From a phage: a stretch of 64,000 nucleotides of DNA. This document shows positions 1-64,000 of the stretch, piece by piece. The number at the start of each line of letters is the position of its first letter. Within the stretch, counting starts at the first letter, position 1. The position numbers and the translations under genes were made by a program. Where the stretch lies: sequence record PZ452578.1. One strand, 5' to 3'. Under the pieces are notes generated by a model. That model saw only the letters and a program-made list of their open reading frames with translations. It did not search any database and was not told where the DNA came from.

Positions 1-32
1 ATTTCATTCTCCAAATCCGTATTAGTTGATAG

Positions 33-66
33 TTGTATAGTACCATGGAAGAACAGTCTTGTAAAC
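33..66 (-). promoter_or_regulatory. phage early (sigma70-type) promoter, PeSL-like repeat copy
   Basis: Minus strand reads GTTTAC (-35), about 17-nt spacer, TGgTACTAT (-10), with an A/T-rich upstream tract; near-identical copies at about 26.3k, 28.4k and 43.5k. Transcription would leave the window to the left. Confidence 0.6.
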
Positions 67-153
67 AGTTTTGTGAAAAATTTTTAGGGAATCCAAAGGG
101 TCCAGAATCATCTGTTTTTCATAAGTATAGATTTATATTACTTGTATGAAAAA

Positions 154-169
154 GGGACCCGGAGGTCCC
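154..169 (-). terminator. intrinsic terminator hairpin downstream of gene 43
   Basis: GGGACC-UCCG-GGUCCC stem-loop followed by a U5 tract on the minus-strand transcript, just past the gene 43 stop. Confidence 0.6.
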
Positions 170-182
170 TAGATTTATTCTA

Positions 183-2879
183 TCAGCCAAACAGGAAGTC
201 TAACGAAGCTTTTTCTTCATAGTCCATACCAGCCGATTCACACATGCCTGCAAGCGGTTTAACAAACGATTTTTGGAACAAAGTTGAGTAGTCAATCCAA
301 GACAGTACGTCAGAACGAATTTCTTTTGGAAGTTCTGTGCCCGACGGCCAAGCAATGCACTTGTCACCAAATGGATTTCCTTCACGCAATGGAAGAACCA
401 TTACTTTATTTCCATCCAAAATTGGAGCTACACCCAGACCACTAACAGCTCGACGATAAGTTAGCACACCGCGAATATGGAACGGACATTTAAATCCTGG
501 CCAACCTTTATCATCATATTTCGCTATATCGTTCGCAGTTTTTACTTCAGCAATAACTTTATAGTCAAGTTGACGATATTCTTTCTCAAAGTTCTTATAA
601 TATTCTTGAACAGACTCTTCGCCTTCTTGAAGAATACGACGGATACTTTCTTCAAGAGCTTCTTGGACCGCTTTAGGCGTTGAACTCTGCTGAGTTTCCA
701 TACCCATGATTTTTAGATGCGGTTCAGCAAATCGCTTATCTTCCATATCATAAACGTTCAGAGCATAACGTTTTTTCGCTTTCCAAAATCCACCAACACC
801 CTTTGAACCAAGCGGAGGGCAAGAAATAGCTTCACGGTCCATATGCATCAGATGCTCGCGGTTATTCATATAATCACATAACTCACGATATGCAACATCA
901 ATCATAGGTTCCATCTTTTTCTTACCGAACTGATTCATGAATTCAACTAAATCGTTCTGCTCTTTGAATCGGTCAAGACCAACTTTTTCAATAACTTTAT
1001 CTACACAAACATATACCGAATCAGTATCACCTGCTGCGATGAAATCTTCGCCATTAGTTCCGCATACTTTATTCAGATATTCATTAATTTTACGAGCAAT
1101 CCACTGAATACCAACTTGGCCGAAAATTGTGATAGCAGTAGCATTTCGCAAATCATAGTAACGAAAATGAATATTACCAAGAGCACCGTAAAGACTGTTA
1201 ATAAGAATTTTACGGTTCAGCTGATTTGTGTTAGCAAGTGTAGCTGCTTTTTCACATTCTTCAATCAAACTATTGAGAACAGATTCGGTGTAATTCGATA
1301 GTTCATTTAAGAAATCATCACTGAACTTAACATATCGTTCAACTTCAGGTTTAGTTGAACAAGACCCTGCGCCTTTCATAATAATCTTTTTAATAGCTTC
1401 GGCATTCATTTCTTCAGCGAACATTTTCTTTTTCCAATCTTTACGCTGGAAAAATACTTTAGCGATTTCCTTTGGAATGATACCTTCTTGATGCTTATCA
1501 TACATCCATCCATTCGGAGAACAAGAATATTCATCACTCGGTTTAGGAGCTGTTCCTGCGATATATTCATGAATTGGATGAACTTTAAATTGTCCACGAA
1601 TAGTCTCAGGACTAATGTTAACCTGGCGAATAATACTCGGATACAGAGACGTCAAGTCAAAACTCATAATGTATCGACGAGCAATTGGCTTAGGTTCAAA
1701 TACAAATGCACCCGGAAAACTCTGTTTAACATGCGAACCTTGTTGAGGAATAACCTTATGTTCACCTTTCAATGAGTTAAAAATAATAGCATCCCAAGTT
1801 TTAATAGGACTCATTACACCAGAAAAAGGCATTTTAGCGTAATAAGACATACTTAAAACTAGATCGATAAACCCGCGAATTTTATCAATTGCTTGAACTG
1901 ATTCTACGTCAATGATGTTATAACTAATGTATCGTTGATGATTAGTCTCACGAAGTTTATTAATAGGACCATCATACGGTAATTTACCTTTTTTGGTTTC
2001 ATGCTGAGCAACTGATTCCAAAGAGAATGACGGCAAATTAGTAAATGCGAATTTCTTATACAAATCTAAATAATCAAGAATAGATACGCCATCAATAGAA
2101 TAAATTTCTTTGCTACCGTACATATTTTGAATTAGTTTAGATTTTACTCGACCAATTGGAGAGAAGCGTTTCATACTACGTTCACCGAGAACCATTTTAA
2201 CGCGATTCATGATATACGGAACGTCAAATCCCTCAATATTCCAACCAGTAAAAATAGCAGGTCGTTTCTGTTCCCAAAGATTGATATATTCCATGAGCAT
2301 ATCACGCTCATTATCGAATGGCATATAAATTACTCGGTCAAGAATTTCTTGAGGAACTTCATCACCACCTTCACAGTCAAGCTTAGCAGCTAACTTTGCA
2401 TCCCATTTTGATACTGAACCGTACATTGAATTCAAAAGGTCGAAAACATAAAAACGATCATCAATTGAATCGTAATGAGTGATAGCATCAATTTCATATT
2501 CAGCTTTCATTGGGTCAGGAAATTTATCACCAGTAACCTCAATGTCACAGTTAGCTACACGAACAAATTTTCGGTCATAAACAATTTCTGAACCGTATGT
2601 ATCACTGATATAAGCGAGTTTAAAATCGTTCATACCGAGAGCTTCGAGACCGATGTCTTCCATTCGTTTCATCCAATCTCGAGCATCTTTCATTGATGGA
2701 AATTTTTGAGGAGCGCAGTTTTTACCATAAATGTCTTTGTACTTTGACTCTTCCTTACAATGCCTAAACATAGTTGGAAGATATTCTACTTCACGAGTAC
2801 GTTCCTTTCCGTTTTCATCAATATAACGTTCAACAATGTTATTTCCGACTGTTTCAATAGAGATATAAAATTCTTTCAT
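183..2879 (-). CDS. 43: DNA polymerase gp43 (family B, 3'-5' exonuclease plus polymerase)
   Basis: 898-aa ORF starting MKEFYISIETVGNN; exo motif CDIEV, polymerase motifs SLYPSII and GDTDS; size and sequence as I recall for T4 gp43. Confidence 0.97.
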   Translation of the reverse strand: MKEFYISIETVGNNIVERYIDENGKERTREVEYLPTMFRHCKEESKYKDIYGKNCAPQKFPSMKDARDWMKRMEDIGLEALGMNDFKLAYISDTYGSEIVYDRKFVRVANCDIEVTGDKFPDPMKAEYEIDAITHYDSIDDRFYVFDLLNSMYGSVSKWDAKLAAKLDCEGGDEVPQEILDRVIYMPFDNERDMLMEYINLWEQKRPAIFTGWNIEGFDVPYIMNRVKMVLGERSMKRFSPIGRVKSKLIQNMYGSKEIYSIDGVSILDYLDLYKKFAFTNLPSFSLESVAQHETKKGKLPYDGPINKLRETNHQRYISYNIIDVESVQAIDKIRGFIDLVLSMSYYAKMPFSGVMSPIKTWDAIIFNSLKGEHKVIPQQGSHVKQSFPGAFVFEPKPIARRYIMSFDLTSLYPSIIRQVNISPETIRGQFKVHPIHEYIAGTAPKPSDEYSCSPNGWMYDKHQEGIIPKEIAKVFFQRKDWKKKMFAEEMNAEAIKKIIMKGAGSCSTKPEVERYVKFSDDFLNELSNYTESVLNSLIEECEKAATLANTNQLNRKILINSLYGALGNIHFRYYDLRNATAITIFGQVGIQWIARKINEYLNKVCGTNGEDFIAAGDTDSVYVCVDKVIEKVGLDRFKEQNDLVEFMNQFGKKKMEPMIDVAYRELCDYMNNREHLMHMDREAISCPPLGSKGVGGFWKAKKRYALNVYDMEDKRFAEPHLKIMGMETQQSSTPKAVQEALEESIRRILQEGEESVQEYYKNFEKEYRQLDYKVIAEVKTANDIAKYDDKGWPGFKCPFHIRGVLTYRRAVSGLGVAPILDGNKVMVLPLREGNPFGDKCIAWPSGTELPKEIRSDVLSWIDYSTLFQKSFVKPLAGMCESAGMDYEEKASLDFLFG

Positions 2880-2920
2880 AGATATTCCTTAGTTTATAGC
2901 CCGAGTTATTAGGCTCTTGA
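2880..2920 (-). promoter_or_regulatory. gene 43 5' leader with translational operator-like hairpin
   Basis: Minus-strand leader AAGAGCCUAAUAACUCGGGCUAUAAACUAAGGAAUAUCU-AUG: 5-bp stem AGCCU/GGGCU, 8-nt loop, then SD AAGGA. Matches the architecture of the T4 gp43 autogenous repression site. Confidence 0.5.
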
Positions 2921-2939
2921 TATATTATACTCCAAATAA

Positions 2940-2954
2940 GGGGCCGAAGCCCCT
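2940..2954 (-). terminator. UUCG-tetraloop hairpin (terminator or RNA-stability element)
   Basis: GGGGC-UUCG-GCCCC on the minus-strand transcript between the small ORF and the gene 43 leader. Confidence 0.5.
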
Positions 2955-2957
2955 TGC

Positions 2958-3179
2958 TTAAATTAGTACTATTTGCCGGGTGAAAATTGTCAATCCATCT
3001 GCATTAATTGACTTAACGACTGCAGTAAAATGTTTTTGTTCTGGGTGAACTAATTTTTGAAATTCTACCTGAAATTTTAATTGGAGGTTTTCTGGTAAAT
3101 CAAAAAGTGTTTCTGTTGCAGAAAGATTATATTTTTCTTTAAGAGACGCCATGTATTCTTGCGGAGTTATAGCAGTCAT
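2958..3179 (-). CDS. hypothetical small protein between regA and gene 43
   Basis: 73 aa from the ATG one nt after the regA stop (MTAITPQEY...); ends just before the hairpin at 2940-2954. No recognisable motif. Confidence 0.4.
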   Translation of the reverse strand: MTAITPQEYMASLKEKYNLSATETLFDLPENLQLKFQVEFQKLVHPEQKHFTAVVKSINADGLTIFTRQIVLI

Positions 3180-3180
3180 A

Positions 3181-3549
3181 TTAATTACCAATCGTATATT
3201 TAGGAACGAGTTTCCATTCATGTTTTTGTTTAAAAGAAATAACTCGGAAGTTATTAGTTAAATCTTTCATAAAAGTTCTTTGACCAGGAACGATTTCAAT
3301 CAGTCCCCAATCTTCTAACAGCCATGCAATCGAATCACGACGAACTTCATCTTCTTCTGTCATTTCAACTTGACGGCCATCCATACGAAGCATTTCTTTA
3401 AAATGAACGATATAGTATAGTCCTTTTTTCTGAAGAATATGACAGGACTGATACAGAACTTTATCTTTATTATTAGCAATTCCCATACGAGTCAAAGTTT
3501 CTTTTACTTTCAGAAAATCTTCAGGTTTTTTAAGAGTAATTTCAATCAT
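3181..3549 (-). CDS. regA: translational repressor RegA
   Basis: 122-aa ORF MIEITLKKPEDFLKVKETLTRMG...; size and position (between 62 and 43) as in T4. Confidence 0.9.
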   Translation of the reverse strand: MIEITLKKPEDFLKVKETLTRMGIANNKDKVLYQSCHILQKKGLYYIVHFKEMLRMDGRQVEMTEEDEVRRDSIAWLLEDWGLIEIVPGQRTFMKDLTNNFRVISFKQKHEWKLVPKYTIGN

Positions 3550-3550
3550 T

Positions 3551-4114
3551 TTACCATTCCAATGCTAGTTTTTTGAGTTGTTTCTGTTCTTTTACGTTCT
3601 TAGTCACTTCTTTCAAAAAATCATCCGTGACTAAACCTTTTAGTTCTTTTAATACTAAAGGAAGTTTTCCATTTTTAGTAAGAATTGATTTATAGTTAAT
3701 TGCATCATTTGTGTTAACTTGATACCGCTTAGCAAGTAACTTAATAATCAATACTTCGGTGGAATCTTCAACCAGTTTTGCCCATTTACCATATCTTTTA
3801 CCACGAGGAACTGCAGCCATTAGATAATTAAAATGAGCTTCATCACTTAAACCTGATCCAATTAAATTCATAGCATATACAGCTGGCATGCACTCTGGAA
3901 ATTGTGATAATGCATTTTCAACCATGAATTTTGAATAATCTTTTTGAGCAATAGAGCATTTAGTTTTATTATTAATAGCTCCAATTATTTCAAAAAACTC
4001 ATTTTCAGCTTTTTCTTTAAAAGAATCAGCAGCGGATTGGACAGCTGTCCAATCTTTTGAATACCAAGCAACTTGATGCTCGTTTAATTGAATATCATCT
4101 TCAAATAAGCTCAT
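3551..4114 (-). CDS. 62: clamp loader small subunit gp62
   Basis: 187 aa from the internal start [14 protein letters not shown]; directly downstream of gene 44. Confidence 0.9.
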
Positions 4115-4115
4115 A

Positions 4116-5075
4116 TCACTTCCACTGCATTTCACATGCTAACTGAATGAAAAGATAAGCTAGATGCAATTCAGTATTAGCTGCAATACCATGATACTGA
4201 TTATTTTCGCCGACAATTTCGTACATACGAATAATACTCTGTGGAGTTACACGTGAATAAATTTCTTCGGCAAGTTTACCCACGAACCACGAATAATCGG
4301 CTGCATATTTTGGTGCTAAAGCTCTGAGTTGTTTAACATCTTTATTTTTGAGAGACTCAAGAACATCATCAATAGCACCACGATCGTTAGTAACCAGTGA
4401 TAAAATACCAGCATCCAAAACACCTTTAGATGAATAACTATCGAGCTCGCCAATAGTTTTACGAAAATCAGGAAAATTCTTTTTAACCAAAGCTGCTACA
4501 ACTTTCATATCAGCTATAGCAATTCCTTCATGCTTACAGATTTCAGTCAACCGACGAATCATCTGCTTCATCATTTCAATTTTATCTTCATCGGTCGGTT
4601 GACCGAATGTAATAACTCGGCAGCGTGACTGAAGCGGTTTAATAATACCATCAATATTGTTAGCAGTAATAATAATACTACAGTTTGAACTATAAGCTTC
4701 CATAAAGGAACGAAGATGTCGCTGAGACTCTGCTAGCCCTGAACGGTCAAATTCATCAATAACGATTACTTTTTGACGACCATCAAATGAAGCTGCACTG
4801 GCAAAATTAGTCAAAGGACCACGAACGAAATCAATTTTACAATCTGATCCATTCACAAACATCATATCAGCATTTACATCATGACACAATGCTTTTGCTA
4901 CAGTTGTTTTACCTGTTCCTGGAGAAGGAGAATGAAGAATAATATGTGGAATCTTACCTTTACTTGTAATAGATTTAAAGGTTTCTTTATCAAAGGCGGG
5001 AAGAATACATTCATCGATAGTAGATGGACGATATTTCTGTTCAAGAATGTGTTCTTTTTCATTTACGGTAATCAT
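4116..5075 (-). CDS. 44: clamp loader ATPase gp44 (AAA+)
   Basis: 319 aa from MITVNEKEH; Walker [11 protein letters not shown], Walker [12 protein letters not shown] motif QSRC. Confidence 0.93.
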
Positions 5076-5108
5076 AATTTCCTCATTCAAGTTTTAGTGT
5101 AAATTATA

Positions 5109-5124
5109 AAGGGCCGAAGCCCTT
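5109..5124 (-). terminator. UUCG-tetraloop hairpin between genes 45 and 44
   Basis: GGGC-UUCG-GCCC flanked by A/U on the minus-strand transcript. Confidence 0.45.
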
Positions 5125-5126
5125 TA

Positions 5127-5813
5127 TTAAAAATCGTGGGTAGAATCAGCTTCAAGAGCTACTACATAATTCGCATGTTCACCTTCAAATTTAGCAGCGC
5201 CTTGTTTACCTTTTGCCCAGAGCAGAAGTTTATAATTTCCTGGTTGCATTTTCATATTTGCCATATTGATAATGAAATTAAATGTATTTTCACCATCATA
5301 ATCACCAAGAGTCAAAGAATATTTAACACGGGTCAGAGCAGAATCTTCTACTTTATTAAAACCGTTAATTACGATTTTACCTTCTTTTACCGTGATAGCA
5401 ATTGTATCAATTTGCAGACCACGAGATACACGCAACAGTTGTTGAAGGTCTTCAGCTTTAATTTCAGTAACAACAGATGCTACCGGGAATGGAATTGGTT
5501 TATTAGGAGCAACTACTGTACTCGGATCGGCTGCTGGCCAAAAAATTGTTGAGCGGGCATCAGCAATTTTAATATTTCCATCTTCTGACTGGGAAATTTC
5601 TGCATCATCATTAACTAGAGACAGAATACCGAGAAAACCGTTCAAATCGTAAATTGCTACATCAAAATCAATAACGTCAGAAATATTTGCTTCCGCATAA
5701 GTTGTACCATTAACTGCGCGAGTCATAATAAATTGACCGGATTTAAGCATAATACCAGAGTTAATAGTAGCGAAATTTTTAAGCAGAGCAGTAGTATCTT
5801 TAGACAGTTTCAT
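5127..5813 (-). CDS. 45: sliding clamp gp45
   Basis: 228-aa ORF MKLSKDTTALLKNFATINSGIMLK...; size and position as in T4. Confidence 0.95.
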   Translation of the reverse strand: MKLSKDTTALLKNFATINSGIMLKSGQFIMTRAVNGTTYAEANISDVIDFDVAIYDLNGFLGILSLVNDDAEISQSEDGNIKIADARSTIFWPAADPSTVVAPNKPIPFPVASVVTEIKAEDLQQLLRVSRGLQIDTIAITVKEGKIVINGFNKVEDSALTRVKYSLTLGDYDGENTFNFIINMANMKMQPGNYKLLLWAKGKQGAAKFEGEHANYVVALEADSTHDF

Positions 5814-5868
5814 GTAATTTCCTTCAATTCAAATGAGATTTAATTTTATAACTAATTTAATAAAGCAA

Positions 5869-6258
5869 TTAACGATTAAAATCAGCCGCAATTGTTTCGG
5901 CAACAATTTGAGCAGCAACAATCAGACGTTCATCTGCATTGCCGCAATATTCATCTTCAAGGCGTTCACCACATGAAGTCATAATAAATTTAGCACCAGC
6001 GTTTAGGGATTCTGTAGTATGTTTGCGCATTAGTTCAATCCATTTATTACTTACTTCACGATCGATAGCTTCATAATACGCATGACGAGCAGGTGCAGAT
6101 TTAATTTTGTTCTGAATAACTTCCATTGCGTTATCAGAAAGAGACAAAACCCATGCTCGACGAATTTTATTTTGGTTTTGTGGATTTGATTCAGAACGCA
6201 CGTGTTTTGGCTGAATATCTTTTACGTCAACAGTATAATTCACAGTAATTTTAGTCAT
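5869..6258 (-). CDS. rpbA: RNA polymerase-binding protein RpbA
   Basis: 129-aa ORF immediately upstream of gene 45; size and position as in T4. Confidence 0.8.
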
Positions 6259-6267
6259 AATACACCT

Positions 6268-6459
6268 TTAGTCATAATAATCAGTAACAGTCCAAGCTTC
6301 ATTTCTATTGGACATTATTTTTGTATATTCTGCTTTAAATGCATTCCTAAGCATAGATTCAGTAACTATATGCTCTTCATTAGAAAAATTATTTCTCAGA
6401 ATATATCGTTTTATTTCAGGAATAGTTAATAGATGCTGTCCAGTTGAATATTCTGCCAC
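6268..6459 (-). CDS. hypothetical protein (45.1 position)
   Basis: 63-aa ORF in the early-operon orientation. Confidence 0.5.
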   Translation of the reverse strand: MAEYSTGQHLLTIPEIKRYILRNNFSNEEHIVTESMLRNAFKAEYTKIMSNRNEAWTVTDYYD

Positions 6460-6510
6460 AGTTCCTCCGTATAAATATGTTTATCACTCGCTGTATCAAA
6501 AGGATATGTT

Positions 6511-7227
6511 ATGAATTATAAACTAATTTATGAAAAGTTAATCTCTAATGCTAAATCTCGAAAACTTGATTGCTATACTGAATCTCATCACATTATACCG
6601 CGCTGTTTAAATGGAAGTGATGATGCTTCAAACTTAGTAGATTTAACACCAGAAGAGCACTATGTAGCTCATCAACTTTTAGTAAAAATTTATCCTTCTG
6701 AACCAAAATTAGTCTATGCTGCTAACATGATGACAGTTTCTACGAAATACGCTAAACGCAACAATAAAACTTTCGGTTGGATTCGTCGTAAACTCTGGGA
6801 AATAGAAAAGAACAAAGAATTCTCCCAGGAGACACGAAAGAAAATGTCTGATGCAGTAGCTAATAAAGCAAGACTAACTTGTCCTCATTGCGGTAAGTCT
6901 GGATTAAGCGGGAATATGAATCGTTGGCATTTTGATAACTGCCCAAATCACCCTAATCCTAAAGTTAGACCACCAATGTCTAAAGAACACAGAAATAATA
7001 TCTCAAACGGGCTTAAAGCAATCGTTCTTGAAGAAACATCCTGCGAATTCTGCGGAATGATAGGCAAGAAATGCGTTATCGCAGCGCATAGAAATTTCTG
7101 CAAGAAAAATCCAAATGGACGCAAGAAAACTGAAAAGACTGGTACTTGCGTCCATTGCGGTAAAGTTACCACTTTCGGAAATTTATCAAGGTGGCATAAT
7201 GATAACTGTAAATATAAACCTAGCTAA
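6511..7227 (+). CDS. HNH homing endonuclease-like protein with three zinc-finger-like repeats
   Basis: 238 aa; N-terminal HNH signature ESHHIIPRCLNGSDDASNLVDLTPEEHYVAHQ; three C-terminal repeats of CxxCG...(R)WHxDNC. Plus strand, antisense to the surrounding early genes. Confidence 0.8.
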   Translation: MNYKLIYEKLISNAKSRKLDCYTESHHIIPRCLNGSDDASNLVDLTPEEHYVAHQLLVKIYPSEPKLVYAANMMTVSTKYAKRNNKTFGWIRRKLWEIEKNKEFSQETRKKMSDAVANKARLTCPHCGKSGLSGNMNRWHFDNCPNHPNPKVRPPMSKEHRNNISNGLKAIVLEETSCEFCGMIGKKCVIAAHRNFCKKNPNGRKKTEKTGTCVHCGKVTTFGNLSRWHNDNCKYKPS

Positions 7228-8908
7228 TCTTAGCTAAACTAAATCTACCAACTTTTTCCATCTGAATATGCTGACCATATTCTTGTGGGTCATGGTCTTT
7301 ATGCGAAATTATGAAGAAGTTGGTATCCTTCAAACCATCTAAAATTTTAGCTACATTTTTAATGCCTTCAGCATCAAATGCACCATCATACACTTCATCA
7401 AGAAATAAACAACTTATTTTAACACCTGAAACTTTTTCAGCAATATCACGCCAAGTAAATAAAAGAGCAATATCAATTCGTGCTTTTTCACCTTGACTGA
7501 ATGAAGCATAACTAAAATCTTCACGACCACGGGATTTAATTGTCTCATTAAATTCTTCATCTAATGTAAACACATAATCCGCTTCCATTATTTTAAGATA
7601 ATGGTTAATCTGCTTATTAAATAATGGAATGTACTTTTTAATAATAGCACCTTTAATACCAGAATCTTTGAGCATATCAGTCAAAATTCCTCGGTGGTAT
7701 TTTTCCATTACTAAATTAGTTTTTGTCTTAACAATTTTATCAAGTTCTTCTTGAAGCAGTGCTATTTCATCAGCATGGTCAATAAACTCAGAAGATGCTT
7801 TTTCTATAGCCGCTTTAACTTTTTTAGCTTTATCTACCGTCGTGATTAGAGATTGCTTTTTATTGCGAATATCATTTGCCAACGACTGTTGGGTTTTAAT
7901 ATTATCTCGGTATTCATCAACAAGAACTTTTAAATTATCACGGTGTGTTGAAAGCTGTTCAAATGAATGCGTACATTCAGAAACTTTATCTTTAATTTTA
8001 GAAACAACTTTATCACCGGAACTTAATTGTGACAAACAGGTTGGACATAATCCACCTTCGTGATACATATTAATGACTTTATTATACGAGTCAATTTTTG
8101 ATTTAATTAAAAATGCTTCTTGACCGATTTTATTAAATGCATCAGTCGGGTCTTCATCTAAAACAATATTAACTAATCTTTCATTAGCTTCTTCTATTTC
8201 TGATTTTAGCGTTCTAGCTTCTTTTGCCAAATCATCATACATATTTTGTAGACGAGTAAGGTTGTCACCCGTTAATTTTTTCTGGCGTTCAACGTTATCA
8301 TTATATATTTTAATTTGTTGGATAATACTATCTTTTTTAACATCAAGCACTTGGTTTTGTGAATTTAATTCACGTATTAGTGCTTTATTAAGCTTATCCA
8401 TTTCAGCTAATGTTCCTACCTCAAGCAGGTCTTCCACAAGCTTTCTTCGTGCAGGGGTCGACAAACCCATGAAAGGGATATACCCTGCTGTACCAAGGAC
8501 AACAATCTGCTTGAAACTGGCATATGACATTCCGATAAGCTGTTCAAATTCTGCTTGGAAATCTTTACTGCTGGCAGATTCATTAAGACGTGTACCGTTA
8601 ACGGTGATTTCGAAAACGTTTGGTTTTTGTCCTCTTTTGATATAGTACTTTTTCTCATCATATTCCATCCACAGTTCAACTAAAAGTTCTTTCTTATTTG
8701 TGCTGTTTATTAATTGACCTTTCTTTACATCACGAAATGGCTTGCCAAAAAGCCCAAATGTGATGGCTTCTAGCATAGTAGACTTACCACCGCCATTTCG
8801 TCCAGTAATAAGAGTTTTTTGAACCTTATCTAATTGAATGTCAATAGGATTTCCACCTACTGACATTATATTTTGATACCTAACTCGGTTTAGTTTAAAA
8901 TTCTTCAC
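7220..8908 (-). CDS. 46: recombination nuclease subunit gp46 (Rad50/SbcC-like ATPase)
   Basis: 562 aa; Walker A GRNGGGKST, long central coiled coil with CPTC zinc hook, C-terminal signature/Walker B (LFLDEV). Confidence 0.95.
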   Translation of the reverse strand: MKNFKLNRVRYQNIMSVGGNPIDIQLDKVQKTLITGRNGGGKSTMLEAITFGLFGKPFRDVKKGQLINSTNKKELLVELWMEYDEKKYYIKRGQKPNVFEITVNGTRLNESASSKDFQAEFEQLIGMSYASFKQIVVLGTAGYIPFMGLSTPARRKLVEDLLEVGTLAEMDKLNKALIRELNSQNQVLDVKKDSIIQQIKIYNDNVERQKKLTGDNLTRLQNMYDDLAKEARTLKSEIEEANERLVNIVLDEDPTDAFNKIGQEAFLIKSKIDSYNKVINMYHEGGLCPTCLSQLSSGDKVVSKIKDKVSECTHSFEQLSTHRDNLKVLVDEYRDNIKTQQSLANDIRNKKQSLITTVDKAKKVKAAIEKASSEFIDHADEIALLQEELDKIVKTKTNLVMEKYHRGILTDMLKDSGIKGAIIKKYIPLFNKQINHYLKIMEADYVFTLDEEFNETIKSRGREDFSYASFSQGEKARIDIALLFTWRDIAEKVSGVKISCLFLDEVYDGAFDAEGIKNVAKILDGLKDTNFFIISHKDHDPQEYGQHIQMEKVGRFSLAKIS

Positions 8909-9120
8909 AAAAGATTCCTTTTAATGTATCTTTTAGACCATTCTATCATATCATCATAATCTAAAAAGTATTCATCAAATTCAGCCATGCAAACAACACC
9001 TTGTGCTGTTTTTGATGTGATATAAATTATTCCAACATATCTAGAATCTTCTTCGGTGTAATCAATATTTGCTATGAATTCATCGTTAATGTCAAATGTC
9101 GAAAACTTCACAGTATGCAT
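8905..9120 (-). CDS. hypothetical protein (46.1 position)
   Basis: Small ORF; start set at an internal Met to limit overlap with the upstream ORF. Confidence 0.45.
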   Translation of the reverse strand: MHTVKFSTFDINDEFIANIDYTEEDSRYVGIIYITSKTAQGVVCMAEFDEYFLDYDDMIEWSKRYIKRNLL

Positions 9121-9355
9121 CCTTAATACAAGATACAGCCATATCTTGTAATGATTTAGGTGTGTCATTATCTAAAATGTTGAAGTTAAAAGATACGGCC
9201 CAATCAGTGCAGACCGTAACCTTTTTAATACAATTATCTTCAACCTCTAGTGGTTCAAACCAATATTCAATAATTTCTTTATGCCCAATATCATCTTTTA
9301 CTTCACATTCAAAATGCTGACTCATCATAACATTTTTAAATTCATCAAAAGTCAT
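9092..9355 (-). CDS. hypothetical protein (46.2 position)
   Basis: 87-aa ORF between 47 and 46. Confidence 0.5.
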   Translation of the reverse strand: MTFDEFKNVMMSQHFECEVKDDIGHKEIIEYWFEPLEVEDNCIKKVTVCTDWAVSFNFNILDNDTPKSLQDMAVSCIKDAYCEVFDI

Positions 9356-10371
9356 TGTGTTGCCTCTACATATAACTGATTTGCATATTGAATAAGTGCT
9401 TCGCGATCAGAATCAGTGATGTCTGGAATTGCATTAATGTATTCTTCCATCAATGTCTGAAGAGATTGAACTTCAACTTCTTCACTGTCATCTGACTCGA
9501 CAGAGTTATCAATCTTTGACACAACTCGTAATGAATGCACAACTTTTTCTAGTTCAGATTCGAACTTCGTTAGATTTTTGTCTACTTCAGTTACTATAAC
9601 ACGTACTGATAGATTTGTAAAATCTTTATAGTCAATTTTTCCTTTAAATGGATAATGAATTCTACGATGCCAGGTAGTATTGTTTGGAATAAATTCCATT
9701 CGTTCTGTTTCTGTATCAAACATCCAGAACCCGCGAGGGTCATTCTCGTCACCTGCTGTTAGTGTCCATGGTGTCCCAATATATCTGACGTTTGCAGCCT
9801 CAGAAATAGTATGGAAGTGACCAGACCACACTTCTTTATAAGTCTTAAGGAAATCAGGTTCAAGACCGTGAGATTTCATTCCTTTATAAAAATAAAATCC
9901 ATTCAGTTCCCAGTGACCAACACAAAAAGAAGCAGATGAAGTTTTGATGTGTTCAAGAATTTCACCAGTATTTTCTTCACACATCCAAGGAATTAAATCA
10001 ATCAAACATCCGTCAAAATCTACTGTAGTAGGCTTATCATATACTTTAACATTAGGATATTTAGCCAAAAGCTCAGTAGAAGCATTTGGATGCATTACAT
10101 TTTTATAGTGGAGATCGTGATTTCCTACAATAGTATGTAATGTGATTCCAGCGTCGTCAAGCATTTGAACTATTTCACGGGCAAACTCCATAGTTTTATG
10201 CGTGATCGCTTTTCGTACATCAAAAATATCACCATATTGAATCCATACAGTAATTCCATTTTTCTTAGAATATTCTATCGCTTGCTTAATTCCATCAATT
10301 TGAATACCGCGAATCCACTCATCATCGGCTTTAACGCCTAAATGCCAATCACCCAAGTTTAGTATTTTCAT
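9352..10371 (-). CDS. 47: recombination nuclease subunit gp47 (Mre11/SbcD-like phosphoesterase)
   Basis: 339 aa; metallophosphatase motifs LGDWHLG, GDIFD, GNHD, GHWE. Confidence 0.95.
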   Translation of the reverse strand: MKILNLGDWHLGVKADDEWIRGIQIDGIKQAIEYSKKNGITVWIQYGDIFDVRKAITHKTMEFAREIVQMLDDAGITLHTIVGNHDLHYKNVMHPNASTELLAKYPNVKVYDKPTTVDFDGCLIDLIPWMCEENTGEILEHIKTSSASFCVGHWELNGFYFYKGMKSHGLEPDFLKTYKEVWSGHFHTISEAANVRYIGTPWTLTAGDENDPRGFWMFDTETERMEFIPNNTTWHRRIHYPFKGKIDYKDFTNLSVRVIVTEVDKNLTKFESELEKVVHSLRVVSKIDNSVESDDSEEVEVQSLQTLMEEYINAIPDITDSDREALIQYANQLYVEATQ

Positions 10372-10972
10372 GGTGTCTTTTCCATCCTAATTTAGCTGCT
10401 TTTGAAACTAGTTCTTTAATTTTTCCTTTTGTCCATTCAGGACCAGGAGGTTCATGACATAACATTTGCTTAACTCCGTTATTATACCATTTTTTACCTT
10501 TATTATGTGATGAAGCTTTAAATTTATTTGACCTTCCTTTTACATAACCTTCTGGAATATACGGTAAAAAGGCAGATTTTCCTGTTAATGGGTCATGTGA
10601 ATGTATGTTTCCTTTACAATTATGAGAACCATATAATGGATGATTTTGTCCTTTAATATCTCTTCCAAATGAACCTTTTGGAGCAGCATATGACATATTA
10701 AAGAATAATGGATTTTTAACCGCATCATGCAAACGTTGATAATATAGCTCGCATTTAATAGCTTCTTCGCGCGTATCAAATTCATCTAAAATGCATGAAT
10801 CAAATAAATGTGGGTTATCTGAAAGTTCTTCATTATAAATTTTCTTATACTTTTTAGATAAAACTGATCCATGATATCCGGCTAAATGCCTATCTAAAGA
10901 TGTAGATCCAATATAAAAAGGAGGAAGTTTATCTCCACTATATATTGTTAAATAAGTTATATATTTTTTCAT
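10349..10972 (-). CDS. GIY-YIG homing endonuclease-like protein (Seg-like)
   Basis: 207 aa; N-terminal YLTIYSGDKLPPFYIGSTS...R (GIY-x9-YIG-R), C-terminal basic repeats with HPLYG/His motifs; its 3' end overlaps the gene 47 start. Confidence 0.65.
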   Translation of the reverse strand: MKKYITYLTIYSGDKLPPFYIGSTSLDRHLAGYHGSVLSKKYKKIYNEELSDNPHLFDSCILDEFDTREEAIKCELYYQRLHDAVKNPLFFNMSYAAPKGSFGRDIKGQNHPLYGSHNCKGNIHSHDPLTGKSAFLPYIPEGYVKGRSNKFKASSHNKGKKWYNNGVKQMLCHEPPGPEWTKGKIKELVSKAAKLGWKRHHENTKLG

Positions 10973-11133
10973 ATATCAAGAACCGTCATTGAAATGCAAA
11001 ATAAAATTATTGAAATAAATCCATCTGGAGTGCTAAAGAACCCAATCCAACATGCTCTAGTGAATAGATAAAATGCAAGAAAAAGTATCACATATCCAAG
11101 AAATATCATTATATCAAACTCCGTATAAAGCTA

Positions 11134-11150
11134 AAGGGCCGAAGCCCTTT
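11134..11150 (-). terminator. UUCG-tetraloop hairpin at the end of the alpha-gt gene
   Basis: AAGGGC-UUCG-GCCCUU on the minus-strand transcript. Confidence 0.45.
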
Positions 11151-12351
11151 ATTTTGTAATAATGTCAAACTGTTCTTTAAAGCAGAAGCTTGAATCTTGA
11201 TGCTGATACAAAAATTCATAAGCTTTTTCGCGTTCACGGTCATAAAGAGTTCGGTTAGATGACAGTTCTTTAATACGTTCAAATGTTGATTCCATGTCAT
11301 TTTCATCAAACCAAATGATACCGCTATCATGCGAAGTCAAAGGAGTATTATCAACACGGAATTTTAAATTTTCGCCCGTAGATTTCCAAAATACCGGAAT
11401 TGTTCCACATGCACCAAGCTCGAGATGAGTATATTCTAAAGAACGTTGTAGATATTTTTTGTCCAACTTACTCAGCTGATAACCAAAACCGGATTTACTC
11501 ATACGTTCAAGCATTTCGCTATTTACATAACGGTCAAGAATTTGCGTTGGCAAATTAGGAGCAATTTTAATTTGGTCTACTTGATGAAGACGATAATACT
11601 CGTATGGAATTCCTTTTTCTTTAATAGGAATGAACGCTGGAGAACGTTCCAGACCTTCCATAATAGTACTTAGTCCTGCAGGTTTAAGATATTTTTCATG
11701 AAAATCAAACATCTGATAAAAACCTTTCCATGTAGTCGTACGACCAATCCAACGGTTGATATTCATGTTAATTTCAGAAACATCTTTCCAGTAGGTTGAC
11801 CGAACCTTCGCAATATCCATAGGAGGCTGAAAGTTATATACGGTCGGTGCTTCTTCAATATCATCAAACAGAGAAACTGTTTCAGGATACCATTCTTTCA
11901 TCAGAACTTTATTAAAATCGCCATTATCAGAATGACTAAAAATAACATCAGCTCGACGAACAGTTTCTTCTAATCCCAAATTTCGACGCAAAGAAAGAGA
12001 AGAATGGTCATGTTGATAAACTACAACACGAACAGAAGGTTTAATATTATCAATAATTTTTTTATAGTTATTAATGGTGTCTTCTTCTACTGAAGTAGCA
12101 GGAACTGAATTGATAATTAGAATATCACAATCATTTACCAGCTTAAGTGTTTTATCGTATTCTTTTGCCAATAAAACTGGAATTGAAAATGACTTATAAT
12201 CATGCGCGCAATTACGAGTAAATGATTTATCTTTAGCATAAACCAAAATTACTTCATGACCATTTTTAATAAACCAATCACGTTGCTCGAGTGAGAATTT
12301 TGTTACACCACAACCTTCAAGACCTCGAGCCATAAAAATACATACTTTCAT
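11149..12351 (-). CDS. agt: DNA alpha-glucosyltransferase
   Basis: 400-aa ORF MKVCIFMARGLEGCGVTKF...; size and position (after 47) as in T-even phages. Confidence 0.88.
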   Translation of the reverse strand: MKVCIFMARGLEGCGVTKFSLEQRDWFIKNGHEVILVYAKDKSFTRNCAHDYKSFSIPVLLAKEYDKTLKLVNDCDILIINSVPATSVEEDTINNYKKIIDNIKPSVRVVVYQHDHSSLSLRRNLGLEETVRRADVIFSHSDNGDFNKVLMKEWYPETVSLFDDIEEAPTVYNFQPPMDIAKVRSTYWKDVSEINMNINRWIGRTTTWKGFYQMFDFHEKYLKPAGLSTIMEGLERSPAFIPIKEKGIPYEYYRLHQVDQIKIAPNLPTQILDRYVNSEMLERMSKSGFGYQLSKLDKKYLQRSLEYTHLELGACGTIPVFWKSTGENLKFRVDNTPLTSHDSGIIWFDENDMESTFERIKELSSNRTLYDREREKAYEFLYQHQDSSFCFKEQFDIITK

Positions 12352-12402
12352 TTAATATCCTCATTGTTTTGGTTTATTTTACCAAAAATTTATAAAGCAA
12401 TA

Positions 12403-12420
12403 TAGGAGCCGAAGCTCCTA
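12403..12420 (-). terminator. UUCG-tetraloop hairpin upstream of alpha-gt
   Basis: UAGGAGC-UUCG-GCUCCUA on the minus-strand transcript. Confidence 0.45.
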
Positions 12421-12591
12421 TCCGCATAATACACCGTATAGAGGCTCATTAGAGCTTCTAAATTTTATACGCTTATATGTTATAGTTCCTTCTGCTTTAG
12501 CTTTATCATGAGACTCTTTAAAGCGTCTCATCATTTCTACTTTAGAGGAACGAATTTTATTATCTACTTCAAAAGTCTGGATGTTCATCTT

Positions 12592-12798
12592 TCATAGTTG
12601 CCACCATTTTTTGACTTGATAAGAATCAACCCACACTTTCATATTAGGGTCTGCTCTTACAATAGGAGGATTAACTTCTTTAATTGAACTATCATGGTAT
12701 TCTTTTTCAGAAATTTTCACACAAAGATGACCATTCAAAGATTCAGTAAATCCTGCATTAATTTTAAGACGCTTGAATTTTACGTGTGTAAGCATCAA
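12592..12798 (-). CDS. hypothetical protein
   Basis: 68-aa ORF in operon orientation. Confidence 0.45.
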   Translation of the reverse strand: MMLTHVKFKRLKINAGFTESLNGHLCVKISEKEYHDSSIKEVNPPIVRADPNMKVWVDSYQVKKWWQL

Positions 12799-13081
12799 TC
12801 ATATCCTCAATCTGCGATCTAGTAGTCTTCCAAAGAATACTGATGAGTTCATCGTTATATGGCTGTTTTAGAATATCCCGACTTTTCTTGATAGCATATT
12901 CGTATTGAGCAAAATTATTATTTTCAGCTGCGATCTGAGCGTGCTTATAAAGACGATTCAGTTCGCGTTTGTTTTTAGACAATAACTTATTTGCTTTTCT
13001 TTCTGCTTCAAGACGGTTCTTTTCTTCAATAGAAGAAATAAGCTTTTCCACTTCATCATTAATTTCGGGTTTATCAGTCAT
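12764..13081 (-). CDS. hypothetical protein (charged, helical)
   Basis: 105-aa ORF. Confidence 0.5.
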   Translation of the reverse strand: MTDKPEINDEVEKLISSIEEKNRLEAERKANKLLSKNKRELNRLYKHAQIAAENNNFAQYEYAIKKSRDILKQPYNDELISILWKTTRSQIEDMIDAYTRKIQAS

Positions 13082-13082
13082 A

Positions 13083-13301
13083 TTATTTCTCTAATATAAA
13101 ATAAAAATCATCATCTGTTAAATGATACCGATAGTTTAATTCTACACCATTAGATTTAAAAGCGGTATCATACGGATTTTCTGGATCAATATCAATGTCA
13201 AGAGCTAAAACTTCCCTGAGATACATTTTAAGTAAATAGGGAATAGCTTCAACTTCAGGTATTTCTTCCAAGAATCCGGAGAGGTTAATCGTTAGCCTCA
13301 T
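13083..13301 (-). CDS. hypothetical protein
   Basis: 72-aa ORF immediately downstream of gene 55. Confidence 0.5.
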
Positions 13302-13842
13302 ATAAAAAATCCAAACTAGGAGAATCGTCTACAACACTTTTCTTTTCAGCCCCCGGTGTTCTATAGGTTGATTCTTCGTAATGCGTCATTTTATCGTAGA
13401 TGTCTTGAATAAAAGTTTCATCTACTAACGCAACCATATCGTCGTCACGACTGTCATAGACATTGTGAACGAAGTAACTATATTTCTTTGCAACTTCCTT
13501 ACGTTCTTTTTTAATACGTTGGACGAATGCATTAAAACAAGCTTGAGTTATATATGCATGTGGGTTTTTATATTTCGTTTCATCAAAATTGTGAAGTCCC
13601 TTAATAGAAGCTTCTATACCATCTGCAATCATTTCTTGTTTCCAGGACTGGGTGTATCCTGAAAAGTTGAAACGTTTAGATAAGCCTTCTGCAATAAGCA
13701 TAATGGCTAATCCGATAGTATCATTCTGACGAACTACTTTATTTGGGTCTTTATTATTTGCTAATTCTGTTTTCCAATCAATAATAGCTTGTAAAAGCTC
13801 TTTATTGTTTACGTAATTATATTTAGGCTTAGTTTCTGACAT
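13285..13842 (-). CDS. 55: late-transcription sigma factor gp55
   Basis: 185 aa from [23 protein letters not shown]...; size and sequence as I recall for T4 gp55. Confidence 0.93.
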
Positions 13843-13920
13843 TTTCACCTCTTAGCTCAATTCATAGATCTATTATATCATAATATTTGAAGATCTATCT
13901 TAAAGCATAGAGGATATCAG

Positions 13921-14190
13921 TTATCTAAGTAAGCAGTATGCTTGGAACACTTTCTCCATCATCTTTTTAAATTCATGAATATCTATGTAATGATCATTAA
14001 TATCAGCGCGATATAAAAAGTCTAAAAACTTTTTATGGGTATTAGAATATTTACTTCCAGTTAATTCAGAAACATGGCTTTCCCAATATCCAACACCAGT
14101 TTTATTTGGGAAAAATGAAATTTTCATGTATTGGTCAACATAGAAAATACCAAAATTTTCAATAGCAATAGAAATATTAATTAATTTCAT
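13921..14190 (-). CDS. hypothetical protein
   Basis: 89-aa ORF. Confidence 0.5.
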   Translation of the reverse strand: MKLINISIAIENFGIFYVDQYMKISFFPNKTGVGYWESHVSELTGSKYSNTHKKFLDFLYRADINDHYIDIHEFKKMMEKVFQAYCLLR

Positions 14191-14402
14191 ACATTCATCA
14201 ACTTAGCCGCTTCAAGAGCTGCATCTAGTGAATCAAATTGGTCAACATATTCAATCAATTCGCCATAATTGGCATATAACCACCATTGGCTAAATTCATA
14301 CTCAAGGATGAATCCATTTCCTTCAATTTGAGTTAAACCATTGCCGTTTGTATTTACTTCATATCCGGCAAGACGCAAATCGTTAATAAGAGCTTCGTTC
14401 AT
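14187..14402 (-). CDS. hypothetical protein (acidic)
   Basis: 71-aa ORF. Confidence 0.5.
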   Translation of the reverse strand: MNEALINDLRLAGYEVNTNGNGLTQIEGNGFILEYEFSQWWLYANYGELIEYVDQFDSLDAALEAAKLMNV

Positions 14403-14404
14403 AA

Positions 14405-14731
14405 TTATACCTTAGTAATTTTCAGGTCTGCAAATTTTTTCTTGCGTTGATTTTTCATGCGACGAATAGTTTTATCGGAAATTTCATGCTTTTGATAAGC
14501 TTTAGATTCTACACCAAAAGCTTTAACATCAAATTCTGACAAGATATATTGAACCAACAATTCACGGACAGTATTGCGTCCAATTTTCTGATCATTCTGT
14601 TTCATCGTCTGATGAAGCTCTTTTTCCCATTTATCCAAAATTTGAGGAGTTACAATATCGCCTTTTTCTAGCAAAGAAACTACTTTATCATATGCGTAAG
14701 AATTGATGGCGTTTTTAATTTGAATAGTCAT
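14405..14731 (-). CDS. hypothetical protein
   Basis: 108-aa ORF. Confidence 0.5.
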   Translation of the reverse strand: MTIQIKNAINSYAYDKVVSLLEKGDIVTPQILDKWEKELHQTMKQNDQKIGRNTVRELLVQYILSEFDVKAFGVESKAYQKHEISDKTIRRMKNQRKKKFADLKITKV

Positions 14732-14769
14732 ACATTATCCTCAATTGCGTTAAAATTTTATTATCCAAA

Positions 14770-14786
14770 AAGGGCCGAAGCCCTTA
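14770..14786 (-). terminator. UUCG-tetraloop hairpin
   Basis: AGGGC-UUCG-GCCCU on the minus-strand transcript at the end of ORF 14784..14984. Confidence 0.45.
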
Positions 14787-14984
14787 GCTAAACTTTTTGG
14801 CACCCTTCCAGCCTTCGTACATCATTGCGGCTGATATTAATATTGCTCCTGAGCAACTTGAATATTTGTGATTCCAAAACCAGTTTAGAAAAACTTCGTC
14901 ATCAATACCTTGGGCTATCATATTTTCAAAGAACTGACGACGAGCTTCGGCAATTCGCTGCGATAATTTAGATTCAGGATTCAT
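14784..14984 (-). CDS. hypothetical protein
   Basis: 66-aa ORF. Confidence 0.45.
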   Translation of the reverse strand: MNPESKLSQRIAEARRQFFENMIAQGIDDEVFLNWFWNHKYSSCSGAILISAAMMYEGWKGAKKFS

Positions 14985-15123
14985 TTAAATTTTCCAGTTA
15001 CCGTTTTCATCAATAAATTTAATCCAGTCATTTACTGACCACTTAGTTGTATCGCCTTTTGGAGTAACATTTAAAGTATATAGCCCTTGCTTAAAAAGCA
15101 TTCGTTTGATATTCATATTTTCC

Positions 15124-15417
15124 TCAGCTGTAACGATAGCACTCGTTTGATTTACGCTTAGCAACTAGTTGAGAAGTATTATAATCAAAATCATCGTCAA
15201 TGTAAACAGATTTTTTCAACTTTCTTACTTCACCACGCAGTTGACGATTCAATTCATTCTTAACCTCTGAATCAACACCTCGCATACGTCGCCATTTATC
15301 TGAACGAAAAATGTTTTCAACCATATCTTTATGACTTACACCATCAGGAGCTTTACGCTTTCCGAAATAGTCATAATCACACACTTTTAAGTCTTTACGA
15401 CGATACGTTTTACCCAT
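15124..15417 (-). CDS. hypothetical basic protein
   Basis: ORF with start set at the internal Met (MGKTYRRKD). Confidence 0.45.
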   Translation of the reverse strand: MGKTYRRKDLKVCDYDYFGKRKAPDGVSHKDMVENIFRSDKWRRMRGVDSEVKNELNRQLRGEVRKLKKSVYIDDDFDYNTSQLVAKRKSNECYRYS

Positions 15418-15592
15418 GGAGTTTAATTTCCTTAGCAACTGAACTAAATACAGCACGGTCACAAATCATGTGTTTATGTAACTTAAGTATAAGATAATAA
15501 ACATCATAACCATTTACGTAAGTAACGCGAACAGCATTACCATTAATAAAATAATACTGTCCCTTTTTAATTTCTTTATCAATCATAACCAT
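15410..15592 (-). CDS. hypothetical protein
   Basis: 60-aa ORF downstream of the early promoter at 15621-15652. Confidence 0.45.
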   Translation of the reverse strand: MVMIDKEIKKGQYYFINGNAVRVTYVNGYDVYYLILKLHKHMICDRAVFSSVAKEIKLHG

Positions 15593-15620
15593 ATCAATTC
15601 CTCAAAGGCAATTCATGTGT

Positions 15621-15652
15621 TAATAATACCACAGTTTGAGCTCGTTGTAAAC
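15621..15652 (-). promoter_or_regulatory. phage early promoter
   Basis: Minus strand: GTTTAC (-35), spacer, TGgTATTAT (-10). Confidence 0.55.
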
Positions 15653-15733
15653 AACTTTGTGAAAATTATTTTAAGGAATGATAAGAAGTGAACGATAGCT
15701 TAGAATGGTAATATACAGAATGTGAGAAAGAAA

Positions 15734-15746
15734 GGCCCAGAGGGCC
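15734..15746 (-). terminator. terminator hairpin downstream of the nrdH-like gene
   Basis: GGCCC-UCU-GGGCC followed by a U-rich tract on the minus-strand transcript. Confidence 0.5.
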
Positions 15747-15750
15747 CGTC

Positions 15751-16059
15751 TTAGTCTTCTATGATATCTCTATCATATCCAAGTGAAATGAGAGTTTCTT
15801 TGAAGTGTTTAATGTTCTTTTGTCTAGAATCATTAATGAAAATGACTGGATAACGAATGTTAAGAGATGTGAATCCAGCGCGTTTAGCAAGAGATACAAT
15901 CAGCGGACGATCATACTCAATCTTACCGTTATTTGTAAGAACTTTATAGAAAGTAAAAGGAGCATTGAGCTCCTTTAGAAGTTTTGTAACTGATTGACAT
16001 CCAGGACAACGACCAACTTCATCTGGAATTCCATAGACTTCAATCTTATTTTGTTTCAC
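15751..16059 (-). CDS. nrdH: NrdH-like glutaredoxin/thioredoxin-fold redoxin
   Basis: 102 aa; CPGC redox motif near the N-terminus; located next to nrdG/nrdD. Confidence 0.65.
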   Translation of the reverse strand: MKQNKIEVYGIPDEVGRCPGCQSVTKLLKELNAPFTFYKVLTNNGKIEYDRPLIVSLAKRAGFTSLNIRYPVIFINDSRQKNIKHFKETLISLGYDRDIIED

Positions 16060-16061
16060 AA

Positions 16062-16274
16062 CTATTCCTTACTGAGAGCAGCATTCAGCTTGTTAGTAAT
16101 TTTATCCAGACGCTCATTGAACTCGCTAGAAGATAGTCCTTTTTCTGGAGAAATCAAACTAATCACGAAAAATATAGCAATAAAAGGAATAAGGAAAATA
16201 GCTCCAACTGCCATAAACAGAAAGAATGTTACAGTTGTAAGAAAATCAGCCAAACCTTTACGAAATTTATACAT
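16062..16274 (-). CDS. small membrane protein
   Basis: 70 aa with one strongly hydrophobic segment (FFLFMAVGAIFLIPFIAIFFVISLI). Confidence 0.5.
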   Translation of the reverse strand: MYKFRKGLADFLTTVTFFLFMAVGAIFLIPFIAIFFVISLISPEKGLSSSEFNERLDKITNKLNAALSKE

Positions 16275-16389
16275 ATTTTACCCTTAATTGATTAACCAAG
16301 CATTGATAAGCACTAAACTATACTGTGAATAAAATTCTGGACCAAAATGAAAAATCATATCATTTATAGTATCCATAATGTAATTCAAT

Positions 16390-16860
16390 TTAATCATGTT
16401 TCCACACCCCATCGGTATTTGACCAAAGTCGCTGATTATCTGATCCTCGCCACAGCTTTTTGGTCGGAAGATTTTTCTCATACTTCCCATCAATAATAAC
16501 ATCAACATATTTAAGCATTTCTAGTTGTTTAATATCTTCAAACTTGTACCCTGTCCACAACCAAATGCTTTTATTTGGATAAAGATTTTTTACTGTTTGA
16601 ACAATGCAATGAACAACATCTCGGTTATCAGGATAAAGAGGGTCACCTCCGGTTATAGTTAATCCTTCTATATAATCATTATTCAAACATTCAATTAATT
16701 GTTCTAGTGTTTCACCGGTGAATGGAATACCATTTCTAGCATTCCATGTTGATTTATTATAACACCCTTCGCATTTATGCAAACAACCTGTAACGAAAAG
16801 AACGACCCTGCAACCAGGGCCATTCACAAAATCGCAAGGATAAAATCTATCATAATTCAT
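16390..16860 (-). CDS. nrdG: anaerobic ribonucleotide reductase activase NrdG (radical SAM)
   Basis: 156 aa; CxxxCxxC-type cluster region (GCLHKCEGCYN) and NrdG-like N-terminus. Confidence 0.9.
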   Translation of the reverse strand: MNYDRFYPCDFVNGPGCRVVLFVTGCLHKCEGCYNKSTWNARNGIPFTGETLEQLIECLNNDYIEGLTITGGDPLYPDNRDVVHCIVQTVKNLYPNKSIWLWTGYKFEDIKQLEMLKYVDVIIDGKYEKNLPTKKLWRGSDNQRLWSNTDGVWKHD

Positions 16861-18674
16861 TGGTGTTTAACCCTATGCATGATTTCTTTATTTTTGCCAA
16901 GATTAAATCCGCGCTCGTTCGGATTTCCCAAATAGCCGCATGTTCTTCTTATGGTGTTCATCTTTTTAGGATCAGTTTCTCCACAAATAGAACAAACAAA
17001 TCCGTTTTCAGTAGGAGTCATTTCATGGGTACTTCCGCATGTAAAACATTTATCTACTGGCATATTAACACCAAAATAATCTAAATGTTGTGCAGCATAA
17101 TCCCATACGGCCTCAAGGCCTTTTAAGTTATTTTTCATATCAGGAAGTTCAACATAAGAAATGTGACCACCTGTCGCAATGAAATGATATGGCGCTTCAC
17201 GAGAAATCTTTTCAAACGGAGTAATATTTTCTTCTACTGAAACATGGAAACTGTTAGTGTACCAACCTTTATCGGTAACATCTTTTACGCTTCCATATTT
17301 TTCTGTATCGAGTTTACAGAAGCGATAACAAAGGTTTTCAGCAGGAGTCGAATATAAACTAAAAGCAAATCCAGTTCTTTCAGTCCACTGTTTAAGATGA
17401 GCATTCATTTTAGTTAAAATTTCCTGTCCAATATCACGACCGACAAGAATATTCAATTCATGAATACCAATGTATCCTAGGGACACTGAACTTCTACCGT
17501 TTTTAAATAACTCAATTATGTCGTCATCAGGTTTAAGACGAACCCCGAATGCACCTTCTTGGTAAAGAATAGGAGCAACAGTAGCTTTAACTCCTTTTAA
17601 GGAACTAATTCTACACATCAAAGCTTCAAAACACAAATCCATACGTTCATTGAATAATTCAACAAATTTCTGTTCGTTAAATTGTGTTCCAATATAAGAA
17701 TCTAATGCAATGCGAGGAAGATTCAGTGTTACAACACCAAGATTATTACGTCCATCAAGAATTTCATTACCAGTCGAATCTTTCCATACGCTCAAGAAAC
17801 TACGGCATCCCATCGGAGAAACAGGAATAGATGAACCAGTGATAGCTTTATTGTTCTTAGCTGAAATAATATCAGGATACATCCTTTTGCTTGCACACTC
17901 TAAAGCAAGCTGCTTAATATCATAGTTCGGATCGTCTTTATAAAGATTAACACCTTCTTCAACAAACATAACAAGCTTAGGGAAAATAGGAGTTATCCCA
18001 TCACGACCAAGACCTTTAATACGATTTTTCAGAATTGCTTTCTGAATCATTCGTTCAGTCCAGTCAGTTCCCGTACCAAATGTAATTGTTACAAAAGGCG
18101 TTTGTCCGTTTGAACTAAAGAGAGTATTTACTTCATATTCATAAGCTTGAAATGCATCGTATACGTCTTTTTCTGTTTTAGATTGAGCATAATTCAACGC
18201 ATCGGCGATTTGCCATTTTTCTGCATCCTCAATATGTTTTGCATAGGTGCGTTTAACATAAGGAGAAAGTACTTTATCTACATTCGCAAAAGTCGTTCCG
18301 CCGTATTGGTGAGAAGCAACTTGCGCAGTAATTTGTGCCATAATTGCAGTAGCAACTCCAATTGATTTAGGAGTTTCAATCTGTGCATTACCTAGCTTAA
18401 ATCCGTTTTCAAGCATTCCTTTTAAATCTACTAAACAACAATTAGTAAATGGAAGAGCAGGGGAATAATCAATATCATGGAAATGAATAATTCCGCTTTC
18501 ATGCGCTTTCATAATAAAAGACGGGACCATATTTTTGGCAATGTGTTTAGACACAATACCAGCCATAAGGTCCCGTTGAGTTGGAAAAACACGAGAATCT
18601 TTATTAGCATTCTCGTTTAAAAGGTCTTTATTAGTTTTATGAATCAATCCTTCAATTTCTTTTTCAATTGTCAT
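16857..18674 (-). CDS. nrdD: anaerobic ribonucleoside-triphosphate reductase NrdD
   Basis: 605 aa, uninterrupted; C-terminal zinc ribbon (CFTCG...CSICG) and glycyl-radical motif RTCGYLG. Confidence 0.95.
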   Translation of the reverse strand: MTIEKEIEGLIHKTNKDLLNENANKDSRVFPTQRDLMAGIVSKHIAKNMVPSFIMKAHESGIIHFHDIDYSPALPFTNCCLVDLKGMLENGFKLGNAQIETPKSIGVATAIMAQITAQVASHQYGGTTFANVDKVLSPYVKRTYAKHIEDAEKWQIADALNYAQSKTEKDVYDAFQAYEYEVNTLFSSNGQTPFVTITFGTGTDWTERMIQKAILKNRIKGLGRDGITPIFPKLVMFVEEGVNLYKDDPNYDIKQLALECASKRMYPDIISAKNNKAITGSSIPVSPMGCRSFLSVWKDSTGNEILDGRNNLGVVTLNLPRIALDSYIGTQFNEQKFVELFNERMDLCFEALMCRISSLKGVKATVAPILYQEGAFGVRLKPDDDIIELFKNGRSSVSLGYIGIHELNILVGRDIGQEILTKMNAHLKQWTERTGFAFSLYSTPAENLCYRFCKLDTEKYGSVKDVTDKGWYTNSFHVSVEENITPFEKISREAPYHFIATGGHISYVELPDMKNNLKGLEAVWDYAAQHLDYFGVNMPVDKCFTCGSTHEMTPTENGFVCSICGETDPKKMNTIRRTCGYLGNPNERGFNLGKNKEIMHRVKHQ

Positions 18675-19144
18675 TTTAAACTCTTTCTAAGCTGCTTCTT
18701 AAATGAAGCTATTAACTGTGTTTTGGTGTCAGATTCATTATATTCAAATCCTCTTTGAAGCATCTCGGCCATCATTTCCTCTTTTCCTAAACGAGAAAAT
18801 TCCTTTGATTTATCTCCAACAAAGTTAGGGTGAATATTATTTTGGGTGTAATCGGATTTTAAATAAGTAAGTAAATTTTCTAACCATTCAAGATAATCAA
18901 CCCCTTGTCCCTTTAAGCCAGAACGATTAAATTTGTGCTTCATTTGACCTTCTGCGGCATTGCAGAGATTACAAAGCAATCCACGCACCTTTCCTGCTTT
19001 TGGTCCATTTAATTCATGGTCATGGTCGAGGTGATTAGCTTGAACATCAGGATTTAGTTCTCGTTGGCAAATTAAGCATTTACCGTTTTGTGCATTATAA
19101 AATTTCTGTTTTTCTTCTTTGTATAATTTGCCAGTCAATAACAT
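18671..19144 (-). CDS. 49: endonuclease VII (Holliday junction resolvase) gp49
   Basis: 157 aa; zinc-binding CLICQ...HLDHDH...CNLCN region; size as in T4 gp49. Confidence 0.9.
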   Translation of the reverse strand: MLLTGKLYKEEKQKFYNAQNGKCLICQRELNPDVQANHLDHDHELNGPKAGKVRGLLCNLCNAAEGQMKHKFNRSGLKGQGVDYLEWLENLLTYLKSDYTQNNIHPNFVGDKSKEFSRLGKEEMMAEMLQRGFEYNESDTKTQLIASFKKQLRKSLK

Positions 19145-19185
19145 AATAAACCCTTACCTTAAATAGATAAGGGTATTTATTATTT

Positions 19186-19671
19186 TCAAGTATTATAAAA
19201 CATTTGATGCAATCGCTTATATTGCTGAATCATTCGATCAGAAAAAGAAATTTGAGTTTCAAGCCATTCAATGTACTCTGCGGCAGCTTGCATCAGGTTA
19301 CCTTCATAGCCATCGTTATTTTCTTGTGCAGCTAATTTAGCTAATGCGTATGAAATACGTTCACCTTGAAAATCGGCTTTAGGCTTCTGAACAACTTGAT
19401 TAGTTCGCTCTACAACTTCTTCAATTTCGCCATTTTCTACTGATTCAGTATTCCACAAGCACCAATACGTAATTGGCTTATCGTAGATGTTAATAATCTT
19501 TCCATCAGAAAGTTCAATTTCAATAATTCCAGTATCAGGTTCTATATCATCTTCACATTCTTTTGCAAGTTCACGAACTTTAAAGACAGTACCTGCACTA
19601 AGTTCCGGCCAGTAATTACACAACCCTGTATCAGCACGATTAATTCTAAACCACTTATCTACTGTAATCAT
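19186..19671 (-). CDS. hypothetical protein, possibly Pin-like (size match only)
   Basis: 161 aa from the internal Met; position downstream of 49. Assignment is by size and position only. Confidence 0.45.
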   Translation of the reverse strand: MITVDKWFRINRADTGLCNYWPELSAGTVFKVRELAKECEDDIEPDTGIIEIELSDGKIINIYDKPITYWCLWNTESVENGEIEEVVERTNQVVQKPKADFQGERISYALAKLAAQENNDGYEGNLMQAAAEYIEWLETQISFSDRMIQQYKRLHQMFYNT

Positions 19672-19794
19672 GTCCCATCTCCATATCAATTAAGTCATTT
19701 ATCGTTGGTTCATTATATACTGTTTCTTCATCAGTATAAACCGGTTCTTCCGGCTCTGGCTCTACAGTTTCCCATCTAGCCGCCCACCAGGGTT

Positions 19795-20115
19795 TTATAG
19801 CGTAATCCATTCTCGTACTGTCTGAGTTACTACACGTTCTCGAGGTTCGACTAGTTCAACAGTCGGAACTGCATAATACCAGTCAGAATGATAAGAACCT
19901 GAACGGCATTCATTTACGGAAACATGTACATTATGTTTTGGACTAAAATAAACACACTGACGATATTGGCATTTACCATCTTGCACCCAGTCTTCTATTT
20001 CGATAGGTTTAAGATAGTCAGAAAAATCGAAATCATAGTTTTCCGAAAATGCATCATGGTCTTCGATGATTTCACTCAGAACTGCATCAACATCTAATTT
20101 ATTTTCAGTATTCAT
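19795..20115 (-). CDS. hypothetical protein
   Basis: 106-aa ORF. Confidence 0.5.
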   Translation of the reverse strand: MNTENKLDVDAVLSEIIEDHDAFSENYDFDFSDYLKPIEIEDWVQDGKCQYRQCVYFSPKHNVHVSVNECRSGSYHSDWYYAVPTVELVEPRERVVTQTVREWITL

Positions 20116-20125
20116 TTTTCACCAA

Positions 20126-20335
20126 TTAATTTCGCAATTTATCAAGTTCTTCATAATCAATCCAGGATTCTAATCCTGATGGCAAATCAGATTCAATTTC
20201 CCAAAGAAGTTCTTCAATTTTATGAAGACGATCTAATTCTTCAGCTGGAATAGTAACCATTGATGGAGTTCTTGATACACTAATATCGTAAATCATATTT
20301 ACCCCAGTTTGACCATACAATCGCCGTATTTCCAC
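20126..20335 (-). CDS. hypothetical protein
   Basis: 69-aa ORF. Confidence 0.45.
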   Translation of the reverse strand: MEIRRLYGQTGVNMIYDISVSRTPSMVTIPAEELDRLHKIEELLWEIESDLPSGLESWIDYEELDKLRN

Positions 20336-20514
20336 TTAGAAATAGACTTTTCGCCATTAGAATAATAAACTTCAAGTTTAGCACGGTTATTTTTAATTTG
20401 AATAACCTTTGCTGTCATCAAAGTTCCATACCCATAATAAACTGCAACTTCATCACCTACATATACCGCGCTTCCGCGGTAGTCATGGATATAATCAGTT
20501 CCTTCAAGCATCAT
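20299..20514 (-). CDS. hypothetical protein
   Basis: 71-aa ORF immediately downstream of nrdC. Confidence 0.45.
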   Translation of the reverse strand: MMLEGTDYIHDYRGSAVYVGDEVAVYYGYGTLMTAKVIQIKNNRAKLEVYYSNGEKSISKWKYGDCMVKLG

Positions 20515-20774
20515 TTAAAGTATTCCCGCAATTGGTCAAATCCACCAATATGACTTCCATCAGGAGCAAATACCTGAGGCATTGTCAAGCCGATTTGAGT
20601 ATCACGACCTAGTTTAGTCAGAAGCTCAGCGATTTTCTCATCATCAAAAACACCTTTTTCCGGCATAATGTTGATAAATTCAAACGGCTGTTTCTTCACG
20701 GTCAAAAGACGTTTTGCATTATCACAATACACGCATTTATGAATGTTGCTATCATAACCATATACTTTAAACAT
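20511..20774 (-). CDS. nrdC: thioredoxin/glutaredoxin NrdC
   Basis: 87 aa with CVYC active-site motif; size as in T4 NrdC. Confidence 0.85.
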   Translation of the reverse strand: MFKVYGYDSNIHKCVYCDNAKRLLTVKKQPFEFINIMPEKGVFDDEKIAELLTKLGRDTQIGLTMPQVFAPDGSHIGGFDQLREYFK

Positions 20775-20775
20775 A

Positions 20776-21033
20776 TTATTCCTTAATTCCTAGTACTTGT
20801 TTAAAAGTCTCGTCGTAATCAAGACTTTGGCCCGTTTGTTCTTTATATTTGTATATAATATCACTTACTTCTGATAGCATATTTTTATATGAACGAGTTA
20901 AAGCTGATTTAAGCACGCTGTATCTATCAGGAAATTTACCATGTTCATTATAATACGCTATTGCTAATTCACGGACTGCCTTTTCAGCAGTCTCCATATA
21001 TTCTTTACGCTTGGTCATTTTCTTCTCGGTCAA
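20776..21033 (-). CDS. hypothetical protein
   Basis: 85-aa ORF. Confidence 0.5.
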
Positions 21034-21319
21034 ATCGGTGTTTACAATGGCGACATTTATAACGAAGATTATTAGTCTGCCAATGGACTAATTGCACCTG
21101 TTCAGTTCCACACTCAGGGCAATTAGGAACGTTTTTAGAAGCCCTTTCGCGACGTTCAACCATGACCATTACAGAATCCCAATTAATAGGGCTGCTATAA
21201 TCATCACAACCATAAATCTTTCCACGCATTTCCAGATCGTCTTCTTCACCAGCCATAATAATTTTAATTAGACTAGAATTACTTGAAGCTGCAATATCTT
21301 CTAATAAACGCTTTTTCAT
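21005..21319 (-). CDS. hypothetical zinc-ribbon protein
   Basis: 104 aa with CPECG...CRHCKH. Confidence 0.5.
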
Positions 21320-22245
21320 TTCAGTACCTCAATAGCATTACGTAAACCATTTGCTTTTGCATTAAGAGCTTTTAACAATTTGGTGTGTTCTGCAATTTGG
21401 GCTTCAACTTCAATCAAACGAGCATTGAGATATTCGCGTTCTTCGCTCAAGTTATCAACCTTTTCTACTTTAGGCTCTTTTACAACTGTCTTATATGTAT
21501 TAGGGTTCTTCAGTTTAATTAGAATGCGTGAACTGTATAACATTGAACCATTATCTTCGGTTTCGTCATACATTTCTACTACGTCCATAATTTCTAACAT
21601 CACGCGAAGTTTATAAGACAACGAACGAATAGTTTTGTTGTGCTTATTAATTTCTTTAGCTGTCATGGTGCCGAGATTACGTGAGTAATAATAAGGAACC
21701 TGGATATTAATTAATACTGATGAACCACCTGGCTTGTGTGTTACTTCATCAGCAATAACCCAGTCCTTAACGTGAACTGTATTTGTACGGTCATCGCCCG
21801 CGGTAAATAGTTTGCGAGCATGCTTAAAAAGCATATTCACTTGGTCATTGAATTGACAAGCAAATTTATCAGCAAATTTGGTTTCAGGAATGGTAGAAAA
21901 CCAATTAGCCAAATGAGTCTTTTTAACATCATTAACAATAGTAAATTCAACCAAATCGGTTATAGATGTCTCAGATTTAATGAAGCTCGGCTTCATAAAG
22001 TTTTTAATGTTCTCATGAGCTACAGTAGAAGATAACATACGAGAACGTTTAAACCATTCAAGCAAATTGCCTAACGAATGAGAATAAGCGTTTTGAGTAT
22101 CTTTACAGATATGATTTTCCTGGCCAACATATTGAAGGAAATCACGAAGAATATTATTGATTACTGCTCTGTGTCCTATCTGATAATTACGATGTTTAGT
22201 AATAAGACTATCAAAATAATCAATATAATGTTTACGAGTTTTCAT
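21316..22245 (-). CDS. hypothetical protein, paralog family member with C-terminal coiled coil
   Basis: 309 aa; shares short blocks (F..K.L..AS.L; MDVV) with ORFs 22300-23301 and 23359-24378. Confidence 0.65.
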   Translation of the reverse strand: MKTRKHYIDYFDSLITKHRNYQIGHRAVINNILRDFLQYVGQENHICKDTQNAYSHSLGNLLEWFKRSRMLSSTVAHENIKNFMKPSFIKSETSITDLVEFTIVNDVKKTHLANWFSTIPETKFADKFACQFNDQVNMLFKHARKLFTAGDDRTNTVHVKDWVIADEVTHKPGGSSVLINIQVPYYYSRNLGTMTAKEINKHNKTIRSLSYKLRVMLEIMDVVEMYDETEDNGSMLYSSRILIKLKNPNTYKTVVKEPKVEKVDNLSEEREYLNARLIEVEAQIAEHTKLLKALNAKANGLRNAIEVLK

Positions 22246-22299
22246 GTTCTTCTCACTTGGTTAATGATTTATGCTCCGAGCCATCCTTGGCTTTAAATT

Positions 22300-23301
22300 T
22301 TACTTAATTAACTGTAAAGCTTGTTCTAGACGATCAAGACGATTAACAGATTCTTCCCAAATCCTTTTAGCCTGCTCATATTCTTTGTGCGCTTTATTAG
22401 AAATTTCTAGAACTTCTTTATAAGCTTTTTCTAGTGCAATAACTTCTGGACGAATTTCTATCGGTTCAGGTGAATCGTCAAGACATTCCATTAGTTCCTC
22501 AAGGGTAGTTTCTTCTTTAGGAGTATTCACAATTTCATCACATTTTTGTTGATAAATTTCTTTATCAGTAGGTGAGTACGCGCACTTTACTTCACGAAGA
22601 CTAATTACAATTTTATATCCTTCCCAGCCGCATATATTCTTAAAAGGATATGTATGAATATTTTCTACTGTTTCCATACAAAGTAATGCGGTCTCTAATT
22701 GACGAGTTATAGTGCTAGCAATTGAGAAAAATTTATTAATATTCTTTTGGTTAGTTTCTGGTGTAAAAAATCTGTAATTAATAAAAATAGCTACTTTGTT
22801 TTTATCAAGCTCATATTCTTCTGCTATAATCATATCATCAGCTAAGGGATGAATTTGACGATAATCGCCATAACATAATTTAGAAGCTGATTTTAGAATT
22901 TGCTTCGTAAAACTCCTAAATTCACTAACCCAACGACGAGTAAAAATATTCTCAGGGTCTTCTTTAGTATTAAGATGATAAGTATTAACATCACCGAACC
23001 AATTGTATCCTACTACATCTTTGGTTCGTTTAATTTCTTTCCCAAATTTACCAAGAATATCTTGATTAACTAAATATGAAAGAAGACGAGACCCTTTAAA
23101 GGTTTCCTTAATATCATCTTTATCTGCACGACTAGAAATTTTATGAACTTCATGAATAAATTTGCTGGAAGAAACAATACTTGCATCAGTATTATTGAGC
23201 CATTGATTGATAATGGAAATAACGCTATTCTGACTAGACATAGGTTTAACTTTATCATCAATAACGCTATTGAATGATTTGATATATTCGTTACGAGTCA
23301 T
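22300..23301 (-). CDS. hypothetical protein, paralog family member with C-terminal coiled coil
   Basis: Start set at MTRNEY because the early promoter at 23329-23359 lies upstream of it. Confidence 0.65.
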   Translation of the reverse strand: MTRNEYIKSFNSVIDDKVKPMSSQNSVISIINQWLNNTDASIVSSSKFIHEVHKISSRADKDDIKETFKGSRLLSYLVNQDILGKFGKEIKRTKDVVGYNWFGDVNTYHLNTKEDPENIFTRRWVSEFRSFTKQILKSASKLCYGDYRQIHPLADDMIIAEEYELDKNKVAIFINYRFFTPETNQKNINKFFSIASTITRQLETALLCMETVENIHTYPFKNICGWEGYKIVISLREVKCAYSPTDKEIYQQKCDEIVNTPKEETTLEELMECLDDSPEPIEIRPEVIALEKAYKEVLEISNKAHKEYEQAKRIWEESVNRLDRLEQALQLIK

Positions 23302-23328
23302 ATTAATCTCCTCAGTAGAAAGTAAGAA

Positions 23329-23359
23329 CATTATACCACATCCTTGTGGCGAAGTAAAC
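23329..23359 (-). promoter_or_regulatory. phage early promoter
   Basis: Minus strand: GTTTAC (-35), spacer, TGgTATAAT (-10). Confidence 0.6.
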
Positions 23360-24378
23360 TAGTTTAGTGCATTTAGTGCATTGTTCAGTTTAGAACGTTG
23401 CTTCGTGAGATTTTTGACTTTTTCTTGAGCTTTTTCTAGCATCTTTTCAGCTTCTAGCACTTCATTAGTTGCTTTGACGAGTTCATCATCTACTGCCTTG
23501 ATAGACTTCTCAATCGCATCCGCGTGCCATTTTTCAACAGGTTTAAGACTCGGATTTTCAACAGGAAGAAAATTCACTTTATTGAATTTCCATGCATCTT
23601 TATTACCTGAACTATACATCCAAAATTTAGGATCGTTTGATGAGTAATTAGATAAATTTAAGTTATCTTGCACTTCTTGCTTTTTCTCTTGCGGGACTTC
23701 GTCCTTTCTCAAAAAATCGTATTTAAATGAAACGATCATATCAAGTTCATATGTTGTTGTATGTTCCCAATTTCGCTCAAAACGAGGTAAAATCTTAGAA
23801 TGAACTGCAGCAACAACATCCATATACTTAAATGCTTCTGTCAACTGCGATTTAAGGCATTCGCAAATTGAAAGAGAATTTTTTGTATTAGGTTTAAAGC
23901 TAATTCGTGCAGTTCTATTATTTTCTTTTAATGGTCTTACTTCCATCTGAAGAGTATAACCATCAAATTTCAAGTTCTTTAAGTTAATGTCAGAACCTTT
24001 TAATCGACTAGCCGTCGACAAAATTTGCTTTAATTGTTTACGGAATAGAGCAATAAATCTCCATTCAATACGATAATGATTTGGATTGAAAAATCCAGAT
24101 GATAAATCGACCTTACTCTGACCAACACCTTGAACAAATAGAGGATTTTTATAATCAATAGTTTTACAGAAATCGGTGAGCTGCTCACGAGCAGTCATTT
24201 GTGTAATATACCCCGCTTTACTAAAATGACGTAATAATTCACTGCTATTTAGATATTTAAAGTGAATAGCACGATTAACTTTATCAGGGTCTAAATTATT
24301 TTCACACAAAAATGTCATAACATTACGAGTATCGCTGCCAGTACGAACCATATCTTCAATTTGAGAACGAGTTTTCAT
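23359..24378 (-). CDS. hypothetical protein, paralog family member with C-terminal coiled coil
   Basis: 339-aa ORF. Confidence 0.65.
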   Translation of the reverse strand: MKTRSQIEDMVRTGSDTRNVMTFLCENNLDPDKVNRAIHFKYLNSSELLRHFSKAGYITQMTAREQLTDFCKTIDYKNPLFVQGVGQSKVDLSSGFFNPNHYRIEWRFIALFRKQLKQILSTASRLKGSDINLKNLKFDGYTLQMEVRPLKENNRTARISFKPNTKNSLSICECLKSQLTEAFKYMDVVAAVHSKILPRFERNWEHTTTYELDMIVSFKYDFLRKDEVPQEKKQEVQDNLNLSNYSSNDPKFWMYSSGNKDAWKFNKVNFLPVENPSLKPVEKWHADAIEKSIKAVDDELVKATNEVLEAEKMLEKAQEKVKNLTKQRSKLNNALNALN

Positions 24379-24386
24379 GGTGTTCC

Positions 24387-25301
24387 TTAAGATTTAAGTA
24401 AATCAACAATTTTAATTAACTTTTCACGCTCAGATTTAGCTTTACTACTCAGTCCAGATAGTCTGAAAATTTCATCATCATATTGTTGAATAGAAATATT
24501 CAGCTCTTCAATCTGTTTATTAAAATAATCAATTTGTTCAGAATGTTTTTCGTTACTACGAAATGGTACAGGTTTTGTAGGCAATTTAGTTGAATTGGAT
24601 TCATCCGGGCGATAAATTAAAATACAACTTGAACCAATCGGACATTTAGCACCAGATGAATATTCTAACGTTCCAGCTTCTTTTAAAACTTCAAAAGCTA
24701 AACAGAGATGATGCCCCATATTGACATAATCTGTAGAGTGAGCTCTGACATAATAATCATCTCCACGAGTACTAAATTTAAAGCATTTAAGGTCTTCTGT
24801 ATTATTAGTTTTAAAAATCATTTGTTTATCTAGACCTTTAGCTAATCGAGCGCCTAATGCTAATAATCGTCGTTGATTTTCCCACAAATCCGCAATCATT
24901 TGGTCAAATGATAATTTTGGCATTAGTCGACCATAAAGGTCATATCCTTTATTATAATTACGAAGGATTTCACTCGCGTTAATACGAGACAACGCTCCAA
25001 TTTTATTAAGGGCTTTCATAATACGATTAGATAAACTCATTCCAGACCCGTTTGTTCGCCGTAAATGTTTTTCTAATCCAAATCCAATATCAACTTTAAA
25101 TTTATCTAAAATTTCAGCATGAACATCTCTGTCAATAACATTCAAATCCAAAGTTGGGTTAAATCTATGAAAAAATTTATCTGGCTCTCCACGACGAAGT
25201 ACAGTCCATTCATTCATCATTTTTTTATTAACTAAAGATTTAATTACTGCATTGACATTATTAATTGCTACTGACATATTTTCCTCACTCAATTTTACCA
25301 A
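24387..25301 (-). CDS. hypothetical protein with C-terminal coiled coil
   Basis: 304-aa ORF. Confidence 0.65.
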   Translation of the reverse strand: MVKLSEENMSVAINNVNAVIKSLVNKKMMNEWTVLRRGEPDKFFHRFNPTLDLNVIDRDVHAEILDKFKVDIGFGLEKHLRRTNGSGMSLSNRIMKALNKIGALSRINASEILRNYNKGYDLYGRLMPKLSFDQMIADLWENQRRLLALGARLAKGLDKQMIFKTNNTEDLKCFKFSTRGDDYYVRAHSTDYVNMGHHLCLAFEVLKEAGTLEYSSGAKCPIGSSCILIYRPDESNSTKLPTKPVPFRSNEKHSEQIDYFNKQIEELNISIQQYDDEIFRLSGLSSKAKSEREKLIKIVDLLKS

Positions 25302-25686
25302 TTACGCGGAATAAGATTGAACAGACTATATAAGTACCACATATAGATTGAACTAATGCCATTCCAAAGAACCAAACAATATTATCAAACAGTGTCTGTT
25401 TTACGTCGAAAGGACGTAAACTTACAATAATATTATCACCTTTTTCTATTGAAGAATACATCTCTGGGGAAATATATTCACTAAATCTATAACCGTCTTT
25501 GAGTTCATATACGGCAATAAACGATAAACTAGACCCCTTTCCTTGTGTTCCTGTAATAGTATTAACTACAGTAACATCATAATCTTTATAATGCATATAA
25601 TCATTAATTGCGTAATAACCATATGCAACTACTACACATAAACAGCATATCAATAAATTCAATCTTTTAATTATCAACTGTTTCAT
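25285..25686 (-). CDS. hypothetical membrane protein
   Basis: 133 aa with N- and C-terminal hydrophobic segments. Confidence 0.55.
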   Translation of the reverse strand: MKQLIIKRLNLLICCLCVVVAYGYYAINDYMHYKDYDVTVVNTITGTQGKGSSLSFIAVYELKDGYRFSEYISPEMYSSIEKGDNIIVSLRPFDVKQTLFDNIVWFFGMALVQSICGTYIVCSILFRVIGKIE

Positions 25687-25741
25687 AATAATCTCAATTA
25701 AAAGGGCTTAGAACCATTATACCATCCTTGGTATAAAGCGG

Positions 25742-26269
25742 TTATGCGAGTACCGTCTTTAACCGTTCTTCAAACTTCCGAAGAGTATTCTGGCGTTCAG
25801 CTCTTTGCTTTTTGTAAGTTTCAATACGCTCTGAAATGAGAGTGTATCGTTCATTTACTGATTCTTTCATAAAATCAGGAATTTCACGAGAAGCTTTAAT
25901 CTCGTCAAATTTATCAATAACAGCTTGCTCTTCAGCAATTAAGTTATCATACATCAAAATATCTTTCTTGATGAACTCAATATCTTCTTGAGTTACACGA
26001 GATAACTTAGATGCTTTATCCTTTTTGTACTGTTCGTTAGTATCACGAGACCAGTGTAATGCACGATTTTTATTCGTATTTTTGTAAATTTCTACAATAC
26101 CAATCTCATCAATAATAACGATCCAATTCCAACGGGATTTGTAAATCTGCCCTCCATCAACCGTAATTTCACCTCCGATTGAGATGTCATTAAAGAACTT
26201 GCTTTGTGCTTCTGATTTAAATTTACCATCGTTGTAATTTACCAGGTTGAAAATATCTTTAGCGTTCAT
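25742..26269 (-). CDS. hypothetical protein
   Basis: Start set at MNAKDIF, downstream of the PeSL promoter. Confidence 0.6.
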   Translation of the reverse strand: MNAKDIFNLVNYNDGKFKSEAQSKFFNDISIGGEITVDGGQIYKSRWNWIVIIDEIGIVEIYKNTNKNRALHWSRDTNEQYKKDKASKLSRVTQEDIEFIKKDILMYDNLIAEEQAVIDKFDEIKASREIPDFMKESVNERYTLISERIETYKKQRAERQNTLRKFEERLKTVLA

Positions 26270-26295
26270 TTTGTGTTCCTCCGTAGTTGATAGTT

Positions 26296-26326
26296 GTATA
26301 GTACCACAGAGGAACGGTCTTGTAAA
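26296..26326 (-). promoter_or_regulatory. phage early promoter, PeSL-like repeat copy
   Basis: Same element as at 33-66: GTTTAC, spacer, TGgTACTATACAACTATCAACTAC. Confidence 0.6.
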
Positions 26327-26329
26327 CAA

Positions 26330-26644
26330 CTAAAAGAAACTTCTTTCACAATTTTTTCCACTGAACCAAGCGCTCACTGCTTTCTTAGTCTCAGGAGCAG
26401 TGTTATCCATAAACCATTCAAAGGCAGCCTTTTTATGATTCTGGAGGGCTTCTCGGGCTTTAATCTGCTCACGGTCTATTAACACTAACATATGAGCCTT
26501 TCTTGTCACCATGGGCTTCTTATGATTTTTTGAATACTCCCAATCATTTGTCCATCGCATCGTTGTTGCGAATTGAAGTACAGCTTCTTTAATTTTAGTT
26601 TCGTAAATTTCACGAGCCTTTGAGTATAACATCATTACCTCCAT
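26330..26644 (-). CDS. hypothetical protein
   Basis: 104-aa ORF whose 3' end overlaps the downstream promoter repeat. Confidence 0.5.
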   Translation of the reverse strand: MEVMMLYSKAREIYETKIKEAVLQFATTMRWTNDWEYSKNHKKPMVTRKAHMLVLIDREQIKAREALQNHKKAAFEWFMDNTAPETKKAVSAWFSGKNCERSFF

Positions 26645-26714
26645 TTACCAGTTTAATTCTAGTCATCTTTTTAATGGCAGTCCATATAATCTATTTCTGA
26701 ACTGCCTTTTTGTC

Positions 26715-27434
26715 TTACGATTCTTCTAAATGTCTTTTCTGAAAAGTTGATACCATACTACGATAAGGTTCATTTGGATACCCGTGTTTTATAGCTTCCT
26801 TTGTAAATTTTCTCCATCCGTATTTAGTTTCTTTCCAAAGCTCGAATAATTCATCTTCATACTGCCATATAGTTAAATGAGAACGCTTTGCAGCTTTAAT
26901 TCCATTAATGTGCTTTTCTTTTACTGTAGGATTGCTTAGTGTCTTTTTAATAATATTACTAACTTTTCTAACAAAAGCTGGGTCCTTATATCGTTGTGAA
27001 GTTTTTATTGAAGTGTTTAATTTAGCTTCCGGCGTGGATGTGACCTCTTTCATCTTTTTCTTCATATGCTCTATATGATTAGGATTTTTCCATAAATTTA
27101 TAGAATGCTTTTTACATTTTATCCTAGTTTCATCTGCAACCTTTCCTCCTTCACCCCCATATGACAGGTTAACGCAGTTTTTTCCATATTTCAATTTACC
27201 TGCCATGATATATAATATTTCGGCTTGTACCATTTTATCATAATTATCAAAAACTTCTAAAACCGTTTTTGATAATATATGGTCATTTGACACTTTTACA
27301 CGTTCTATATAATTTCCACTACCAACATACGAATCATTGATGTTATTAGTTATATGTCGACCATAATAGTATTTCTTAATACCTGTCTTTAAATTTAATA
27401 TTTCAGTTTTATAGATAGTAAAATATTTTTTCAT
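26715..27434 (-). CDS. hypothetical protein, possible degenerate GIY-YIG-like nuclease module
   Basis: 239 aa; N-terminal FTIYKTEILNLKTGIKKYYYGRH resembles GIY-x-YIG-R; basic C-terminal half. Weak assignment. Confidence 0.4.
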   Translation of the reverse strand: MKKYFTIYKTEILNLKTGIKKYYYGRHITNNINDSYVGSGNYIERVKVSNDHILSKTVLEVFDNYDKMVQAEILYIMAGKLKYGKNCVNLSYGGEGGKVADETRIKCKKHSINLWKNPNHIEHMKKKMKEVTSTPEAKLNTSIKTSQRYKDPAFVRKVSNIIKKTLSNPTVKEKHINGIKAAKRSHLTIWQYEDELFELWKETKYGWRKFTKEAIKHGYPNEPYRSMVSTFQKRHLEES

Positions 27435-28399
27435 TTTAATAATACCGTTTCAGCGATTTCTTCCCAACCGTTTTTGTCGGTCATAATAAAGTCAGCAAGA
27501 TAAAGAGCAGTACGCAGTGAAACATTACGTAAACGATTAACATTGACTTTCATCCATGATAATGCTTTATAAGTTTCTTCATCAGAAAGACCGCGTTTTT
27601 GCATCATGTCAGTTGAAAGAATAACATCTTCAACCCTGACCATAATTTCTTCATTAGTGTGAACACCCAAATCTAAATAAACTGAGCGGGACACTAATGC
27701 TTGTAAATGTGGAGCAAGTTTAGTACCACGGTCTAATTCACGGTCAATGTCAACGTTTGTGATAAAAACAATTGTTCCTTTAAATTCAAACTCACGGTCA
27801 ATGCCTTTTTCTTCTAAGTAAGAAGATGCAGTGCTCCAGCAGACTTTACGGGTCTCTCCAGTGTCCAGAGCAGCTTTCAGAAGATTAAGAATGTCCATAT
27901 CAGAGAAAACATCCACATCATCAATCAAAAGGACAGAATTCTCTTCACGATTATTCCAAAGCTGTTCATAAAGACCGATACCAGAGATTTTACCATTAAT
28001 GCTTTTATACTCAATGTATCCAATATCATTTGCTTTATTTAAAGCTTTATCTAAAGAATACGTTTTACCAATGCCTGCCGCACCAGAGATAATTAATGAA
28101 CGAATGTTTCCGTTAATAATACCATTCGTCATCATTCCCATAACATTAAATCTTTTATTAATGCGGGTTTTCATATCTTCATATGATTCTTTAACTTCTT
28201 CAACTTTTACACCATCATATGAAATGTCTGATTTGTAAACCCAAACACCGCGACGCTTACCGTCAATTTCAACAAAAACTTTACCATCTCCTTGTGCATC
28301 TACCGGAGCATTATCAGGGAACCACTCACCTAAGAGTTCAAAAGTTCCAGAGATTTCTTTACCGAAGTAGATACCCTTATTGATAGTTACAGTTTTCAT
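27431..28399 (-). CDS. P-loop NTPase (AAA-like ATPase)
   Basis: 323 aa from MKTVTINKG; Walker A GAAGIGKT, Walker B VLLIDDVD. Confidence 0.7.
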   Translation of the reverse strand: MKTVTINKGIYFGKEISGTFELLGEWFPDNAPVDAQGDGKVFVEIDGKRRGVWVYKSDISYDGVKVEEVKESYEDMKTRINKRFNVMGMMTNGIINGNIRSLIISGAAGIGKTYSLDKALNKANDIGYIEYKSINGKISGIGLYEQLWNNREENSVLLIDDVDVFSDMDILNLLKAALDTGETRKVCWSTASSYLEEKGIDREFEFKGTIVFITNVDIDRELDRGTKLAPHLQALVSRSVYLDLGVHTNEEIMVRVEDVILSTDMMQKRGLSDEETYKALSWMKVNVNRLRNVSLRTALYLADFIMTDKNGWEEIAETVLLK

Positions 28400-28432
28400 T
28401 TTATTCTCCAAATCTGTATCAGTAGTTGATAG

Positions 28433-28466
28433 TTGTATAGTACCATAAAGCTTTATGCTTGTAAAC
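28433..28466 (-). promoter_or_regulatory. phage early promoter, PeSL-like repeat copy
   Basis: GTTTAC (-35), spacer, TGgTACTATACAACTATCAACTAC (-10 region); A-rich upstream element. Confidence 0.6.
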
Positions 28467-28495
28467 AGTTTTGTGAAAAAATTTTGAAATAAAAA

Positions 28496-28513
28496 GGGAG
28501 CCCGAAGGCTCCC
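28496..28513 (-). terminator. intrinsic terminator hairpin
   Basis: GGGAGCC-UUCG-GGCUCCC plus U-tract on the minus-strand transcript, directly after the stop of ORF 28516..29529 and before the promoter. Confidence 0.55.
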
Positions 28514-28515
28514 TA

Positions 28516-29529
28516 TCATTTATAATAACTTCGGTGGTTTTCAAGATAGACCTTCTCAAGGAAGTCATCCCAGAAACTCATGTCTACTTTTTGCTGCATA
28601 CCGTTCTTAGAAGCTTCAGTAGATGCTGCTTCTACTTGATCGACCACATCTTCCAAAAACTCTTGAACCGTTTTAAATGGATGTTTACCCAACTTCACGT
28701 CGAGAATAAATGGAGCATCTTGGAGTGGATAAACCAAGTCACCAGTTTTGTAAATTTCCAACAGTTGGAGTCCACCACGGCAAGCATGACTCAGAGCTTT
28801 CCAGTCAATACCTTCATTGGCTTCGGCCTTACGAGCACGTTCACCATATTCAGCATCTAATTTGTTCAGTGACTGCTTAAGCTCAATAAGAGAAAGCGTT
28901 GTCTGATATTTACGACCCAACACTGTATAAAACGTTTGTGGGCCGGTTTTCTCATGATTATGGAACACCCATTCACAGAATTCATTCTTTGGAAGACGAT
29001 GCTTAATATCTTCAACTTTAGTACGACGCTGCTTAATAGAACCATCTTCTTGGTAATCAACCCATTGCTCAGGGATTTGATTAACTACTTTCAATACATC
29101 ACGTAATGCAGCCAAACGAGAACCTTTGACACCGTATTTAGAAGCTTGCTTGCGGACATATCCTAAATATGATTTCATATTAGTCGTATAAAAACGAGAA
29201 CGGTTGTCTTGAATAAACTTCCACACATCAGGTAAATCAGATTTAACCACTAGTTCAGGTGGAGTATGAAGCATATCTAATGCTACAGTTTCACCATCTG
29301 CTGCTAATTTAAAGAAATATTTAAGACTGTATAGTTCATGGTCAATATCATCTTTAGTGTTTTTAGATGATGTGTTGTTAGTGTTTTTACTCATGTGCTC
29401 TTTAACATTTCCAATAAGAATATCACGAGCAGGAGGAACAAAGATTTCTTTAAAATCTACATCAGATTCTGGAGTAGAAGTTCCATAAAGATGACTACCA
29501 AAATAGCTTTTCATTACTGTTTTCATCAT
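28516..29529 (-). CDS. nucleotidyltransferase-fold protein (pol-beta superfamily)
   Basis: 337 aa; N-terminal YFGSHLYGTSTPESDVDF matches the hG[GS]x9-13Dh[DE]h motif of minimal/OAS/CD-NTase-type nucleotidyltransferases; helical C-terminal domain. Confidence 0.65.
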   Translation of the reverse strand: MMKTVMKSYFGSHLYGTSTPESDVDFKEIFVPPARDILIGNVKEHMSKNTNNTSSKNTKDDIDHELYSLKYFFKLAADGETVALDMLHTPPELVVKSDLPDVWKFIQDNRSRFYTTNMKSYLGYVRKQASKYGVKGSRLAALRDVLKVVNQIPEQWVDYQEDGSIKQRRTKVEDIKHRLPKNEFCEWVFHNHEKTGPQTFYTVLGRKYQTTLSLIELKQSLNKLDAEYGERARKAEANEGIDWKALSHACRGGLQLLEIYKTGDLVYPLQDAPFILDVKLGKHPFKTVQEFLEDVVDQVEAASTEASKNGMQQKVDMSFWDDFLEKVYLENHRSYYK

Positions 29530-29987
29530 TCAGCCTTATATTCAATAACAGGACATACTTTAGCTTTACGAGCTTTTAAAAATTCAACGATAACCGATTT
29601 CTTGGGTTGAATAGGAGGTAAACCTTTATACGCCCTATCAATATTTTCTACGTGTAAAGCATAATCCTTTTTCCATTTATAATCTTTATATTTTTCACGC
29701 AAATGTGCAGGAATAACAAATGAACCGATAATAAGTAAAACAACCAAAAGCGCAAGTATAAATGCTGATGGAAGCAAAGTCCATAAACTACCAAAAATAA
29801 TCCAACGCTGTAGGCTTTCTGCACAAATAATTGTTAGCCCTACGAGTATAGCACATCCAAAAATAGAAACGAAAAATGTAGGAATGGCAATAGACCAAAA
29901 ATATGCGCATAGTGTCTTAGGTCGTTGCCATTCATCGTTAAACAATTTGAATAATTTATAGTGCCAAGAGTTTTCATTAATAATCAT
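29526..29987 (-). CDS. hypothetical membrane protein
   Basis: 153 aa with at least two hydrophobic helices. Confidence 0.6.
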   Translation of the reverse strand: MIINENSWHYKLFKLFNDEWQRPKTLCAYFWSIAIPTFFVSIFGCAILVGLTIICAESLQRWIIFGSLWTLLPSAFILALLVVLLIIGSFVIPAHLREKYKDYKWKKDYALHVENIDRAYKGLPPIQPKKSVIVEFLKARKAKVCPVIEYKAE

Positions 29988-29989
29988 AA

Positions 29990-30511
29990 TTATCCTTTCA
30001 TTGAAAGCGTAACGGTTGTTAAATACTTAATCATAGCTTCAGCTTCTGATTTTGACAATGAAATTTCTCCATTGTTTTGACGAATAGAAATAAAATCCGG
30101 ATGACGGTCACCGCCAGCTTTTAAAACACACATATAAGTATCAACTTCGCCTTCAATATTTGAAATGATTGAAGCAGTTCCACATGAATGCGGTTTTTGA
30201 TAAATCAATACAGCTTTTCTTCCGCCATTTGACTGCTCATAGGCTTTTAATACATCAAACAAATCACTTCTTTTATCAATAGCTAAAATGTTATTTTCAT
30301 CTTCAATGTTAAATCCTTCGGATACTTCATAAAGTGTCACCCATAAATCGCCAATATCAATAACAGCGTTCACTTTTCCATGACTTTCAAGAGCATGACA
30401 AATTTTCTTGATTTCGTCATAACTCATTTTAATAATATCATCTCCTTGAATAAGAAAGATGTCATTTTTAAATTCAACACGAATTAAACCACTTCCACTT
30501 GAAATAAACAT
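29990..30511 (-). CDS. hypothetical protein (tandem paralog A)
   Basis: 173 aa; C-terminal block E.SLSKSEAEAMIKYLTTV resembles that of ORF 30518..31075. Confidence 0.6.
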   Translation of the reverse strand: MFISSGSGLIRVEFKNDIFLIQGDDIIKMSYDEIKKICHALESHGKVNAVIDIGDLWVTLYEVSEGFNIEDENNILAIDKRSDLFDVLKAYEQSNGGRKAVLIYQKPHSCGTASIISNIEGEVDTYMCVLKAGGDRHPDFISIRQNNGEISLSKSEAEAMIKYLTTVTLSMKG

Positions 30512-30517
30512 ATTTCC

Positions 30518-31075
30518 TCACTTTGAAATCATAGTTGGAATGACAGAATCAAGATAAGTCTTTAGTGCAATAGCTTCGTCTTTGGTAAATGTGACAATAT
30601 GTGATCGAAAATCGTCGATTTGGCGAATAGTTAAGACATCTCCCTCTTCATAACATTTTGATACATTTAAAAGAGTTTCATCATTCTGATTGCAAGCGTT
30701 AGTAATAATAGCATTGCAATTTTTGAGCCATTTTAAACTATGTTTTCTTTCATTAGAATAATAAAAATATTTAATCTTAGCTATAAAACTATCCCAATGG
30801 ATAACTGATAAACACATTGACTCACTTTTAATATTAAATCCTGGGCATGAAGAATAAAAATGAATTTTGTGCTCATCATTGATGCTTACTATTTTATCAG
30901 TATAAGGATATTCAATTTGGGTTAAATGAATGATTTCACTAGGCGTAAAATATAGCATATCGTCTTCTTGCGTCAAACGATACATGTTATTTACTTTTTC
31001 TATAGCCAATTCACCAAAAAGCGGACTAACTTCTAATACTAATCGTTTCATATTGATTCTCTTCGACTCACTCAC
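30518..31075 (-). CDS. hypothetical protein (tandem paralog B)
   Basis: 185 aa; C-terminal block VTFTKDEAIALKTYLDSV. Confidence 0.6.
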   Translation of the reverse strand: MSESKRINMKRLVLEVSPLFGELAIEKVNNMYRLTQEDDMLYFTPSEIIHLTQIEYPYTDKIVSINDEHKIHFYSSCPGFNIKSESMCLSVIHWDSFIAKIKYFYYSNERKHSLKWLKNCNAIITNACNQNDETLLNVSKCYEEGDVLTIRQIDDFRSHIVTFTKDEAIALKTYLDSVIPTMISK

Positions 31076-31208
31076 AATTACATACTCCTTTGAATAATAT
31101 CAATAATGTTGTTCACCAGATTATAAGTAAACATTGGGTAATTATATTGAATCATTACATACACAACAAACAAAACTTTCATTCTCTTCTCCTTGACAGT
31201 TGACAAGA

Positions 31209-31240
31209 TTACTATACCATAACCTTGCCAACTTGTAAAC
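31209..31240 (-). promoter_or_regulatory. phage early promoter
   Basis: Minus strand: GTTTAC (-35), spacer, TGgTATAGT (-10). Confidence 0.55.
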
Positions 31241-31245
31241 CGTTA

Positions 31246-31416
31246 AATGTTGTTTTCAATAAAATTTTGAAGCTTTGTGTGAGCATCAACCATGATTTTC
31301 ATTTCTTCTTTGGCGAAAGCTGTACCTCTTTCCCGAGCAGAATACTCATAGTCAGAAACTGCATTAGCATATTCTTCAATTAGCTTCATTAAAAACATCT
31401 GCTTTTCAGTTTTCAT
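31246..31416 (-). CDS. hypothetical small protein
   Basis: 56-aa ORF (MKTEKQMFLMKLIEEYANAV...) whose start overlaps the stop of the upstream ORF; below the ORF-track cutoff. Confidence 0.3.
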
Positions 31417-31600
31417 TATTCCACCTAATCATTTCAAGATATTGAACTAACTTAGCTTTAGATTTATCCAAATCCCTTTTAGCTGATTCTATACCATCGT
31501 ATGAATATCCTTCACAATGCTCAACTGCTAATTGGTATGAATCTATTTCAATATCATGCGCTAATTTAATGATTTTTTCAAACTGTTCGCGTGTTAGCAT
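31406..31600 (-). CDS. hypothetical protein
   Basis: 64-aa ORF. Confidence 0.45.
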   Translation of the reverse strand: MLTREQFEKIIKLAHDIEIDSYQLAVEHCEGYSYDGIESAKRDLDKSKAKLVQYLEMIRWNNEN

Positions 31601-31602
31601 AA

Positions 31603-31842
31603 TTAAACTCTCGTATTATGATCGATAATTTCATCAAGAAACATATCTAACGCTTCTAAAGCATTATCAACTTTAGCTTCAAGTTCATCAATGCCTTTAT
31701 TTGCAATGCCTGACGAAAACCAAGCAAAGTCACTAAGTTCCTCGTCTGCTTTACGAATTAAAGCTACCAATTCCTTAATTTTATCCGCTTGTTCGATACT
31801 AATCATTATTCCACCACATATGAAAGAGAGAATATTGCACAC
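31603..31842 (-). CDS. hypothetical protein
   Basis: 79-aa ORF. Confidence 0.45.
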
Positions 31843-31994
31843 GCCATGTGAGTTGCAACTTCATCACACATATTATAACGTTTCTTAAGAAGTTCTACAA
31901 GTTCTTCACTAGTAACTTCATCCATGTTGACGAAAAAATCACCATTAATGATGACGTAGATATTTCCTTCTTGATTAAGTGCTTCAATTTTCAT
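31806..31994 (-). CDS. hypothetical protein
   Basis: Start set at [10 protein letters not shown], downstream of the promoter at 32009-32052. Confidence 0.45.
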
Positions 31995-32008
31995 GATGTT
32001 CTCCTCTT

Positions 32009-32052
32009 TATCCGATGGTTGTATAGTATCACAGCTCAAATGGAAAGTAAAC
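32009..32052 (-). promoter_or_regulatory. phage early promoter
   Basis: Minus strand: GTTTAC (-35), spacer, GTGATACTATAC (-10 region). Confidence 0.5.
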
Positions 32053-32066
32053 CGGTAAAATGAAAA

Positions 32067-32084
32067 AGTCTCCCGAAGGAGACT
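32067..32084 (-). terminator. UUCG-tetraloop hairpin
   Basis: AGUCUCC-UUCG-GGAGACU on the minus-strand transcript after the stop of ORF 32089..32475. Confidence 0.5.
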
Positions 32085-32088
32085 AACG

Positions 32089-32475
32089 TTATTCGAGGGA
32101 AAGAAGATATTTACTCTGGTAAAACATTCCAGTAATATCATCTATCGTGCTTTGAATGGCTGGAGGCATTTCTTTGTAAATGCTGTTAGATTGGTCTAGT
32201 ATGCGATCAATCATTTTAATTGTGTCGGTAGGAAGTTTACTGGCATCTGGAATTGAAGGTGTGTATTTTCTACCAGAATACCCCAAATATTGCTCACCAA
32301 ATTTATCAATCAAATCTGGCAACTCGGAGAAAATAAAATCGTATGCTTTGTGTCTAGCATAACTTTTAGTTTCAAAATGTGCAGAATGAAAATAAGCTTG
32401 TGCAGCCATTAATAAACCTAAGTATTCATCTGCCTTTGAAGGTTTTCCACTTTGTGAAAAGTCGCTGAATTTCAT
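32089..32475 (-). CDS. hypothetical protein (rI.-1 position)
   Basis: 128-aa ORF immediately downstream of rI. Confidence 0.55.
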
Positions 32476-32765
32476 TCAGTCTCCAATTTAATGTTCATAA
32501 TTCTAGCGTATGATTGTGCCATCTCCGCGCCTCGCTCTATACATTCAAAATCAGAAGAGCACGGGTCATTTTTATAGGTCGTTCTCATAAAACTATAGAA
32601 TTGTTCAGACGATTCTACGCTTTTATTTTCAAAAAGCATATAAACGTGCCTAATACCAGATTCCATAAATTTATCAAAATGAGGATCGACATTCGCTTCA
32701 ATCGATGGAGATAAAACAAATGACAATCCTAGCATGGCAAAAAGTGCCGTTGCTTTTAAGGCCAT
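32472..32765 (-). CDS. rI: lysis-inhibition regulator RI (periplasmic antiholin-binding protein)
   Basis: 97 aa with N-terminal signal/anchor sequence MALKATALFAMLGLSFVLSPSIEA; size and position (upstream of tk) as in T4; SD GGAGG. Confidence 0.7.
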   Translation of the reverse strand: MALKATALFAMLGLSFVLSPSIEANVDPHFDKFMESGIRHVYMLFENKSVESSEQFYSFMRTTYKNDPCSSDFECIERGAEMAQSYARIMNIKLETE

Positions 32766-33032
32766 AAAGGCCTCCTATCATTTTTGTCCTGTATTTACTT
32801 TATGCCGATGCACGGCCTTAACTTTATCAAGGTATTTTTCAAAATTTCGCAATCTAGTATAGTCTGCCGGAGATTGGTTGAGTGATACTTCTCGACGCAA
32901 AGCTGAAATGATATTTCCAACTTCCCTACGAATTTCATCTAATTAAAGCACAGTAAGATTGCGAAGTTGCTTTTCAGTTAATTGTAGCATATATACCCCT
33001 TTAGTTAGATAAACCTATTTATAACTTTTGCA

Positions 33033-33614
33033 CTAACCGAGCTTTTTAGTTAATTCATTCCAATGTTTTCTACACAAAGAAACATAAATTTCATCACCAA
33101 TACAGATTTGATTACCTTCTTTAACTGGTGTTCCATCTTCCATTAATCGAGCTGTCATAATCGCTTTTTTACCACAGTGACAAACTGCTTTTAGTTCAAT
33201 AAGTTTATCTGCAATCGCCAAAAGTTCTTTAGAACCTTCAAATAATTTTCCAGCGAAATCAGTCCTTAATCCATAAGCCATAACAGGAACATTATATGTA
33301 TCAACAATTCGACTTAATTGATGCACCTGTTCAGTTTTTAAAAATTGGGCTTCATCTACAAATACGCAATGAATATCTTTTTGTGCTTCAGCCCATTTAT
33401 AGAACTCGAAAATATCCATATCATCTGTGATAATATTCGCTTCCTGTTTAATTCCAATGCGAGAAACGACTTCACAGACAGAGTCGCGAGTATCAATAGC
33501 AGGCTTAAGAATTAATACACTCATTCCACGTTCTTTATAATTATGTGCAGCAGTCAAAAGAGAAGCAGATTTTCCAGCATTCATTGCTGCATAAGTAAAA
33601 ATTAAACTCGCCAT
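33033..33614 (-). CDS. tk: thymidine kinase
   Basis: 193 aa; P-loop AAMNAGKS, C-terminal zinc ribbon (CHCG...C..C) typical of TK1-type kinases. Confidence 0.92.
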   Translation of the reverse strand: MASLIFTYAAMNAGKSASLLTAAHNYKERGMSVLILKPAIDTRDSVCEVVSRIGIKQEANIITDDMDIFEFYKWAEAQKDIHCVFVDEAQFLKTEQVHQLSRIVDTYNVPVMAYGLRTDFAGKLFEGSKELLAIADKLIELKAVCHCGKKAIMTARLMEDGTPVKEGNQICIGDEIYVSLCRKHWNELTKKLG

Positions 33615-33615
33615 C

Positions 33616-33804
33616 TTAGTCCTTAGTTAAATTTTCTAAATATGTTTCTAAATCATTTTCAGCTTTATCGATAGATTTTACTAATTCGTAATATGTTTCG
33701 GCATCTCCATAATCAGAAGATAATTCAAAAGACAAATCCTTTTCTAAACTAATAATTTCACCAACTAAAAATAATATTTCGTTCTTTTGTTCGCGAGTAA
33801 TCAT
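33616..33804 (-). CDS. hypothetical small acidic protein (tandem paralog 1)
   Basis: 62-aa ORF. Confidence 0.5.
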   Translation of the reverse strand: MITREQKNEILFLVGEIISLEKDLSFELSSDYGDAETYYELVKSIDKAENDLETYLENLTKD

Positions 33805-33986
33805 AAAGAATTTATATAATCAATGAGTTCTTGTTCTTTATTATCGAATTCTTTAGAAAGTTCTTCGTATTCATTTGCATTAAAAGGACCGCATTCATCA
33901 CAAACTTTTTCCAATTCACTGTTTTTATCCATAACTTCGTGGATAAGAGAAAAGAGTTTGTCTTTTTGTTCTTTGCTTAAACTCAT
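33801..33986 (-). CDS. hypothetical small acidic protein (tandem paralog 2)
   Basis: 61 aa; similar start (M.L.KEQKD.LF.L..E) to ORF 33616..33804. Confidence 0.5.
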   Translation of the reverse strand: MSLSKEQKDKLFSLIHEVMDKNSELEKVCDECGPFNANEYEELSKEFDNKEQELIDYINSL

Positions 33987-34152
33987 ATATTAATTTCCAA
34001 AAGTTTTAAAATAATTCGCTTTTGCTTAAATATTTCCACAGTTAAATGATCAGTATCTTTTTGACCAATTCCAATGGCAAAACCTTTATTAACAGCGAGT
34101 TCAATTAAATTATCAAGTTCACGTAACACTTCATATTGTAACTCAGAACTAT

Positions 34153-34365
34153 TCATTTCGGTTTACCTTCTTTAACGAAATCTGGATAAGGATAAAATCC
34201 CGAATAAAATCCTTCACCTTTATGATTGATGCATCCTTTATTAGAACAATAGCACCAATAATCGAAATCACAAGCCATTTCATCGTTGCATAAAGCAAAA
34301 ACAACCGGCCATTTACACTTTTCACAGTGGGCATTTTTAAGAATACTAGTTTGGCTCATAACCAT
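34153..34365 (-). CDS. hypothetical cysteine-rich small protein
   Basis: 70 aa with 8 Cys (CEKC...C...C..C.C...C). Confidence 0.5.
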   Translation of the reverse strand: MVMSQTSILKNAHCEKCKWPVVFALCNDEMACDFDYWCYCSNKGCINHKGEGFYSGFYPYPDFVKEGKPK

Positions 34366-34583
34366 GTCACCTTTAAGCAGTATTCTTCTACATGCTGTTT
34401 ACGACCTTTCTTATCAATAAAGGTATATTCAACGAATGTTCCAATGTAGTCTTTATCTACATCATGTGGACTATTAATTGGACATTTAGTACGGCAAATG
34501 CGTTCCCATTGACGAATAATTACTGCCTTATTCTTTGGGTCATACGGATGTGGATAATGTATATTCATAATAACGGTTCCCAA
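34356..34583 (-). CDS. hypothetical protein
   Basis: 75-aa ORF. Confidence 0.5.
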   Translation of the reverse strand: MGTVIMNIHYPHPYDPKNKAVIIRQWERICRTKCPINSPHDVDKDYIGTFVEYTFIDKKGRKQHVEEYCLKVTWL

Positions 34584-35032
34584 TCAACAATCACAATTTC
34601 TAATTTAGAGGAATATGTATCTAAAATCCCCTCAATAATATCCCAGTTCCCTTTACCTATGCCTGCACCAATCCTAGGCATATAGATTGTAGGTTTAATC
34701 AGTTTATTTTCACCAAACTCATTTAATTCTAACATACAATTCATTAAAGCGGAATACTCAAAATTTGGCCCTGGTTGAAATTGAGTATAAAGGTTGAAGC
34801 AATACGCTTTATGAGTCCTAAAGTATTTTTCATAGACTGAATAAGAACCAAGTTTAGTTACATCACCCCATTCAGTCTGTAATTTATCAGCTTCCAAAAT
34901 TTTAGGGAAAGCTTTAGTTAATTGACCTGCGACTCCAGCTTTCATCGTGTGAAAACAATTACATCCATGCGCAATATTTTTACCTTCAGCGAAAAGGGCG
35001 ACAATATCGCCCTTGATATATTTTACAATCAT
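34565..35032 (-). CDS. macro-domain protein (ADP-ribose binding or hydrolase fold)
   Basis: 155 aa; YIKGDIV, NIAHGCNCF, GVAGQL and C-terminal PRIGAGIGKGNWD resemble the conserved macro-domain blocks. Confidence 0.7.
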   Translation of the reverse strand: MIVKYIKGDIVALFAEGKNIAHGCNCFHTMKAGVAGQLTKAFPKILEADKLQTEWGDVTKLGSYSVYEKYFRTHKAYCFNLYTQFQPGPNFEYSALMNCMLELNEFGENKLIKPTIYMPRIGAGIGKGNWDIIEGILDTYSSKLEIVIVDWEPLL

Positions 35033-35376
35033 CTAGTACTCAATCCTCGATTATAAGAATCTACCAAACGGTCAACCATTGAATGACAAGCGGCTTTATC
35101 TTTCTCCTCCGCAACTGAACATTCTAAAGTATTCCACTTTTTAGCATATCGTTTTAATAATGTATCATTTTTGTATCTACTTGATTTATCTCTTTCTCCG
35201 TCTTTATATGCATATATTAATTTCTGTGCAAATTCAGCTTGACATGCTTTATTTTTCCCACAATAATCTGCCGCAGTGCGGTTTACATATTCTCTAATTT
35301 CAGTATATGATGTATCTGCTGACGCAGAAGCAGAAAATGAAATTAATCCTATACATAAAACCAAAATTTTAGTCAT
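35029..35376 (-). CDS. secreted small protein (signal peptide)
   Basis: 115 aa; signal peptide MTKILVLCIGLISFSASASA and four Cys. Possibly the positional equivalent of vs, not verified. Confidence 0.55.
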   Translation of the reverse strand: MTKILVLCIGLISFSASASADTSYTEIREYVNRTAADYCGKNKACQAEFAQKLIYAYKDGERDKSSRYKNDTLLKRYAKKWNTLECSVAEEKDKAACHSMVDRLVDSYNRGLSTR

Positions 35377-35914
35377 TTACTATTTCCAAAAGTTTATTAT
35401 TTTTAAGGTAATTAGCCTTTTCTAGGACTTCAGAAGCATATTTAGAACCTGCTTTAACATTCCATCCCGAATTATAAGAGGATATTGCTTTTCTTATATC
35501 GCCCTTATGTATATTTAACCAATAAGAAAGTTCAATGTACGCCCAGGAAGCTGAATTGGATCGTTTATTCAACATTCTTTTTATTTCAGCATCGGTCATA
35601 TTATAACCAAGTTCCTTAACTCTTGCTCGCATAGTAGGCAAATAATTTTGGAACATTCCGTAGGCGTGATGCTTTGGTTTAGATTTTAAATTAACTCCGC
35701 CAGAGCTTTCTTGCCATAAAATAGCAGCCATTATATGACCTAATCCGCTCTTGTGGATATTTTTATGTGTTTTATATTTTCCATCCTTAGAAAACTGTTC
35801 CCCGAATTGATACGCGTAACGCATGTTATCGAGTTGGACATTACTGAAAGTATGCTCGGAGCTATGTGCCATCATTGAAATGGCCAATAGACCAGCGAGT
35901 AGTGCTTTTCTCAT
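35369..35914 (-). CDS. secreted lytic transglycosylase-like protein
   Basis: 181 aa; signal peptide MRKALLAGLLAISMMAHS; SLT-like catalytic block WQESSGG...YGMFQ. Confidence 0.65.
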   Translation of the reverse strand: MRKALLAGLLAISMMAHSSEHTFSNVQLDNMRYAYQFGEQFSKDGKYKTHKNIHKSGLGHIMAAILWQESSGGVNLKSKPKHHAYGMFQNYLPTMRARVKELGYNMTDAEIKRMLNKRSNSASWAYIELSYWLNIHKGDIRKAISSYNSGWNVKAGSKYASEVLEKANYLKNNKLLEIVND

Positions 35915-35921
35915 GCTTACC

Positions 35922-36383
35922 TCATTGAGTTTTAATTACTGCTTTAGAAGCCTTTCCTGGTAAACGACGACTATTGATAATTGCCATCCTGCACTGAAGT
36001 GACGGGTCTTTGAACTTCGCATTAGGTTTACAAACTGTAAATCCAAGCCAAAGATTTCCATCTGTGATTTCTAGACGCCCAGGACGATATTCAACCCCAT
36101 CAATAAAATCCTCGTCAATGTCAGGACGCGGAGGCATACTCAGGAATTCATTAACTTCTAAAACATGGTCTTTTATTTTATGGAATAATTCAAAAACGTA
36201 TGTCTCATCAATCTCCCGTTGAATTGCGCGATCAAGAAGATGTTGAGAATATTTTAGATGAAACGATGAGACCCCTGCTGCTTTTGATGCCTCACGAATC
36301 TCATTGTTAATTTGACGAAACTCCGACTCAAAGTGACGACGAAGCTTATTTCGACGGATAAAAACTTCTGTATTGATAGTCAT
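35922..36383 (-). CDS. regB: endoribonuclease RegB
   Basis: 153-aa ORF MTINTEVFIRRNKLRRHFESEF...; size and position as in T4. Confidence 0.85.
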   Translation of the reverse strand: MTINTEVFIRRNKLRRHFESEFRQINNEIREASKAAGVSSFHLKYSQHLLDRAIQREIDETYVFELFHKIKDHVLEVNEFLSMPPRPDIDEDFIDGVEYRPGRLEITDGNLWLGFTVCKPNAKFKDPSLQCRMAIINSRRLPGKASKAVIKTQ

Positions 36384-36410
36384 GTTATTCTCCTCTTAAC
36401 TGATAGAAAA

Positions 36411-36440
36411 ATTATACCACAGTCAAGAGGAAAAGTAAAC
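36411..36440 (-). promoter_or_regulatory. phage early promoter upstream of regB
   Basis: Minus strand: GTTTAC (-35), 15-nt spacer, TGgTATAAT (-10). Confidence 0.65.
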
Positions 36441-36442
36441 AG

Positions 36443-36763
36443 TTATTCTTTAAATCTAATCAATTTATTCATAGACTTTGAAACTTCTGCACGAACCTCA
36501 TGTAGATTTTTGAGCTGCTCAAGACGCTGCGCATAGTAAGCAATTTCATCTTCTTCGAGACAGTCCTGTGAATCTTCTTTAAGATAACGTGCATAGTCCT
36601 GAAAAGCGTTACGAACTACTTCCTGGAAATCATCAAGACTTTGAATTTTCTTAGGAGCAGCAGATACACGACGAGGGGCAGTATAATACTCATAACCAAA
36701 CCCTGCGCTTAATTGAGCCATTAGTATTTTTCCTCTGGTTGGAACACTGCACGACAAGCCCAC
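36443..36763 (-). CDS. hypothetical protein (vs.3 position)
   Basis: 106-aa ORF. Confidence 0.5.
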
Positions 36764-37023
36764 ATACTGGCTTCTTTGAGTTTCGTTTTAGCAATAGTTA
36801 ACTGATCGAGGCTTTCAGCATAATTCTTCGCGAGTTCATCATCTTCACAGCTATCAAATGCTTCCCAAAATTCATCGTATAAAGCATCAAAGATAAGTCC
36901 TAAACGAACTTCAGCGTCTTTAATAGCATTTACTTTACCGATTTTTTCGTCGGTATGTGGCTTATAACCTTTAATATCTTCAATCATATTTGACTTCCTC
37001 ACCAGTGCATAAATCATATTCAA
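36721..37023 (-). CDS. hypothetical helical protein, positional candidate for vs.4 (Acb2-like)
   Basis: About 88-100 aa depending on start; second small ORF upstream of regB in a vs.3-vs.8-like series. Assignment by position and size only. Confidence 0.4.
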
Positions 37024-37201
37024 CTAAACGAATAGGTTCATGAATGCCATATCCTTGAACAGAAATTTCTGTCGTAGGATAAATTCCATCAATATCACCC
37101 ATATTCCAGGCTTCATTAAATTGCTGTTCGCCTGAATTACTAAACCACTCGGCGAAAGCATTTAGCACATCTTTAGAACCTTCAATAATTATCTTTGCCA
37201 T
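36980..37201 (-). CDS. hypothetical protein
   Basis: 73-aa ORF. Confidence 0.45.
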   Translation of the reverse strand: MAKIIIEGSKDVLNAFAEWFSNSGEQQFNEAWNMGDIDGIYPTTEISVQGYGIHEPIRLVEYDLCTGEEVKYD

Positions 37202-37563
37202 TACAAACTCTCAGTAAAGGTACGAGCGATAACGTCGCGCTGCTGTTCCGGAGTCAGAGAGTTAAAGCGAACTGCATAACCAGATACACGGATGGTCAGC
37301 TGCGGATATTTTTCCGGATGCTTAACTGCATCTTCCAGAGTTTCACGACGCAGAACGTTAACGTTCAGGTGTTGACCACCTTCAATTTTAATTGTAGGCT
37401 GTGGCTCAATTTCAATTTCACGGGCATGCAAACCATAGAAAATTTCTGGGTCTACAAAAGAGTCCTCTTTAAAGGTTTTAGAAACGATAATTCGTGCTTG
37501 AATACCATCTTCAAAATAAATAGTGCCTTTGTGTGTGCCTTCAAGAATTTGATATGCTTTCAT
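37201..37563 (-). CDS. GrcA/YfiD-like autonomous glycyl-radical cofactor
   Basis: 120 aa; C-terminus [29 protein letters not shown] is the glycyl-radical signature found in E. coli GrcA and the PFL C-terminus. Confidence 0.8.
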
Positions 37564-37570
37564 ATAAACC

Positions 37571-37897
37571 TCAATTAGAAAATAAATTTATCCAAGATTG
37601 TTCTTTAATTAAAAACGGCTCAGAATCATATGCCATTAAACTTTGGGTGATTAGTCCTTTAAAAGGCCCATCAATAAATTCCATGGTAAAATATGGAATT
37701 TTATTCATTAGCCGTGCATTAGGAGCCGTGCACAAAACTCTGCATCCTTTGAATACGCCTTTTTGTAATTTGTATTGCTTGGGATAAAATTCGCTCAAAA
37801 TGTTATTATTTGCTAAAATTTCAAAATGATTCACCAATTTATTTTTAATAGTTTTTGGCGAAAAATAAAGATATTCGAAAAGCTGAGTGTCTGTCAT
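37571..37897 (-). CDS. hypothetical protein
   Basis: Start set at MTDTQLFEY, overlapping the stop of the upstream ORF. Confidence 0.5.
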
Positions 37898-38436
37898 CAT
37901 TGCATTCCGATTACGAAAAACTGTGGACGAGTAATACCACCAATACAACATTTAATATTACAGCAGCAGTGTACAGTGTCAATATGGACACTATAAATCT
38001 TATCCATATCAGGAGATTTGACAGGCTCATCAATTATATATAAAATTCGCGAAAGCGATAAACCTCTGAACTTGCTTCCTTTATTACCAATAAAACTGCG
38101 CACAGAATCAGTAAATAAACGAAAACGTATATCATCATTAGAATAACGCGAAAATTCCTTTTTAATGTTATTTGCAGAAATTTTAGCGTAAGCTGAAGTA
38201 TTAGAAAGAACAATAACTGTTCCGCCATCATACAGCCAATTAGCAGCAAAGTTAGTCACAGCAATTGATTTACCGGATTGACGTCCACCATCTAGTCGAA
38301 GTGTGCAATACTGTTTAAGTAAGTCTTCAAATGGCGGGATATATTCGTTTTTACAAATTTCTTCTACTCTAGCATCAGAATGGTGTGTAAAAGCATTCAT
38401 CAGGGATAGATAAGGACCAGTTAAAAATGTTCTCAT
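37897..38436 (-). CDS. small P-loop NTPase-like protein with C-terminal Cys cluster
   Basis: 179 aa; Walker A LDGGRQSGKS, Walker B ILYIIDEP, C-terminal HCCCNIKCC. Confidence 0.55.
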   Translation of the reverse strand: MRTFLTGPYLSLMNAFTHHSDARVEEICKNEYIPPFEDLLKQYCTLRLDGGRQSGKSIAVTNFAANWLYDGGTVIVLSNTSAYAKISANNIKKEFSRYSNDDIRFRLFTDSVRSFIGNKGSKFRGLSLSRILYIIDEPVKSPDMDKIYSVHIDTVHCCCNIKCCIGGITRPQFFVIGMQ

Positions 38437-38576
38437 TTCTTCTCTCTAAATTTGGGCCATTCCGTGGCGCATGAATTGTCCATTTCTGTATTTACCCATT
38501 ACCGCGCTTGGGCTCGACCTTATTACAGGTTGGCGGGAATCCCTCACAAAATCATGAGGTCCAGGTTGTTCCCATG

Positions 38577-39050
38577 TTATTTGAATGATTTAACGTACTG
38601 AATAGAACCTTTACTATTCACAAAGGCAATTTTACCATTTTTGTTATACATGGTAGCAGTACGTTGATAGCCATAAGTTTGTTTACCAGATTGATAACCA
38701 ACTAATGCGAAATTATCTTCACCCATTTTATTCTGTTTAGCGCGAATACGTTCATGGCCATGTGCCATAAGAACCTTAGCATCACCAGTTGCAATGGATC
38801 TACGAGTTTTTTCATCTTCAACTGTATTAACAAAGTCGTCAAATGAATCAAATTTAGCATGAGATTTATTATACAGTTTTCCATCTACTGCATAATTATA
38901 TCCTTGTACATCCATCTCAACTTCTGTACCATCATCCAGTACAGCAGTGATTTTCTGTCCTTTTTTAAATTTCAAAAGATCAGTAAAAGATTCAGCAATA
39001 ATTTGAGAATTAATAGCTGCTTCAGTAATAAATTCTTGATAGGTTTTCAT
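38577..39050 (-). CDS. internal-protein-like head cargo protein with capsid targeting sequence
   Basis: 157 aa; N-terminus MKTYQEFITE matches the T4 internal-protein CTS consensus MKTYQEFIAE (prohead protease site L/I-x-E). Confidence 0.7.
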   Translation of the reverse strand: MKTYQEFITEAAINSQIIAESFTDLLKFKKGQKITAVLDDGTEVEMDVQGYNYAVDGKLYNKSHAKFDSFDDFVNTVEDEKTRRSIATGDAKVLMAHGHERIRAKQNKMGEDNFALVGYQSGKQTYGYQRTATMYNKNGKIAFVNSKGSIQYVKSFK

Positions 39051-39066
39051 GTGTTTCCTTTAATTT

Positions 39067-39384
39067 TTATTCTTTAGGGAAGTTTTTAGAATATGCATCA
39101 TAAAGCTTATTTCCAATACGGCGGAAAACTCTAGCCGCAAAACGATTTTCTGGGTTTTTAATCATGATTTGCATCATATAAGTACCCGCGTCAGAAAGAG
39201 CTTCTTCATAGTACCCGTTAATTTCTTTAAGAGTCCTACGTTTACCACCAGGACCATCAACAGTGATTTTCCATTTACCTGTAGAAGTACGACTTGGCGG
39301 CTCAACTTGTTCAATCCAGATATAACCGCCTTCTACACGTTGTCCTGCAGCAGATTCTGCAATAAATTCTTGATATGTTTTCAT
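39067..39384 (-). CDS. internal-protein-like head cargo protein with capsid targeting sequence
   Basis: 105 aa; N-terminus MKTYQEFIAE identical to the CTS consensus; basic body. Confidence 0.7.
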   Translation of the reverse strand: MKTYQEFIAESAAGQRVEGGYIWIEQVEPPSRTSTGKWKITVDGPGGKRRTLKEINGYYEEALSDAGTYMMQIMIKNPENRFAARVFRRIGNKLYDAYSKNFPKE

Positions 39385-39437
39385 GTGTTTCCTTTAAATA
39401 TTTTAATTAGTATAATTTATCTATTTAAGTAACTGTG

Positions 39438-39470
39438 AATATACTATCACAATTCCAAGAGAAAGTAAAC
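39438..39470 (-). promoter_or_regulatory. phage early promoter upstream of the internal-protein genes
   Basis: Minus strand: GTTTAC (-35), spacer, TGaTAGTAT (-10). Confidence 0.5.
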
Positions 39471-39474
39471 AGCT

Positions 39475-40443
<969 letters not shown>

Positions 40444-40462
<19 letters not shown>

Positions 40463-40932
40463 TCAGTGATAAAGTTATTTAAATTTTGAGTATATTTCTT
40501 TTCATCAAAAATCTTTTGCTGTCTGCGTAACCGCCATGGCATTTCAATGAACACGCACCATATTCCAGATAATATTGCTGCTGTCAAAATATTAACAAGC
40601 ATAATTAAAAGAATCCAATCTCCTGTTCTGCCTATTGGACTTTCTCCAAAGAAGCAAAATACGAATGATGACACAGGAAGACTAATGATATACCACAGAA
40701 TCATAATCTTATTTGTAAACCAATCAGCATTTGTTAACTTAGCGCGACCGTTTTGAATACATACGAACTTATCATCTGTTATAGTAGATGGCTTAGCTGC
40801 TTGATATCCCATTCTAAACTCCCTAATTAACAAATTTTTCATATCTTCGGAACAACCATTCCAGTCAACTCTATCAACTGAAATGCCATCATCCCCATCA
40901 TCTAAATCATACCAGCGAGTTTTTAAAATCAT
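40444..40932 (-). CDS. hypothetical membrane protein
   Basis: 162 aa with two hydrophobic helices. Confidence 0.55.
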
Positions 40933-41291
40933 CTGATTTTCCTACAATCACTCACAAACTCTTCCATTGATTCTTTTTCAATATAAGACATGTAGCTATT
41001 ATATTCCTTTAATTGTATTTTGTAATCCTTTTTTCTTTGCCAATTTATTTTAAAATTATCATAATGAAAATATAACACGGTACCAAAGAATGAAAATAAT
41101 GAAATCGCTATAGTAAAACGAAGTTCACTCCAAACCTCTGTTATAATTACTGTGCCGTCGATATTTAAAATAAAACAGTCAATTAACAATCCAATAAGAC
41201 TACCTGCAAGAGCTGCAAATGCTGATACGGCAAGAATTAATAGTGCCTCTGGAAACGAATATTTAACTTTATTTAGTTTTGGCTTTTGCAT
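40929..41291 (-). CDS. hypothetical membrane protein
   Basis: 120 aa with two hydrophobic helices. Confidence 0.55.
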   Translation of the reverse strand: MQKPKLNKVKYSFPEALLILAVSAFAALAGSLIGLLIDCFILNIDGTVIITEVWSELRFTIAISLFSFFGTVLYFHYDNFKINWQRKKDYKIQLKEYNSYMSYIEKESMEEFVSDCRKIR

Positions 41292-41686
41292 CGTGATTCC
41301 TTAACAAATTTCATAATTTCATCAAATTCATACATATCTAGTTTAAGCTGATGTTCCTTTTTAATCTTTTTACACTGCGCTTTCCAATCACGTACGCGTT
41401 TACGATAATGTCTTCCTTGATACCAGTATCCTACCCAATTTACGGGTACTAATAAAAGCGGAACTACCAATGGAAGAATTAGTGTTGCTCCAAATATTAC
41501 ACCAGATTCAATATCAGTCATAACGTCTATAATCATTCCAGCAATCAGCAGAATCACAAATGATACAGCTACCACAGGACCTATTAACACATCAGTAGAA
41601 ATTATCTGACGCTTTAATTCATACTTCAACGGTTTACTTGGAAGGTATAGTGATGGTTTTGACATATTCTCTACATTCCTTAACAA
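41273..41686 (-). CDS. hypothetical membrane protein
   Basis: 137 aa with two hydrophobic helices. Confidence 0.55.
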   Translation of the reverse strand: MLRNVENMSKPSLYLPSKPLKYELKRQIISTDVLIGPVVAVSFVILLIAGMIIDVMTDIESGVIFGATLILPLVVPLLLVPVNWVGYWYQGRHYRKRVRDWKAQCKKIKKEHQLKLDMYEFDEIMKFVKESRCKSQN

Positions 41687-42242
41687 ATTTTTCTAATAAT
41701 AAATCGCTTTCAAAATTGGGATTTTCTACGAATTTATCAAAAAGATCATCAACAATAGTTAAGATATTCTTTTTACTAAGAATACGTTTATTTTCATGCT
41801 TCGTTTCAGAATCAACTATAAGAGTAAAGAAATATTTCTTGCCCTGAAATTTTACAGTAGTATCAATATAGAATAAATTTGACTTTTGTAAATTACGTTT
41901 AAACCATGCATCACTTAAACTATAAACGCCAAGATAATCATAATCGTCGTTTAAATAACAGACCGTCCATTCAGGAGAAACAAAATCAGTAAATTCAACG
42001 TCAAAATCGCATGTTAATAAATGAATTGATTCAATACTGTTAATAAGTATTCCAGGACGTATTAAAGACTTTTTACCTCTAGAAAATCTTCCAGAAAGAC
42101 TTTCATCAGTTTCATATGAAGAACCCCAATAATAATTACGTCCTTCTGCCATACGTTTAAGAGCATTTAGTAATTGGTCTGGAACATCAACCTGTCTTTG
42201 GAACTCTTCAAACATTGAATTGAAATCACTTTGCATTTTCAT
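41634..42242 (-). CDS. hypothetical protein
   Basis: 202-aa ORF. Confidence 0.55.
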   Translation of the reverse strand: MKMQSDFNSMFEEFQRQVDVPDQLLNALKRMAEGRNYYWGSSYETDESLSGRFSRGKKSLIRPGILINSIESIHLLTCDFDVEFTDFVSPEWTVCYLNDDYDYLGVYSLSDAWFKRNLQKSNLFYIDTTVKFQGKKYFFTLIVDSETKHENKRILSKKNILTIVDDLFDKFVENPNFESDLLLEKFVKECREYVKTITIPSK

Positions 42243-42262
42243 TCCTATTTACTCCAAGTAAT

Positions 42263-42278
42263 AGGGGCCGAAGCCCCT
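42263..42278 (-). terminator. UUCG-tetraloop hairpin
   Basis: AGGGGC-UUCG-GCCCCU on the minus-strand transcript between ORFs. Confidence 0.5.
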
Positions 42279-42283
42279 TATCA

Positions 42284-42877
42284 TTATTTCAGAGAATTAA
42301 TGTATTCCTGAACATCGGCAGAGGTAGTTTCAACCCCAGAAATATTGCCATTAAATGTTTCAACTCGGGCAAGAGTATCTTCAATATCAACCTTAGTCAG
42401 CGCTGCAATTTCAACTACATCATCAGCAGTACTAATTCCAAGTGCATTCGCTGCACGAGTTTCACGGATATATTCCAATTTAACTGCAAGTTCTTGGCGA
42501 GCATCATCTAACTCAACTACTTTCTTAGCGATTTCAATTCGCATTTCAGCATACCCATCAGCTTTAGTAGTCAGCTGTTCAGCTGTTCGACGATATAGCA
42601 AACCGAGTTTAGCATGCATTGTTACATCTTGACCTTCGGAAAGAAGCTTGCGAATTTCACGCTCTTTTGATTCAGCCTGTTTATTCTTTTCAATAACAAG
42701 TTCACGAATACGTTTTTCTTCATTAATAGATTTAACAGAAGCAGTTTTTAGATCTTTAATTTTATCAAGTAGTTTTGCTGCTGCAGCAGTATACTGTTCT
42801 TCAACAGATAGATTTTTAGCCATAGCAGAACCAAGTTTAGTGCGAATAAACTCAACAATTTTCTTCAGTGTGTTCAT
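42284..42877 (-). CDS. hypothetical coiled-coil protein
   Basis: 197 aa, predominantly helical with heptad character. Confidence 0.6.
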
Positions 42878-42917
42878 AGTATTTCCTTAGGTTAATTAAG
42901 ATTTAAAATCCATGAGA

Positions 42918-42944
42918 GTATTATACTCCGGATAGTTTGTAAAC
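42918..42944 (-). promoter_or_regulatory. phage early promoter
   Basis: Minus strand: GTTTAC (-35), spacer, GAGTATAAT (-10). Confidence 0.55.
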
Positions 42945-43165
42945 TATTTCAACATCGCCTTTTGCTGCTTTATAACCTTCAGCCCAAGATACAACCGAGT
43001 TTTTATCTGAAGATTCAAATTCTGGCATTGGGCTTTCGCCAATGTTCACGCAGTATGTTTCTTCATTTTCGTCGAACCAAATAATTAAAGTAGTCATTTA
43101 TTTCTCCGTTTCTGTATTTGTTTTGATAAGTCTATAATAACACCGTCCTTGGTGTTTGTATACAA

Positions 43166-43441
43166 TTATTTCATATTATTGAAATATTCTTCAGCAATTT
43201 CATCATTATCATGATAAACTTTAGAAGACAGTTTAACATAACCTTCTGCCGTGAACATGTTAATCACAACCTTTACAGTATACCACTGACCGTCTTCATT
43301 ACCCATTACTGCATAAGTTTCAAACATCGGATGGTCAGGACCGATAACTTTAATATCATTCACCGTACGACCAAAATCTTCTGAAACACATTTCATAAAG
43401 AAGTTGAACAGTTCACCGTAATTATCCATTTCATTCTCCAA
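43166..43441 (-). CDS. hypothetical protein
   Basis: 91-aa ORF about 25 nt downstream of the PeSL promoter start site. Confidence 0.55.
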   Translation of the reverse strand: MENEMDNYGELFNFFMKCVSEDFGRTVNDIKVIGPDHPMFETYAVMGNEDGQWYTVKVVINMFTAEGYVKLSSKVYHDNDEIAEEYFNNMK

Positions 43442-43467
43442 GTTGTTTTCTGTATCAGCAGTTGATA

Positions 43468-43502
43468 GTTGTATAGTACCATGGAAGAACAGGGATGTAA
43501 AC
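43468..43502 (-). promoter_or_regulatory. phage early promoter, PeSL-like repeat copy
   Basis: Same ~60-bp element as at 33-66, 26296-26326 and 28433-28466. Confidence 0.6.
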
Positions 43503-43635
43503 AGTTTTGTGAAAAAATTTTTAAAAAGTTTTAGGGAATTCTAGGGTCAGGAGGGGCAATTAAAAGGTAGGATAATATATTATAAAGGGTATAAACTAAA
43601 TGATGCCTAGAGAGGCCCGAAAAGGCCTAGATACC

Positions 43636-43666
43636 AAAAAGCCCCAACCTTTCGGTCGGGGCTAAG
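43636..43666 (-). terminator. intrinsic terminator, 31-bp repeat copy 1
   Basis: Minus-strand transcript GCCCCGAC-CGAAAG-GUUGGGGC plus U5; identical 31-bp sequence at 44191-44221. A second hairpin (AGGCC...GGCCU) follows at 43613-43629. Confidence 0.6.
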
Positions 43667-43670
43667 AATG

Positions 43671-44144
43671 TTATTTGATTTGTTTAGCAGACCAAATGCG
43701 GTCTTTAATAATTTTTTGGATGTCTTCAACATACTCAAGAGAGTGAGCATGTGGGTTATCTTTGAAACTATAAGCACGAGCTAGCTTTTGGCCTTCAGTT
43801 TTGATTACTAAAAGCTCTTTAAGGATAGCTTCATATTTAGAGATAATTCCTTTAACAATATTTTTTTCTTGTGCAGCTTTAGGATCTGCTTTAGGAGCAG
43901 GTTTACCTGAAGCCTTTGCAAAAGCAGCTCCAGTAGCAACTAAACTTTTCCAGGCCATACTAACCGCATTTCCTGTAAATCCTTCTGCTTTCATGTCGCG
44001 AGCAAATTGGAATCGTGATTCATCGGAAGCATCTTTATAGGAATATTTACCCGCGGCAATGGCTGCTTTTGCGACAGCTTGAATTTCGGTGCTAGATGCT
44101 TCATTTAACACCGCTTCATTTAAAAATTGAGCATATGATTTCAT
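43671..44144 (-). CDS. hypothetical Ala/Lys-rich protein with CTS-like N-terminus (candidate head cargo protein)
   Basis: 157 aa; N-terminus MKSYAQFLNE resembles the CTS (L-x-E cleavage context); a late promoter box lies upstream. Confidence 0.55.
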   Translation of the reverse strand: MKSYAQFLNEAVLNEASSTEIQAVAKAAIAAGKYSYKDASDESRFQFARDMKAEGFTGNAVSMAWKSLVATGAAFAKASGKPAPKADPKAAQEKNIVKGIISKYEAILKELLVIKTEGQKLARAYSFKDNPHAHSLEYVEDIQKIIKDRIWSAKQIK

Positions 44145-44180
44145 CTTATTTCCTGTTTTAATTCGTGGTTTTAATATATT

Positions 44181-44188
44181 TATTTATA
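44181..44188 (-). promoter_or_regulatory. late promoter (TATAAATA box)
   Basis: Minus strand TATAAATA about 35 nt upstream of the ATG at 44144. Confidence 0.5.
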
Positions 44189-44190
44189 CT

Positions 44191-44221
44191 AAAAAGCCCC
44201 AACCTTTCGGTCGGGGCTAAG
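44191..44221 (-). terminator. intrinsic terminator, 31-bp repeat copy 2 (end of the tRNA operon)
   Basis: Identical to 43636-43666; hairpin plus U-tract on the minus-strand transcript. Confidence 0.6.
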
Positions 44222-44269
44222 CCTTGCGGCAACCTTGTCGGGGTTCCACCTGCTAAGGCAAGTGTTTGT

Positions 44270-44361
44270 ACGAAACGCCGGGATTCGAACCCGGTTATTA
44301 AGCAGTTGACGCTACTCAATATTTTTAAAAGGCCATATCTCGACCATATCCGAACGTTCCG
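44270..44361 (-). ncRNA. tRNA-like small RNA (canonical acceptor and T-arm, non-canonical anticodon region)
   Basis: Minus strand: 7-bp acceptor stem CGGAACG/CGUUUCG and T-arm CCGGG-UUCGAAU-CCCGG, but no regular anticodon stem-loop; about 92 nt. Confidence 0.35.
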
Positions 44362-44534
44362 TCAAAAACGCTACTCGGCTTACGGCAAAGATATTTCCTC
44401 GAATCGATAATTCGGTGCGCCGTTTCTGCTGTGATATAAGTGGACATTAACAAAACATAAAGATTTATTAATGCCAGTCCTTAAACAGGGAACATCAGTC
44501 CGACGACTTACCGGTAGCGACCCGGCTTCTTGTT

Positions 44535-44610
44535 TGGTCGAGGCAGTAGGAATCGAACCTACGACCTAGGACTTAGAAGGTCCTTGCTCTTCCTTCTGAG
44601 CTATGCCTCG
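44535..44610 (-). tRNA. tRNA-Arg (anticodon UCU)
   Basis: Hand-folded cloverleaf: acceptor CGAGGCA/UGCCUCG, anticodon loop CUUCUAA, T-loop UUCGAUU, encoded CCA. Confidence 0.8.
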
Positions 44611-44614
44611 GATT

Positions 44615-44689
44615 TGGCGGACGTGATAGGATTCGAACCTATAACCAATCGCTTAACAGGCGATCGCTCTGCCATTGAGCTACACATCC
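44615..44689 (-). tRNA. tRNA-Asn (anticodon GUU)
   Basis: Hand-folded: acceptor GGAUGUG/CACGUCC (one G-U), anticodon loop CUGUUAA, T-loop UUCGAAU, encoded CCA. Confidence 0.75.
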
Positions 44690-44693
44690 AAAT

Positions 44694-44780
44694 TGGTGGG
44701 GAGTGATGGAGTCGAACCACCCGAGTCGCAATGACAATGGATTTACAGTCCACACCGCTACCTCTACGGGATAACTCCCC
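44694..44780 (-). tRNA. tRNA-Tyr (anticodon GUA), type II with long variable arm
   Basis: Hand-folded: acceptor GGGGAGU/ACUCCCC, anticodon loop CUGUAAA, long variable arm, T-loop UUCGACU, encoded CCA. Confidence 0.75.
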
Positions 44781-44789
44781 TAATTAATT

Positions 44790-44864
44790 TGGTGGCCCTG
44801 GGTGGAATTGAACCACCATCTGGCGATTATGAGTCGCTTGCTTGAACCTTCCAGCTACAGGGCC
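44790..44864 (-). tRNA. tRNA with CAU anticodon (Ile2/lysidine-type or Met)
   Basis: Hand-folded: acceptor GGCCCUG/CAGGGCC, anticodon loop CUCAUAA, T-loop UUCAAUU, encoded CCA. Confidence 0.7.
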
Positions 44865-44865
44865 T

Positions 44866-44941
44866 TGGTGCTGATTGACGGAATCGAACCGCCGACCTTC
44901 TCATTACAAGTGAGTTGCTCTACCTACTGAGCTAAATCAGC
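44866..44941 (-). tRNA. tRNA-Thr (anticodon UGU)
   Basis: Hand-folded: acceptor GCUGAUU/AAUCAGC, anticodon loop CUUGUAA, T-loop UUCGAUU, encoded CCA. Confidence 0.8.
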
Positions 44942-44946
44942 AAAAC

Positions 44947-45036
44947 TGGCGGAGGCGATAGGATTTGAACCTATGAGTCGCCGGAGCGACTGCCGGTTTT
45001 CAAGACCGGTGCATTAAACCACTCTGCCACGCCTCC
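44947..45036 (-). tRNA. tRNA-Ser (anticodon UGA), type II
   Basis: Hand-folded: acceptor GGAGGCG/CGCCUCC, anticodon loop CUUGAAA, long variable arm, T-loop UUCAAAU, encoded CCA. Confidence 0.8.
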
Positions 45037-45038
45037 AG

Positions 45039-45112
45039 TCTCCATACAAGGATTTGAACCTTGGACCTCCTGATCCCAAATCAGGCGCTCTACCAAACTG
45101 AGCTACACGGAG
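45039..45112 (-). tRNA. tRNA-Pro (anticodon UGG)
   Basis: Hand-folded: acceptor CUCCGUG/UAUGGAG, anticodon loop UUUGGGA, T-loop UUCAAAU; CCA not encoded. Confidence 0.75.
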
Positions 45113-45122
45113 TAAATTAAAT

Positions 45123-45196
<74 letters not shown>

Positions 45197-45201
45197 AAAT
45201 T

Positions 45202-45288
45202 TGGTGCGAGAAGTGGGACTCGAACCCACAAGGAAATCATTCCGCAGCATTTTAAGTGCTGTGCCTTTACCAATTTGACCATTCTCGC
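45202..45288 (-). tRNA. tRNA-Leu (anticodon UAA), type II
   Basis: Hand-folded: acceptor GCGAGAA/UUCUCGC, anticodon loop CUUAAAA, long variable arm, T-loop UUCGAGU, encoded CCA. Confidence 0.8.
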
Positions 45289-45289
45289 G

Positions 45290-45362
45290 CTGGGAATAAA
45301 GGACTCGAACCTTTGCATCCTGGAATCAAAATCCAGTGCCTTACCAACTTGGCTAATTCCCA
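45290..45362 (-). tRNA. tRNA-Gln (anticodon UUG)
   Basis: Hand-folded: acceptor UGGGAAU/AUUCCCA, anticodon loop UUUUGAU, T-loop UUCGAGU; CCA not encoded. Confidence 0.8.
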
Positions 45363-45448
45363 ATTATTAACAAAGGCTCTCAAACAAGAACCCTTGATGA
45401 TAGAGGGTATTAATCAGTGCGGTATGAGTTAATAATAACAAATAATTC

Positions 45449-45964
45449 TTAAAGCAAATTAAACATTTTAACAGTCGGCAAAACAATTTCTTCTTCGATA
45501 TAAGCAAATTCTACATGTTCAACTACACGCAAGAAATCATATTCATAGTATTCAGAAGCATGACCAAGAATATCAATGAGGCCTTCAGATATCTTATTAC
45601 CATTCACAAAGAATAAATCAAATACACGTTCTTCGTCTTCTTCGGATTTATTACCAAGGTCAACTTCTATATCAAAAACCTTTTTAATGAATTCTGGATA
45701 AAGTTGTTCTGAGAACAGTCCTTCAACCAAATATTCATATATAAAAAGCTCTTGCTCGCTGAACAACCCATTACCACAATAACGGTCAGCTTTAGTGCTA
45801 GAATGACGACTCTTAAACTTCTTCAAAAGATATTTAAATTGTTGGAGCTCATGCTCTTCTACGCCAAACAGTGTTTTGGTTTTATAGTTATCACCATCAT
45901 TTTCCCAGGTAGTGACATCAATTACGTAACCCTTAGGAATTGTGCTGCCTAAACGAATATACAT
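45449..45964 (-). CDS. hypothetical acidic protein
   Basis: 171-aa ORF upstream of the tRNA cluster. Confidence 0.55.
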   Translation of the reverse strand: MYIRLGSTIPKGYVIDVTTWENDGDNYKTKTLFGVEEHELQQFKYLLKKFKSRHSSTKADRYCGNGLFSEQELFIYEYLVEGLFSEQLYPEFIKKVFDIEVDLGNKSEEDEERVFDLFFVNGNKISEGLIDILGHASEYYEYDFLRVVEHVEFAYIEEEIVLPTVKMFNLL

Positions 45965-46254
45965 TTGTTCACCATATTAATGTAAGTATATTTAATACAT
46001 TCAAGACCCAAAGGATTCTTGAAAATATCATATTCAAGAGGACCTTTTTCTGTTTCAATAAAGAAATCAAAATTTACTGTATTAAATTTACGGTCTTCCT
46101 TCACTAATTTAACTTGAGAAGATGAACGGTCAATGTAAACCTTTTCAACTTCAAAACATGTTAAAATGCCATAATCATCAATCAAGGCTTTAGCCGCATC
46201 TTGATCATATTTATATCCATTTTCAACGGACGATACTTTCGCATAAAGAATCAT
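45949..46254 (-). CDS. hypothetical protein
   Basis: 101-aa ORF. Confidence 0.5.
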   Translation of the reverse strand: MILYAKVSSVENGYKYDQDAAKALIDDYGILTCFEVEKVYIDRSSSQVKLVKEDRKFNTVNFDFFIETEKGPLEYDIFKNPLGLECIKYTYINMVNKCIFV

Positions 46255-46256
46255 TA

Positions 46257-46646
46257 TTAGCCTTCATCAACAATAGTATGAGTATGGGCATTTACAATTT
46301 GCCACCAATCAAAGCGATTGGAACCATACATTGGTTTGTTTTCATTTTCTTTGATAATATCACGAAGTTCATCTTCGGTAGCGGCTTTCGCGATTAAATC
46401 AGCATATCCACCACGAGGATAATAATTATCACCTGCAAAAAGTAAAAAATTTGGTTTAATATTATTAAACTCTTCAAGAGTAATAACTGTTCCACCAGGT
46501 TGAACAATATCTACATAACTATATCCTAATTTTTGAGCAGCATCTACTGCTTCAAGCAGGGTATCATGAGCCCATCCAATTTGGCAATCTGGCTTTTCAG
46601 ATGGATTAGCTTGATAATCTGCATACACTTTATACATTCTATTCAC
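46257..46646 (-). CDS. hypothetical protein
   Basis: 129-aa ORF. Confidence 0.55.
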   Translation of the reverse strand: MNRMYKVYADYQANPSEKPDCQIGWAHDTLLEAVDAAQKLGYSYVDIVQPGGTVITLEEFNNIKPNFLLFAGDNYYPRGGYADLIAKAATEDELRDIIKENENKPMYGSNRFDWWQIVNAHTHTIVDEG

Positions 46647-46824
46647 CTTTAGAAATTTTATCCATAACGATAGCGATTAAACCAATTAAAAATGCTACTA
46701 CAAGTGAAAAAACATTTTCTGCTGTAGTCAATAATCCGCATATAAATCCAACAAACATTGAAAAACTAAAAGCAGAAGCAGAAATTGCAATAGCAACATT
46801 TCGAATTAATTCACAACGTTTCAT
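46639..46824 (-). CDS. small membrane protein
   Basis: 61 aa, largely one or two hydrophobic helices. Confidence 0.5.
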   Translation of the reverse strand: MKRCELIRNVAIAISASAFSFSMFVGFICGLLTTAENVFSLVVAFLIGLIAIVMDKISKGE

Positions 46825-46844
46825 TTTATTCTCCTCAGTAGTTG

Positions 46845-46882
46845 ATAGGGTAATAGTATCACTACTAAAACCCTATGTAAAC
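46845..46882 (-). promoter_or_regulatory. phage early promoter with the -10 inside a 7-bp inverted repeat
   Basis: Minus strand GTTTAC (-35), spacer, GTGATACTATTACC (-10 region); inverted repeat ATAGGGT/ACCCTAT at 46845-46851 and 46870-46876. Confidence 0.5.
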
Positions 46883-46901
46883 AACTTTGTGAAATTGTTT
46901 A

Positions 46902-47192
46902 TTACAAAAGATTTTTAGCAATAATCTTGAGATGTGCTGCAGAAATGTGTTTAGCTTTAAACAACGCAGTTTCTTCAGCAGGAGAGATAACGATTGTAGC
47001 ACCATCCTTTTTAGCAGACCACCCATCACCTAAGTAAACAGTACCTTTGATTTCTTCGCCATCAACCAGACTAATCATTGGTTTACCTTCTCGTCCTTTA
47101 TTTGCTTTAATAACTTCAGAAGTAAGAGTAGCTTCGGTAATGGTAGAAACCGGGGTAGTTGTAGTAGAAGTAAATTCTTTAAATGTTTTCAT
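46902..47192 (-). CDS. ipI: internal protein I precursor (head-packaged anti-restriction protein)
   Basis: 96 aa; N-terminal MKTFKEF...TITE with an I-x-E protease site at residue 20 would leave a 76-aa mature protein, matching IPI* size; immediately upstream of 57B as in T4. Confidence 0.7.
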   Translation of the reverse strand: MKTFKEFTSTTTTPVSTITEATLTSEVIKANKGREGKPMISLVDGEEIKGTVYLGDGWSAKKDGATIVISPAEETALFKAKHISAAHLKIIAKNLL

Positions 47193-47212
47193 TTTTATTT
47201 TCCTAATTAATT

Positions 47213-47253
47213 TTGATGAGGTAATAGTATCACTACCTCATCAACGTGTAAAC
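47213..47253 (-). promoter_or_regulatory. phage early promoter with the -10 inside an 11-bp inverted repeat, upstream of ipI
   Basis: GTTTAC (-35) at 47248-47253; inverted repeat TTGATGAGGTA/TACCTCATCAA (47213-47223 and 47234-47244) flanks the -10 region. Confidence 0.5.
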
Positions 47254-47265
47254 AACTTTGTGAAA

Positions 47266-47950
<685 letters not shown>

Positions 47951-47951
<1 letters not shown>

Positions 47952-48676
47952 TATAGTACCTTTAGTGTATTTTTAATTTTAGAAAAAAGTTCTTCAAGAG
48001 AACCATCGTTTGTAATTACTAAATCGCCATCACGAATTGGCAATCCAGCTTCTGTAATATGTGTATCATTGGATTTTTGACCAGGACGAACTACATGAAT
48101 TACTGTAGCACCCATCGCCCTAGCCGCATCCATTTCATGATCTTGACGGGTATCAGGAACGATATAATAATCATAACCTGAGTTAAATTTATCAAGATAA
48201 TCTAAAGCAAATAATTTTACCCAGTACATGCGGTCGAAGTTATTAACAATCAAATCCGTACCTAGGGCTTGCATCAGACGACGGACTGACCATTGATCTT
48301 CAATATTATTTATAACGTCAATAATCTTGTTAAATGCTACGGAATTAACTGATTCTTGTCCTTCGTCATCAAAAACAAACACACCCTTAATTGGGCTTTT
48401 ACCATTAAGATAGCAAAATGCTTGTTCCATAATCGTGATTACTTCTAATTTAGTCAGATTTAAATTAGTCTCACGATCATAGTCAATTCCTTCAAACTCT
48501 TTACGAGTTAAACAAGGATAGTCAGTGTTTGCTGCAAATACTCCCCATGCATAAGCCAATGCATCCTTAATAGGACCAGCAAGTTGATATTTAACTGCAG
48601 AATAATTATTCATGATAAAATCTGCAGTAGTATCTTTTCCACTACGCTTTACACCGCTTAAAAAGATTAGTTTCAT
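47951..48676 (-). CDS. 1: deoxynucleoside monophosphate kinase gp1
   Basis: 241 aa from MKLIFLSGVKRSGKDT (P-loop). Confidence 0.9.
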
Positions 48677-48725
48677 GTGTTTCTCCTCAAATTTGATTAA
48701 GATTATAACACACAAAACTGAAGCA

Positions 48726-49256
48726 TTAAACTTCTGCTATAATTTTACCATCTTTTTCTACTTGAAAATAGGTGTAAGGAATCGTTGCAGTACATACTAA
48801 AGCCGGGTCTGAATCTTCTGTGTAGCTAAATTCTACTTCAGATAGGTCAGAAACCCAAGGCTTATAAAAATTTATTGACATCACGATTTCAGTTTTGCTA
48901 TTATCTAAGATGTAAAGCGTAATGTACTCAGGACCTGTTTTTTGGGCAGTATTTTCACCTGTAAGATAGTTGCTAGTTCCTAGCATCCATTCATACATTC
49001 CTATCCATGACTTAAGTTCTTCATCAACTATAAATCTCACGATGAGTGGATCATACTCGAATGTAACGCCTGGACGTTGTGCTCGGCCCAGTCCAAACGG
49101 CCCAGTCACGGTATCAGTAACAGGTATTCTAATTCCTGGAATAGGAACTGACTGAGCATTTAAAGTAAAAGCAGATGTAGTATTACTATGTGGTATTGAT
49201 ACTACAAAGTTAGTTGTATTTGCTTGGTTAAAAATTTGTTGCAGAGCTTGCGACAT
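48726..49256 (-). CDS. 3: tail completion / sheath stabiliser gp3
   Basis: 176 aa from MSQALQQIF; size and position as in T4. Confidence 0.85.
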   Translation of the reverse strand: MSQALQQIFNQANTTNFVVSIPHSNTTSAFTLNAQSVPIPGIRIPVTDTVTGPFGLGRAQRPGVTFEYDPLIVRFIVDEELKSWIGMYEWMLGTSNYLTGENTAQKTGPEYITLYILDNSKTEIVMSINFYKPWVSDLSEVEFSYTEDSDPALVCTATIPYTYFQVEKDGKIIAEV

Positions 49257-49362
49257 ATATTCCTCATAATGCTTTATAACTGTTGGTGGTATAATGGGTC
49301 TAAGTCCCTTCCATTCAATTCCATTTAGAACAAACAACAGAAAAGAATGGAAGATAATAGAA

Positions 49363-50187
49363 TTAGATATTTGACCAGACTTTGTTTGCAGAGAAACGTT
49401 TTCCTTTTGAAACGAACTGCTGAAGTGGCATCAACACAACGTTCGCCCAGTCTTTCGGGGCGATTTCAACAAGGCTACCCATAATATTACCAGGTATATA
49501 TGCCTTAATCATTTGGTCTGCACCCCTAAATCCTTTCACTTGACTCCAATCAATTTTTAATTTCGTTTTATTAGTAATAGTAGGTGTATTTGCATATTGC
49601 TTTAAAAGCTCTTCTAGGAATTGCTGACGAGCTTTAGGTGGAATATAGTGCAAGTTTAATCCGTACATTAAATTATGCTTACCTAAACCAAGATAAATTA
49701 TTAAAGGAAATTTATCCCAGTAAGGAAGAGTTTCCTTGTGTTTAGCATCATAAGCAAAAGCATATATTCGTCCCGGCTGCGGGCGAACAACTTTATGTCC
49801 TTTTACTTGCTTAATAGTTTCAGCAAACCACTTTCTAGTTTTATTATTAATTGCTGCACCTTCATTACGAATTTTATCACGCAATGTTTGTCTGAATGAA
49901 TTTATCATAAGCAGTTGTCTTTCTTGCTTATTGAGTTTATTCATTGGTTTTGATTCAAGCTTTTGAATCTTTTCGGCTGTTTTAATTCCTGAAGCATATT
50001 TTGACATTGCCGAAGTAAACGTAGAATATTTAATTCCTCTTTCTTCAGCAAATTGCTTTCCTGTCATTCCTTTTGCTTTGGCCTTTTTGTATTCAAGACC
50101 TATCTGAATCCATTTCTTTTCGTTTAATGATTGCTTAACCTTTGGAACTTGGGGAGTGCTTTCATTAATTATTTGAAAAATAGCCAT
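49363..50187 (-). CDS. 2: DNA end-protector protein gp2
   Basis: 274-aa ORF; size and position as in T4. Confidence 0.85.
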
Positions 50188-50639
50188 TATGCCCCCTTAA
50201 AGCCAAGAGCTCGTAATCCATCTTCTGTTAGAATTCTAAATTTTATTCCACGCTTTTCAGCTAAAGATTGCGCTGCTTTCCATTTGTCAGTGTTCACAGA
50301 CCAGGTATAAATTTCATTCATAAATCTTTTCTTCGCTGCGGTTGTTAGATGTGCTGGTTTAACTGGTGGTTGTGTTTCTTTTTTAGGTTTTATTTCAATA
50401 AAAAATTCTTGTCCAGAAGAATCTTTCATCCAAATATCCATGAAGTATCTACGTTTTTTCCCTTCGGCATTACAAAAATAAGGAATTACTGCTGTTTCAC
50501 TACCCCATGCAATAATTTCTGGATTTTTATCTAACCATTCAAAAAAGAATTTTTCCCAATTTGATCTATACGTAATTTTTTTAGGGTCACCTCTATACTT
50601 TGATATATTTTTAGGAACCCATTTTCCAGAATATGCCAT
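50187..50639 (-). CDS. 4: head completion protein gp4
   Basis: 150-aa ORF; divergent from gene 53 across late promoters. Confidence 0.85.
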
Positions 50640-50650
50640 TGGATTCTCCT

Positions 50651-50658
50651 TATAAATA
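50651..50658 (+). promoter_or_regulatory. late promoter (TATAAATA) for gene 53
   Basis: TATAAATA about 30 nt upstream of the gene 53 ATG, with SD AGGAGG. Confidence 0.6.
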
Positions 50659-50665
50659 GATAATA

Positions 50666-50673
50666 TATTTATA
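50666..50673 (-). promoter_or_regulatory. late promoter (TATAAATA) for gene 4
   Basis: Minus-strand TATAAATA about 27 nt upstream of the gene 4 ATG; divergent from the gene 53 promoter. Confidence 0.55.
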
Positions 50674-50686
50674 AACAGGAGGGCCC

Positions 50687-51277
50687 ATGCTCTTTACATT
50701 TTTTGATCCGATTGAATATGCGGCCAAAACGGTGAATAAAAACGCGCCGACTATTCCTATGACAGATATTTTTAGAAACTATAAAGACTATTTTAAACGC
50801 GCTCTTGCGGGATACCGCTTACGTACTTATTATATCAAAGGTTCACCCCGCCCAGAAGAATTAGCAAATACTATATATGGAAATCCGCAGTTGTATTGGG
50901 TTTTATTGATGTGTAATGATAATTATGATCCATATTATGGATGGATTACTTCACAAGAAGCTGCTTATCAAGCATCTATACAAAAATACAAAAATGTAGG
51001 TGGAGACCAAATAGTATATCACGTGAATGAGAACGGTGAAAAATTTTATAATTTAATATCATACGATGATAATCCATATGTTTGGTATGATAAAGGCGAT
51101 AAAGCTAGAAAATACCCCCAATATGAAGGAGCACTTGCTGCGGTCGATACGTATGAAGCGGCTGTTCTTGAAAATGAAAAACTTCGTCAAATAAAAATAA
51201 TAGCAAAATCAGACATCAATTCATTTATGAACGACCTTATACGTATAATGGAGAAATCTTATGGAAATGATAAGTAA
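50687..51277 (+). CDS. 53: baseplate wedge protein gp53
   Basis: 196-aa ORF; size and position as in T4. Confidence 0.9.
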   Translation: MLFTFFDPIEYAAKTVNKNAPTIPMTDIFRNYKDYFKRALAGYRLRTYYIKGSPRPEELANTIYGNPQLYWVLLMCNDNYDPYYGWITSQEAAYQASIQKYKNVGGDQIVYHVNENGEKFYNLISYDDNPYVWYDKGDKARKYPQYEGALAAVDTYEAAVLENEKLRQIKIIAKSDINSFMNDLIRIMEKSYGNDK

Positions 51278-52988
51278 TAACCTTAATTGGTTTGTTGGTG
51301 TTGTTGAAGATAGAATGGACCCATTAAAATTAGGTCGTGTTCGTGTTCGTGTGGTTGGTCTGCATCCACCTCAAAGAGCACAAGGTGATGTAATGGGTAT
51401 TCCAACTGAAAAATTACCATGGATGTCAGTTATTCAACCTATAACTTCTGCAGCAATGTCTGGAATTGGAGGTTCTGTTACTGGACCGGTAGAAGGAACT
51501 AGAGTTTATGGTCATTTTTTAGACAAATGGAAAACTAACGGAATTGTCCTTGGCACGTATGGCGGAATAGTTCGCGAAAAACCGAATAGACTTGAAGGAT
51601 TTTCTGACCCAACTGGGCAATATCCTAGACGTTTAGGAAATGATACTAACGTACTAAACCAAGGCGGAGAAGTAGGATATGATTCCTCTTCTAACGTTAT
51701 TCAAGATAGTAACTTAGACACTGCAATAAATCCCGATGATAGACCACTATCAGAGATTCCAACCGATGATAATCCAAATATGTCAATGACTGAAATGCTT
51801 CGCCGTGATGAAGGATTAAGACTAAAAGTTTATTGGGATACCGAAGGATATCCGACAATTGGTATTGGTCATCTTATCATGAAGCAGCCAGTTCGTGATA
51901 TGGCTCAAATTAATAAAGTTTTATCAAAACAAGTTGGTCGTGAAATTACAGGAAATCCAGGTTCTATTACAATGGAAGAGGCGACGACTTTATTTGAGCG
52001 TGATTTGGCTGATATGCAACGTGACATTAAATCGCATTCTAAAGTAGGACCAGTCTGGCAAGCTGTTAACCGTTCTCGTCAAATGGCATTAGAAAATATG
52101 GCATTTCAGATGGGTGTTGGTGGTGTAGCTAAATTTAACACAATGTTAACTGCTATGTTAGCAGGAGATTGGGAAAAAGCGTATAAAGCCGGTCGTGATT
52201 CATTATGGTATCAACAAACAAAAGGCCGTGCATCCCGTGTTACCATGATTATTCTTACGGGAAATTTAGAATCATATGGCGTTGAAGTGAAAACCCCAGC
52301 TAGGTCTCTATCAGCAATGGCTGCTACTGTAGCTAAATCTTCTGACCCTGCTGACCCTCCTATTCCAAATGACTCGAGAATTTTATTCAAAGAACCAGTT
52401 TCTTCATATAAAGGTGAATATCCTTATGTGCATACAATGGAAACTGAAAGTGGACATATTCAGGAATTTGATGATACCCCTGGGCAAGAACGATACAGAT
52501 TAGTTCATCCAACTGGAACTTATGAAGAAGTATCACCGTCAGGAAGAAGAACAAGAAAAACTGTTGATAATTTGTATGATATAACCAACGCTGATGGTAA
52601 TTTTTTGGTAGCCGGTGATAAAAAGACTAACGTCGGTGGATCAGAAATTTATTACAACATGGATAATCGTCTTCACCAGATAGATGGAAGCAATACAATA
52701 TTTGTACGTGGCGACGAAACGAAAACTGTTGAAGGTAATGGAACTATCCTAGTTAAAGGTAATGTTACTATTGTAGTTGAAGGCAATGCTGACATTACAG
52801 TTAAAGGAGATGCTACCACTTTAGTTGAAGGAAATCAAACTAATACAGTAAATGGAAATCTTTCTTGGAAAGTTGCTGGGACAGTTGATTGGGACGTTGG
52901 TGGTGATTGGACAGAAAAAATGGCATCTATGAGTTCTATTTCATCTGGTCAATACACAATTGATGGATCGAGGATTGACATTGGCTAA
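51261..52988 (+). CDS. 5: baseplate central spike / tail lysozyme gp5
   Basis: 575 aa; central lysozyme domain (MTEMLRRDEGLRLKVYWDTEGYPTIGIGHLI) and C-terminal VxGxxxV beta-helix repeats. Confidence 0.95.
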   Translation: MEMISNNLNWFVGVVEDRMDPLKLGRVRVRVVGLHPPQRAQGDVMGIPTEKLPWMSVIQPITSAAMSGIGGSVTGPVEGTRVYGHFLDKWKTNGIVLGTYGGIVREKPNRLEGFSDPTGQYPRRLGNDTNVLNQGGEVGYDSSSNVIQDSNLDTAINPDDRPLSEIPTDDNPNMSMTEMLRRDEGLRLKVYWDTEGYPTIGIGHLIMKQPVRDMAQINKVLSKQVGREITGNPGSITMEEATTLFERDLADMQRDIKSHSKVGPVWQAVNRSRQMALENMAFQMGVGGVAKFNTMLTAMLAGDWEKAYKAGRDSLWYQQTKGRASRVTMIILTGNLESYGVEVKTPARSLSAMAATVAKSSDPADPPIPNDSRILFKEPVSSYKGEYPYVHTMETESGHIQEFDDTPGQERYRLVHPTGTYEEVSPSGRRTRKTVDNLYDITNADGNFLVAGDKKTNVGGSEIYYNMDNRLHQIDGSNTIFVRGDETKTVEGNGTILVKGNVTIVVEGNADITVKGDATTLVEGNQTNTVNGNLSWKVAGTVDWDVGGDWTEKMASMSSISSGQYTIDGSRIDIG

Positions 52989-52998
52989 TATACTTCCA

Positions 52999-53517
52999 AT
53001 GAGCGCTGATTTAGGAGAATCCATGGAAGGTTCTTCTATCGACGTCACCTTTACCGCTCAATTAGAAACGGGTGAAACGTTAGTATCTATAAATATAACT
53101 AGTTACGAAGAAACTCCTGGGGTTTTAGTAGAAGAAAATCGCTTATATGGAACATATGAATCTGTATTTGGTTTCGGAAATGACGCGTTGAAATATCGTT
53201 TAGGCGATGAATTTAAAACTGCTGCTTCATGGGAAGAACTTCCTACTGATTCTGATACTCAGTTGTATTTGTGGAAAGCTCCTCAAAATCTCCAGAAGAC
53301 ATTCACTTACGAAGTAACATTAATATATGACTACCAAGAACAAAGTGAATCTGGGGGTTCTGGCAGTAATTCTAGGTCATCTTCTGATACTACTGAACCG
53401 ACGGATCCTCCTGCTCCAGTAAGAAAAACTCTCGTTAAAAATTATACTAAAACTATAGTTGGAAATTGGAGTCGTTGGGCTAATAAATTGAGAAGCTATG
53501 TGTATGAGAGGCCATAA
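52999..53517 (+). CDS. hypothetical protein 5.1
   Basis: Acidic ORF between genes 5 and 5.4; start set at the first ATG after the gene 5 stop. Confidence 0.6.
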
Positions 53518-53811
53518 ATGTCAGGATTAAGTTATGATAAGTGTGTTACTGCTGGCCATGAAGCGTGGCCTCCAACAGTTGTGAATGCTACACAAAGTAA
53601 AGTATTCACTGGAGGAATTGCTGTTCTAGTAGCAGGCGATCCAATTACAGAACATACAGAAATTAAAAAGCCATATGAAACACATGGCGGAGTGACACAA
53701 CCCAGAACTTCTAAGGTATATGTCACTGGAAAGAAAGCTGTTCAAATGGCTGATCCAATATCATGCGGTGATACTGTGGCTCAGGCATCATCTAAAGTAT
53801 TCATTAAATAG
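53518..53811 (+). CDS. 5.4: PAAR-repeat spike tip protein gp5.4
   Basis: 97 aa; size and position (between 5 and 6) as in T4. Confidence 0.8.
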
Positions 53812-53819
53812 GATTTAAA

Positions 53820-55802
53820 ATGGCAAATACCCCTGTAAATTATCAATTAACAAGAACAGCAAATGCTATTCCCGAGATATTCGTCGGGGGTACATTTGCT
53901 GAAATAAAACAAAACCTCATTGAATGGCTTAATGGCCAAAATGAATTTTTGGATTATGATTTTGAAGGCTCAAGATTAAACGTTCTGTGTGACCTTTTGG
54001 CTTATAATACGCTGTACATTCAACAGTTTGGTAATGCTGCTGTGTATGAAAGCTTTATGCGTACTGCTAACTTACGAAGTTCAGTTGTTCAAGCTGCACA
54101 AGATAACGGATATTTACCTACTTCAAAATCCGCTGCACAGACCGAAATTATGTTAACGTGTACAGACGCATTGAATAGAAATTACATTACTATTCCTCGT
54201 GGTACTCGCTTTTTAGCATATGCAAAAGATACTTCTGTTAATCCATATAACTTCGTTTCTACCGAAGACGTTATTGCTATTCGTGATAAAAATAACCAAT
54301 ATTTTCCACGTTTAAAACTTGCTCAAGGACGTATCGTAAGAACTGAAATCATTTATGATAAATTGACACCTATTATCATTTATGATAAAAATATTGATAG
54401 AAACCAGGTTAAATTATACGTTGATGGAGCGGAATGGATTAACTGGACAAGAAAGTCAATGGTTCATGCTGGTTCTACATCAACAATTTACTACATGCGT
54501 GAAACTATTGATGGAAACACTGAATTCTATTTTGGCGAAGGTGAAATTTCTGTTAATGCGGCAGAAGGAGCTCTAACTGCTAACTATATTGGAGGTCTTA
54601 AACCTACCCAGAACTCTACTATTGTTATTGAGTACATCAGTACTAACGGCGCAGATGCGAACGGCGCAGTCGGATTTTCATATGCAGATACATTGACAAA
54701 TATAACTGTCATCAATATTAATGAAAATCCAAACGATGACCCAGATTTTGTTGGTGCTGATGGTGGTGGTGATCCAGAAGATATTGAACGTATTCGTGAA
54801 TTGGGTACTATTAAGCGTGAAACTCAGCAGCGATGTGTAACTGCGACAGATTATGATACATTTGTCTCAGAAAGATTTGGTTCTATTATTCAAGCCGTTC
54901 AGACTTTCACTGATTCTACTAAACCTGGTTATGCATTTATTGCTGCTAAACCTAAATCAGGATTGTATTTAACTACTGTGCAGCGTGAAGATATTAAAAA
55001 TTATCTCAAAGATTATAATTTAGCACCTATTACACCATCAATTATTTCTCCTAATTATCTTTTCATTAAGACTAATTTAAAAGTCACATATGCTTTAAAT
55101 AAACTGCAAGAATCCGAGCAGTGGCTTGAAGGTCAAATAATTGATAAAATTGACCGCTATTATACCGAAGATGTAGAAATTTTTAACTCATCTTTCGCTA
55201 AGTCTAAGATGTTAACTTATGTAGATGATGCAGATCATTCTATCATTGGTTCATCAGCGACTATTCAAATGGTTCGTGAAGTACAAAACTTCTATAAAAC
55301 TCCTGAAGCTGGTATTAAATACAATAATCAAATAAAAGACCGTTCTATGGAATCTAATACGTTTTCATTTAATTCTGGACGAAAGGTTGTAAATCCTGAT
55401 ACTGGTTTAGAAGAAGATGTATTATATGACGTTCGTATAGTATCAACAGACCGAGATTCTAAAGGAATTGGCAAAGTTATTATTGGTCCATTTGCTTCTG
55501 GCGATGTTACAGAAAATGAAAACATTCAACCATATACAGGCAATGATTTTAATAAATTGGCAAGTTCCGATGGACGTGACAAATACTATGTTATCGGTGA
55601 AATAAATTATCCAGCTGACATGATTTATTGGAATATCGCTAAAATTAATTTAACATCCGATAAATTTGAGGTTCAGACTATTGAGTTATATTCTGATCCA
55701 ATAGACGATGTTATTTTCACACGCGATGGTTCACTGATTGTATTTGAAAATGATTTACGTCCACAATACTTAACTATCGATTTGGAGCCTATATCACAAT
55801 GA
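53820..55802 (+). CDS. 6: baseplate wedge protein gp6
   Basis: 660-aa ORF. Confidence 0.93.
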   Translation: MANTPVNYQLTRTANAIPEIFVGGTFAEIKQNLIEWLNGQNEFLDYDFEGSRLNVLCDLLAYNTLYIQQFGNAAVYESFMRTANLRSSVVQAAQDNGYLPTSKSAAQTEIMLTCTDALNRNYITIPRGTRFLAYAKDTSVNPYNFVSTEDVIAIRDKNNQYFPRLKLAQGRIVRTEIIYDKLTPIIIYDKNIDRNQVKLYVDGAEWINWTRKSMVHAGSTSTIYYMRETIDGNTEFYFGEGEISVNAAEGALTANYIGGLKPTQNSTIVIEYISTNGADANGAVGFSYADTLTNITVININENPNDDPDFVGADGGGDPEDIERIRELGTIKRETQQRCVTATDYDTFVSERFGSIIQAVQTFTDSTKPGYAFIAAKPKSGLYLTTVQREDIKNYLKDYNLAPITPSIISPNYLFIKTNLKVTYALNKLQESEQWLEGQIIDKIDRYYTEDVEIFNSSFAKSKMLTYVDDADHSIIGSSATIQMVREVQNFYKTPEAGIKYNNQIKDRSMESNTFSFNSGRKVVNPDTGLEEDVLYDVRIVSTDRDSKGIGKVIIGPFASGDVTENENIQPYTGNDFNKLASSDGRDKYYVIGEINYPADMIYWNIAKINLTSDKFEVQTIELYSDPIDDVIFTRDGSLIVFENDLRPQYLTIDLEPISQ

Positions 55803-58800
55803 CAGTAAAAGCACCTTCAGTCACTAGTCTCAGAATTTCCAAGTTATCCGCAAATCAGGTGCAAGTACGCTGGGATGACGTTGGTGCTAATTTCTACTAT
55901 TTTGTAGAAATCGCTGAGACAAAAACAAACTCGGGAGAAAATCTCCCGAGCAATCAATACAGATGGATTAACTTAGGATATACTGCAAATAACAGCTTCT
56001 TTTTTGATAATGCTAATCCATTAACATCGTACATTATTAGAGTAGCTACAGCTGCGCAGGATTTTGAGCAGTCTGATTGGATTTATACTGAAGAGTTTGA
56101 AACTTTTGCTACAAACGCTTATACATTTCAAAACATGATTGAAATGCAATTAGCTAATAAATTCATTCAGGAAAAATTTACTCTTAATAATTCTGACTAT
56201 GTCAATTTTAACAATGACACTATAATGGCTGCATTGATGAATGAATCGTTTCAATTCAGCCCATCATATGTTGATGTTTCATCAATAAGTAATTTTATTA
56301 TTGGTGAAAATGAGTATCATGAAATACAAGGTTCTATTCAGCAAGTATGTAAGGATATTAACCGCGTTTATTTGATGGAATCAGAAGGGATTCTATATCT
56401 TTTTGAGCGCTATCAACCCGTAGTTAAAGTATCTAATGATAAAGGACAAACCTGGAAAGCTGTAAAGCTCTTCAATGACCGCGTAGGATATCCTTTATCT
56501 AAGACTGTATATTACCAATCTGCAAACACAACATACGTTCTAGGATACGACAAGATTTTCTATGGCCGCAAATCTACTGATGTTAGATGGTCAGCTGATG
56601 ATGTCAGATTTAGTTCGCAGGATATAACATTTGCTAAACTTGGCGACCAATTACATCTAGGATTTGATGTAGAAATTTTTGCCACTTACGCGACTTTGCC
56701 AGCTAATGTATACCGCATTGCAGAAGCTATTACTTGCACCGATGATTACATTTACGTTGTCGCCAGAGACAAAGTTAGATACATAAAAACGAGTAATGCA
56801 CCTATAGATTCTGATCCATTATCTCCAACATATTCGGAAAGACTTTTTGAACCTGATACAATGACTATAACTGGAAATCCTAAAGCAGTATGCTATAAAA
56901 TGGATTCTATCGGTGATAAAGTTTTTGCTCTTATTATTGGTGAAGTTGAAACATTAAATGCCAATCCGAGAACTTCAAAAATAATTGATTCTGCCGATAA
57001 AGGAATATATGTTTTAAATCATGCCACGAAAACATGGAAAAGAGTTTTTGGCAACACTGAAGAAGAAAGAAGACGTATTCAACCTGGATATGCGAATATG
57101 TCAACTGACGGTAAATTAGTTTCTCTATCTTCGAGTAATTTTAAATTTTTAAGTGATAACATTGTTAATGACCCTGAAACTGCAGCGAAATATCAGTTAA
57201 TTGGTGCTGTTAAATATGAATTTCCTCGTGAATGGCTAGCTGATAAGCATTATCATATGATGGCATTTATAGCAGATGAAAAATCTGATTGGGAAACTTT
57301 TACGCCTCAGCCGATGAAATACTATGCAGAACCATTCTTTAACTGGTCTAAAAAATCTAACACACGCTGTTGGATAAACAACTCTGACAGAGCTGTAGTA
57401 GTTTATGCTGATTTAAAATACACCAAAGTTATAGAAAATATTCCGGAAACATCACCAGATAGATTAGTTCATGAATACTGGGATGATGGTGATTGTACGA
57501 TAGTAATGCCAAATGTTAAATTCACGGGATTTAAAAAATACGCGTCTGGGATGCTTTTTTATAAGTCTTCTGGTGAAATAATTTCTTACTATGATTTTAA
57601 CTATCGAGTGAGAGACACAGTTGAAATAATTTGGAAGCCAACTGGAATATTTTTAAAAGCATTTTTACAAAACCAAGAGCGTGAAACTCCTTGGTCCCCG
57701 GAAGAAGAGCATGGATTAGCTGATCCTGATTTAAGACCATTGATTGGCACAATGATGCCTGATTCTTATTTGCTACAGGATTCTAATTTTGAGGCATTCT
57801 GCGAAGCATATATTCAGTATCTTTCCGATGGATATGGAACTCAGTATAATAATTTACGAAATTTAATTCGTAATCAATATCCGCGAGAAGAGCACGCGTG
57901 GGAATATTTGTGGTCAGAGATATATAAAAGAAACATTTATTTAAATGCTGATAAACGTGATGCTGTTGCAAGATTTTTTGAATCACGTAGCTATGATTTT
58001 TATTCTACTAAAGGAATTGAAGCATCATACAAATTTCTTTTTAAAGTTCTTTATAATGAAGAAGTTGAAATTGAAATTGAATCTGGGGCTGGTACTGAAT
58101 ATGATATAATCGTTCAATCTGATTCTTTGACCGAAGACTTAGTAGGACAAACGATTTATACAGCTACAGGAAGATGTAATGTTACTTATATAGAAAGAAG
58201 CTATTCTAATGGTAAATTGCAATGGACCGTAACTATTCATAATCTTTTGGGAAGATTAATTGCCGGTCAAGAAGTTAAAGCAGAAAGACTCCCTAGTTTC
58301 GAAGGCGAAATTATTCGCGGGGTTAAAGGAAAGGATTTGCTTCAAAATAATATAGACTATATTAATAGAAGTAGATCATATTATGTAATGAAAATTAAAT
58401 CCAATTTACCTTCTTCCCGCTGGAAATCTGACGTTATTCGTTTTGTTCATCCAGTAGGATTTGGATTTATAGCAATTACCCTTTTAACAATGTTTATTAA
58501 TGTTGGTTTAACTCTTAAACATACAGAGACTATAATTAATAAATACAAAAACTATAAATGGGATTCTGGATTGCCTACTGAATATGCTGATAGAGTAGCC
58601 AAATTGACTCCAACCGGTGAAATTGAGCATGATTCAGTAACAGGCGAAGCAATTTATGAACCTGGCCCAATGGCTGGTGTAGAATATCCTCTTCCTGATG
58701 ACTATAATGCTGAAAATAATAATTCAATATTTCAAGGTCAATTGCCATCTGAACGACGTAAATTAATGAGTCCTCTATTTGATGCATCTGGAACAACATT

Positions 58801-58897
58801 TGCACAATTTAGGGATTTAGTTAATAAACGTCTAAAAGATAATATAGGAAATCCAAGAGACCCTGAAAATCCAACACAGGTTAAAATAGATGAATGA
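55799..58897 (+). CDS. 7: baseplate wedge protein gp7
   Basis: 1032-aa ORF. Confidence 0.93.
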   Translation: MTVKAPSVTSLRISKLSANQVQVRWDDVGANFYYFVEIAETKTNSGENLPSNQYRWINLGYTANNSFFFDNANPLTSYIIRVATAAQDFEQSDWIYTEEFETFATNAYTFQNMIEMQLANKFIQEKFTLNNSDYVNFNNDTIMAALMNESFQFSPSYVDVSSISNFIIGENEYHEIQGSIQQVCKDINRVYLMESEGILYLFERYQPVVKVSNDKGQTWKAVKLFNDRVGYPLSKTVYYQSANTTYVLGYDKIFYGRKSTDVRWSADDVRFSSQDITFAKLGDQLHLGFDVEIFATYATLPANVYRIAEAITCTDDYIYVVARDKVRYIKTSNAPIDSDPLSPTYSERLFEPDTMTITGNPKAVCYKMDSIGDKVFALIIGEVETLNANPRTSKIIDSADKGIYVLNHATKTWKRVFGNTEEERRRIQPGYANMSTDGKLVSLSSSNFKFLSDNIVNDPETAAKYQLIGAVKYEFPREWLADKHYHMMAFIADEKSDWETFTPQPMKYYAEPFFNWSKKSNTRCWINNSDRAVVVYADLKYTKVIENIPETSPDRLVHEYWDDGDCTIVMPNVKFTGFKKYASGMLFYKSSGEIISYYDFNYRVRDTVEIIWKPTGIFLKAFLQNQERETPWSPEEEHGLADPDLRPLIGTMMPDSYLLQDSNFEAFCEAYIQYLSDGYGTQYNNLRNLIRNQYPREEHAWEYLWSEIYKRNIYLNADKRDAVARFFESRSYDFYSTKGIEASYKFLFKVLYNEEVEIEIESGAGTEYDIIVQSDSLTEDLVGQTIYTATGRCNVTYIERSYSNGKLQWTVTIHNLLGRLIAGQEVKAERLPSFEGEIIRGVKGKDLLQNNIDYINRSRSYYVMKIKSNLPSSRWKSDVIRFVHPVGFGFIAITLLTMFINVGLTLKHTETIINKYKNYKWDSGLPTEYADRVAKLTPTGEIEHDSVTGEAIYEPGPMAGVEYPLPDDYNAENNNSIFQGQLPSERRKLMSPLFDASGTTFAQFRDLVNKRLKDNIGNPRDPENPTQVKIDE

Positions 58898-59894
58898 TTC
58901 AAGTGTTATCTATCGTGCGATAGTTACTTCAAAATTTAGAACAGAAAAAATGTTGAATTTTTATAATTCAATTGGAAGTGGTCCGGATAAAAACACTATC
59001 TTTATTACATTTGGAAGATCAGAACCGTGGTCATCAAACGAAAATGAGGTGGGATTTGCCCCACCTTATCCCACCGATTCTGTGTTAGGTGTAACTGACA
59101 TGTGGACTCATATGATGGGAACAGTGAAGGTTCTTCCATCTATGCTTGATGCAGTTATTCCTCGTCGAGATTGGGGAGATACTAGATATCCGGATCCATA
59201 CACATTTAGAATTAACGATATTGTAGTGTGTAACTCAGCTCCTTACAACGCTACCGAATCAGGCGCAGGCTGGTTAGTATATCGTTGTTTAGATGTTCCT
59301 GATACTGGAATGTGCTCAATTGAGTCTTTAACTAATAAGGATGAATGCCTTAAGCTAGGTGGAAAATGGACTCCTTCTGTTAGGTCAATGACTCCTCCTG
59401 AAGGTCGAGGAGACGCGGAAGGAACAATCGAACCTGGAGACGGGTATGTATGGGAATATCTATTTGAGATTCCGCCTGATGTATCTATAAATAGATGTAC
59501 GAATGAATATATCGTAGTTCCTTGGCCTGAGGAATTAAAAGAAGACCCGACTAGATGGGGGTATGAAGATAATCTCACTTGGCAGCAAGATGATTTTGGA
59601 TTAATTTACCGGGTTAAGGCAAATACTATTCGTTTTAAAGCATACTTAGATTCAGTTTATTTTCCTGAAGCTGCATTGCCAGGAAATAAAGGATTTAGAC
59701 AAATATCGATAATCACGAATCCTCTTGAAGCTAAAGTTCATCCAAATGACCCAAACGTTAAAGCTGAAAAGGATTACTATGATCCGGAAGATTTAATGAG
59801 GCATTCGGGCGAAATGATTTATATGGAAAATAGGCCACCTATTATTATGGCAATGGATCAAACAGAAGAAATCAATATTCTGTTTACATTTTAA
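58890..59894 (+). CDS. 8: baseplate wedge protein gp8
   Basis: 334-aa ORF. Confidence 0.93.
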   Translation: MNDSSVIYRAIVTSKFRTEKMLNFYNSIGSGPDKNTIFITFGRSEPWSSNENEVGFAPPYPTDSVLGVTDMWTHMMGTVKVLPSMLDAVIPRRDWGDTRYPDPYTFRINDIVVCNSAPYNATESGAGWLVYRCLDVPDTGMCSIESLTNKDECLKLGGKWTPSVRSMTPPEGRGDAEGTIEPGDGYVWEYLFEIPPDVSINRCTNEYIVVPWPEELKEDPTRWGYEDNLTWQQDDFGLIYRVKANTIRFKAYLDSVYFPEAALPGNKGFRQISIITNPLEAKVHPNDPNVKAEKDYYDPEDLMRHSGEMIYMENRPPIIMAMDQTEEINILFTF

Positions 59895-59899
59895 ATTAA

Positions 59900-59917
59900 G
59901 GGAGCCCATGGGCTCCC
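59900..59917 (+). terminator. intrinsic terminator after gene 8
   Basis: GGGAGCC-CAUG-GGCUCCC followed by UUUUUC on the plus strand. Confidence 0.6.
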
Positions 59918-59925
59918 TTTTTCTT

Positions 59926-59933
59926 TATAAATA
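59926..59933 (+). promoter_or_regulatory. late promoter (TATAAATA) for gene 9
   Basis: TATAAATA about 25 nt upstream of the gene 9 ATG. Confidence 0.6.
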
Positions 59934-59957
59934 CTATAAACTCATAAGGAAACCGCT

Positions 59958-60824
59958 ATGTTCATTCAAGAACCAAAGAAATTGATTGATACCGGCGAAA
60001 TTGGTAACGCTTCTACTGGTGATATCTTATTCGACGGTGGTAATAAAATTAATAGTGATTTTAACGCAATTTATAATGCGTTTGGCGATCAGCGTAAAAT
60101 GGCAGTAGCAAATGGTACTGGTGCTGACGGCCAAATTATCCATGCTACTGGATATTATCAAAAGCATTCTATCACAGAGTACGCAACTCCGGTGAAAGTT
60201 GGTACTAGGCATGATATTGATACCTCTACTGTTGGTGTTAAAGTTATCATTGAAAGAGGAGAACTCGGTGACTGTGTTGAATTCATTAATTCTAATGGAT
60301 CGATATCAGTTACTAATCCTTTAACAATTCAAGCTATTGATTCAATTAAAGGTGTTTCGGGTAATTTGGTAGTAACTAGCCCATATAGTAAAGTAACTTT
60401 GCGCTGTATTTCATCTGATAATTCTACGTCAGTTTGGAATTATTCTATTGAAAGTATGTTTGGCCAAAAGGAATCACCGGCCGAAGGTACATGGAATATT
60501 TCTACATCTGGATCAGTTGACATTCCATTATTTCATCGTACTGAATACAATATGGCTAAATTGCTAGTTACTTGTCAATCGGTAGATGGAAGAAAAATTA
60601 AAACGGCAGAAATAAATATTCTTGTAGATACTGTTAATTCAACGGTCATTTCTTCTGAATATGCTGTCATGCGGGTTGGGAATGAAACTGAAGAAGACGA
60701 AATCGCTAATATTGCATTTAGTATTAAAGAAAATTATGTAACGGCGACTATAAGTTCTTCAACTGTCGGTATGAGAGCAGCAGTTAAAGTTATCGCTACG
60801 CAGAAAATCGGGGTGGCTCAATAA
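59958..60824 (+). CDS. 9: baseplate wedge / long tail fibre socket protein gp9
   Basis: 288-aa ORF. Confidence 0.93.
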   Translation: MFIQEPKKLIDTGEIGNASTGDILFDGGNKINSDFNAIYNAFGDQRKMAVANGTGADGQIIHATGYYQKHSITEYATPVKVGTRHDIDTSTVGVKVIIERGELGDCVEFINSNGSISVTNPLTIQAIDSIKGVSGNLVVTSPYSKVTLRCISSDNSTSVWNYSIESMFGQKESPAEGTWNISTSGSVDIPLFHRTEYNMAKLLVTCQSVDGRKIKTAEINILVDTVNSTVISSEYAVMRVGNETEEDEIANIAFSIKENYVTATISSSTVGMRAAVKVIATQKIGVAQ

Positions 60825-62629
60825 TGAAACAAAATATTAATATCGGTAATGTTGTTGATGATGGTACCGGTGACTACCTGCGTAAAGGTGGTATAAAAAT
60901 AAATGAAAACTTTGATGAACTTTATTATGAACTTGGTGATGGAGATGTTCCATATTCAGCCGGTGCCTGGAAAACTTATAATGCTTCATCTGGACAAACA
61001 CTAACGGCAGAATGGGGAAAATCATATGCCATTAACACTTCATCTGGAAGAGTAACTCTACAACTTCCTAAAGGAACCGTTAATGATTATAATAAAGTAA
61101 TTAAAGCTAGGGATGTATTTGCAACATGGAATGTTAATCCAGTTACTCTAGTAGCCGCTTCTGGTGATACTATTAAAGGATCATCGTCATCAGTTGAAAT
61201 TAATGTTCAATTTAGCGATTTAGAATTAGTTTATTGTGCTCCAGGACGTTGGGAATATGTCAAAAACAAACAAATTGACAAAATTATTAGTTCAGATATT
61301 AGTAATGTAGCACGTAAAGAATTTTTAGTCGAAGTTCAAGGACAAACAGACTTTTTAGATGTTTTCCGTGGAACTAGCTATAATGTTAATAACATCCGAG
61401 TAAAACACCGCGGTAATGAATTATATTATGGCGATGTATTTAGTGAAAACAGTGACTTTGGCTCTCCTGGGGAAAATGAAGGAGAATTGATTCCTCTTGA
61501 TGGATTTAATATTAGGTTAAGACAGCCTTGTAATATTGGTGACACCGTTCAAATTGAAACATTTATGGATGGTGTATCACAATGGAGAAGTTCATATACA
61601 AGACGCCAAATAAAAGTATTAGATTCAAAATTAACGTCAAAAACTTCTTTAGAAGGAAGTATTTACGTTACTGATTTATCAACAATGAAATCAATTCCAT
61701 TCTCTGCATTTGGATTAATTCCTGGAGAACCTATTAATCCTAATTCTCTTGAAGTTCGTTTTAATGGAATTTTACAACAACAAGCTGGAACAGCCGGATA
61801 TCCTCTGTTTTTGTGTGAAGGTGCTAATTCAGATACGCAAGCAGGATGTATATCTCTTGGCGGTGAATGGAAAGAATCGAATACAGATTATTCTATAGAA
61901 TATGAAGATGGAAAACCTGTCAGTCTTTTATTTGATAGAAAATTTGAATCCGGCGATATAATCGTTATAACATGGTTCAATAATGATTTAGGAACTCTTT
62001 TAGAAAAAGATGACATTATTGAATTAACTGATGACCGTTATGTTAGTAAAGGATCATCTACTGAAGTTACTGGTGATGTAGCCTTAACAGATTTTGATAA
62101 AATCGGTTGGCCAAATGTTGAAAAAGTTGATTCTTATACTAGAACGTATAATTCAATATCATCTATTTTCGACAGCATTTATCCTGTTGGTTCAATTTAT
62201 GAAAATGCTATAAACCCAAATAATCCGGTGACTTATATGGGATTTGGTTCATGGAAATTATTTGGTAAAGGGCAGGTTTTAGTAGGATGGAATGATGATG
62301 TTACAGATCCAAACTTTGCATTAAACAATAATGATTTAGATTCTAGCGGAAATCCTTCACATACCGCCGGTGGAACAGTTGGTACAACATCAGTAACGCT
62401 TGAAAACGCAAATCTTCCTGCGACTAAAACTGATGAAAGAGTTTTAATTGAAGACGAAAATGGATCAGTTATTATTGGAGGATGTCAATATGACCCAGAC
62501 GAAACTGGTCCTATATATACAAAATATCGTGAAGACTACGCAACAACAAACTCTTCACATACTCCTCCTGCTAATATTAGTAATATTCAACCGTCTATTA
62601 CTGTATACCGTTGGATAAGGATTGCATAA
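60824..62629 (+). CDS. 10: baseplate wedge protein gp10
   Basis: 601-aa ORF. Confidence 0.93.
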
Positions 62630-63288
62630 TGAGTTTACTTAATAATAAAGCGGGAGTTATTTCCCGCTTAGCAGATTTTCTTGGTTTTAGAACTAAGAAA
62701 AATGATATTTCGGTTATGAATAATCAGCCGGTAGGCGCTGTAACAATTTCACAAATAGCAAAAGGTTTTTATGACCCAAATGTAGAATCTGCTATCAACG
62801 ATGTTAGAAATATGGCAGAGCAACAGGTTGGAGCTGTATTAATTAATATAAGCGGCGTATCTCCTACTGGCGTACAACAAACAGACTATTGGTCATTTGA
62901 AGGAACTGTTACTGATACTTCAGCCAAACCAGGTGACCCAGTTATTGTTAACATGTTTGGTATTCCAGTTAAAGCTACTAACGGAATGACTTCAATTGAA
63001 TTTACCAGTGCCGTTAGAATAGCTCTACAGGAAATGGTTGCAAAATTTATTGCAATTGATTCATTTGAAGACCATCCTACCATAGGAAATAAAATACAAG
63101 TTAAGTATTTAGATAACCAAGAACATATCTTAGAGCAATACTCTGATAAAGGAATTACTTTCAAACAAGAAATAATTTCTCCTTCTAAACCTGGATATGG
63201 AACTTGGCAATTATTAGGTGCGCAAACTGTCACGTTAGATAGTCACACACAACCTACAGTATTTTATTATTTTGAGAGAATAGCATGA
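62629..63288 (+). CDS. 11: baseplate wedge protein gp11
   Basis: 219 aa from the ATG overlapping the gene 10 stop (TAATG); the ORF track starts earlier at a TTG. Confidence 0.9.
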
Positions 63289-64000
63289 GTAATAATACAT
63301 ATCAGCACGTATCAAATGAATCAAAATATGTTAAATTCGATCCTACTGGATCGAATTTTCCTGACACTGTTACGACGGTGCAGTCTGCATTATCAAAAAT
63401 AAGTAATATCGGCGTAAATGGTATTCCTGATGCATCTATGGAAGTTAAAGGAATAGCAATGATTGCATCAGAGCAAGAGGTTTTAGATGGAACAAATAAT
63501 TCTAAAATCGTTACACCAGCTACATTAGCAACAAGATTATTGTATCCAAATGCTACTGAAACTAAATATGGTTTAACGCGTTATTCAACAAATGAAGAAA
63601 CATTAGAAGGCTCAGATAATAATTCATCAATAACACCGCAAAAACTGAAATACCATACTGATGATGTGTTCCAAAATAGATATTCGTCTGAGTCATCAAA
63701 CGGGGTTATTAAAATATCATCTACGCCTGCAGCTTTGGCTGGTGTCGATGATACTACGGCGATGACTCCGCTGAAAACTCAAAAACTTGCAATAAAATTA
63801 ATTTCACAAATAGCTCCTTCAGAAGACACTGCAACAGAATCTGTGAGAGGAGTAGTTCAATTATCTACTGTTGCACAAACTCGTCAAGGAACTCTCCGTG
63901 AAGGATATGCAATTTCCCCGTATACCTTTATGAATTCTGTTGCAACACAAGAATATAAGGGTGTTATACGTTTAGGAACACAATCGGAAATTAACAGTAA
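63285..64000 (+). CDS. 12: short tail fibre protein gp12 (5' part, truncated by window end)
   Basis: Starts [22 protein letters not shown]..., open to the window end. Confidence 0.88.

Follow-up and report, generated by a model that had tools for sequence, protein, structure and literature searches.

A GrcA-like spare-part protein in a T-even phage and the host-like DNA of its glycyl-radical domain

Why a lytic phage should encode a free-standing glycyl-radical domain, which enzyme such a domain would serve, and where its DNA came from are the questions raised by a small gene in the window analyzed here, i.e., the whole 64,000-nucleotide stretch of phage DNA in sequence record PZ452578.1. The gene is the ortholog of vs.6 in phage T4, and an earlier note, made from the sequence alone, had proposed that its product is a GrcA/YfiD-like spare part that repairs oxygen-damaged glycyl-radical enzymes, either the pyruvate formate-lyase (PFL) of the host or the NrdD of the phage. 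We conclude that the vs.6 product is a spare part of the T4 Y06I type, which would mend oxygen-cleaved host PFL during infection (probability roughly 0.85). This spare-part finding has been known since 2001, is already annotated, and in itself adds nothing new; the modest lead lies in the DNA of the radical domain, which may track the grcA gene of the phage's host.

The vs.6 ortholog and its T-even surroundings

By its nucleotide matches, the window comes from an RB14-like T-even phage: over the 25 kb around vs.6, identity to phage RB14 is 96.8%, and this region is matched by hundreds of T-even genomes. The T4 genes tk.4, vs, vs.1, regB, vs.3, vs.4, vs.5, vs.6, vs.7, vs.8, e, and nudE are present in T4 order at 90-100% identity, with regB and vs.3-vs.5 downstream of vs.6, and vs.7 and vs.8 upstream. 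The ORF given in the earlier note is real (Table 1), starting with ATG and encoding a protein of 120 aa and 13.8 kDa without any cysteine. Its Shine-Dalgarno sequence is also kept in T4, Mosigvirus, and Klebsiella phage 5N in the alignment, and its TAA stop codon shares letters with the ATG of the following gene (TAATG). A scan for promoters and terminators gave counts not above those in shuffled sequence; a TTGACA-16-TAATAT arrangement on the minus strand (37982-37955) is a candidate promoter at most.

Table 1. Features of the vs.6 locus, in window coordinates
Feature	Position	Strand	Basis or remark
vs.6 / Y06I ortholog CDS, phage GrcA-like autonomous glycyl radical cofactor	37201..37563	minus	ORF list, T4 vs.6 match, Pfam, TIGR04365, PDB 6owr
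Shine-Dalgarno GAGG	37569..37572	minus	5 nt 5' of vs.6 ATG; overlaps vs.7 TGA stop
Codons 1-60, phage-lineage N-terminal half	37384..37563	minus	GC 0.34, GC3 0.23; homologous to bacterial GrcA N-terminal region
Glycyl-radical domain as host-derived DNA patch, CDS nt 181-353 (codons 61-118)	37211..37383	minus	172/173 nt identical to E. coli grcA
Glycyl-radical signature, residues 92-104	37252..37290	minus	Translation
Gly95 codon GGT, predicted radical site	37279..37281	minus	Direct sequence reading and phmmer alignment to 6owr and PFL 1h16/1cm5

The product is identical to T4 vs.6 (NP_049730.1) at 118 of 120 residues (98.3%). Ile58 of the window protein is Val in T4, and Arg73 is His in T4; at position 73, the window agrees with E. 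coli GrcA, while T4 does not. The UniProt name Y06I, which we take to denote the vs.6 product, agrees with the mass of about 13.8 kDa and with the finding that homologs occupy one place per phage genome. Such homologs are present in 1,589 phage records, in 1,541 of which an intact ORF covers at least 80% of vs.6; the phages are T4-like phages of Escherichia, Klebsiella, Enterobacter, Citrobacter, Erwinia, and Aeromonas, and also T5-like phages. RefSeq names the T4 protein "autonomous glycyl radical cofactor GrcA," and many deposited phage genomes are annotated likewise. The annotation of the orthologs is inconsistent, with "pyruvate formate-lyase," "2-ketobutyrate formate-lyase," and "hypothetical protein" used elsewhere.

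Several neighboring genes deserve a comment of their own. The vs.4 ortholog, two genes 3' of vs.6 (36721-37023, minus strand), matches Pfam Acb2_Tad1_hairpin (E = 1.4e-19), and vs.4 of T4 is the known anti-CBASS cyclic-nucleotide sponge Acb2. The vs.5 gene is a 73-aa ORF in the window (36980-37201, minus strand) and about 74 aa long in Mosigvirus SF (L001:5382-5558). In the T4 reference, one nucleotide is deleted there (GCTTTCG-CGAG vs. GCTTTCGCCGAG), and the annotated 58-aa product runs on in another frame, its residues 17-58 aligning with a different frame of the window. Further away, no match to T4 denV was found within the whole window, and the place of denV-ipII-ipIII (38437-39474) is taken by two other ORFs, 38577-39050 (157 aa) and 39067-39384 (105 aa). 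Both begin with MKTYQEFI, like the leader of T4 internal proteins, with a weak 33% match to ipII only.

Family membership and predicted target

The sole strong Pfam domain in the vs.6 product is Gly_radical (residues 61-101, E = 3e-18), and the best NCBIfam match is TIGR04365 "spare_glycyl" (152.4 bits, E = 6.7e-45, model positions 25-126 of 126), whose equivalog cut-off of 170 bits is not reached because the N-terminal half (20-60 residues) has diverged. In phmmer searches, residues 22-120 align with residues 28-127 of E. coli GrcA in its NMR structure 6owr (E = 1.2e-41), and residues 61-120 correspond to GrcA residues 68-127 with 60/60 identities. The PFL chains 1h16 and 1cm5 follow (E = 6e-26), residues 59-120 aligning with PFL 698-759 (49/62 identical), so that Gly95, the equivalent of Gly102 in E. 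coli GrcA, falls on the radical site Gly734 of PFL. The radical glycine is thus kept in the alignment. Judged by these scores, the glycyl-radical match is far above chance. As in the GrcA/YfiD family (InterPro IPR011140 / TIGR04365), the domain stands alone at about 14 kDa without a catalytic barrel and has its radical glycine in an RVSGY motif; both its identity and its neighborhood place it in the T4 vs.6 orthologous group (Straboviridae). Most residues of the glycyl-radical signature are invariant, and the others conservatively substituted, among 10 phage homologs and E. coli GrcA. The signature lies in the C-terminal part of the product, but it does not form the literal end, as had been stated, since 16 further residues follow it.

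The N-terminal half is of a different kind. Codons 1-60 match E. coli GrcA at 17/51 residues (about 33%), and none of the 80 bacterial GrcAs compared exceeds 35% amino acid identity as a closer source for this half. At the DNA level, the first 180 nt have 44-46% identity to E. coli grcA and are not alignable. This half has a dN/dS of about 0.13-0.2 against its Mosigvirus and Jiaodavirus orthologs, and is thus under purifying selection. The N-terminus of YfiD is reported to affect or aid radical installation by the PFL-activating enzyme (PFL-AE) (PMC13450708), and a role of the phage-specific half in activation is probable.

A spare-part activity has been described for the T4 ortholog. According to Wagner et al. 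(2001, BBRC 285:456), as cited in PMC8683613 and in PMC13450708, a review of 2026, Y06I reconstitutes oxygen-cleaved PFL once it has been activated by PFL-AE. PFL-AE puts a radical on both Y06I and YfiD, and the activated protein forms a complex with the cleaved PFL, which regains its activity; these two are the only validated spare-part proteins (PMC8683613, PMC13450708). The vs.6 gene was also flagged as a conserved Gly_radical ORF in a comparative genomics study of 2006 (PMC1524935). The host-PFL half of the earlier proposal was thus borne out by biochemistry on T4 Y06I, which is 98% identical to the window protein and differs from it in two residues; for the window protein itself, rescue of PFL is predicted from this similarity.

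The other half of that proposal, with NrdD as a repair target and vs.6 positioned near the anaerobic reductase genes, fared differently. The vs.6 product would in this case replace the oxygen-cleaved C-terminus of the phage NrdD (Gly580) after activation by NrdG, and both enzymes are indeed encoded in the window, on the same strand as vs.6 (nrdG 16390-16860, nrdD 16857-18674). A role in nucleotide metabolism has been speculated on from the common Pfam domain (PMC1524935), and in Aeromonas phage AsFcp_2, the homolog (L009:401-1175) directly precedes nrdC (thioredoxin) and nrdH (glutaredoxin); this distant T4-like phage is the sole case here of a vs.6 homolog adjoining nucleotide-reduction genes. 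In the window, however, 18.5 kb and many genes lie between vs.6 and nrdG/nrdD, a distance at which we dismissed genomic linkage. Although both proteins match Pfam Gly_radical, the similarity between the vs.6 product and the NrdD of the window is not significant (BLASTP E = 4). The NrdD C-terminus (CFTCGS...CSICGE...RRTCGYLG) carries a CxxC...CxxC motif, whereas the cysteine-free vs.6 product has neither the similarity nor the four-cysteine motif of a class III ribonucleotide reductase radical domain. As a spare part acts by imitating the domain that its target has lost, and the vs.6 radical domain with its identities to GrcA and PFL is shaped for PFL rather than NrdD, we consider repair of NrdD highly improbable. 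Spare parts are, further, known and validated for formate-lyases only (PMC13450708).

Instead of repairing PFL, the vs.6 product might modulate it, targeting full-length inactive PFL or TdcE (2-ketobutyrate formate-lyase), or competing with GrcA for PFL-AE or PFL via its N-terminal half, and thereby re-tuning host fermentation. Such a role would be consistent with the purifying selection on a half that is so little like GrcA, with the reported influence of the YfiD N-terminus on PFL-AE (PMC13450708), and with the places similar to the radical-domain DNA in E. coli genomes (median three), which are consistent with grcA, pflB, and tdcE. It is nonetheless unlikely in our view, though on indirect grounds: the activity published for Y06I is reconstitution and not inhibition (PMC8683613), and a radical domain identical to that of GrcA speaks for docking in the same way. 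The gene might also be a non-functional passenger, i.e., host DNA gained by recombination and neutrally carried, as the 173 nt that are essentially E. coli DNA could suggest. We give this next to no credence, considering the intact ORFs in 1,541 phage records, the low dN/dS of the half that is not host-like, the position of the patch, which keeps the reading frame and lies wholly inside an older phage gene, and the in vitro activity of the T4 protein (PMC8683613).

As a spare part for oxygen-cleaved host PFL, the reading that we prefer, the 14-kDa vs.6 protein would be made by the phage while it infects a host that is fermenting or microaerobic, and the host PFL-activating enzyme (PflA, a radical-SAM enzyme) would remove a hydrogen atom at Gly95. 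With its radical in place, the domain would then dock on host PFL whose C-terminal radical domain oxygen has cut at Gly734, bringing back the production of acetyl-CoA and formate and with it fermentative energy for the infection. The benefit to the phage in vivo would be that fermentation is maintained as oxygen fluctuates. T4 shuts off host gene expression, and a plausible reason for carrying a phage copy is that the host grcA would not be inducible after this shut-off. No phenotype of a vs.6 mutant in vivo was found in the searchable literature. If this mechanism holds, vs.6 would illustrate how lytic coliphages invest in host fermentation under fluctuating oxygen, as in the gut.

Host-like DNA in the radical domain

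At the junction between codons 60 and 61, the composition of vs.6 changes from that of the 5' half (GC 0.34, GC3 0.23) to a GC of about 0.45-0.49 and a GC3 of 0.40. The segment that begins there (referred to here as the patch) is nearly identical to E. coli grcA (Table 1), and this identity ends within the last two codons before the stop, with no similarity further downstream. In a blastn search of the patch against 5,426 E. coli genomes, grcA was the best match in all of them. The dS of the window patch to E. coli is 0.047, whereas unconverted phage homologs have values of 0.8 to >1.2. Of the 80 bacterial grcA genes compared, that of Escherichia is closest to the window patch (98.3%), followed by Citrobacter amalonaticus (92.1%), and the distances of the patch mirror E. 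coli's own distances to these genes; the donor is Escherichia itself. The phage collection is bimodal with respect to the E. coli patch: 643 records have at least 95% identity, 2 have 90-95%, and the others are at or below 90%. We conclude that vs.6 is, on sequence grounds, a mosaic of a phage-lineage 5' half and a radical domain derived from E. coli grcA.

Other origins of this identity were considered and rejected. Amino acid constraint or codon bias does not account for it: in Citrobacter phage Margaery, these 58 residues are the same but the dS to E. coli is 1.24, and the GC3 of the patch (0.40) is not that of the 5' half (0.23). Transfer in the opposite direction, from phage to host, does not fit either, as the E. 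coli segment stands to other enterobacterial grcA genes just as vertical inheritance would predict (92.7% to C. amalonaticus, median 85%) and the composition of the patch is host-like. Similarly, pflB or tdcE as donor is at odds with the 60/60 amino acid identities to GrcA vs. 49/62 to PflB, and with grcA as the best match in each of the 5,426 genomes.

Recurrence across phage genera and known analogues

The E. coli-like patch is not confined to close relatives of the window. It is 98.8% identical to E. coli grcA in Mosigvirus SF and 97.7% in ECO111 5-P (close to Mosigvirus, taxonomically unassigned), two phages whose flanks are 73-79% identical to the window and whose 5' halves are separated from it by a dS of 0.49-0.67. 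Where the window, T4, SF, and ECO111 5-P depart from the E. coli allele, the differences are few and all private. Near-identical patches amid diverged flanks and 5' halves, together with private differences, imply that the patch was introduced or re-imposed after these genera had split.

A host-matched patch of another type is present in Klebsiella phage vB_KpnM_5N (Jiaodavirus), in which GC3 is 0.63 in the patch vs. 0.20 in the 5' half. Its patch (L003:581-753) is identical to K. pneumoniae grcA (L093:401-573) at 164/173 positions and to E. coli grcA at 149/173, whereas the window patch matches the K. pneumoniae gene at 151/173 positions and the E. coli gene at 172/173; the two host genes agree with each other at 152/173 in this segment. 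The phage also has host-specific residues (ETLLDAVEH vs. ETLEDAVKH; LL..E). The K. pneumoniae patch is found at 90-97% in 138 phage records, those listed being Klebsiella phages, and the alignments start at the same junction. The K. pneumoniae grcA was taken from CP125156.1, a 5.37-Mb record in PLSDB labeled "plasmid unnamed2" that is evidently a chromosome. Several other multi-megabase "plasmid" records in PLSDB, E. coli included, are evidently chromosomes as well, which is a caveat on data quality. In Enterobacter phage KMB17 (Karamvirus) and Erwinia phage Virsaitis27 (Winklervirus) (L005, L010), the 3' halves are AT-rich and 71-79% identical to either host. In the comparison with four other Tevenvirinae genera, the N-terminal halves of vs.6 share 65-87% identity among these genera, and gene order is conserved.

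The simplest reading of this distribution would begin with a T4-like ancestor that took up grcA long ago, followed by vertical descent and then by repeated host-to-phage gene conversion, confined to the segment in which homology is high enough. We lean toward the view that the chromosomal grcA of the current host repeatedly overwrites the radical half of vs.6 via homologous gene conversion within about 175 nt, and that the spare part thereby tracks the PFL system of its host, with an Escherichia patch (98-100%) in Tequatrovirus and Mosigvirus, a K. pneumoniae-type patch (94-97%) in Jiaodavirus, and an AT-rich, ancestral form in Karamvirus and Winklervirus. No description of the vs.6/grcA mosaic was found in the searchable literature, a scope without the full texts of Wagner et al. 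(2001) and the T4 genome review. If true and undescribed, this would be a clear case of ongoing gene conversion from host to lytic phage in T-even phages. A single 175-nt segment would then serve as a natural marker of a phage's recent host history, and its match to the host across genera would be evidence that T-even genomes have repeatedly recombined with the chromosome of the infected cell.

Among the known systems, T4 Y06I is the counterpart of this very gene in a sister phage, sharing with the window the slot between vs.5 and vs.7, the strand, and the mosaic structure with an E. coli grcA patch. E. coli GrcA/YfiD has in common with the vs.6 product the size, the stand-alone domain, the identical last 60 residues, the equivalent radical glycine, and a homologous N-terminal region with an A-R-x-I-V-x-K...F-x-E-D stretch, but the phage N-terminal half, about 33% identical, is 7 residues shorter, and vs.6 is presumably under phage control rather than the FNR/ArcA-type control of the host gene. 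The C-terminal domain of PflB (about 698-759) has the same fold element and motif, with Gly95 on Gly734; it is part of an 85-kDa enzyme, whereas the vs.6 product is free-standing and lacks the catalytic cysteines.

For the patch, the closest known analogue is the cyanophage psbA gene with its host-like patches. Intragenic recombination between host and phage copies of psbA was reportedly described by Zeidner et al. in 2005 and Sullivan et al. in 2006. There, too, a host metabolic gene carried by the phage contains internal host-like patches with sharp breaks in GC and identity. Gene, host, and phage group are different, and the vs.6 patch, unlike those of psbA, corresponds to one functional domain and is matched to the host genus in two phage lineages.

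Follow-up and report, generated by a model that had tools for sequence, protein, structure and literature searches.

Comparative analysis supports a conserved structured RNA with a SroH-type core upstream of vs.8 in T4-like phages

We analyzed the GC-rich spacer upstream of gene vs.8 in a stretch of 64,000 nucleotides of phage DNA (sequence record PZ452578.1; the window hereafter). Comparison of related sequences gives strong support for a highly conserved, pseudoknotted structured RNA in this spacer, with a pseudoknot that is weak in the T4 subtype, and indicates that the phage motif is the structured, previously unannotated core of the orphan Escherichia coli small RNA SroH (Rfam RF00372). 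The element was conserved in 1079 phage records. The original prediction, made from the sequence letters alone, had noted a GC-rich leader with hairpins and offered two explanations, horizontally acquired DNA or a structured RNA leader. The RNA explanation is strongly supported by covariation, which points to far more than a few hairpins; horizontal acquisition at this locus found no support, as the open reading frame is the conserved gene vs.8 and the leader was present in every T4-like relative examined.

The predicted fold and its comparative support

The element follows the stop of an ipIV-like gene (38577) and precedes the ribosome-binding site of vs.8; its parts are listed here.

38454..38573, minus strand: whole structured RNA in its T4-like form, from P1 to the 3' hairpin, predicted from covariation and frame analysis
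38569..38573, minus strand: P1 5' strand, GGGAA, with partner UUCCC
38535..38539, minus strand: P1 3' strand, UUCCC, with partner GGGAA
38560..38568, minus strand: internal loop J, CAACCUGGA, lying in P1
38562-38564, minus strand: proposed 5' strand of the pseudoknot, CUG, within loop J
38542..38559, minus strand: P1b hairpin, CCUCAU-GAUUUU-GUGAGG
38491..38537, minus strand: core three-way junction P2-P3-P4, consensus nnnnccnACCUGUaauAAGGUCgagccnnagngCGGUAAnGggnnnn
38531..38534, minus strand: P2 5' strand, GCCA, from covariation
38517..38530, minus strand: P3 hairpin, ACCU-GUAAUA-AGGU, with a hexaloop and a nearly invariant stem
38503..38516, minus strand: P4 hairpin, C-GA-GC [CCAAGC] GC-G, with covariation at the inner pair
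38499-38502, minus strand: junction GUAA, within the near-invariant CGGUAA
38494-38498, minus strand: P2 3' strand, UGGGU, whose second base, G 38497, is bulged
38486..38488, minus strand: proposed 3' strand of the pseudoknot, CAG, weak in the T4 subtype
38479-38483, minus strand: second conserved GGA (AUGGA) of T4-like leaders
38456..38468, minus strand: 3' hairpin GCCA-CGGAA-UGGC, whose loop contains GGA, specific to T4-like phages
38446-38448, minus strand: in-frame TAG, closing the frame that T4 annotates as the Vs.8 N-terminus

The GC content of the 140-nt spacer (38437-38576) was 47.9%, compared with 34.9% window-wide (z = 2.8; highest 1.1% among all 140-nt windows), which bears out the compositional claim of the original prediction. 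Other 140-nt windows reaching this level included the tRNA cluster, and the elevated GC is attributed to RNA base pairing against an AT-rich genomic background, which also holds for tRNA genes, an explanation that needs no gene transfer. The minimum free energy of the leader (-31.2 kcal/mol; z = 0.46 against shuffles) was unexceptional as a measure of stability alone, and the corresponding fold recovered P1b and P3 only; the structural signal of the leader is comparative, not energetic.

Across 49 distinct cores, 95.4% of cells were paired. The P2 pairs in alignment A2 (columns 5-43, 6-42, and 7-40), a stem left unconstrained by the search patterns, formed in 49 of the 49 distinct sequences, and each pair occurred as 3-5 types drawn from CG, GC, AU, UA, and GU. 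The covariation score of 0.303 was reached by none of 500 shuffles (0.080 +/- 0.012), and slid partners scored at most 0.05. When a wider set was aligned by fitting to the model, changes on both sides were present in 7 of 11 pairs. P1, P1a, and the pseudoknot covaried in T4-like leaders, with type-B leaders used for the pseudoknot, and a pseudoknot swap test over 18 subfamilies, with the J and tail segments delimited by hand, gave p <= 5e-5; this delimited-loop test replaced RNAduplex on long flanks, which was too noisy for the purpose. In the T4 subtype, the pseudoknot amounts to 3 bp (CUG/CAG) at most and is weak here. G-U combinations outnumbered A-C combinations in paired columns (20 vs 5), which fits an RNA on the minus strand.

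Compensatory variants of P1 were numerous, including GGGAG/CUCCC (L021), AAAGG/CCUUU, AAAGC/GCUUU, AAAGA/UCUUU, GGGG/CCCC, GGAAC/GUUCC, GAAUG/CAUUC, GAGUG/CACUC, and GGAUG/CAUCC. The CCUCA-8nt-UGAGG hairpin picked out by the original prediction proved to be P1b (38559-38542); it is kept in the relative L048 by compensatory change (CCUUAU/AUAAGG), and an A to G difference between T4 and the window turns a U-A into a U-G with the pair retained. P3 and P4 were nearly invariant, with pairing support from a few compensatory events: GCCU/AGGC (L067b and L124) and CCA/UGG (L073) in P3, and C-G, U-A, and G-C in 35, 4, and 2 of 42 distinct sequences at the inner pair of P4. The bulged G of P2 was conserved in at least 90%, and the junction linkers A, CRA, and GGUAA were near-invariant. 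The 3' hairpin did not vary among 15 leaders of type B and 12 of T4 type, gave no covariation, and was missing in members outside the T4-like phages.

Covariance model R1, for which phage sequences alone were used, scored the window core at 68.3 bits (E = 1.6e-22), the only copy in the 64 kb, with the next best match at 10.5 bits. Cores adjacent to and upstream of Vs.8 homologues of 40-46% identity scored 56-70 bits. Loci L084, L086, L090, L094, L096, L099, and L101, as well as all GC-rich pattern hits, were chance matches of at most 15 bits.

Relation to SroH and occurrence among phages

Model R1 matched SroH of E. coli, Shigella, and E. albertii with 39.5-43.6 bits (E about 1e-11 to 3e-14), the best score (43.6 bits, E = 3e-14) being on the E. 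coli sequence, and SroH differed from the phage cores by compensatory changes in P2 and P4. The shared sequence and structure comprise P2 with its bulged G, the ACCU..AGGU base of P3, P4, and the CGGUAA junction, along with the layout of P1, internal loop, and apical hairpin (P1b) and a tail able to pair with the loop. SroH differs in being its own transcript of ~160 nt, with its own intrinsic terminator, in the thiH-yjaZ spacer, in having P3 extended by an inserted stem, and in lacking the T4-like 3' hairpin. Unlike SroH, the window leader is not an independent small transcript with an intrinsic terminator: no promoter-like or terminator-like site was found at the element within the window, and an independent small RNA here would therefore need processing. 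The sroH neighbor YjaZ has no Pfam or PHROG family, and no relation to Vs.8 was found.

The Rfam sroH model (gathering score 80 bits) returned nothing for 38420-38600 of the window even at E <= 10 and gave only 11.6-11.8 bits on other phage members, and the Rfam structure annotation of SroH covers the terminator only; the weak sroH match in permissive Rfam scans was nonetheless a useful lead. Those scans, covering the window and 12 other loci, otherwise returned only tRNAs, group I introns, and chance matches. For SroH, known since 2003 and with a reported envelope-stress phenotype, the shared core would supply a structure and a family and make an origin in phages probable, and both SroH and the T4 element would be tied to a recurrent, unannotated resident of tRNA clusters across several phage families.

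Beyond T4-like phages, the core was identified in uncultured contigs and in rV5-like, phAPEC8-like, Pylas-like, and Pseudomonas KIL phages, where it lies within tRNA clusters. A tRNA gene on the same strand was 39-712 nt away in 15 of 16 loci outside the T4-like group, and the L031 unit ended in an intrinsic terminator. What lay downstream of the motif varied: vs.8, internal-protein genes, or tRNAs, a basic protein of 112 aa or a protein of 629 aa, or nothing at all. No neighboring protein common to all phage groups was found, so no partner can be named. The spacer is not a denV remnant, as T4 itself has the element downstream of denV.

A 2010 review noted that T4 still lacked any characterized riboswitch or trans-acting small RNA and hoped that the genomes of relatives would suggest T4 RNA candidates (PMC3014915). 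The element is such a candidate in this reference phage, with a concrete, covariation-backed fold, and it sits in a non-essential, easily mutated region of T4. Literature on vs.8, the motif sequence, and phage tRNA-cluster RNAs gave no prior description, outside the 10,006 candidate phage RNAs of PMC10690425.

Possible roles of the element

Our preferred reading, which we hold with moderate confidence, is that the spacer is an autonomously folding non-coding RNA module with a SroH-type core that would bind a conserved partner. The spacer would be transcribed on the minus strand in an early polycistronic message running from the internal-protein genes into vs.8. It would fold into stem P1, with its internal loop and apical hairpin, followed by the compact three-way junction P2/P3/P4, and the tail after P2 would pair back to the P1 internal loop as a pseudoknot; in T4-like phages, an extra 3' hairpin would stand directly before the vs.8 ribosome-binding site. 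The fold would act as a recognition module for a single conserved partner, contacted by the invariant bases of its junction and loops. That partner may be a small ligand or a macromolecule, from host or phage, that belongs to the RNA or translation machinery. Most phages would make the RNA and process it along with their tRNAs, yielding a stable small RNA. T4-like phages would have the module fixed as the vs.8 5' untranslated region; it would therefore be made together with the ATPase, and it may also tune Vs.8 translation. The RNA may be processed from the T4 message, and a role in cis would account at least as well for its strict linkage to vs.8 among T4-like phages.

Such a role, as a riboswitch-like aptamer or a protein-binding translational operator that sets the amount of the ATPase and is bound, for instance, by Vs.8 itself or a host RNA-binding protein, strikes us as a serious but less probable explanation. 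In the T4-like loci examined downstream, the element lay directly upstream of vs.8 even at 40% protein identity; an invariant GGA-loop hairpin and a second GGA precede the ribosome-binding site by 10-30 nt in T4-like phages; and the conserved, covarying, compact pseudoknotted junction with its invariant unpaired bases resembles an aptamer. However, the core also occurred inside tRNA clusters with no vs.8 homologue, before unrelated genes having their own promoters, and in the terminator-ended SroH; the downstream genes show no consistent function across members, and in some Klebsiella phages an internal-protein gene comes after one copy. The leader also lacked any detectable expression platform in the form of a terminator, antiterminator, or Shine-Dalgarno sequestration, and no conserved alternative pairing was evident on inspection, the candidate NGGGU/GCCCN not being kept across relatives. 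We consider it improbable that the element cleaves itself as a ribozyme or serves as a dedicated signal for processing, by which polycistronic phage transcripts would be cut to release tRNA precursors or the vs.8 message. Its small size, pseudoknotted junction, near-invariant junction nucleotides, intergenic or tRNA-cluster location in phages, and tandem copies (L067 and L070) would suit that function, as would the reported processed forms of SroH (PMC5389530), but no Rfam 15 ribozyme family, including the hammerhead, twister, pistol, hatchet, and HDV-like models, matched at E <= 10, no conserved cleavage-site dinucleotide was identifiable, and full-length SroH of ~160 nt accumulates in E. coli, unlike an efficient self-cleaver.

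The varied upstream neighbors, denV in T4, the ipIV-like gene in the window, and ip7, ipII, or a 78-aa ORF elsewhere, together with copies on either side of ipII in Klebsiella phage RCIP0102, the second a chimera of two subtypes, raise the question of selection at the DNA level, with the element as a homology block for swapping internal-protein and other cassettes among T4-like genomes and the RNA fold incidental. This is very improbable: homology requires neither compensatory changes, G-U tolerance, a bulged G, nor a pseudoknot, and the motif is kept in phages and E. coli with no visible cassette exchange. Recombination use of the element is best seen as a side effect. The chance that the stretch encodes protein, as the N-terminal 40 residues of Vs.8 annotated in T4 or as a small upstream ORF, is negligible. 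The T4 record does run a 219-aa Vs.8 across it, and the would-be start is kept as ATG or GTG, but a U-A to U-G switch within the P1b hairpin accounts for that change just as well, the family profile begins at the internal Met, and most relatives have in-frame stops or frame-breaking indels; for the window, the in-frame TAG, where T4 has TAT and a 9-nt duplication in the alignment, refutes a coding role. The in-frame extension upstream of vs.8 spanned 0-23 codons in 37 of 40 relatives, and the distance from core to ATG varied from 92 to 133 nt in steps that are not multiples of three, the start in the window lying 55 nt past the core. These comparisons indicate that the spacer is non-coding and that the 219-aa Vs.8 annotation of T4 is an artefact, with a family full length of 179 aa, which would correct the reference annotation from 219 to 179 aa.

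A more far-reaching and rather unlikely reading is that the SroH-like pseudoknotted junction represents a new functional RNA class, ligand-sensing, protein-sequestering, or catalytic, deployed by diverse virulent phages with their tRNA genes to act on the host translation or tRNA machinery or on a tRNA-targeting defence. If true, the T4 copy would give the best-studied phage its first RNA of this kind, and SroH of E. coli would be a captured phage RNA.

The element was also set against known RNAs. THF-I and SAM-type riboswitches, twister, and the HDV-like theta ribozymes near phage tRNAs share its approximate size, a pseudoknot-closed three-way junction, invariant unpaired nucleotides, and a setting in phages or near tRNAs, whereas the present motif matches no Rfam family of this kind and has no expression platform here. 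By hand check, the HDV-like strand order misfits the sequence, and none of the hammerhead core, TPP, or ZTP resemblances fits. ROOL and GOLLD, which are phage-associated and often near tRNA genes, exceed 500 nt and are unrelated in sequence to the present motif of about 90-130 nt. The leader itself had no tRNA cloverleaf by ARAGORN or the Rfam tRNA model, ARAGORN identifying only the 10 tRNAs at 44535-45362 in the window, and the idea that the 3' block forms a CCA-ended minihelix was rejected because pairing registers were inconsistent between relatives. The GUAAUA hexaloop is identical in sequence to the 23S rRNA 1095 loop, and GCGGUAAU to the 16S 530 loop; both likenesses were treated as coincidence because the hexaloop varies (GUGAAA, GUAGCA, and others) and SroH has a stem in its place. 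RNAC and RNAD of T4 (species 1 and 2 stable RNAs) are small phage RNAs tied to tRNA genes (PMC3014915), a position that the present motif holds in other phages; they differ in that no sequence or structure relation exists, R1 finding nothing in the tRNA region of the window, and in T4-like phages 6 kb separate the motif from the tRNA cluster.

The vs.8 gene and its product

The ORF downstream of the element is T4 gene vs.8, and the Walker A and Walker B motifs named in the original prediction are both present in its 179 codons.

37897..38436, minus strand: vs.8, encoding a 179-aa single-domain RecA-like P-loop ATPase
38266-38289, minus strand: Walker A, GGRQSGKS, Vs.8 residues 50-57
38023-38046, minus strand: Walker B, ILYIIDEP, Vs.8 residues 131-138
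37945-37971, minus strand: Cys cluster, HCCCNIKCC, Vs.8 residues 156-164, non-conserved

Vs.8 matched phrog_1488 (E = 2.1e-79), its residues 3-179 aligning to positions 2-177 of the 177 in the profile. Because the profile is spanned in this way, 179 aa is the full family length, and the description of the protein as a truncated NTPase was wrong; minimal NTPase was a fair one, given a single RecA-like domain. Identity to 27 T4-like proteins ranged from 94% to 40%, the family was confined to T4-like phages, and the core residues of both Walker motifs were invariant in 18 homologues with identity down to 40%.

Vs.8 combines both Walker motifs with a RecA-like beta-sheet core and belongs to the ASCE P-loop ATPases with a terminase/SF2-like RecA fold. 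The comparators were the ATPase subdomain of the large terminase (T4 gp17, PDB 2o0h) and RecA1 of SF2 helicases; unlike these proteins, Vs.8 has no nuclease domain, second RecA domain, or lid and is a lone domain of 179 aa. It is not itself a large terminase by Pfam Terminase_6N (12.7 bits against a gathering cut-off of 22), and its nearest likeness is to the terminase ATPase. vs.8 is thus an ordinary conserved T4-like gene whose product is a stand-alone terminase/helicase-type ATPase domain.

In the composition scan proposed with the original prediction, the ORF was ordinary (GC 35.0%, GC3 22.8%) and matched its neighbors. The Cys cluster, described there as the end of the protein, is present but is not the C-terminus, since 15 more residues come after it, and it is not conserved: T4 has HYCCNSKCC at this position, and other relatives have WPAMLG or similar.

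Genes around the leader and the Vs.8 protein

The window is Tequatrovirus DNA with ~97% identity to Shigella phage SH7 across this region, in which we annotated the following features:

44535-45362, minus strand: ten tRNA genes, 6 kb upstream of the leader
39475-39969, minus strand: e (lysozyme)
39067-39384, minus strand: ip10-like internal protein
38577-39050, minus strand: ipIV-like internal protein (DUF7412)
38437-38576, minus strand: 140-nt spacer, the vs.8 leader
37897-38436, minus strand: vs.8
37571-37900, minus strand: vs.7
37201-37563, minus strand: vs.6, GrcA-like (GrcA/YfiD-like) autonomous glycyl-radical cofactor

The leader was GC-rich, as the original prediction held, with 47.9% GC against 34.9% for the window (z = 2.8; top 1.1% of 140-nt windows), and few other windows of this size reached its GC, among them the tRNA cluster and the sequence immediately following it. 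Such windows were identified at 44164-44379, 19725-19891, 334-474, and 59337-59486, the first lying directly after tRNA-Arg, a position occupied in T4 by the stable RNAs rnaD and rnaC, both absent from Rfam. The neighborhood GC maximum was the 3' part of vs.6, up to 50.7% in 140-nt windows. An unusual composition did not extend to the ORF, with vs.8 (35.0% GC, 22.8% GC3) resembling the neighbor genes.

The tRNA genes are contiguous (Arg, Asn, Tyr, Met, Thr, Ser, Pro, Gly, Leu, and Gln) and uninterrupted by the segB homing-endonuclease gene, which in T4 comes after tRNA-Arg. The cassette from e to vs.8 (38577-39474 in the window) is polymorphic: the window lacks denV and carries genes of the ip10-like and ipIV-like types, with denV between e and ip10 in JK38, and ipIII, ipII, and denV in T4. 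A gene for the Acb2/Tad1 hairpin domain, an anti-defense nucleotide sponge, was identified in the vs cluster a few genes downstream of vs.8 in relatives (L125 3254-3535 and L126 3598-3873).

The predicted ORF, Walker A (GGRQSGKS) and Walker B (ILYIIDEP) motifs, and HCCCNIKCC run were all found in the window. Vs.8 had no assigned Pfam family but matched phrog_1488 end to end (E = 2e-79), and all 27 of its homologues came from T4-like phages. D49-G-G-R-Q-S-G-K56 and I134-I-D-E-P138 were invariant or nearly so in homologues down to 40% identity, and the cysteine run was unconserved. An AlphaFold model from the homologue alignment (pLDDT 81, pTM 0.82) predicted a single RecA-like domain, in agreement with weak profile matches to terminase families. 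Because of this full-length profile match, single domain, and terminase likeness, Vs.8 is a minimal stand-alone ATPase domain; of the 2 options first raised, a truncated or a minimal NTPase, only the latter stands. Vs.8 is an ordinary protein for a T4-like phage; the observation is real and more interesting than first proposed, with the interest lying in the RNA and not the protein.

A pseudoknotted three-way junction in the leader

Permissive blastn with the 140-nt spacer returned 1079 phage records, with other T4-like genera retaining 75-82% identity over spacer positions 44-123 and rV5-like phages ~90% over positions 40-84, the latter belonging to another subfamily. The structured RNA leader originally suggested was borne out by conservation and covariation, its CCUCA/UGAGG hairpin being P1b in the following model:

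38573-38569 with 38539-38535, minus strand: P1, GGGAA with UUCCC
enclosed by P1, minus strand: internal loop J and apical hairpin P1b (CCUCA/UGAGG)
38534-38531 with 38498-38494, minus strand: P2, GCCA with U-GGU, the second base of the 3' strand being a bulged G
minus strand: P3, ACCU-GUAAUA-AGGU
minus strand: P4, C..GC-loop-GC.G
minus strand: junction GGUAA, invariant

Scanning viral, metagenomic, and bacterial collections with sequence patterns gave 49 distinct sequences of the core (P2-P3-P4), with 95.4% of cells paired. P2 provides an unbiased test because the search patterns, which spanned P3, P4, and the junction, did not include it. Pairs 5-43 (CG 37, GC 10, AU 2), 6-42 (CG 40, GC 3, UA 3, AU 2, GU 1), and 7-40 (AU 27, UA 10, UG 7, CG 5) were each formed in 49/49 cores. 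The covariation score was 0.303, against 0.080 +/- 0.012 in shuffled alignments (0/500 as high), and dropped to <=0.05 when partners were slid by 1-3 columns. A broader alignment fitted to the model held 42 distinct sequences, with SroH and the most divergent T4-like members among them; in it pairing stood at 96.1%, both sides changed in 7/11 pairs, and the inner P4 pair was CG in 35, UA in 4, and GC in 2. Paired columns contained 20 G-U against 5 A-C, as expected for an RNA of minus-strand polarity. The leader's folding energy alone was unremarkable (z = 0.46), and a covariance model of the core identified one copy in the 64-kb window (68.3 bits; runner-up 10.5 bits).

Outside the core, 15 T4-like leaders (type B: Mosigvirus-, Gaprivervirus-, and Jiaodavirus-like) showed covariation in P1 (AAAGN/NCUUU), in an inner helix, and in a 3-bp pseudoknot joining the internal loop of P1 to the tail that follows P2; this pseudoknot was 100% paired, with CG, GC, and AU types at 2 of its 3 pairs. 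Loop and tail were complementary across 18 subfamilies despite entirely different sequences (CCGA/UCGG, ACAC/GUGU, CCAG/CUGG, UGAGGG/CCCUUA, AACCA/UGGUU, AUAGCA/UGCUAU, GGGUA/UACCC, and CAGA/UCUG, among others), and matched loop/tail pairs, in segments delimited by hand, were better than permuted ones (p <= 5e-5). For the window, the model is weakest at the pseudoknot because the T4 subtype has CUG/CAG only.

The T4 record (AF158101 64253-64912; L003 3254-3913) would make part of this leader coding, with vs.8 annotated as 219 aa and its first 40 codons crossing the structured RNA. The frame is open there because TAT and a 9-nt duplication (CTTATAGAG) replace the TAG of relatives, which is present in the window (38446-38448), PP01, and JK38. 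A protein-coding spacer is excluded by this in-frame stop, by extensions of only 0-23 codons 5' of the vs.8 ATG in 37 of the 40 relatives with a callable downstream gene, by core-to-ATG distances of 92 to 133 nt that do not vary in steps of three, and by the PHROG profile, which starts at an internal Met of T4's annotated vs.8. The element is a non-coding, independently folding RNA. Vs.8 is 173-181 aa across the family, and some publicly deposited genes called at 194-196 aa have probably been over-extended in a similar way.

Phage contexts and the relationship to SroH

In T4-like phages, the upstream neighbor of the element varies (denV in T4, other internal-protein genes or small ORFs elsewhere), and the element directly precedes vs.8 even where Vs.8 is only 40-46% identical. 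In these relatives the central 32 nt were nearly unchanged and the core model scored 56-70 bits; the element is constrained much more strongly than the neighboring protein. The exceptions are some Klebsiella phages with an internal-protein gene after one copy and a second copy before vs.8.

Carriers beyond the T4-like phages included rV5-like phages, Klebsiella phages Pylas, KpCHEMY26, and RCIP0108, 146-151 kb phages such as SF1-1 and DE16, and Pseudomonas phages KIL1-5. A same-strand tRNA gene was identified 39-712 nt from the motif in 15/16 non-T4-like loci tested, often on both sides, and at one locus (L031) an intrinsic terminator comes after the core. Repeats bracket the element in 46-70-kb phages (L030, L033, L059, L061, and L069; a variable long hairpin, then UUUCCGUUGUG) and in rV5-like phages (L004, L041, L045, and L046; CCCUUAGAGGG-CUUGAWAGUGC), and may be processing or termination signals delimiting a small RNA.

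Searched with the model built from phage sequences only, the thiH-yjaZ spacer of E. coli gave 43.6 bits (E = 3e-14), and this stretch is bona fide SroH (201 bits to RF00372). SroH has the same layout as the phage element, with P1 (GGAUG/CAUCC), loop J (CAGCAGA), an apical hairpin (CUGAA-GAAA-UUCAG), P2 (CGC-A with U-(G)-GCG), and the junction (CGGUAA); P3 keeps its ACCU..AGGU base but is lengthened by an inserted stem, and the inner P4 pair is flipped to G-C. Its tail UCUG complements CAGA in its loop and is followed by a further hairpin and a terminator, the terminator alone being annotated in the Rfam structure. In the reverse direction, the Rfam sroH model matched 2 divergent phage members weakly (11.6-11.8 bits) and did not detect the T4-like leader. 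The element is common to several phage families and SroH.

Among bacteria (one genome per species), the motif was identified only in Escherichia and Shigella; with a yjaZ homologue, it also occurred on phage-like E. coli plasmids of ~90 kb. This narrow distribution, compared with the wide range of phage carriers, suggests that a phage was the source of SroH. SroH is described in the literature as induced in stationary phase, polyadenylated, and connected with envelope-stress sensitivity. On the chromosome and the plasmids (L102 1605-2048 and L103 2581-3120), sroH is convergent with yjaZ, whose product is named "stationary phase growth adaptation protein"; YjaZ could be assigned to neither a Pfam nor a PHROG family and is not related to Vs.8.

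Candidate functions

The vs.8 leader hides a relative of SroH that has a defined structure and a wide distribution, and the T4 annotation runs over it. Outside the list of 10,006 candidate phage RNAs in PMC10690425, we found no prior description of the element in the literature by gene name, sequence string, or topic. A T4 review reports no characterized riboswitch or trans-acting sRNA in T4 and RNAC and RNAD as still unexplained (PMC3014915); these 2 RNAs adjoin tRNA-Arg and are unrelated to the motif by core-model search.

The invariant unpaired bases and loops would serve to recognize a single conserved partner. Most phages would make the RNA together with tRNAs as a small stable RNA, and in T4-like phages it would have become fixed as the vs.8 5' untranslated region, where the 3' hairpin added in these phages may link it to the expression of vs.8. 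The main rival is a purely cis-regulatory role, which fits the strict linkage to vs.8; the tRNA-cluster and SroH contexts do not fit it. A ribozyme is a possible, unsupported alternative. A role in DNA recombination is at best secondary. Recombination within the element is suggested by tandem copies (L067 and L070) and by Klebsiella phage RCIP0102, where copies lie on both sides of an ipII gene (L029 3451-3644 and 3946-4150). The second of these is decayed and chimeric, joining a 5' half of T4 type to the 3' half of another subtype; it carries UGGUAA, and its P2 strands are not complementary.

Two further features are invariant in T4-like leaders, without covariation support: the 3' hairpin (GCCA-NGGAA-UGGC) and another GGA. 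The 2 conserved GGA motifs lie ~20 nt apart (38479-38483 and 38456-38468), one in the hairpin loop, and resemble CsrA-type binding sites; the GGA region reads ACAUGGAUGA in some relatives.

What the first reader, a model, noticed from the sequence alone, without database searches (positions are those of the whole stretch)
38437..39470. Two CTS-bearing internal-protein-like genes with unrecognised cargo domains where T4 has denV-ipII-ipIII
ORFs 38577..39050 and 39067..39384 start MKTYQEFITE and MKTYQEFIAE, the canonical internal-protein targeting sequence, but their bodies (157 and 105 aa) do not match the sizes I recall for T4 IPII or IPIII. They lie directly upstream of e, and no denV-like ORF is present. 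Internal proteins are injected with the DNA and include known anti-restriction factors, so divergent cargo here is a plausible host-range determinant.
Basis: partly seen in the sequence, partly recalled or inferred. Interest (0 to 1): 0.6.

Follow-up and report, generated by a model that had tools for sequence, protein, structure and literature searches.

The report
Known phage internal proteins Ip10, Ip4
The two genes are the already named T-even phage internal (injected) head proteins Ip10 and Ip4, common in hundreds of T4-like genomes but of unknown target, and the short stretch right after them holds a conserved folded RNA that no database lists.

Summary
Two minus-strand ORFs (39067-39384, 105 aa; 38577-39050, 157 aa) start with the T4 capsid targeting sequence. 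They sit between e and vs.8, where T4 has ipIII-ipII-denV, and the window has no denV.

The cargo is not unrecognised. The 157-aa protein is Ip4: Pfam DUF7412, 100% identical to the phage T2 protein, 99% to UniProt "Ip4" of phage K3, and present in 471 phage records. The 105-aa protein is Ip10: 100% identical to the annotated Ip10 of PP01 and JK38, present in 190 records. Beyond the targeting sequence, neither resembles T4 IPI, IPII or IPIII, and neither resembles the other.

Structure prediction and fold and profile searches gave no functional assignment. The four characterised proteins of this class inhibit type IV restriction enzymes. A 2025 study tested ip4-10 against GmrSD variants without a reproducible hit, so the targets are open.

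By-product: the 118 nt after the ip4 stop (38573-38456, minus strand) is a conserved pseudoknotted RNA-like element. It has compensatory changes, occurs in several T4-like genera and in rV5-like contigs, and has no Rfam match. T4's annotation reads it as the first 40 codons of vs.8.

The parts
39067..39384 (-). ip10, internal head protein Ip10 precursor (105 aa; predicted mature form 95 aa, 10.8 kDa, pI 9.6)
   Evidence: ORF. 100% identical to proteins annotated Ip10 in JK38 and, by position, PP01. PHROG 3966 E 2.7e-34. 190 phage records by tblastn.
38577..39050 (-). ip4 (ipIV), internal head protein Ip4 precursor (157 aa; predicted mature form 147 aa, 16.5 kDa, pI 9.1, or 137 aa if also cut after E20)
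   Evidence: ORF. Pfam DUF7412 319 bits and PHROG 3155. 100% identical to the phage T2 protein and 99% to Q38388 Ip4 of phage K3. 471 phage records.
39355..39384 (-). capsid targeting sequence of Ip10 (MKTYQEFIAE), with predicted gp21 cleavage after E10
   Evidence: 10/10 identical to the T4 IPII/IPIII targeting sequence. I-A-E fits the L/I-x-E rule (PMC9026906). Sequence homology with T4 ipIII ends exactly here.
39021..39050 (-). capsid targeting sequence of Ip4 (MKTYQEFITE), with predicted gp21 cleavage after E10; a second conserved I-A-E site ends at E20
   Evidence: 9/10 identity. [LI]xE sites at E10 and E20. The residue at the E20 position is nearly invariant in the family alignment A1.
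39349..39402 (-). ribosome-binding site plus targeting-sequence module of ip10, one copy of a 54-nt direct repeat
   Evidence: the repeat finder family D1, 87% identity to the copy at 39015-39068. AAAGGAAACACATG is present in both copies.
39015..39068 (-). ribosome-binding site plus targeting-sequence module of ip4, second copy of the direct repeat. Only 16 nt separate the ip10 stop from the ip4 start and no promoter lies between them, so the two genes are probably co-transcribed.
39441..39470 (-). sigma-70-like early promoter upstream of ip10 (TTTACT, 17 nt, TGaTAGTAT), nearly identical to the sequence upstream of T4 ipIII
   Evidence: Read from the sequence. The e-ip spacer, including this promoter-like site, is almost identical to T4's, with only a few differences nearer the RBS. 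It falls below the scan threshold (8/12 matches), so function is inferred.
39983..40003 (-). two T4 late-promoter consensus boxes (TATAAATA) upstream of e that could drive late e-ip10-ip4 transcripts
   Evidence: Exact matches at 39983-39990 and 39996-40003 on the minus strand. No terminator-like site between e and vs.8. Read-through is inferred.
38574..39354 (-). the exchanged cassette: Ip10 body, ip4 RBS/targeting module and Ip4 body. It replaces T4's IPIII body, ipII and denV.
   Evidence: Three-way alignment of window, T4 and JK38. Homology with T4 stops after codon 10 of ip10 and resumes at GGGAAC, 3 nt after the ip4 stop.
38456..38573 (-). conserved pseudoknotted RNA-like element directly 3' of ip4 and 5' of vs.8. 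Helices: P1 38573-38569/38539-38535, P2 38559-38555/38546-38542, pseudoknot 38564-38562/38488-38486, P3 38533-38531/38498-38496, Pa 38530-38527/38520-38517, P5 38468-38466/38458-38456.
   Evidence: Invariant 20-mer at 38511-38530. 1009 phage records by blastn. Frame-breaking indels. P1 forms in 41 of 42 distinct copies with at least 12 different helix sequences. Pair counts: 96.8% paired against 27-46% when slid, with 5 covarying pairs; 95.3% against 32-49% for the window's own type. No Rfam hit.

Best explanation
The two ORFs are ip10 and ip4, one of the standard alleles of the T-even internal-protein locus between e and vs.8. Each is made as a precursor whose first ten residues (the capsid targeting sequence) bind it to the scaffolding core of the prohead. 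The prohead protease gp21 then cuts after Glu10, and for Ip4 probably also after Glu20. This releases a small basic protein that is packed with the DNA and injected with it into the next host. There the proteins most likely act as stoichiometric inhibitors of a host nuclease that attacks glucosyl-hydroxymethylcytosine DNA, meaning a type IV restriction enzyme of a subtype not yet matched to them. The cassette was swapped in by recombination between the conserved RBS/targeting-sequence module on one side and the conserved RNA-like element on the other. Shown here: gene identity, the targeting and cleavage motifs, the cassette junctions, the distribution, and the lack of relation to IPI-III. Inferred: packaging, cleavage, injection and the anti-restriction role.
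For: Identity.

Targeting sequence: the experimentally critical residues Y4, F7, I8 and E10 are kept (PMC9026906). L/I-x-E sites are present.

Protein properties: mature pI is 9.1 and 9.6 and mass 16.5 and 10.8 kDa, in the range of T4 IPI-III.

Locus and signals: same slot, promoter and RBS as T4 ipIII. Late promoters lie upstream of e and no terminator lies in between.

Cassette exchange: junctions fall exactly at the end of the targeting sequence and after the stop codon. There is a 54-nt direct repeat. Other layouts exist: T2 has ip4 alone, T6 has nothing, JK38 has denV-ip10-ip4. Ip10 is about 96% identical in RB69-like phages.

Confidence: 0.6

Rival explanations
1. Ip4 and Ip10 are packaged, injected proteins, but their targets are not type IV restriction enzymes. 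They would block some other first-line defence or host function met at DNA entry, such as other nucleases, an abortive-infection sensor or a DNA-end-directed system.
For: The only published test against GmrSD variants was negative for ip4-10 (PMC12373910). The Ip4 core is very strongly conserved from Escherichia to Klebsiella, Salmonella and Serratia phages (49 invariant columns). That pattern suggests a conserved target rather than the hypervariable GmrSD family.
Against: All four characterised targeting-sequence proteins (Ip1, Ip2, Ip3, Bas37_0260) inhibit type IV enzymes. Only a small sample of GmrSD diversity was tested.
Confidence: 0.22
2. They serve mainly inside the phage particle. As abundant basic proteins they would help head assembly or neutralise DNA charge during packaging and ejection, with no specific host target.
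For: Both are basic. T4 IPIII mutants assemble heads more slowly with a lower burst, and lysines of internal proteins contact DNA phosphates (PMC9026906, PMC3012670). Sequence is nearly invariant within the genus.
Against: T6 lacks the whole locus and T2 lacks ip10, so neither protein is needed for a viable head. Non-specific charge neutralisation would not explain 49 invariant positions in a predicted folded domain.
Confidence: 0.13
3. The N-terminal motif is only a recombination scar. The proteins are not packaged and act, if at all, as ordinary cytoplasmic early proteins.
For: The RBS/targeting module is a DNA-level repeat that clearly takes part in cassette exchange. An early promoter precedes ip10.
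Against: The ten residues of the IPIII targeting sequence suffice to package foreign proteins (PMC9026906). Ip10 has them 10/10 and Ip4 9/10 with all critical residues. The motif is kept at the protein level in relatives only 60-70% identical.
Confidence: 0.03

Closest known systems
T4 internal proteins IPII (Ip2) and IPIII (Ip3)
   Same: Same locus downstream of e, with the same promoter/RBS region and the same 10-residue capsid targeting sequence with an I-x-E cleavage site. All are small basic proteins.
   Different: No detectable similarity after residue 10: BLAST E of 0.48 or worse on mature forms, and the profile-profile match covers the targeting sequence only. Sizes are 105 and 157 aa against 193 and 100 aa. 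Ip2 and Ip3 have known GmrSD targets (PMC12373910); Ip4 and Ip10 have none.
Ip4 of phages K3 and T2 (UniProt Q38388; Pfam DUF7412; PHROG 3155)
   Same: The same protein: 99-100% identity over the full length.
   Different: Nothing of substance. In T2, ip4 stands alone after e, whereas here ip10 precedes it.
Ip10 as annotated in PP01, JK38, SP18 and VR7 (PHROG 3966)
   Same: 100% identical to the JK38 and PP01 protein and 71-72% to SP18 and VR7 Ip10.
   Different: None for the Tequatrovirus copies. More distant relatives (48-53% identity) occur in Enterobacter, Klebsiella and Karamvirus-type phages.
T4 IPI* (Ip1) and Bas37_0260, injected inhibitors of GmrSD and McrBC
   Same: Same class: N-terminal targeting propeptide, gp21 processing, injection. 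A T4-type ipI (99% identical) is also present in this window at 46905-47192.
   Different: Different locus (next to 57B), a different and longer propeptide in IPI, and unrelated mature sequence. Their function is demonstrated (PMC3012670; bioRxiv 10.1101/2025.11.20.689424).
For the RNA-like element: riboswitch aptamers, small ribozymes and the T4 gene 32 leader pseudoknot
   Same: Invariant single-stranded core nucleotides, helices that covary, a pseudoknot, and a location in an mRNA leader or intergenic region.
   Different: No match to any of 4227 Rfam families at E of 1 or below. No ligand, cleavage site or binding protein is known. The downstream gene differs between phage groups.

Membership tests
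T-even internal proteins (packaged through a capsid targeting sequence) | N-terminal targeting sequence MKTYQEFIAE with Y4 and F7 (targeting) and I8 and E10 (processing) | tested here: met
   Ip10 10/10 and Ip4 9/10 (A9T), with all four critical residues kept. Residue roles from PMC9026906.
T-even internal proteins (packaged through a capsid targeting sequence) | gp21 cleavage motif L/I-x-E at the end of the propeptide | tested here: met
   I-A-E10 and I-T-E10, plus an extra conserved I-A-E20 in Ip4.
T-even internal proteins (packaged through a capsid targeting sequence) | Small basic mature protein | tested here: met
   10.8 kDa at pI 9.6 and 16.5 kDa at pI 9.1, against T4 IPI-III at pI 9.0-9.65.
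T-even internal proteins (packaged through a capsid targeting sequence) | Encoded in one of the two polymorphic ip loci (e to vs.8, or next to 57B) | tested here: met
   Between e and vs.8, with the flanks aligned to T4.
T-even internal proteins (packaged through a capsid targeting sequence) | Present in the virion in processed form and injected with the DNA | not testable with these tools
   No proteomic report for Ip4 or Ip10 was found.
Orthologs of T4 IPII or IPIII | Sequence similarity of the mature protein | tested here: not met
   BLAST of mature forms gives E of 0.48 or worse. hhalign aligns the 12 N-terminal columns only.
Ip4 / DUF7412 (PF24183) | Full-length match above the Pfam gathering score | tested here: met
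   319.4 bits against a cut-off of 27, residues 1-157 on profile positions 1-158. 100% identical to T2.
Ip10 / PHROG 3966 | Full-length match and identity to annotated Ip10 proteins | tested here: met
   E 2.7e-34 over residues 1-105. 100% identical to JK38 Ip10.
Type IV restriction (GmrSD/McrBC) inhibitors | Demonstrated inhibition of a type IV enzyme, or homology to a protein with that activity | tested here: inconclusive
   No homology to IPI, IPII or IPIII. No hit in PDB sequence or fold searches. The published screen of ip4-10 was negative for the variants tried. Activity cannot be tested here.
Any Rfam 15 RNA family (for the element at 38456-38573) | Covariance-model match | tested here: not met
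   No match at E of 1 or below in the window region or in 10 loci that carry other variants.
Protein-coding N-terminus of Vs.8 (T4 annotation NP_049732, 219 aa) | Open frame conserved among relatives | tested here: not met
   In-frame TAG in the window, JK38 and PP01; T2, read outside the alignment, shows the same TAG. Indels that are not multiples of three between genera, while the nucleotides stay conserved.

The most novel reading that the evidence does not exclude
The 118-nt element directly after ip4 (38573-38456, minus strand) may be a so far undescribed class of structured phage RNA. It would have a pseudoknotted fold with an invariant core (ACCUGUAAUAAGGUCGAGCC...GCGGUAA) and be shared by several Tevenvirinae genera and by rV5-like phages. 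It could act as a ligand- or protein-sensing regulator, a ribozyme, or a decoy for a host factor. It is physically linked to the internal-protein cassettes, forming their 3' boundary, and it flanks an ip gene on both sides in Klebsiella phage K65. Separately, Ip4 and Ip10 may inhibit defence systems that are not yet known.
Probability: 0.5. Interest if true: 0.65.

Novelty: already known. Interest (0 to 1): 0.3.

Why it matters
For the finding as written, little changes. It re-discovers the long-known polymorphism of T-even internal-protein genes, and the exact proteins are in public records, including phage T2.

What remains open is the target of Ip4 and Ip10. Every characterised member of the class disarms a type IV restriction enzyme. 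Matching these two very common alleles to their host targets would therefore help explain and predict the host range of therapeutic T4-like phages.

The unplanned result is more interesting. A strongly conserved, covariation-supported RNA fold lies between ip4 and vs.8. T4's reference annotation translates it as protein, and it appears in unrelated lytic coliphage groups. If confirmed, it adds a new RNA element to one of the best studied genomes and corrects the vs.8 gene model.

Tried and rejected
1. T4 IPII/IPIII orthology: rejected.

2. Function from homology:
- Pfam gives only DUF7412 for Ip4. Ip10 gets sub-threshold CsgH (E 0.088), and NCBIfam gives Ip4 a sub-threshold 'curli synthesis inhibitor' (17 bits against a cut-off of 300). 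I treat these as noise.
- PDB profile searches returned nothing below E 0.09.
- The 5.8-billion-protein search found only phage relatives.
- phmmer of Ip10 against 1.84 billion representatives found one real relative. The other five hits are large repeat proteins (FG-GAP, RTX, filamin, Calx-beta, SdrD), mutually inconsistent and driven by Gly/Asp/Thr-rich strands, and I rejected them.

3. Function from fold:
- AlphaFold models are of moderate confidence.
- BFVD returns only Ip4 itself. No assignment was made.

4. denV elsewhere in the window: absent.

5. The 140-nt spacer as a denV deletion scar: rejected. It is homologous to the region downstream of denV in T4.

6. The spacer as coding sequence (T4 Vs.8 N-terminus): rejected.

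7. The spacer as a known RNA family or tRNA: no hit.

8. Single-sequence folding of the spacer is not better than shuffles (z = 0.45). The structure became visible only by comparison across copies.

9. The MAFFT/RNAalifold run on the mixed-type alignment A5 recovered only invariant helices.

10. An unconstrained search for pseudoknot partners across types is not above chance. The pseudoknot therefore rests on positional covariation within alignment A6.

11. Genome and metagenome pattern scans mostly returned chance matches. Only 24 metagenome hits, and none of the 32 bacterial-genome hits, carry the full core.

12. Literature: no virion proteomics for Ip4 or Ip10 was found. Repoila et al. 1994 is not held.
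Full report
**What is there.** The window is a Tequatrovirus (T4-like) genome segment in the same orientation as the T4 map. On the minus strand the order is as follows:
- nudE (40007-40462)
- e (39475-39969, 97% identical to T4 lysozyme)
- a 105-aa ORF (39067-39384)
- a 157-aa ORF (38577-39050)
- 140 nt
- vs.8 (37897-38436, 98% identical to the matching part of T4 Vs.8)

Both ORFs begin with the T4 capsid targeting sequence, MKTYQEFIAE and MKTYQEFITE. They are the only two ORFs in the window with at least 6/10 identity to that motif. T4 has ipIII (193 aa), ipII (100 aa) and denV in this interval. No DenV homolog is encoded anywhere in the 64 kb.

**What the genes are.** The 157-aa protein gives a full-length match to Pfam DUF7412 (319 bits, cut-off 27) and to PHROG 3155 'internal virion protein'. 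It is 100% identical to the protein encoded right after e in phage T2. It is 99% identical to UniProt Q38388, named 'Ip4' of phage K3. PP01, JK38 and ime09 annotate it as ipIV or Ip4.

The 105-aa protein matches PHROG 3966 (E 2.7e-34). It is 100% identical to the JK38 protein annotated Ip10 and, by position, to PP01's, and 71% identical to Ip10 of Shigella phage SP18.

tblastn finds Ip4 in 471 phage records. Of these, 307 are at least 95% identical, and about 160 at 60-80% come from Klebsiella, Salmonella, Serratia and other phages. Ip10 is in 190 records, including RB69-like phages at about 96% and Enterobacter phages at about 50%. 304 records hold at least 80% of window 37800-40000 at 90-98% nucleotide identity. 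PMC12373910 credits the ip series ('at least 10 reported') to Repoila et al. 1994. I could not read that paper. The 'cargo' is thus catalogued and named, although its function is unknown.

**Relation to T4 proteins.** After removal of the propeptide, neither protein shows similarity to T4 IPI, IPII or IPIII, or to the other. BLAST E is 0.48 or worse, and the profile-profile match is confined to the 12 N-terminal columns. They share the class properties:
- Mature mass is 10.8 and 16.5 kDa and pI is 9.6 and 9.1, against pI 9.0-9.65 for the T4 trio.
- Both have an I-x-E cleavage site at E10.
- Ip4 has a second I-A-E ending at E20. Its Glu is nearly invariant in the family, so a double cut is plausible.

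The residues shown by suppressor analysis to matter in the IPIII targeting sequence (4 and 7 for targeting, 8 and 10 for processing; PMC9026906) are all kept.

**Anatomy of the locus.**
- The e-ip10 spacer is almost identical to the T4 e-ipIII spacer. It includes a sigma-70-like early promoter (TTTACT, 17 nt, TGaTAGTAT) and the RBS AAAGGAAACA.
- Homology with T4 runs through codon 10 of ip10, stops there, and resumes 3 nt after the ip4 stop. The exchanged cassette is therefore 38574-39354.
- The RBS plus targeting-sequence module is repeated in front of ip4: a 54-nt direct repeat at 87% identity. Only 16 nt separate the two genes.
- No promoter- or terminator-like site lies between e and vs.8 apart from the one upstream of ip10.
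- Two TATAAATA late-promoter boxes precede e.

Other phages show other layouts built from the same modules: T2 has e-ip4, JK38 has e-denV-ip10-ip4, T4 has e-ipIII-ipII-denV, and in T6 e abuts regB. This is modular shuffling through conserved end sequences. It agrees with the view of internal proteins as a diverse set sharing only the targeting sequence (PMC3012670; PMC9026906).

**Attempts to assign a function.**
- Sequence searches found only phage relatives. The 5.8-billion-protein search returned 14 clusters for Ip4 and 3 for Ip10. phmmer of Ip10 against 1.84 billion representatives returned one real relative plus five inconsistent repeat-protein hits, which I discard.
- PDB profile searches and NCBIfam gave nothing significant.
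- The AlphaFold2 model of Ip4 (pLDDT 72.7, pTM 0.67) has an N-terminal helix, a beta-hairpin, three short helices and a four-stranded sheet. The Ip10 model (65.8, 0.56) has a four-stranded sheet followed by two helices.
- Foldseek against viral models found only Ip4 itself.

**Most likely mechanism.** Packaging through the targeting sequence, gp21 processing and injection follow from the motif, whose sufficiency has been shown with foreign cargo. For the role in the host, the best guide is the class record:
- IPI* inhibits GmrSD of CT596.
- Ip2 and Ip3 each inhibit a different GmrSD variant, with no cross-protection (PMC12373910).
- IPIII is required on ECOR17 (PMC9391042).
- Bas37_0260, a targeting-sequence protein at the ipI locus, inhibits McrBC (bioRxiv 10.1101/2025.11.20.689424).

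I therefore rate 'injected inhibitor of a not yet matched type IV restriction enzyme' as most likely. Two points weigh against it. ip4-10 gave no reproducible effect on the GmrSD systems tried. And the strong conservation of the Ip4 core across phage genera would also fit a conserved, non-GmrSD target. A purely structural role is unlikely, because T6 lacks the locus and T2 lacks ip10.

**The stretch after ip4.** T4's annotation reads the 140 nt between ip4 and vs.8 as the first 40 codons of a 219-aa Vs.8. The window, JK38 and PP01 have an in-frame TAG there (T2's copy, examined separately, has the same TAG), and vs.8 starts at the ATG at 38436. The segment is GC-rich (50% against about 33% around it). 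By blastn it occurs in 1009 phage records. Its location varies:
- In Dhakavirus, Kanagawavirus and Klebsiella phages it always sits just upstream of the vs.8 homolog.
- In Klebsiella phage K65 it occurs twice, flanking an internal-protein gene.
- In rV5-like contigs it lies between an 80-aa gene and a small basic-protein gene.

A 20-mer (ACCTGTAATAAGGTCGAGCC, window 38511-38530) was chosen from alignment A4 and used as the search seed. It is the same in almost every copy; a few metagenome variants change its last base or two. Indels between genera break the reading frame while the nucleotides stay conserved. It is therefore not coding.

**Evidence for an RNA fold.**
- An enclosing helix P1 forms in 41 of 42 distinct copies, with at least 12 different sequences. 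Examples are GGGAA:UUCCC, GGGAG:CUCCC, AAAGG:CCUUU, AAAGC:GCUUU, AAAGA:UCUUU, GGGG:CCCC, GGAAC:GUUCC, UGAAUGU:ACAUUCA and UGUGUAU:AUACACA.
- The inner hairpin P2 changes from CCUCA:UGAGG to CCUUA:UAAGG, CACAU:AUGUG or CUACG:CGUAG.
- On the 25-sequence alignment of one subtype (A6), RNAalifold and my pair counts show clean covariation with no broken cells in several helices:
  - P1 pair: GC 18, CG 6, AU 1.
  - P2 pair: CG 15, AU 10.
  - P3 pair: UG 10, UA 7, CG 5, AU 3.
  - A pseudoknot between the 5' internal loop and the 3' domain: CG 14, AU 8, GC 3 at one pair and GC 14, CG 11 at the next.
- Overall on A6, 96.8% of cells pair, against 27-46% when partners are slid. Five pairs (42 cells) carry double changes, against 0-1 pairs when slid. 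The covariation score is 0.162 against 0.055 for shuffles (0 of 500 reach it).
- The window's own subtype (A7) gives 95.3% paired against 32-49% slid, with two compensatory pairs.
- G-U pairs fall on the minus strand, the sense strand of the genes.

There are caveats. Single-sequence folding is unremarkable (z = 0.45). Across subtypes the pseudoknot partners can be found by eye, but an unconstrained search is not above chance. The sequences are related, so the shuffle control overstates significance. The slid control and the multiple independent helix sequences are the stronger arguments.

Rfam 15 has no match. I found no description in the searchable literature. I could not check whether the motif is among the 10,006 unnamed candidates of PMC10690425. 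Its function is unknown. Because it sits in front of different genes in different phages, it may be an autonomous RNA or a portable regulatory module. At the DNA level it is the right-hand homology anchor of the ip cassette.

**Verdict.** The finding as written is a correct reading of an already known feature: ip10 and ip4, a common allele of the T-even internal-protein locus. Novelty is 'already known' and interest is low. The target of Ip4 and Ip10 remains an open and testable question. The adjacent RNA-like element is a by-product that I rate as more novel than the finding itself and worth experimental follow-up.

Noticed in passing
window 38456-38573 (minus strand): A conserved, GC-rich, pseudoknotted RNA-like element lies directly after the ip4 stop. 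It has an invariant core, covarying helices P1, P2 and P3 and a covarying pseudoknot. It occurs in about 1000 phage records, including other Tevenvirinae genera and rV5-like contigs, and has no Rfam match.
   Followed up: yes
window 38436-38547; L003 (T4) 1754-2413: T4's reference annotation of vs.8 (219 aa, NP_049732) extends 40 codons upstream through the RNA-like element. The window, JK38 and PP01 have an in-frame TAG there, T2's copy (read outside the alignment) has it too, and other genera have frame-breaking indels. The real vs.8 start is probably the ATG at 38436, giving 179 aa.
   Followed up: partly
window 46905-47192 (minus strand): A third internal-protein gene is present: a T4-type ipI, 99% identical to T4 IPI, at its usual place next to 57B. 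This phage therefore combines Ip1, Ip10 and Ip4.
   Followed up: partly
L010 (Klebsiella phage vB_Kpl_K65_evo5) 960-1137 and 1482-1659: Two copies of the RNA-like element of different subtypes bracket a 100-aa 'internal virion protein' gene. The first copy directly follows the Ip4 homolog, as in the window. The element may travel with ip cassettes.
   Followed up: partly
L006 (T6) and L007 (T2): In T6, e directly abuts regB, so the whole vs.3-vs.8, denV and ip segment is missing. T2 has e-ip4 only, its vs.8 appears frameshifted in record AP018813, and that record's product names in this region are plainly wrong (for example Ip4 is called 'valyl tRNA synthetase modifier').
   Followed up: partly
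one search hits H72-H81 (RB69, JS09 and relatives): Ip10 is about 96-97% identical in RB69-like phages, a degree of identity that would point to recent lateral transfer of the cassette if, as I recall but did not measure here, RB69-like genomes are otherwise much more diverged from T4. In the RB69 record the match is split in two pieces, possibly by a frameshift.
   Followed up: no
window 44535-45362 (minus strand): The tRNA cluster has ten genes: Arg, Asn, Tyr, Met, Thr, Ser, Pro, Gly, Leu and Gln. T4 has eight, with Ile and without Asn, Tyr and Met, and carries segB inside the cluster. In the window the only SegB-like match is weak (27% identity) and lies elsewhere, at 26877-27374.
   Followed up: no
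L004 (JK38) 2595-3011: In JK38-type phages denV sits between e and ip10, behind the same promoter, rather than between ipII and vs.8 as in T4. denV is thus itself a movable cassette in this locus. It is 78% identical to T4 DenV.
   Followed up: partly
L011, L038, L064, L080, L086 (rV5-like contigs): In these contigs the RNA-like element precedes a conserved gene of about 112-135 aa encoding a very basic N-terminus (KKRRRRGRPLKEES...) and lies about 600 nt upstream of a tRNA cluster. The function of that gene was not examined.
   Followed up: no

Follow-up and report, generated by a model that had tools for sequence, protein, structure and literature searches.

A candidate internal head protein gene in a repeat-bounded, putatively late module between rnaC and e.8 of a T4-like phage

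Internal proteins and stem-loop cassettes of T4-type phages

The internal proteins (Ips) of T4 are small proteins carried in the head, to which they are directed by an N-terminal tag. For IPIII, residues 1-10 are sufficient for head loading; residues 4 and 7 are the main determinants of targeting, residues 8 and 10 govern processing, and gp21 cleaves behind the Glu of the motif L/I-x-E (PMC9026906). IPIII was long regarded as a structural core protein, yet Ip1, Ip2 and Ip3 are inhibitors of GmrSD type IV restriction enzymes, each of a different one (Silas 2025). Bas37_0260 is a tag-bearing protein encoded at the ipI locus of Bas37, the phage used in the HIDEN-SEQ screen, and inhibits McrBC. 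Five active GmrSD groups that Silas et al. tested lack a known inhibitor to date. The existence of polymorphic T-even internal proteins with nothing but the tag in common is credited by later papers to Repoila et al. 1994, and ipIV-ipVI of phage PST are examples of such genes. Silas 2025 describes two Ip loci, and the site between rnaC and e.8 is not among them.

The second relevant system is that of the PeSL/PmSL cassettes of T4-type phages (Arbiol 2010, Comeau 2014; PMC2839356, PMC4122927), in which a stem-loop terminator and a promoter are repeated on either side of a dispensable ORF. Gain and loss of small ORFs via PeSLs is established in these phages and mini-circles have been demonstrated (PMC4122927, PMC2839356). 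The authors of that work tied repeat-mediated gain and loss to the Ip locus.

Here we describe a 157-codon gene found in a window of 64,000 nt of phage record PZ452578.1. We read it, with a probability of about 0.75, as a previously unnamed member of the T-even Ips that is encoded in a self-contained late module and adds the rnaC/e.8 interval as a third Ip site. Since polymorphic Ip genes with conserved regulatory flanks are already known, the cassette adds an unnamed member and not a new principle: cargo directed to the head by a tag and shuffling through repeats are established concepts.

A conserved, putatively late gene between rnaC and e.8

The window belongs to a mosaic Tequatrovirus (T4-like) genome. 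The 20 kb around the cassette are closest to RB27 (96.7% identity), and the surrounding 1.1 kb match 736 phage records with a top identity of 97.8%. Gene order on the minus strand is that of T4: 57B, ipI, trna.4-.2, ten tRNAs, rnaD, rnaC, the cassette, e.8, e.6 and e.5. The gene ipI (46902-47192, minus strand; Pfam IPI_T4 match, E = 7.5e-54) lies 2.7 kb from the 157-aa gene. The ten tRNA genes are contiguous (44535-45362, minus strand) and end in tRNA-Arg (44535-44610), 3' of which come homologues of rnaD (species 2 RNA; 44414..44533, minus strand) and of rnaC (species 1 RNA; 44269..44407, minus strand), the final gene of the tRNA transcription unit. Because Rfam gave zero matches across this stretch, both sets of coordinates were taken from pairwise alignment to the annotated T4 genes; in the RB27 record, annotated rnaC and rnaD genes occupy the corresponding place 5' of the homologue of the 157-aa gene. 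The conserved right-hand neighbour of the site is the e.8 homologue (43166..43429, minus strand), identified by sequence match and T4 alignment. Its early promoter, TTTACA-N17-TACTAT (43473..43501, minus strand), fits the consensus TTTACW-N17-TAYWAT (PMC4122927) and turned up in the window repeat search as one copy of a repeat family (D1). Together with the hairpins 5' of it, this promoter makes up a PeSL-like unit.

The ORF itself (43671..44144, minus strand) has 157 codons, is Ala/Lys-rich and starts MKSYAQFLNE, exactly as the earlier note had described it. A Shine-Dalgarno sequence, AGGAAA, can be read 4 nt 5' of the ATG (44149..44154, minus strand) and is conserved in the compared loci. 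With tblastn we found the protein in 512 phage records, 367 of them at 95% identity or more, the lowest matches (~59% over part of the protein) coming from Klebsiella phages. Carriers of the gene include RB27, AR1, HY01 and Bas42 AndreasVesalius. The gene is conserved across four genera (Tequatrovirus, Mosigvirus, Dhakavirus and Klebsiella Jiaodavirus), and truncated alleles exist among the relatives. Compared with the homologues of phiD1, fPS-90, SYGD1, RB27, JK36 and IME341, pairwise dN/dS was 0.04-0.10 with dS up to ~2, showing that this minus-strand frame of 157 codons is under strong purifying selection. Other ORFs overlap it (43607-43777 and 43808-43939 on the minus strand, 43801-44040 on the plus strand); they were rejected as genes and are by-products of the conserved frame. 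Two more (44158-44319, minus strand, and 44165-44410, plus strand) were set aside for their overlap with rnaC and the hairpin sequence.

The only PHROG assignment of the protein is phrog_2280, 'unknown function', and its family is labelled 'hypothetical', 'uncharacterized' or 'phage protein' throughout, both in feature names and in the source names of a 216-member cluster. None of these records or source names gives the phrog_2280 family a name, though Repoila et al. 1994 or a later list may mention it.

The gene is bracketed by a direct repeat. Identical flanks of 31 bp, each with an 8-bp hairpin, had been proposed earlier: the inner 31 nt are indeed identical, but the full repeat is longer, 36 nt with a single mismatch (43631-43666 and 44186-44221), and the stem has 10 bp. 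Each copy consists of this stem, with one G-U pair, a GAAA tetraloop and a U-tract on the minus-strand transcript (AGCCCCGACC-GAAA-GGTTGGGGCT, then TTTT). The hairpins fold at -20.3 kcal/mol (z-scores -3.3 and -3.8), and the two copies are the sole terminator-like sites scored within 42800-47400. Repeat search and folding identify the upstream copy (44186..44221, minus strand; stem 44195-44218) as an intrinsic terminator hairpin, T4 having its single copy at the orthologous place, and the downstream copy (43631..43666, minus strand; stem 43640-43663) as the terminator of the 157-aa gene. A second, different hairpin (43601..43636, minus strand; G+C core 43614-43627) follows on the downstream side of the indel and is also present in T4. 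Even with 3 mismatches allowed, we found no further copy of the repeat in the 64-kb window, where the chance expectation was 0.00. A dispersed repeat family is thus ruled out, the window holding two copies alone.

A T4-type late promoter box, TATAAATA, lies 36 nt 5' of the ATG (44181..44188, minus strand). Its presence had been noted before, and in that respect the claim stands; the 8-mer by itself was discarded as evidence, since the window holds 12 occurrences where 10.95 are expected. What gives this copy weight is its position directly after the hairpin U-tract and its invariance across eight Tequatrovirus loci, in which the adjoining bases vary. In Mosigvirus and Dhakavirus the late box reads AATAAATA, and the record of fPS-90 annotates the same box as a predicted late promoter. 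Along the minus strand, the unit therefore reads: rnaC 3' flank, hairpin, TTTT, TATAAATA, AGGAAA, ORF, hairpin copy, second hairpin, e.8 early promoter.

The chance-level count of TATAAATA is all that speaks for ORF and repeat being chance features or an annotation artefact. The zero expectation of the repeat, the 512 records with their purifying selection and the peptides detected by mass spectrometry in phage fD1 (see below) leave this explanation a negligible probability.

The module resembles PeSL/PmSL cassettes in several ways. A stem-loop terminator and a promoter go with a dispensable ORF that has a repeat on either side, and indels between close relatives end in the repeats, an arrangement for which a model of small-circle excision and integration exists in the PeSL case. 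In contrast to those cassettes, the repeated element is here the terminator hairpin alone (36 nt), it is present in two copies and not as a dispersed family, and the upstream copy is followed by the late TATAAATA box instead of an early sigma-70-type or middle promoter. The PeSL succession of stem-loop, early sigma-70-type promoter, Shine-Dalgarno sequence and ATG is not found at the 157-aa gene; an early promoter comes only ~130 nt past the downstream copy.

Tag, cargo and virion association

Codons 1-10 of the gene (44115..44144, minus strand) encode a predicted capsid targeting sequence, which motif comparison shows to end in the gp21 motif L-N-E. As in T4 ipI-III, residue 4 is aromatic (Y4), residue 7 is Phe and an L/I-x-E motif occupies residues 8-10 (L8-N9-E10, the predicted cleavage site). 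The likeness to the T4 tag that had been pointed out from the first residues includes the positions reported to matter in IPIII: between M-K-T-Y-Q-E-F-I-A-E of IPIII and M-K-S-Y-A-Q-F-L-N-E of the candidate, all four (Y4, F7, L8 and E10 in the candidate) are kept, and Ala follows E10 in both. A second L-N-E occurs at residues 13-15 (ending at 44100). Of the 628 ATG frames in the window with 40 or more codons, 3 begin with the pattern M-x-x-[YF]-x-x-F-[ILV]-x-E, where chance predicts 0.04. Besides the candidate, these are two frames at the ipII/ipIII locus (38577-39050 and 39067-39384), of which the first is ipIV-like and belongs to phrog_3155, 'internal virion protein'.

At the nucleotide level about one third of the positions differ between the tag codons of the 157-aa gene and those of ipIII, so the likeness is not due to recent copying. 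A HMMER profile search of 1.84 billion representative proteins returned 13 matches, all of the same phage family, which is divergent and carries tags such as MKTYNEFLNE, MKSYAEFLTE, MLKFNEFLAE, MINFSDFLNE, MKSFSSFLNE and MISFNEFVDGNLITE, as well as MLEYSEFLKE in Yersinia phage fHe-Yen9-01 and MKFKEFLAE in Klebsiella phage KP01. Every full-length distant relative has either M-x-x-[FY]-x-x-F-[LV]-x-E or an I-x-E site nearby. Proteins of Klebsiella and Yersinia phages keep the tag at 39-44% identity, and this retention while the remaining protein drops to 39-44% identity or less argues for selection on the tag itself.

Cleavage after E10 would leave a mature protein starting at A11 (AVLNEASSTEIQAVAK), and cleavage after E15 one starting at A16 (ASSTEIQAVAK); an internal L-K-E at residues 108-110 could also be cut. 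The predicted mature protein has 142-147 aa, 15.5-16.0 kDa and a pI of 9.5-9.6, with 18% Ala and 14% Lys. In its predicted form it is thus small and basic like T4 IPI-III, with a pI in the range of the window's other tag-bearing proteins (9.0-9.6).

Direct data on virions come from Yersinia phage fD1 (phiD1, HE956711), which carries the cassette and whose g140 is 99% identical to the candidate. The fD1 annotation table gives g140 without a T4 homologue and flags it as 'PPAP', i.e. particle-associated by LC-MS/MS of purified virions. This flag raises the odds of packaging modestly, since the proteome was a permissive one, with 113-137 of the 277 phage proteins recorded along with 672 host proteins, and the particle list includes DenV, lysozyme and NudE. 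The genome of HY01 also carries the gene, and the HY01 paper reports that one of five major virion bands is an unnamed 'hypothetical protein'. A literature search for Tequatrovirus virion proteomes found nothing further. Taking the residues of the tag into account, we consider packaging of the 157-aa protein and its processing by gp21 likely.

One could also suspect a late protein that never enters the virion, its N-terminus being merely an evolutionary relic of the 5' end of an ip gene. The low specificity of the packaging data, with cytoplasmic enzymes on the fD1 particle list, leaves some room for this. A relic would nevertheless have decayed, and the tag residues are kept at 39-44% identity with saturated synonymous sites in codons that are no recent copy of ipIII; we regard such a non-virion protein as improbable.

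Beyond the tag, the protein has no recognisable kin. BLASTP and hhalign comparisons with T4 IPIII and with the 187-aa neighbour described below aligned only the first 11-27 residues, and in hhalign against IPIII the tag alone aligned. Relatives of the cargo outside its own phage family were looked for in Pfam, NCBIfam and PDB and with HMMER and Foldseek, and none was found: Pfam returned sub-threshold noise alone and no match to IPI_T4 (PF11634), NCBIfam zero matches, the PDB sequence-profile search 0 matches, and PHROG families annotated as internal virion or head proteins no match to the cargo. Structure prediction with AlphaFold2 gave a helical model (mean pLDDT 73.8) in which residues 1-15 are disordered (pLDDT below 50) and are followed by a three-helix N-domain (18-71), a Pro/Lys/Ala linker (72-87) and a long helical hairpin (88-154). 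Foldseek searches of BFVD and PDB with this model retrieved its own family plus chance helical matches (E > 0.7), and hence no known fold relative.

The comparison with T4 ipI-III is summarised by several further likenesses and differences. Like them, the gene is non-essential and missing in some close relatives, and it is encoded within the same 10-kb stretch (ipII/ipIII, e, tRNAs, ipI). Unlike them, it has an unrelated cargo, of which the tag alone is alignable, it lies at a third site, outside the ipI and ipII/ipIII loci, and its family is far more conserved between genera. Its likeness to PST ipIV-ipVI, Bas37_0260 and the proteins for which later papers cite Repoila et al. 1994 is that of small, unrelated proteins that share a tag and vary between close relatives. 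PST ipIV-ipVI, Bas37_0260 and their kin differ from it in being encoded at the ipI or ipII/ipIII loci. The flanks of the gene recall the conserved regulatory motifs to which the shuffling of polymorphic Ip genes has been attributed.

States of the site, direction of the change and candidate role

Alignment with T4 reveals 555 bp of additional sequence in the window, made up of one copy of the repeat and 519 unique bp. The break in the alignment falls within the hairpin repeat, of which T4 has a single copy, and the site of phage PST is likewise empty with one hairpin. For a survey of occupancy we queried the phage collection with an artificial 'empty site' and classed by length 36 spread-sampled records spanning the whole site. 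Four states were found: an empty site (span ~636 bp) in 6 of the 36 records, the 157-aa gene (~1190 bp) in 21, another insert (~1315 bp) in 3, and both genes (~1870 bp) in 6. Checks by sequence or annotation agreed with this: phiD1 has the 157-aa gene alone, T4_ev151 the other gene alone, and fPS-90, G50, MLP2 and JB75 have the 157-aa gene followed by the other.

The second insert encodes a tag-bearing protein of 187 aa that starts MKTYAEFLTEAAKLPSE (MKTYAEFLTEA), has a pI of 9.5 and is assigned to phrog_2280. Its gene occurs in 165 records, all labelled hypothetical except for one evidently spurious source name. The insert is joined directly after the hairpin U-tract and ends in a hairpin of its own, the 3' end of which (GGGCTTTTTGGTATC) recreates the junction. 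Like the polymorphic Ips, then, the 157-aa gene is dispensable, with its absence from T4 and PST, four states of the site and truncated alleles. As in PeSLs, the indel ends within a repeated motif, both in the T4 alignment and in the 187-aa insert at the same U-tract.

The proposal of an internal-protein-like cargo gene, which the earlier note had put forward as a candidate, is supported by the tag residues, the basic mature form, the conserved late box and the repeat-bounded polymorphism, and additionally by the second tag-bearing gene at the same site and by the detection in fD1 virions. The accompanying idea of a self-contained, exchangeable cassette needs qualification: presence and absence at one fixed site are clear, but no movement to other genomic sites was seen, each record among the tblastn matches having the gene in one place, and the gene looks ancestral.

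This last point comes from other genera. In Mosigvirus (JK36, mobillu) and Dhakavirus (IME341, 04086) the 157-aa gene stands directly after the rnaC 3' flank and hairpin, with 80-81% amino-acid identity and dS of 1.6-2.1, and Klebsiella Jiaodavirus KpV477 has a truncated copy near tRNA genes. In Dhakavirus the downstream terminator is a different, unrelated hairpin, so that a duplicate repeat is not required for the presence of the gene. From the same placement in these genera, along with the different terminator, the gene looks ancestral at the rnaC/e.8 site. The state of T4 and PST is then best explained as a deletion between the direct repeats, which parsimony favours, and re-acquisition through the reverse reaction is possible.

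The opposite direction, in which the cassette would be a recent insertion (e.g. of a circular intermediate recombining at the rnaC terminator) and not an ancestral gene lost by T4, fits the indel boundaries equally well, as these lie within the repeat in either case. RB49 and phi1 have been shown to form mini-circles between flanking regulatory repeats (PMC2839356), and the 187-aa gene is clearly gained and lost at the same junction. We nonetheless find a recent insertion unlikely, given the shared placement and the divergence of the Mosigvirus and Dhakavirus homologues, the position near the tRNA cluster in Klebsiella Jiaodavirus, the Dhakavirus terminator that makes the duplicate unneeded, and the parsimony of a loss in T4 and PST.

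Under our preferred reading of a packaged Ip encoded in a late module, the upstream hairpin, which has its orthologue in T4, would end the early tRNA-rnaD-rnaC transcript. Late transcription would start from TATAAATA, run through the 157 codons and stop at the second hairpin copy, as sequence and conservation suggest. Residues 1-10 would then bring the protein, as a capsid targeting sequence, into the scaffolding core of the prohead, and gp21 would cut at L-x-E after E10 and/or E15, the functional residues of both steps being conserved. The basic, all-helical protein of ~15.5-16 kDa would stay in the head with the DNA, which is consistent with the reported virion association of the fD1 homologue. 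By analogy with the known Ips it may enter the cell with the DNA and act before phage gene expression, most likely by blocking a host defence or, alternatively, by binding DNA. The 36-nt direct repeats would ease deletion of the 555-bp unit, giving the state of T4 and PST, and its re-acquisition by homologous recombination in mixed infections; in other phages the 187-aa gene uses the same junction.

An anti-defence role is plausible and is proposed from analogy with the Ips, as neither a sequence nor a fold relative of the cargo was detected. We put forward only tentatively, as less probable than not, the fuller proposal that rnaC/e.8 is a third, unrecognised Ip locus of the Tevenvirinae, holding 0-2 tag-bearing genes, and that its main occupant, an unusually conserved, helical and basic injected family of four genera, would neutralise a host defence that no Ip has so far been connected with, either a further variant of type IV restriction (GmrSD/McrBC-like) or another system.

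A rival explanation is that the protein is packaged not as a defence-blocking effector but as a structural or DNA-associated component of the core, which helps to assemble the head or condense the DNA. Such a component would be in keeping with the strong purifying selection on the gene and its conservation in a single place in Tequatrovirus, Mosigvirus, Dhakavirus and Klebsiella phages, and likewise with the basic, Ala/Lys-rich composition of the protein and its Pro/Lys/Ala linker (KPAPKADPKAAQEK), which in our own reading is reminiscent of DNA-binding tails. IPIII mutants, moreover, show lower burst size and more polyheads (PMC9026906). Weighing against a structural function, the gene is dispensable, being absent from T4, PST and other Tequatroviruses and truncated in some alleles, and all four Ips with a known target, IPIII included, are restriction inhibitors. 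We therefore consider a structural component possible but rather unlikely.

For the preferred reading of an injected Ip, the 157-aa family and its 187-aa neighbour are widespread inhibitor candidates (512 and 165 records, therapeutic phages and phages of the BASEL collection included), and the cassette is a concrete lead for anti-restriction screens. The natural series of presence and absence (empty, 157-aa, 187-aa, both) is usable for host-range tests, and recognition of the family would improve annotation by adding a third site to the Ip repertoire.

Two observations on the gene do not follow the pattern of the canonical Ips. The 157-aa gene has a late box alone, while T4 ipI-III stand behind early-type promoters, and this difference counts against our best explanation. 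It is also strongly conserved across genera, where the canonical Ip loci are prone to swapping, and this would suit a structural housekeeping function as well as a part in an arms race.

Repeated modules around the Ip genes

The hairpins flanking the 157-aa gene (43671-44144, minus strand) were compared between the window and related loci L009, L011 and L012. Their 5' arm varies between genomes and matches between the two copies inside one genome: it reads CCCCGACC in both copies of the window (43640-43663 and 44195-44218), CCCCTTCC in both copies of JK36, and CCCCAGCC and CCCTAGCC in RB27; SYGD1 is mixed. Such a pattern points to recombination or gene conversion involving the two flanking copies.

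ipI (46902-47192) lies between 59-nt direct repeats that are 81% identical (46842-46900 and 47213-47271), and both are early promoters of the form TTTACA-N17-TACTAT. The e.8 promoter, just downstream of the cassette (43462-43520), is the third copy. Hence, each Ip gene in the window lies between repeated regulatory modules, the type of module differing by locus.

Neighbouring genes and the ipII/ipIII locus

The tRNA genes form one unbroken row of ten at positions 44535-45362 (Arg, Asn, Tyr, Met, Thr, Ser, Pro, Gly, Leu and Gln). The homing endonuclease gene segB is absent from this cluster, whereas T4 has eight tRNAs with segB in between. Rfam gave no match over either rnaC or rnaD in the window. 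At the ipII/ipIII locus, T4 ipII and ipIII themselves are absent, and two different genes bearing the predicted capsid targeting tag are found, both on the minus strand: a 105-aa ORF starting MKTYQEFIAES (39067-39384; PHROG 3966, "unknown function") and a 157-aa ipIV-like gene (38577-39050; phrog_3155).

A second unannotated gene with this tag occurs in other phages at the same rnaC/e.8 junction as the 157-aa gene and is absent from the window. Its 187-aa product starts MKTYAEFLTEA and has a pI of 9.5. It is present in 165 phage records, either solitary or downstream of the 157-aa gene (fPS-90, L004 1276-1839; also loci L005, L007, L008 and L015).

A mosaic family with truncated alleles

Comparison of the window protein with family members from Yersinia, Klebsiella and other phages (P0010, P0011, P0015 and P0017) revealed a domain mosaic. 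All share an N-domain (approximately residues 16-75, GKYSYKD...AWKS), and in the members from Klebsiella and Yersinia phages an unrelated helical segment replaces the C-terminal half. There is a faint resemblance between this segment and the C-terminal half of the 187-aa neighbour, a possible reason why both proteins fall in phrog_2280.

Several phages carry truncated or frameshifted alleles of the 157-aa gene, e.g. SfPhi01 (P0006, 111 aa), G28/T4_ev240 (P0026, 97 aa) and KpV477 (L010 1795-2031, 78 aa), consistent with the gene being dispensable.
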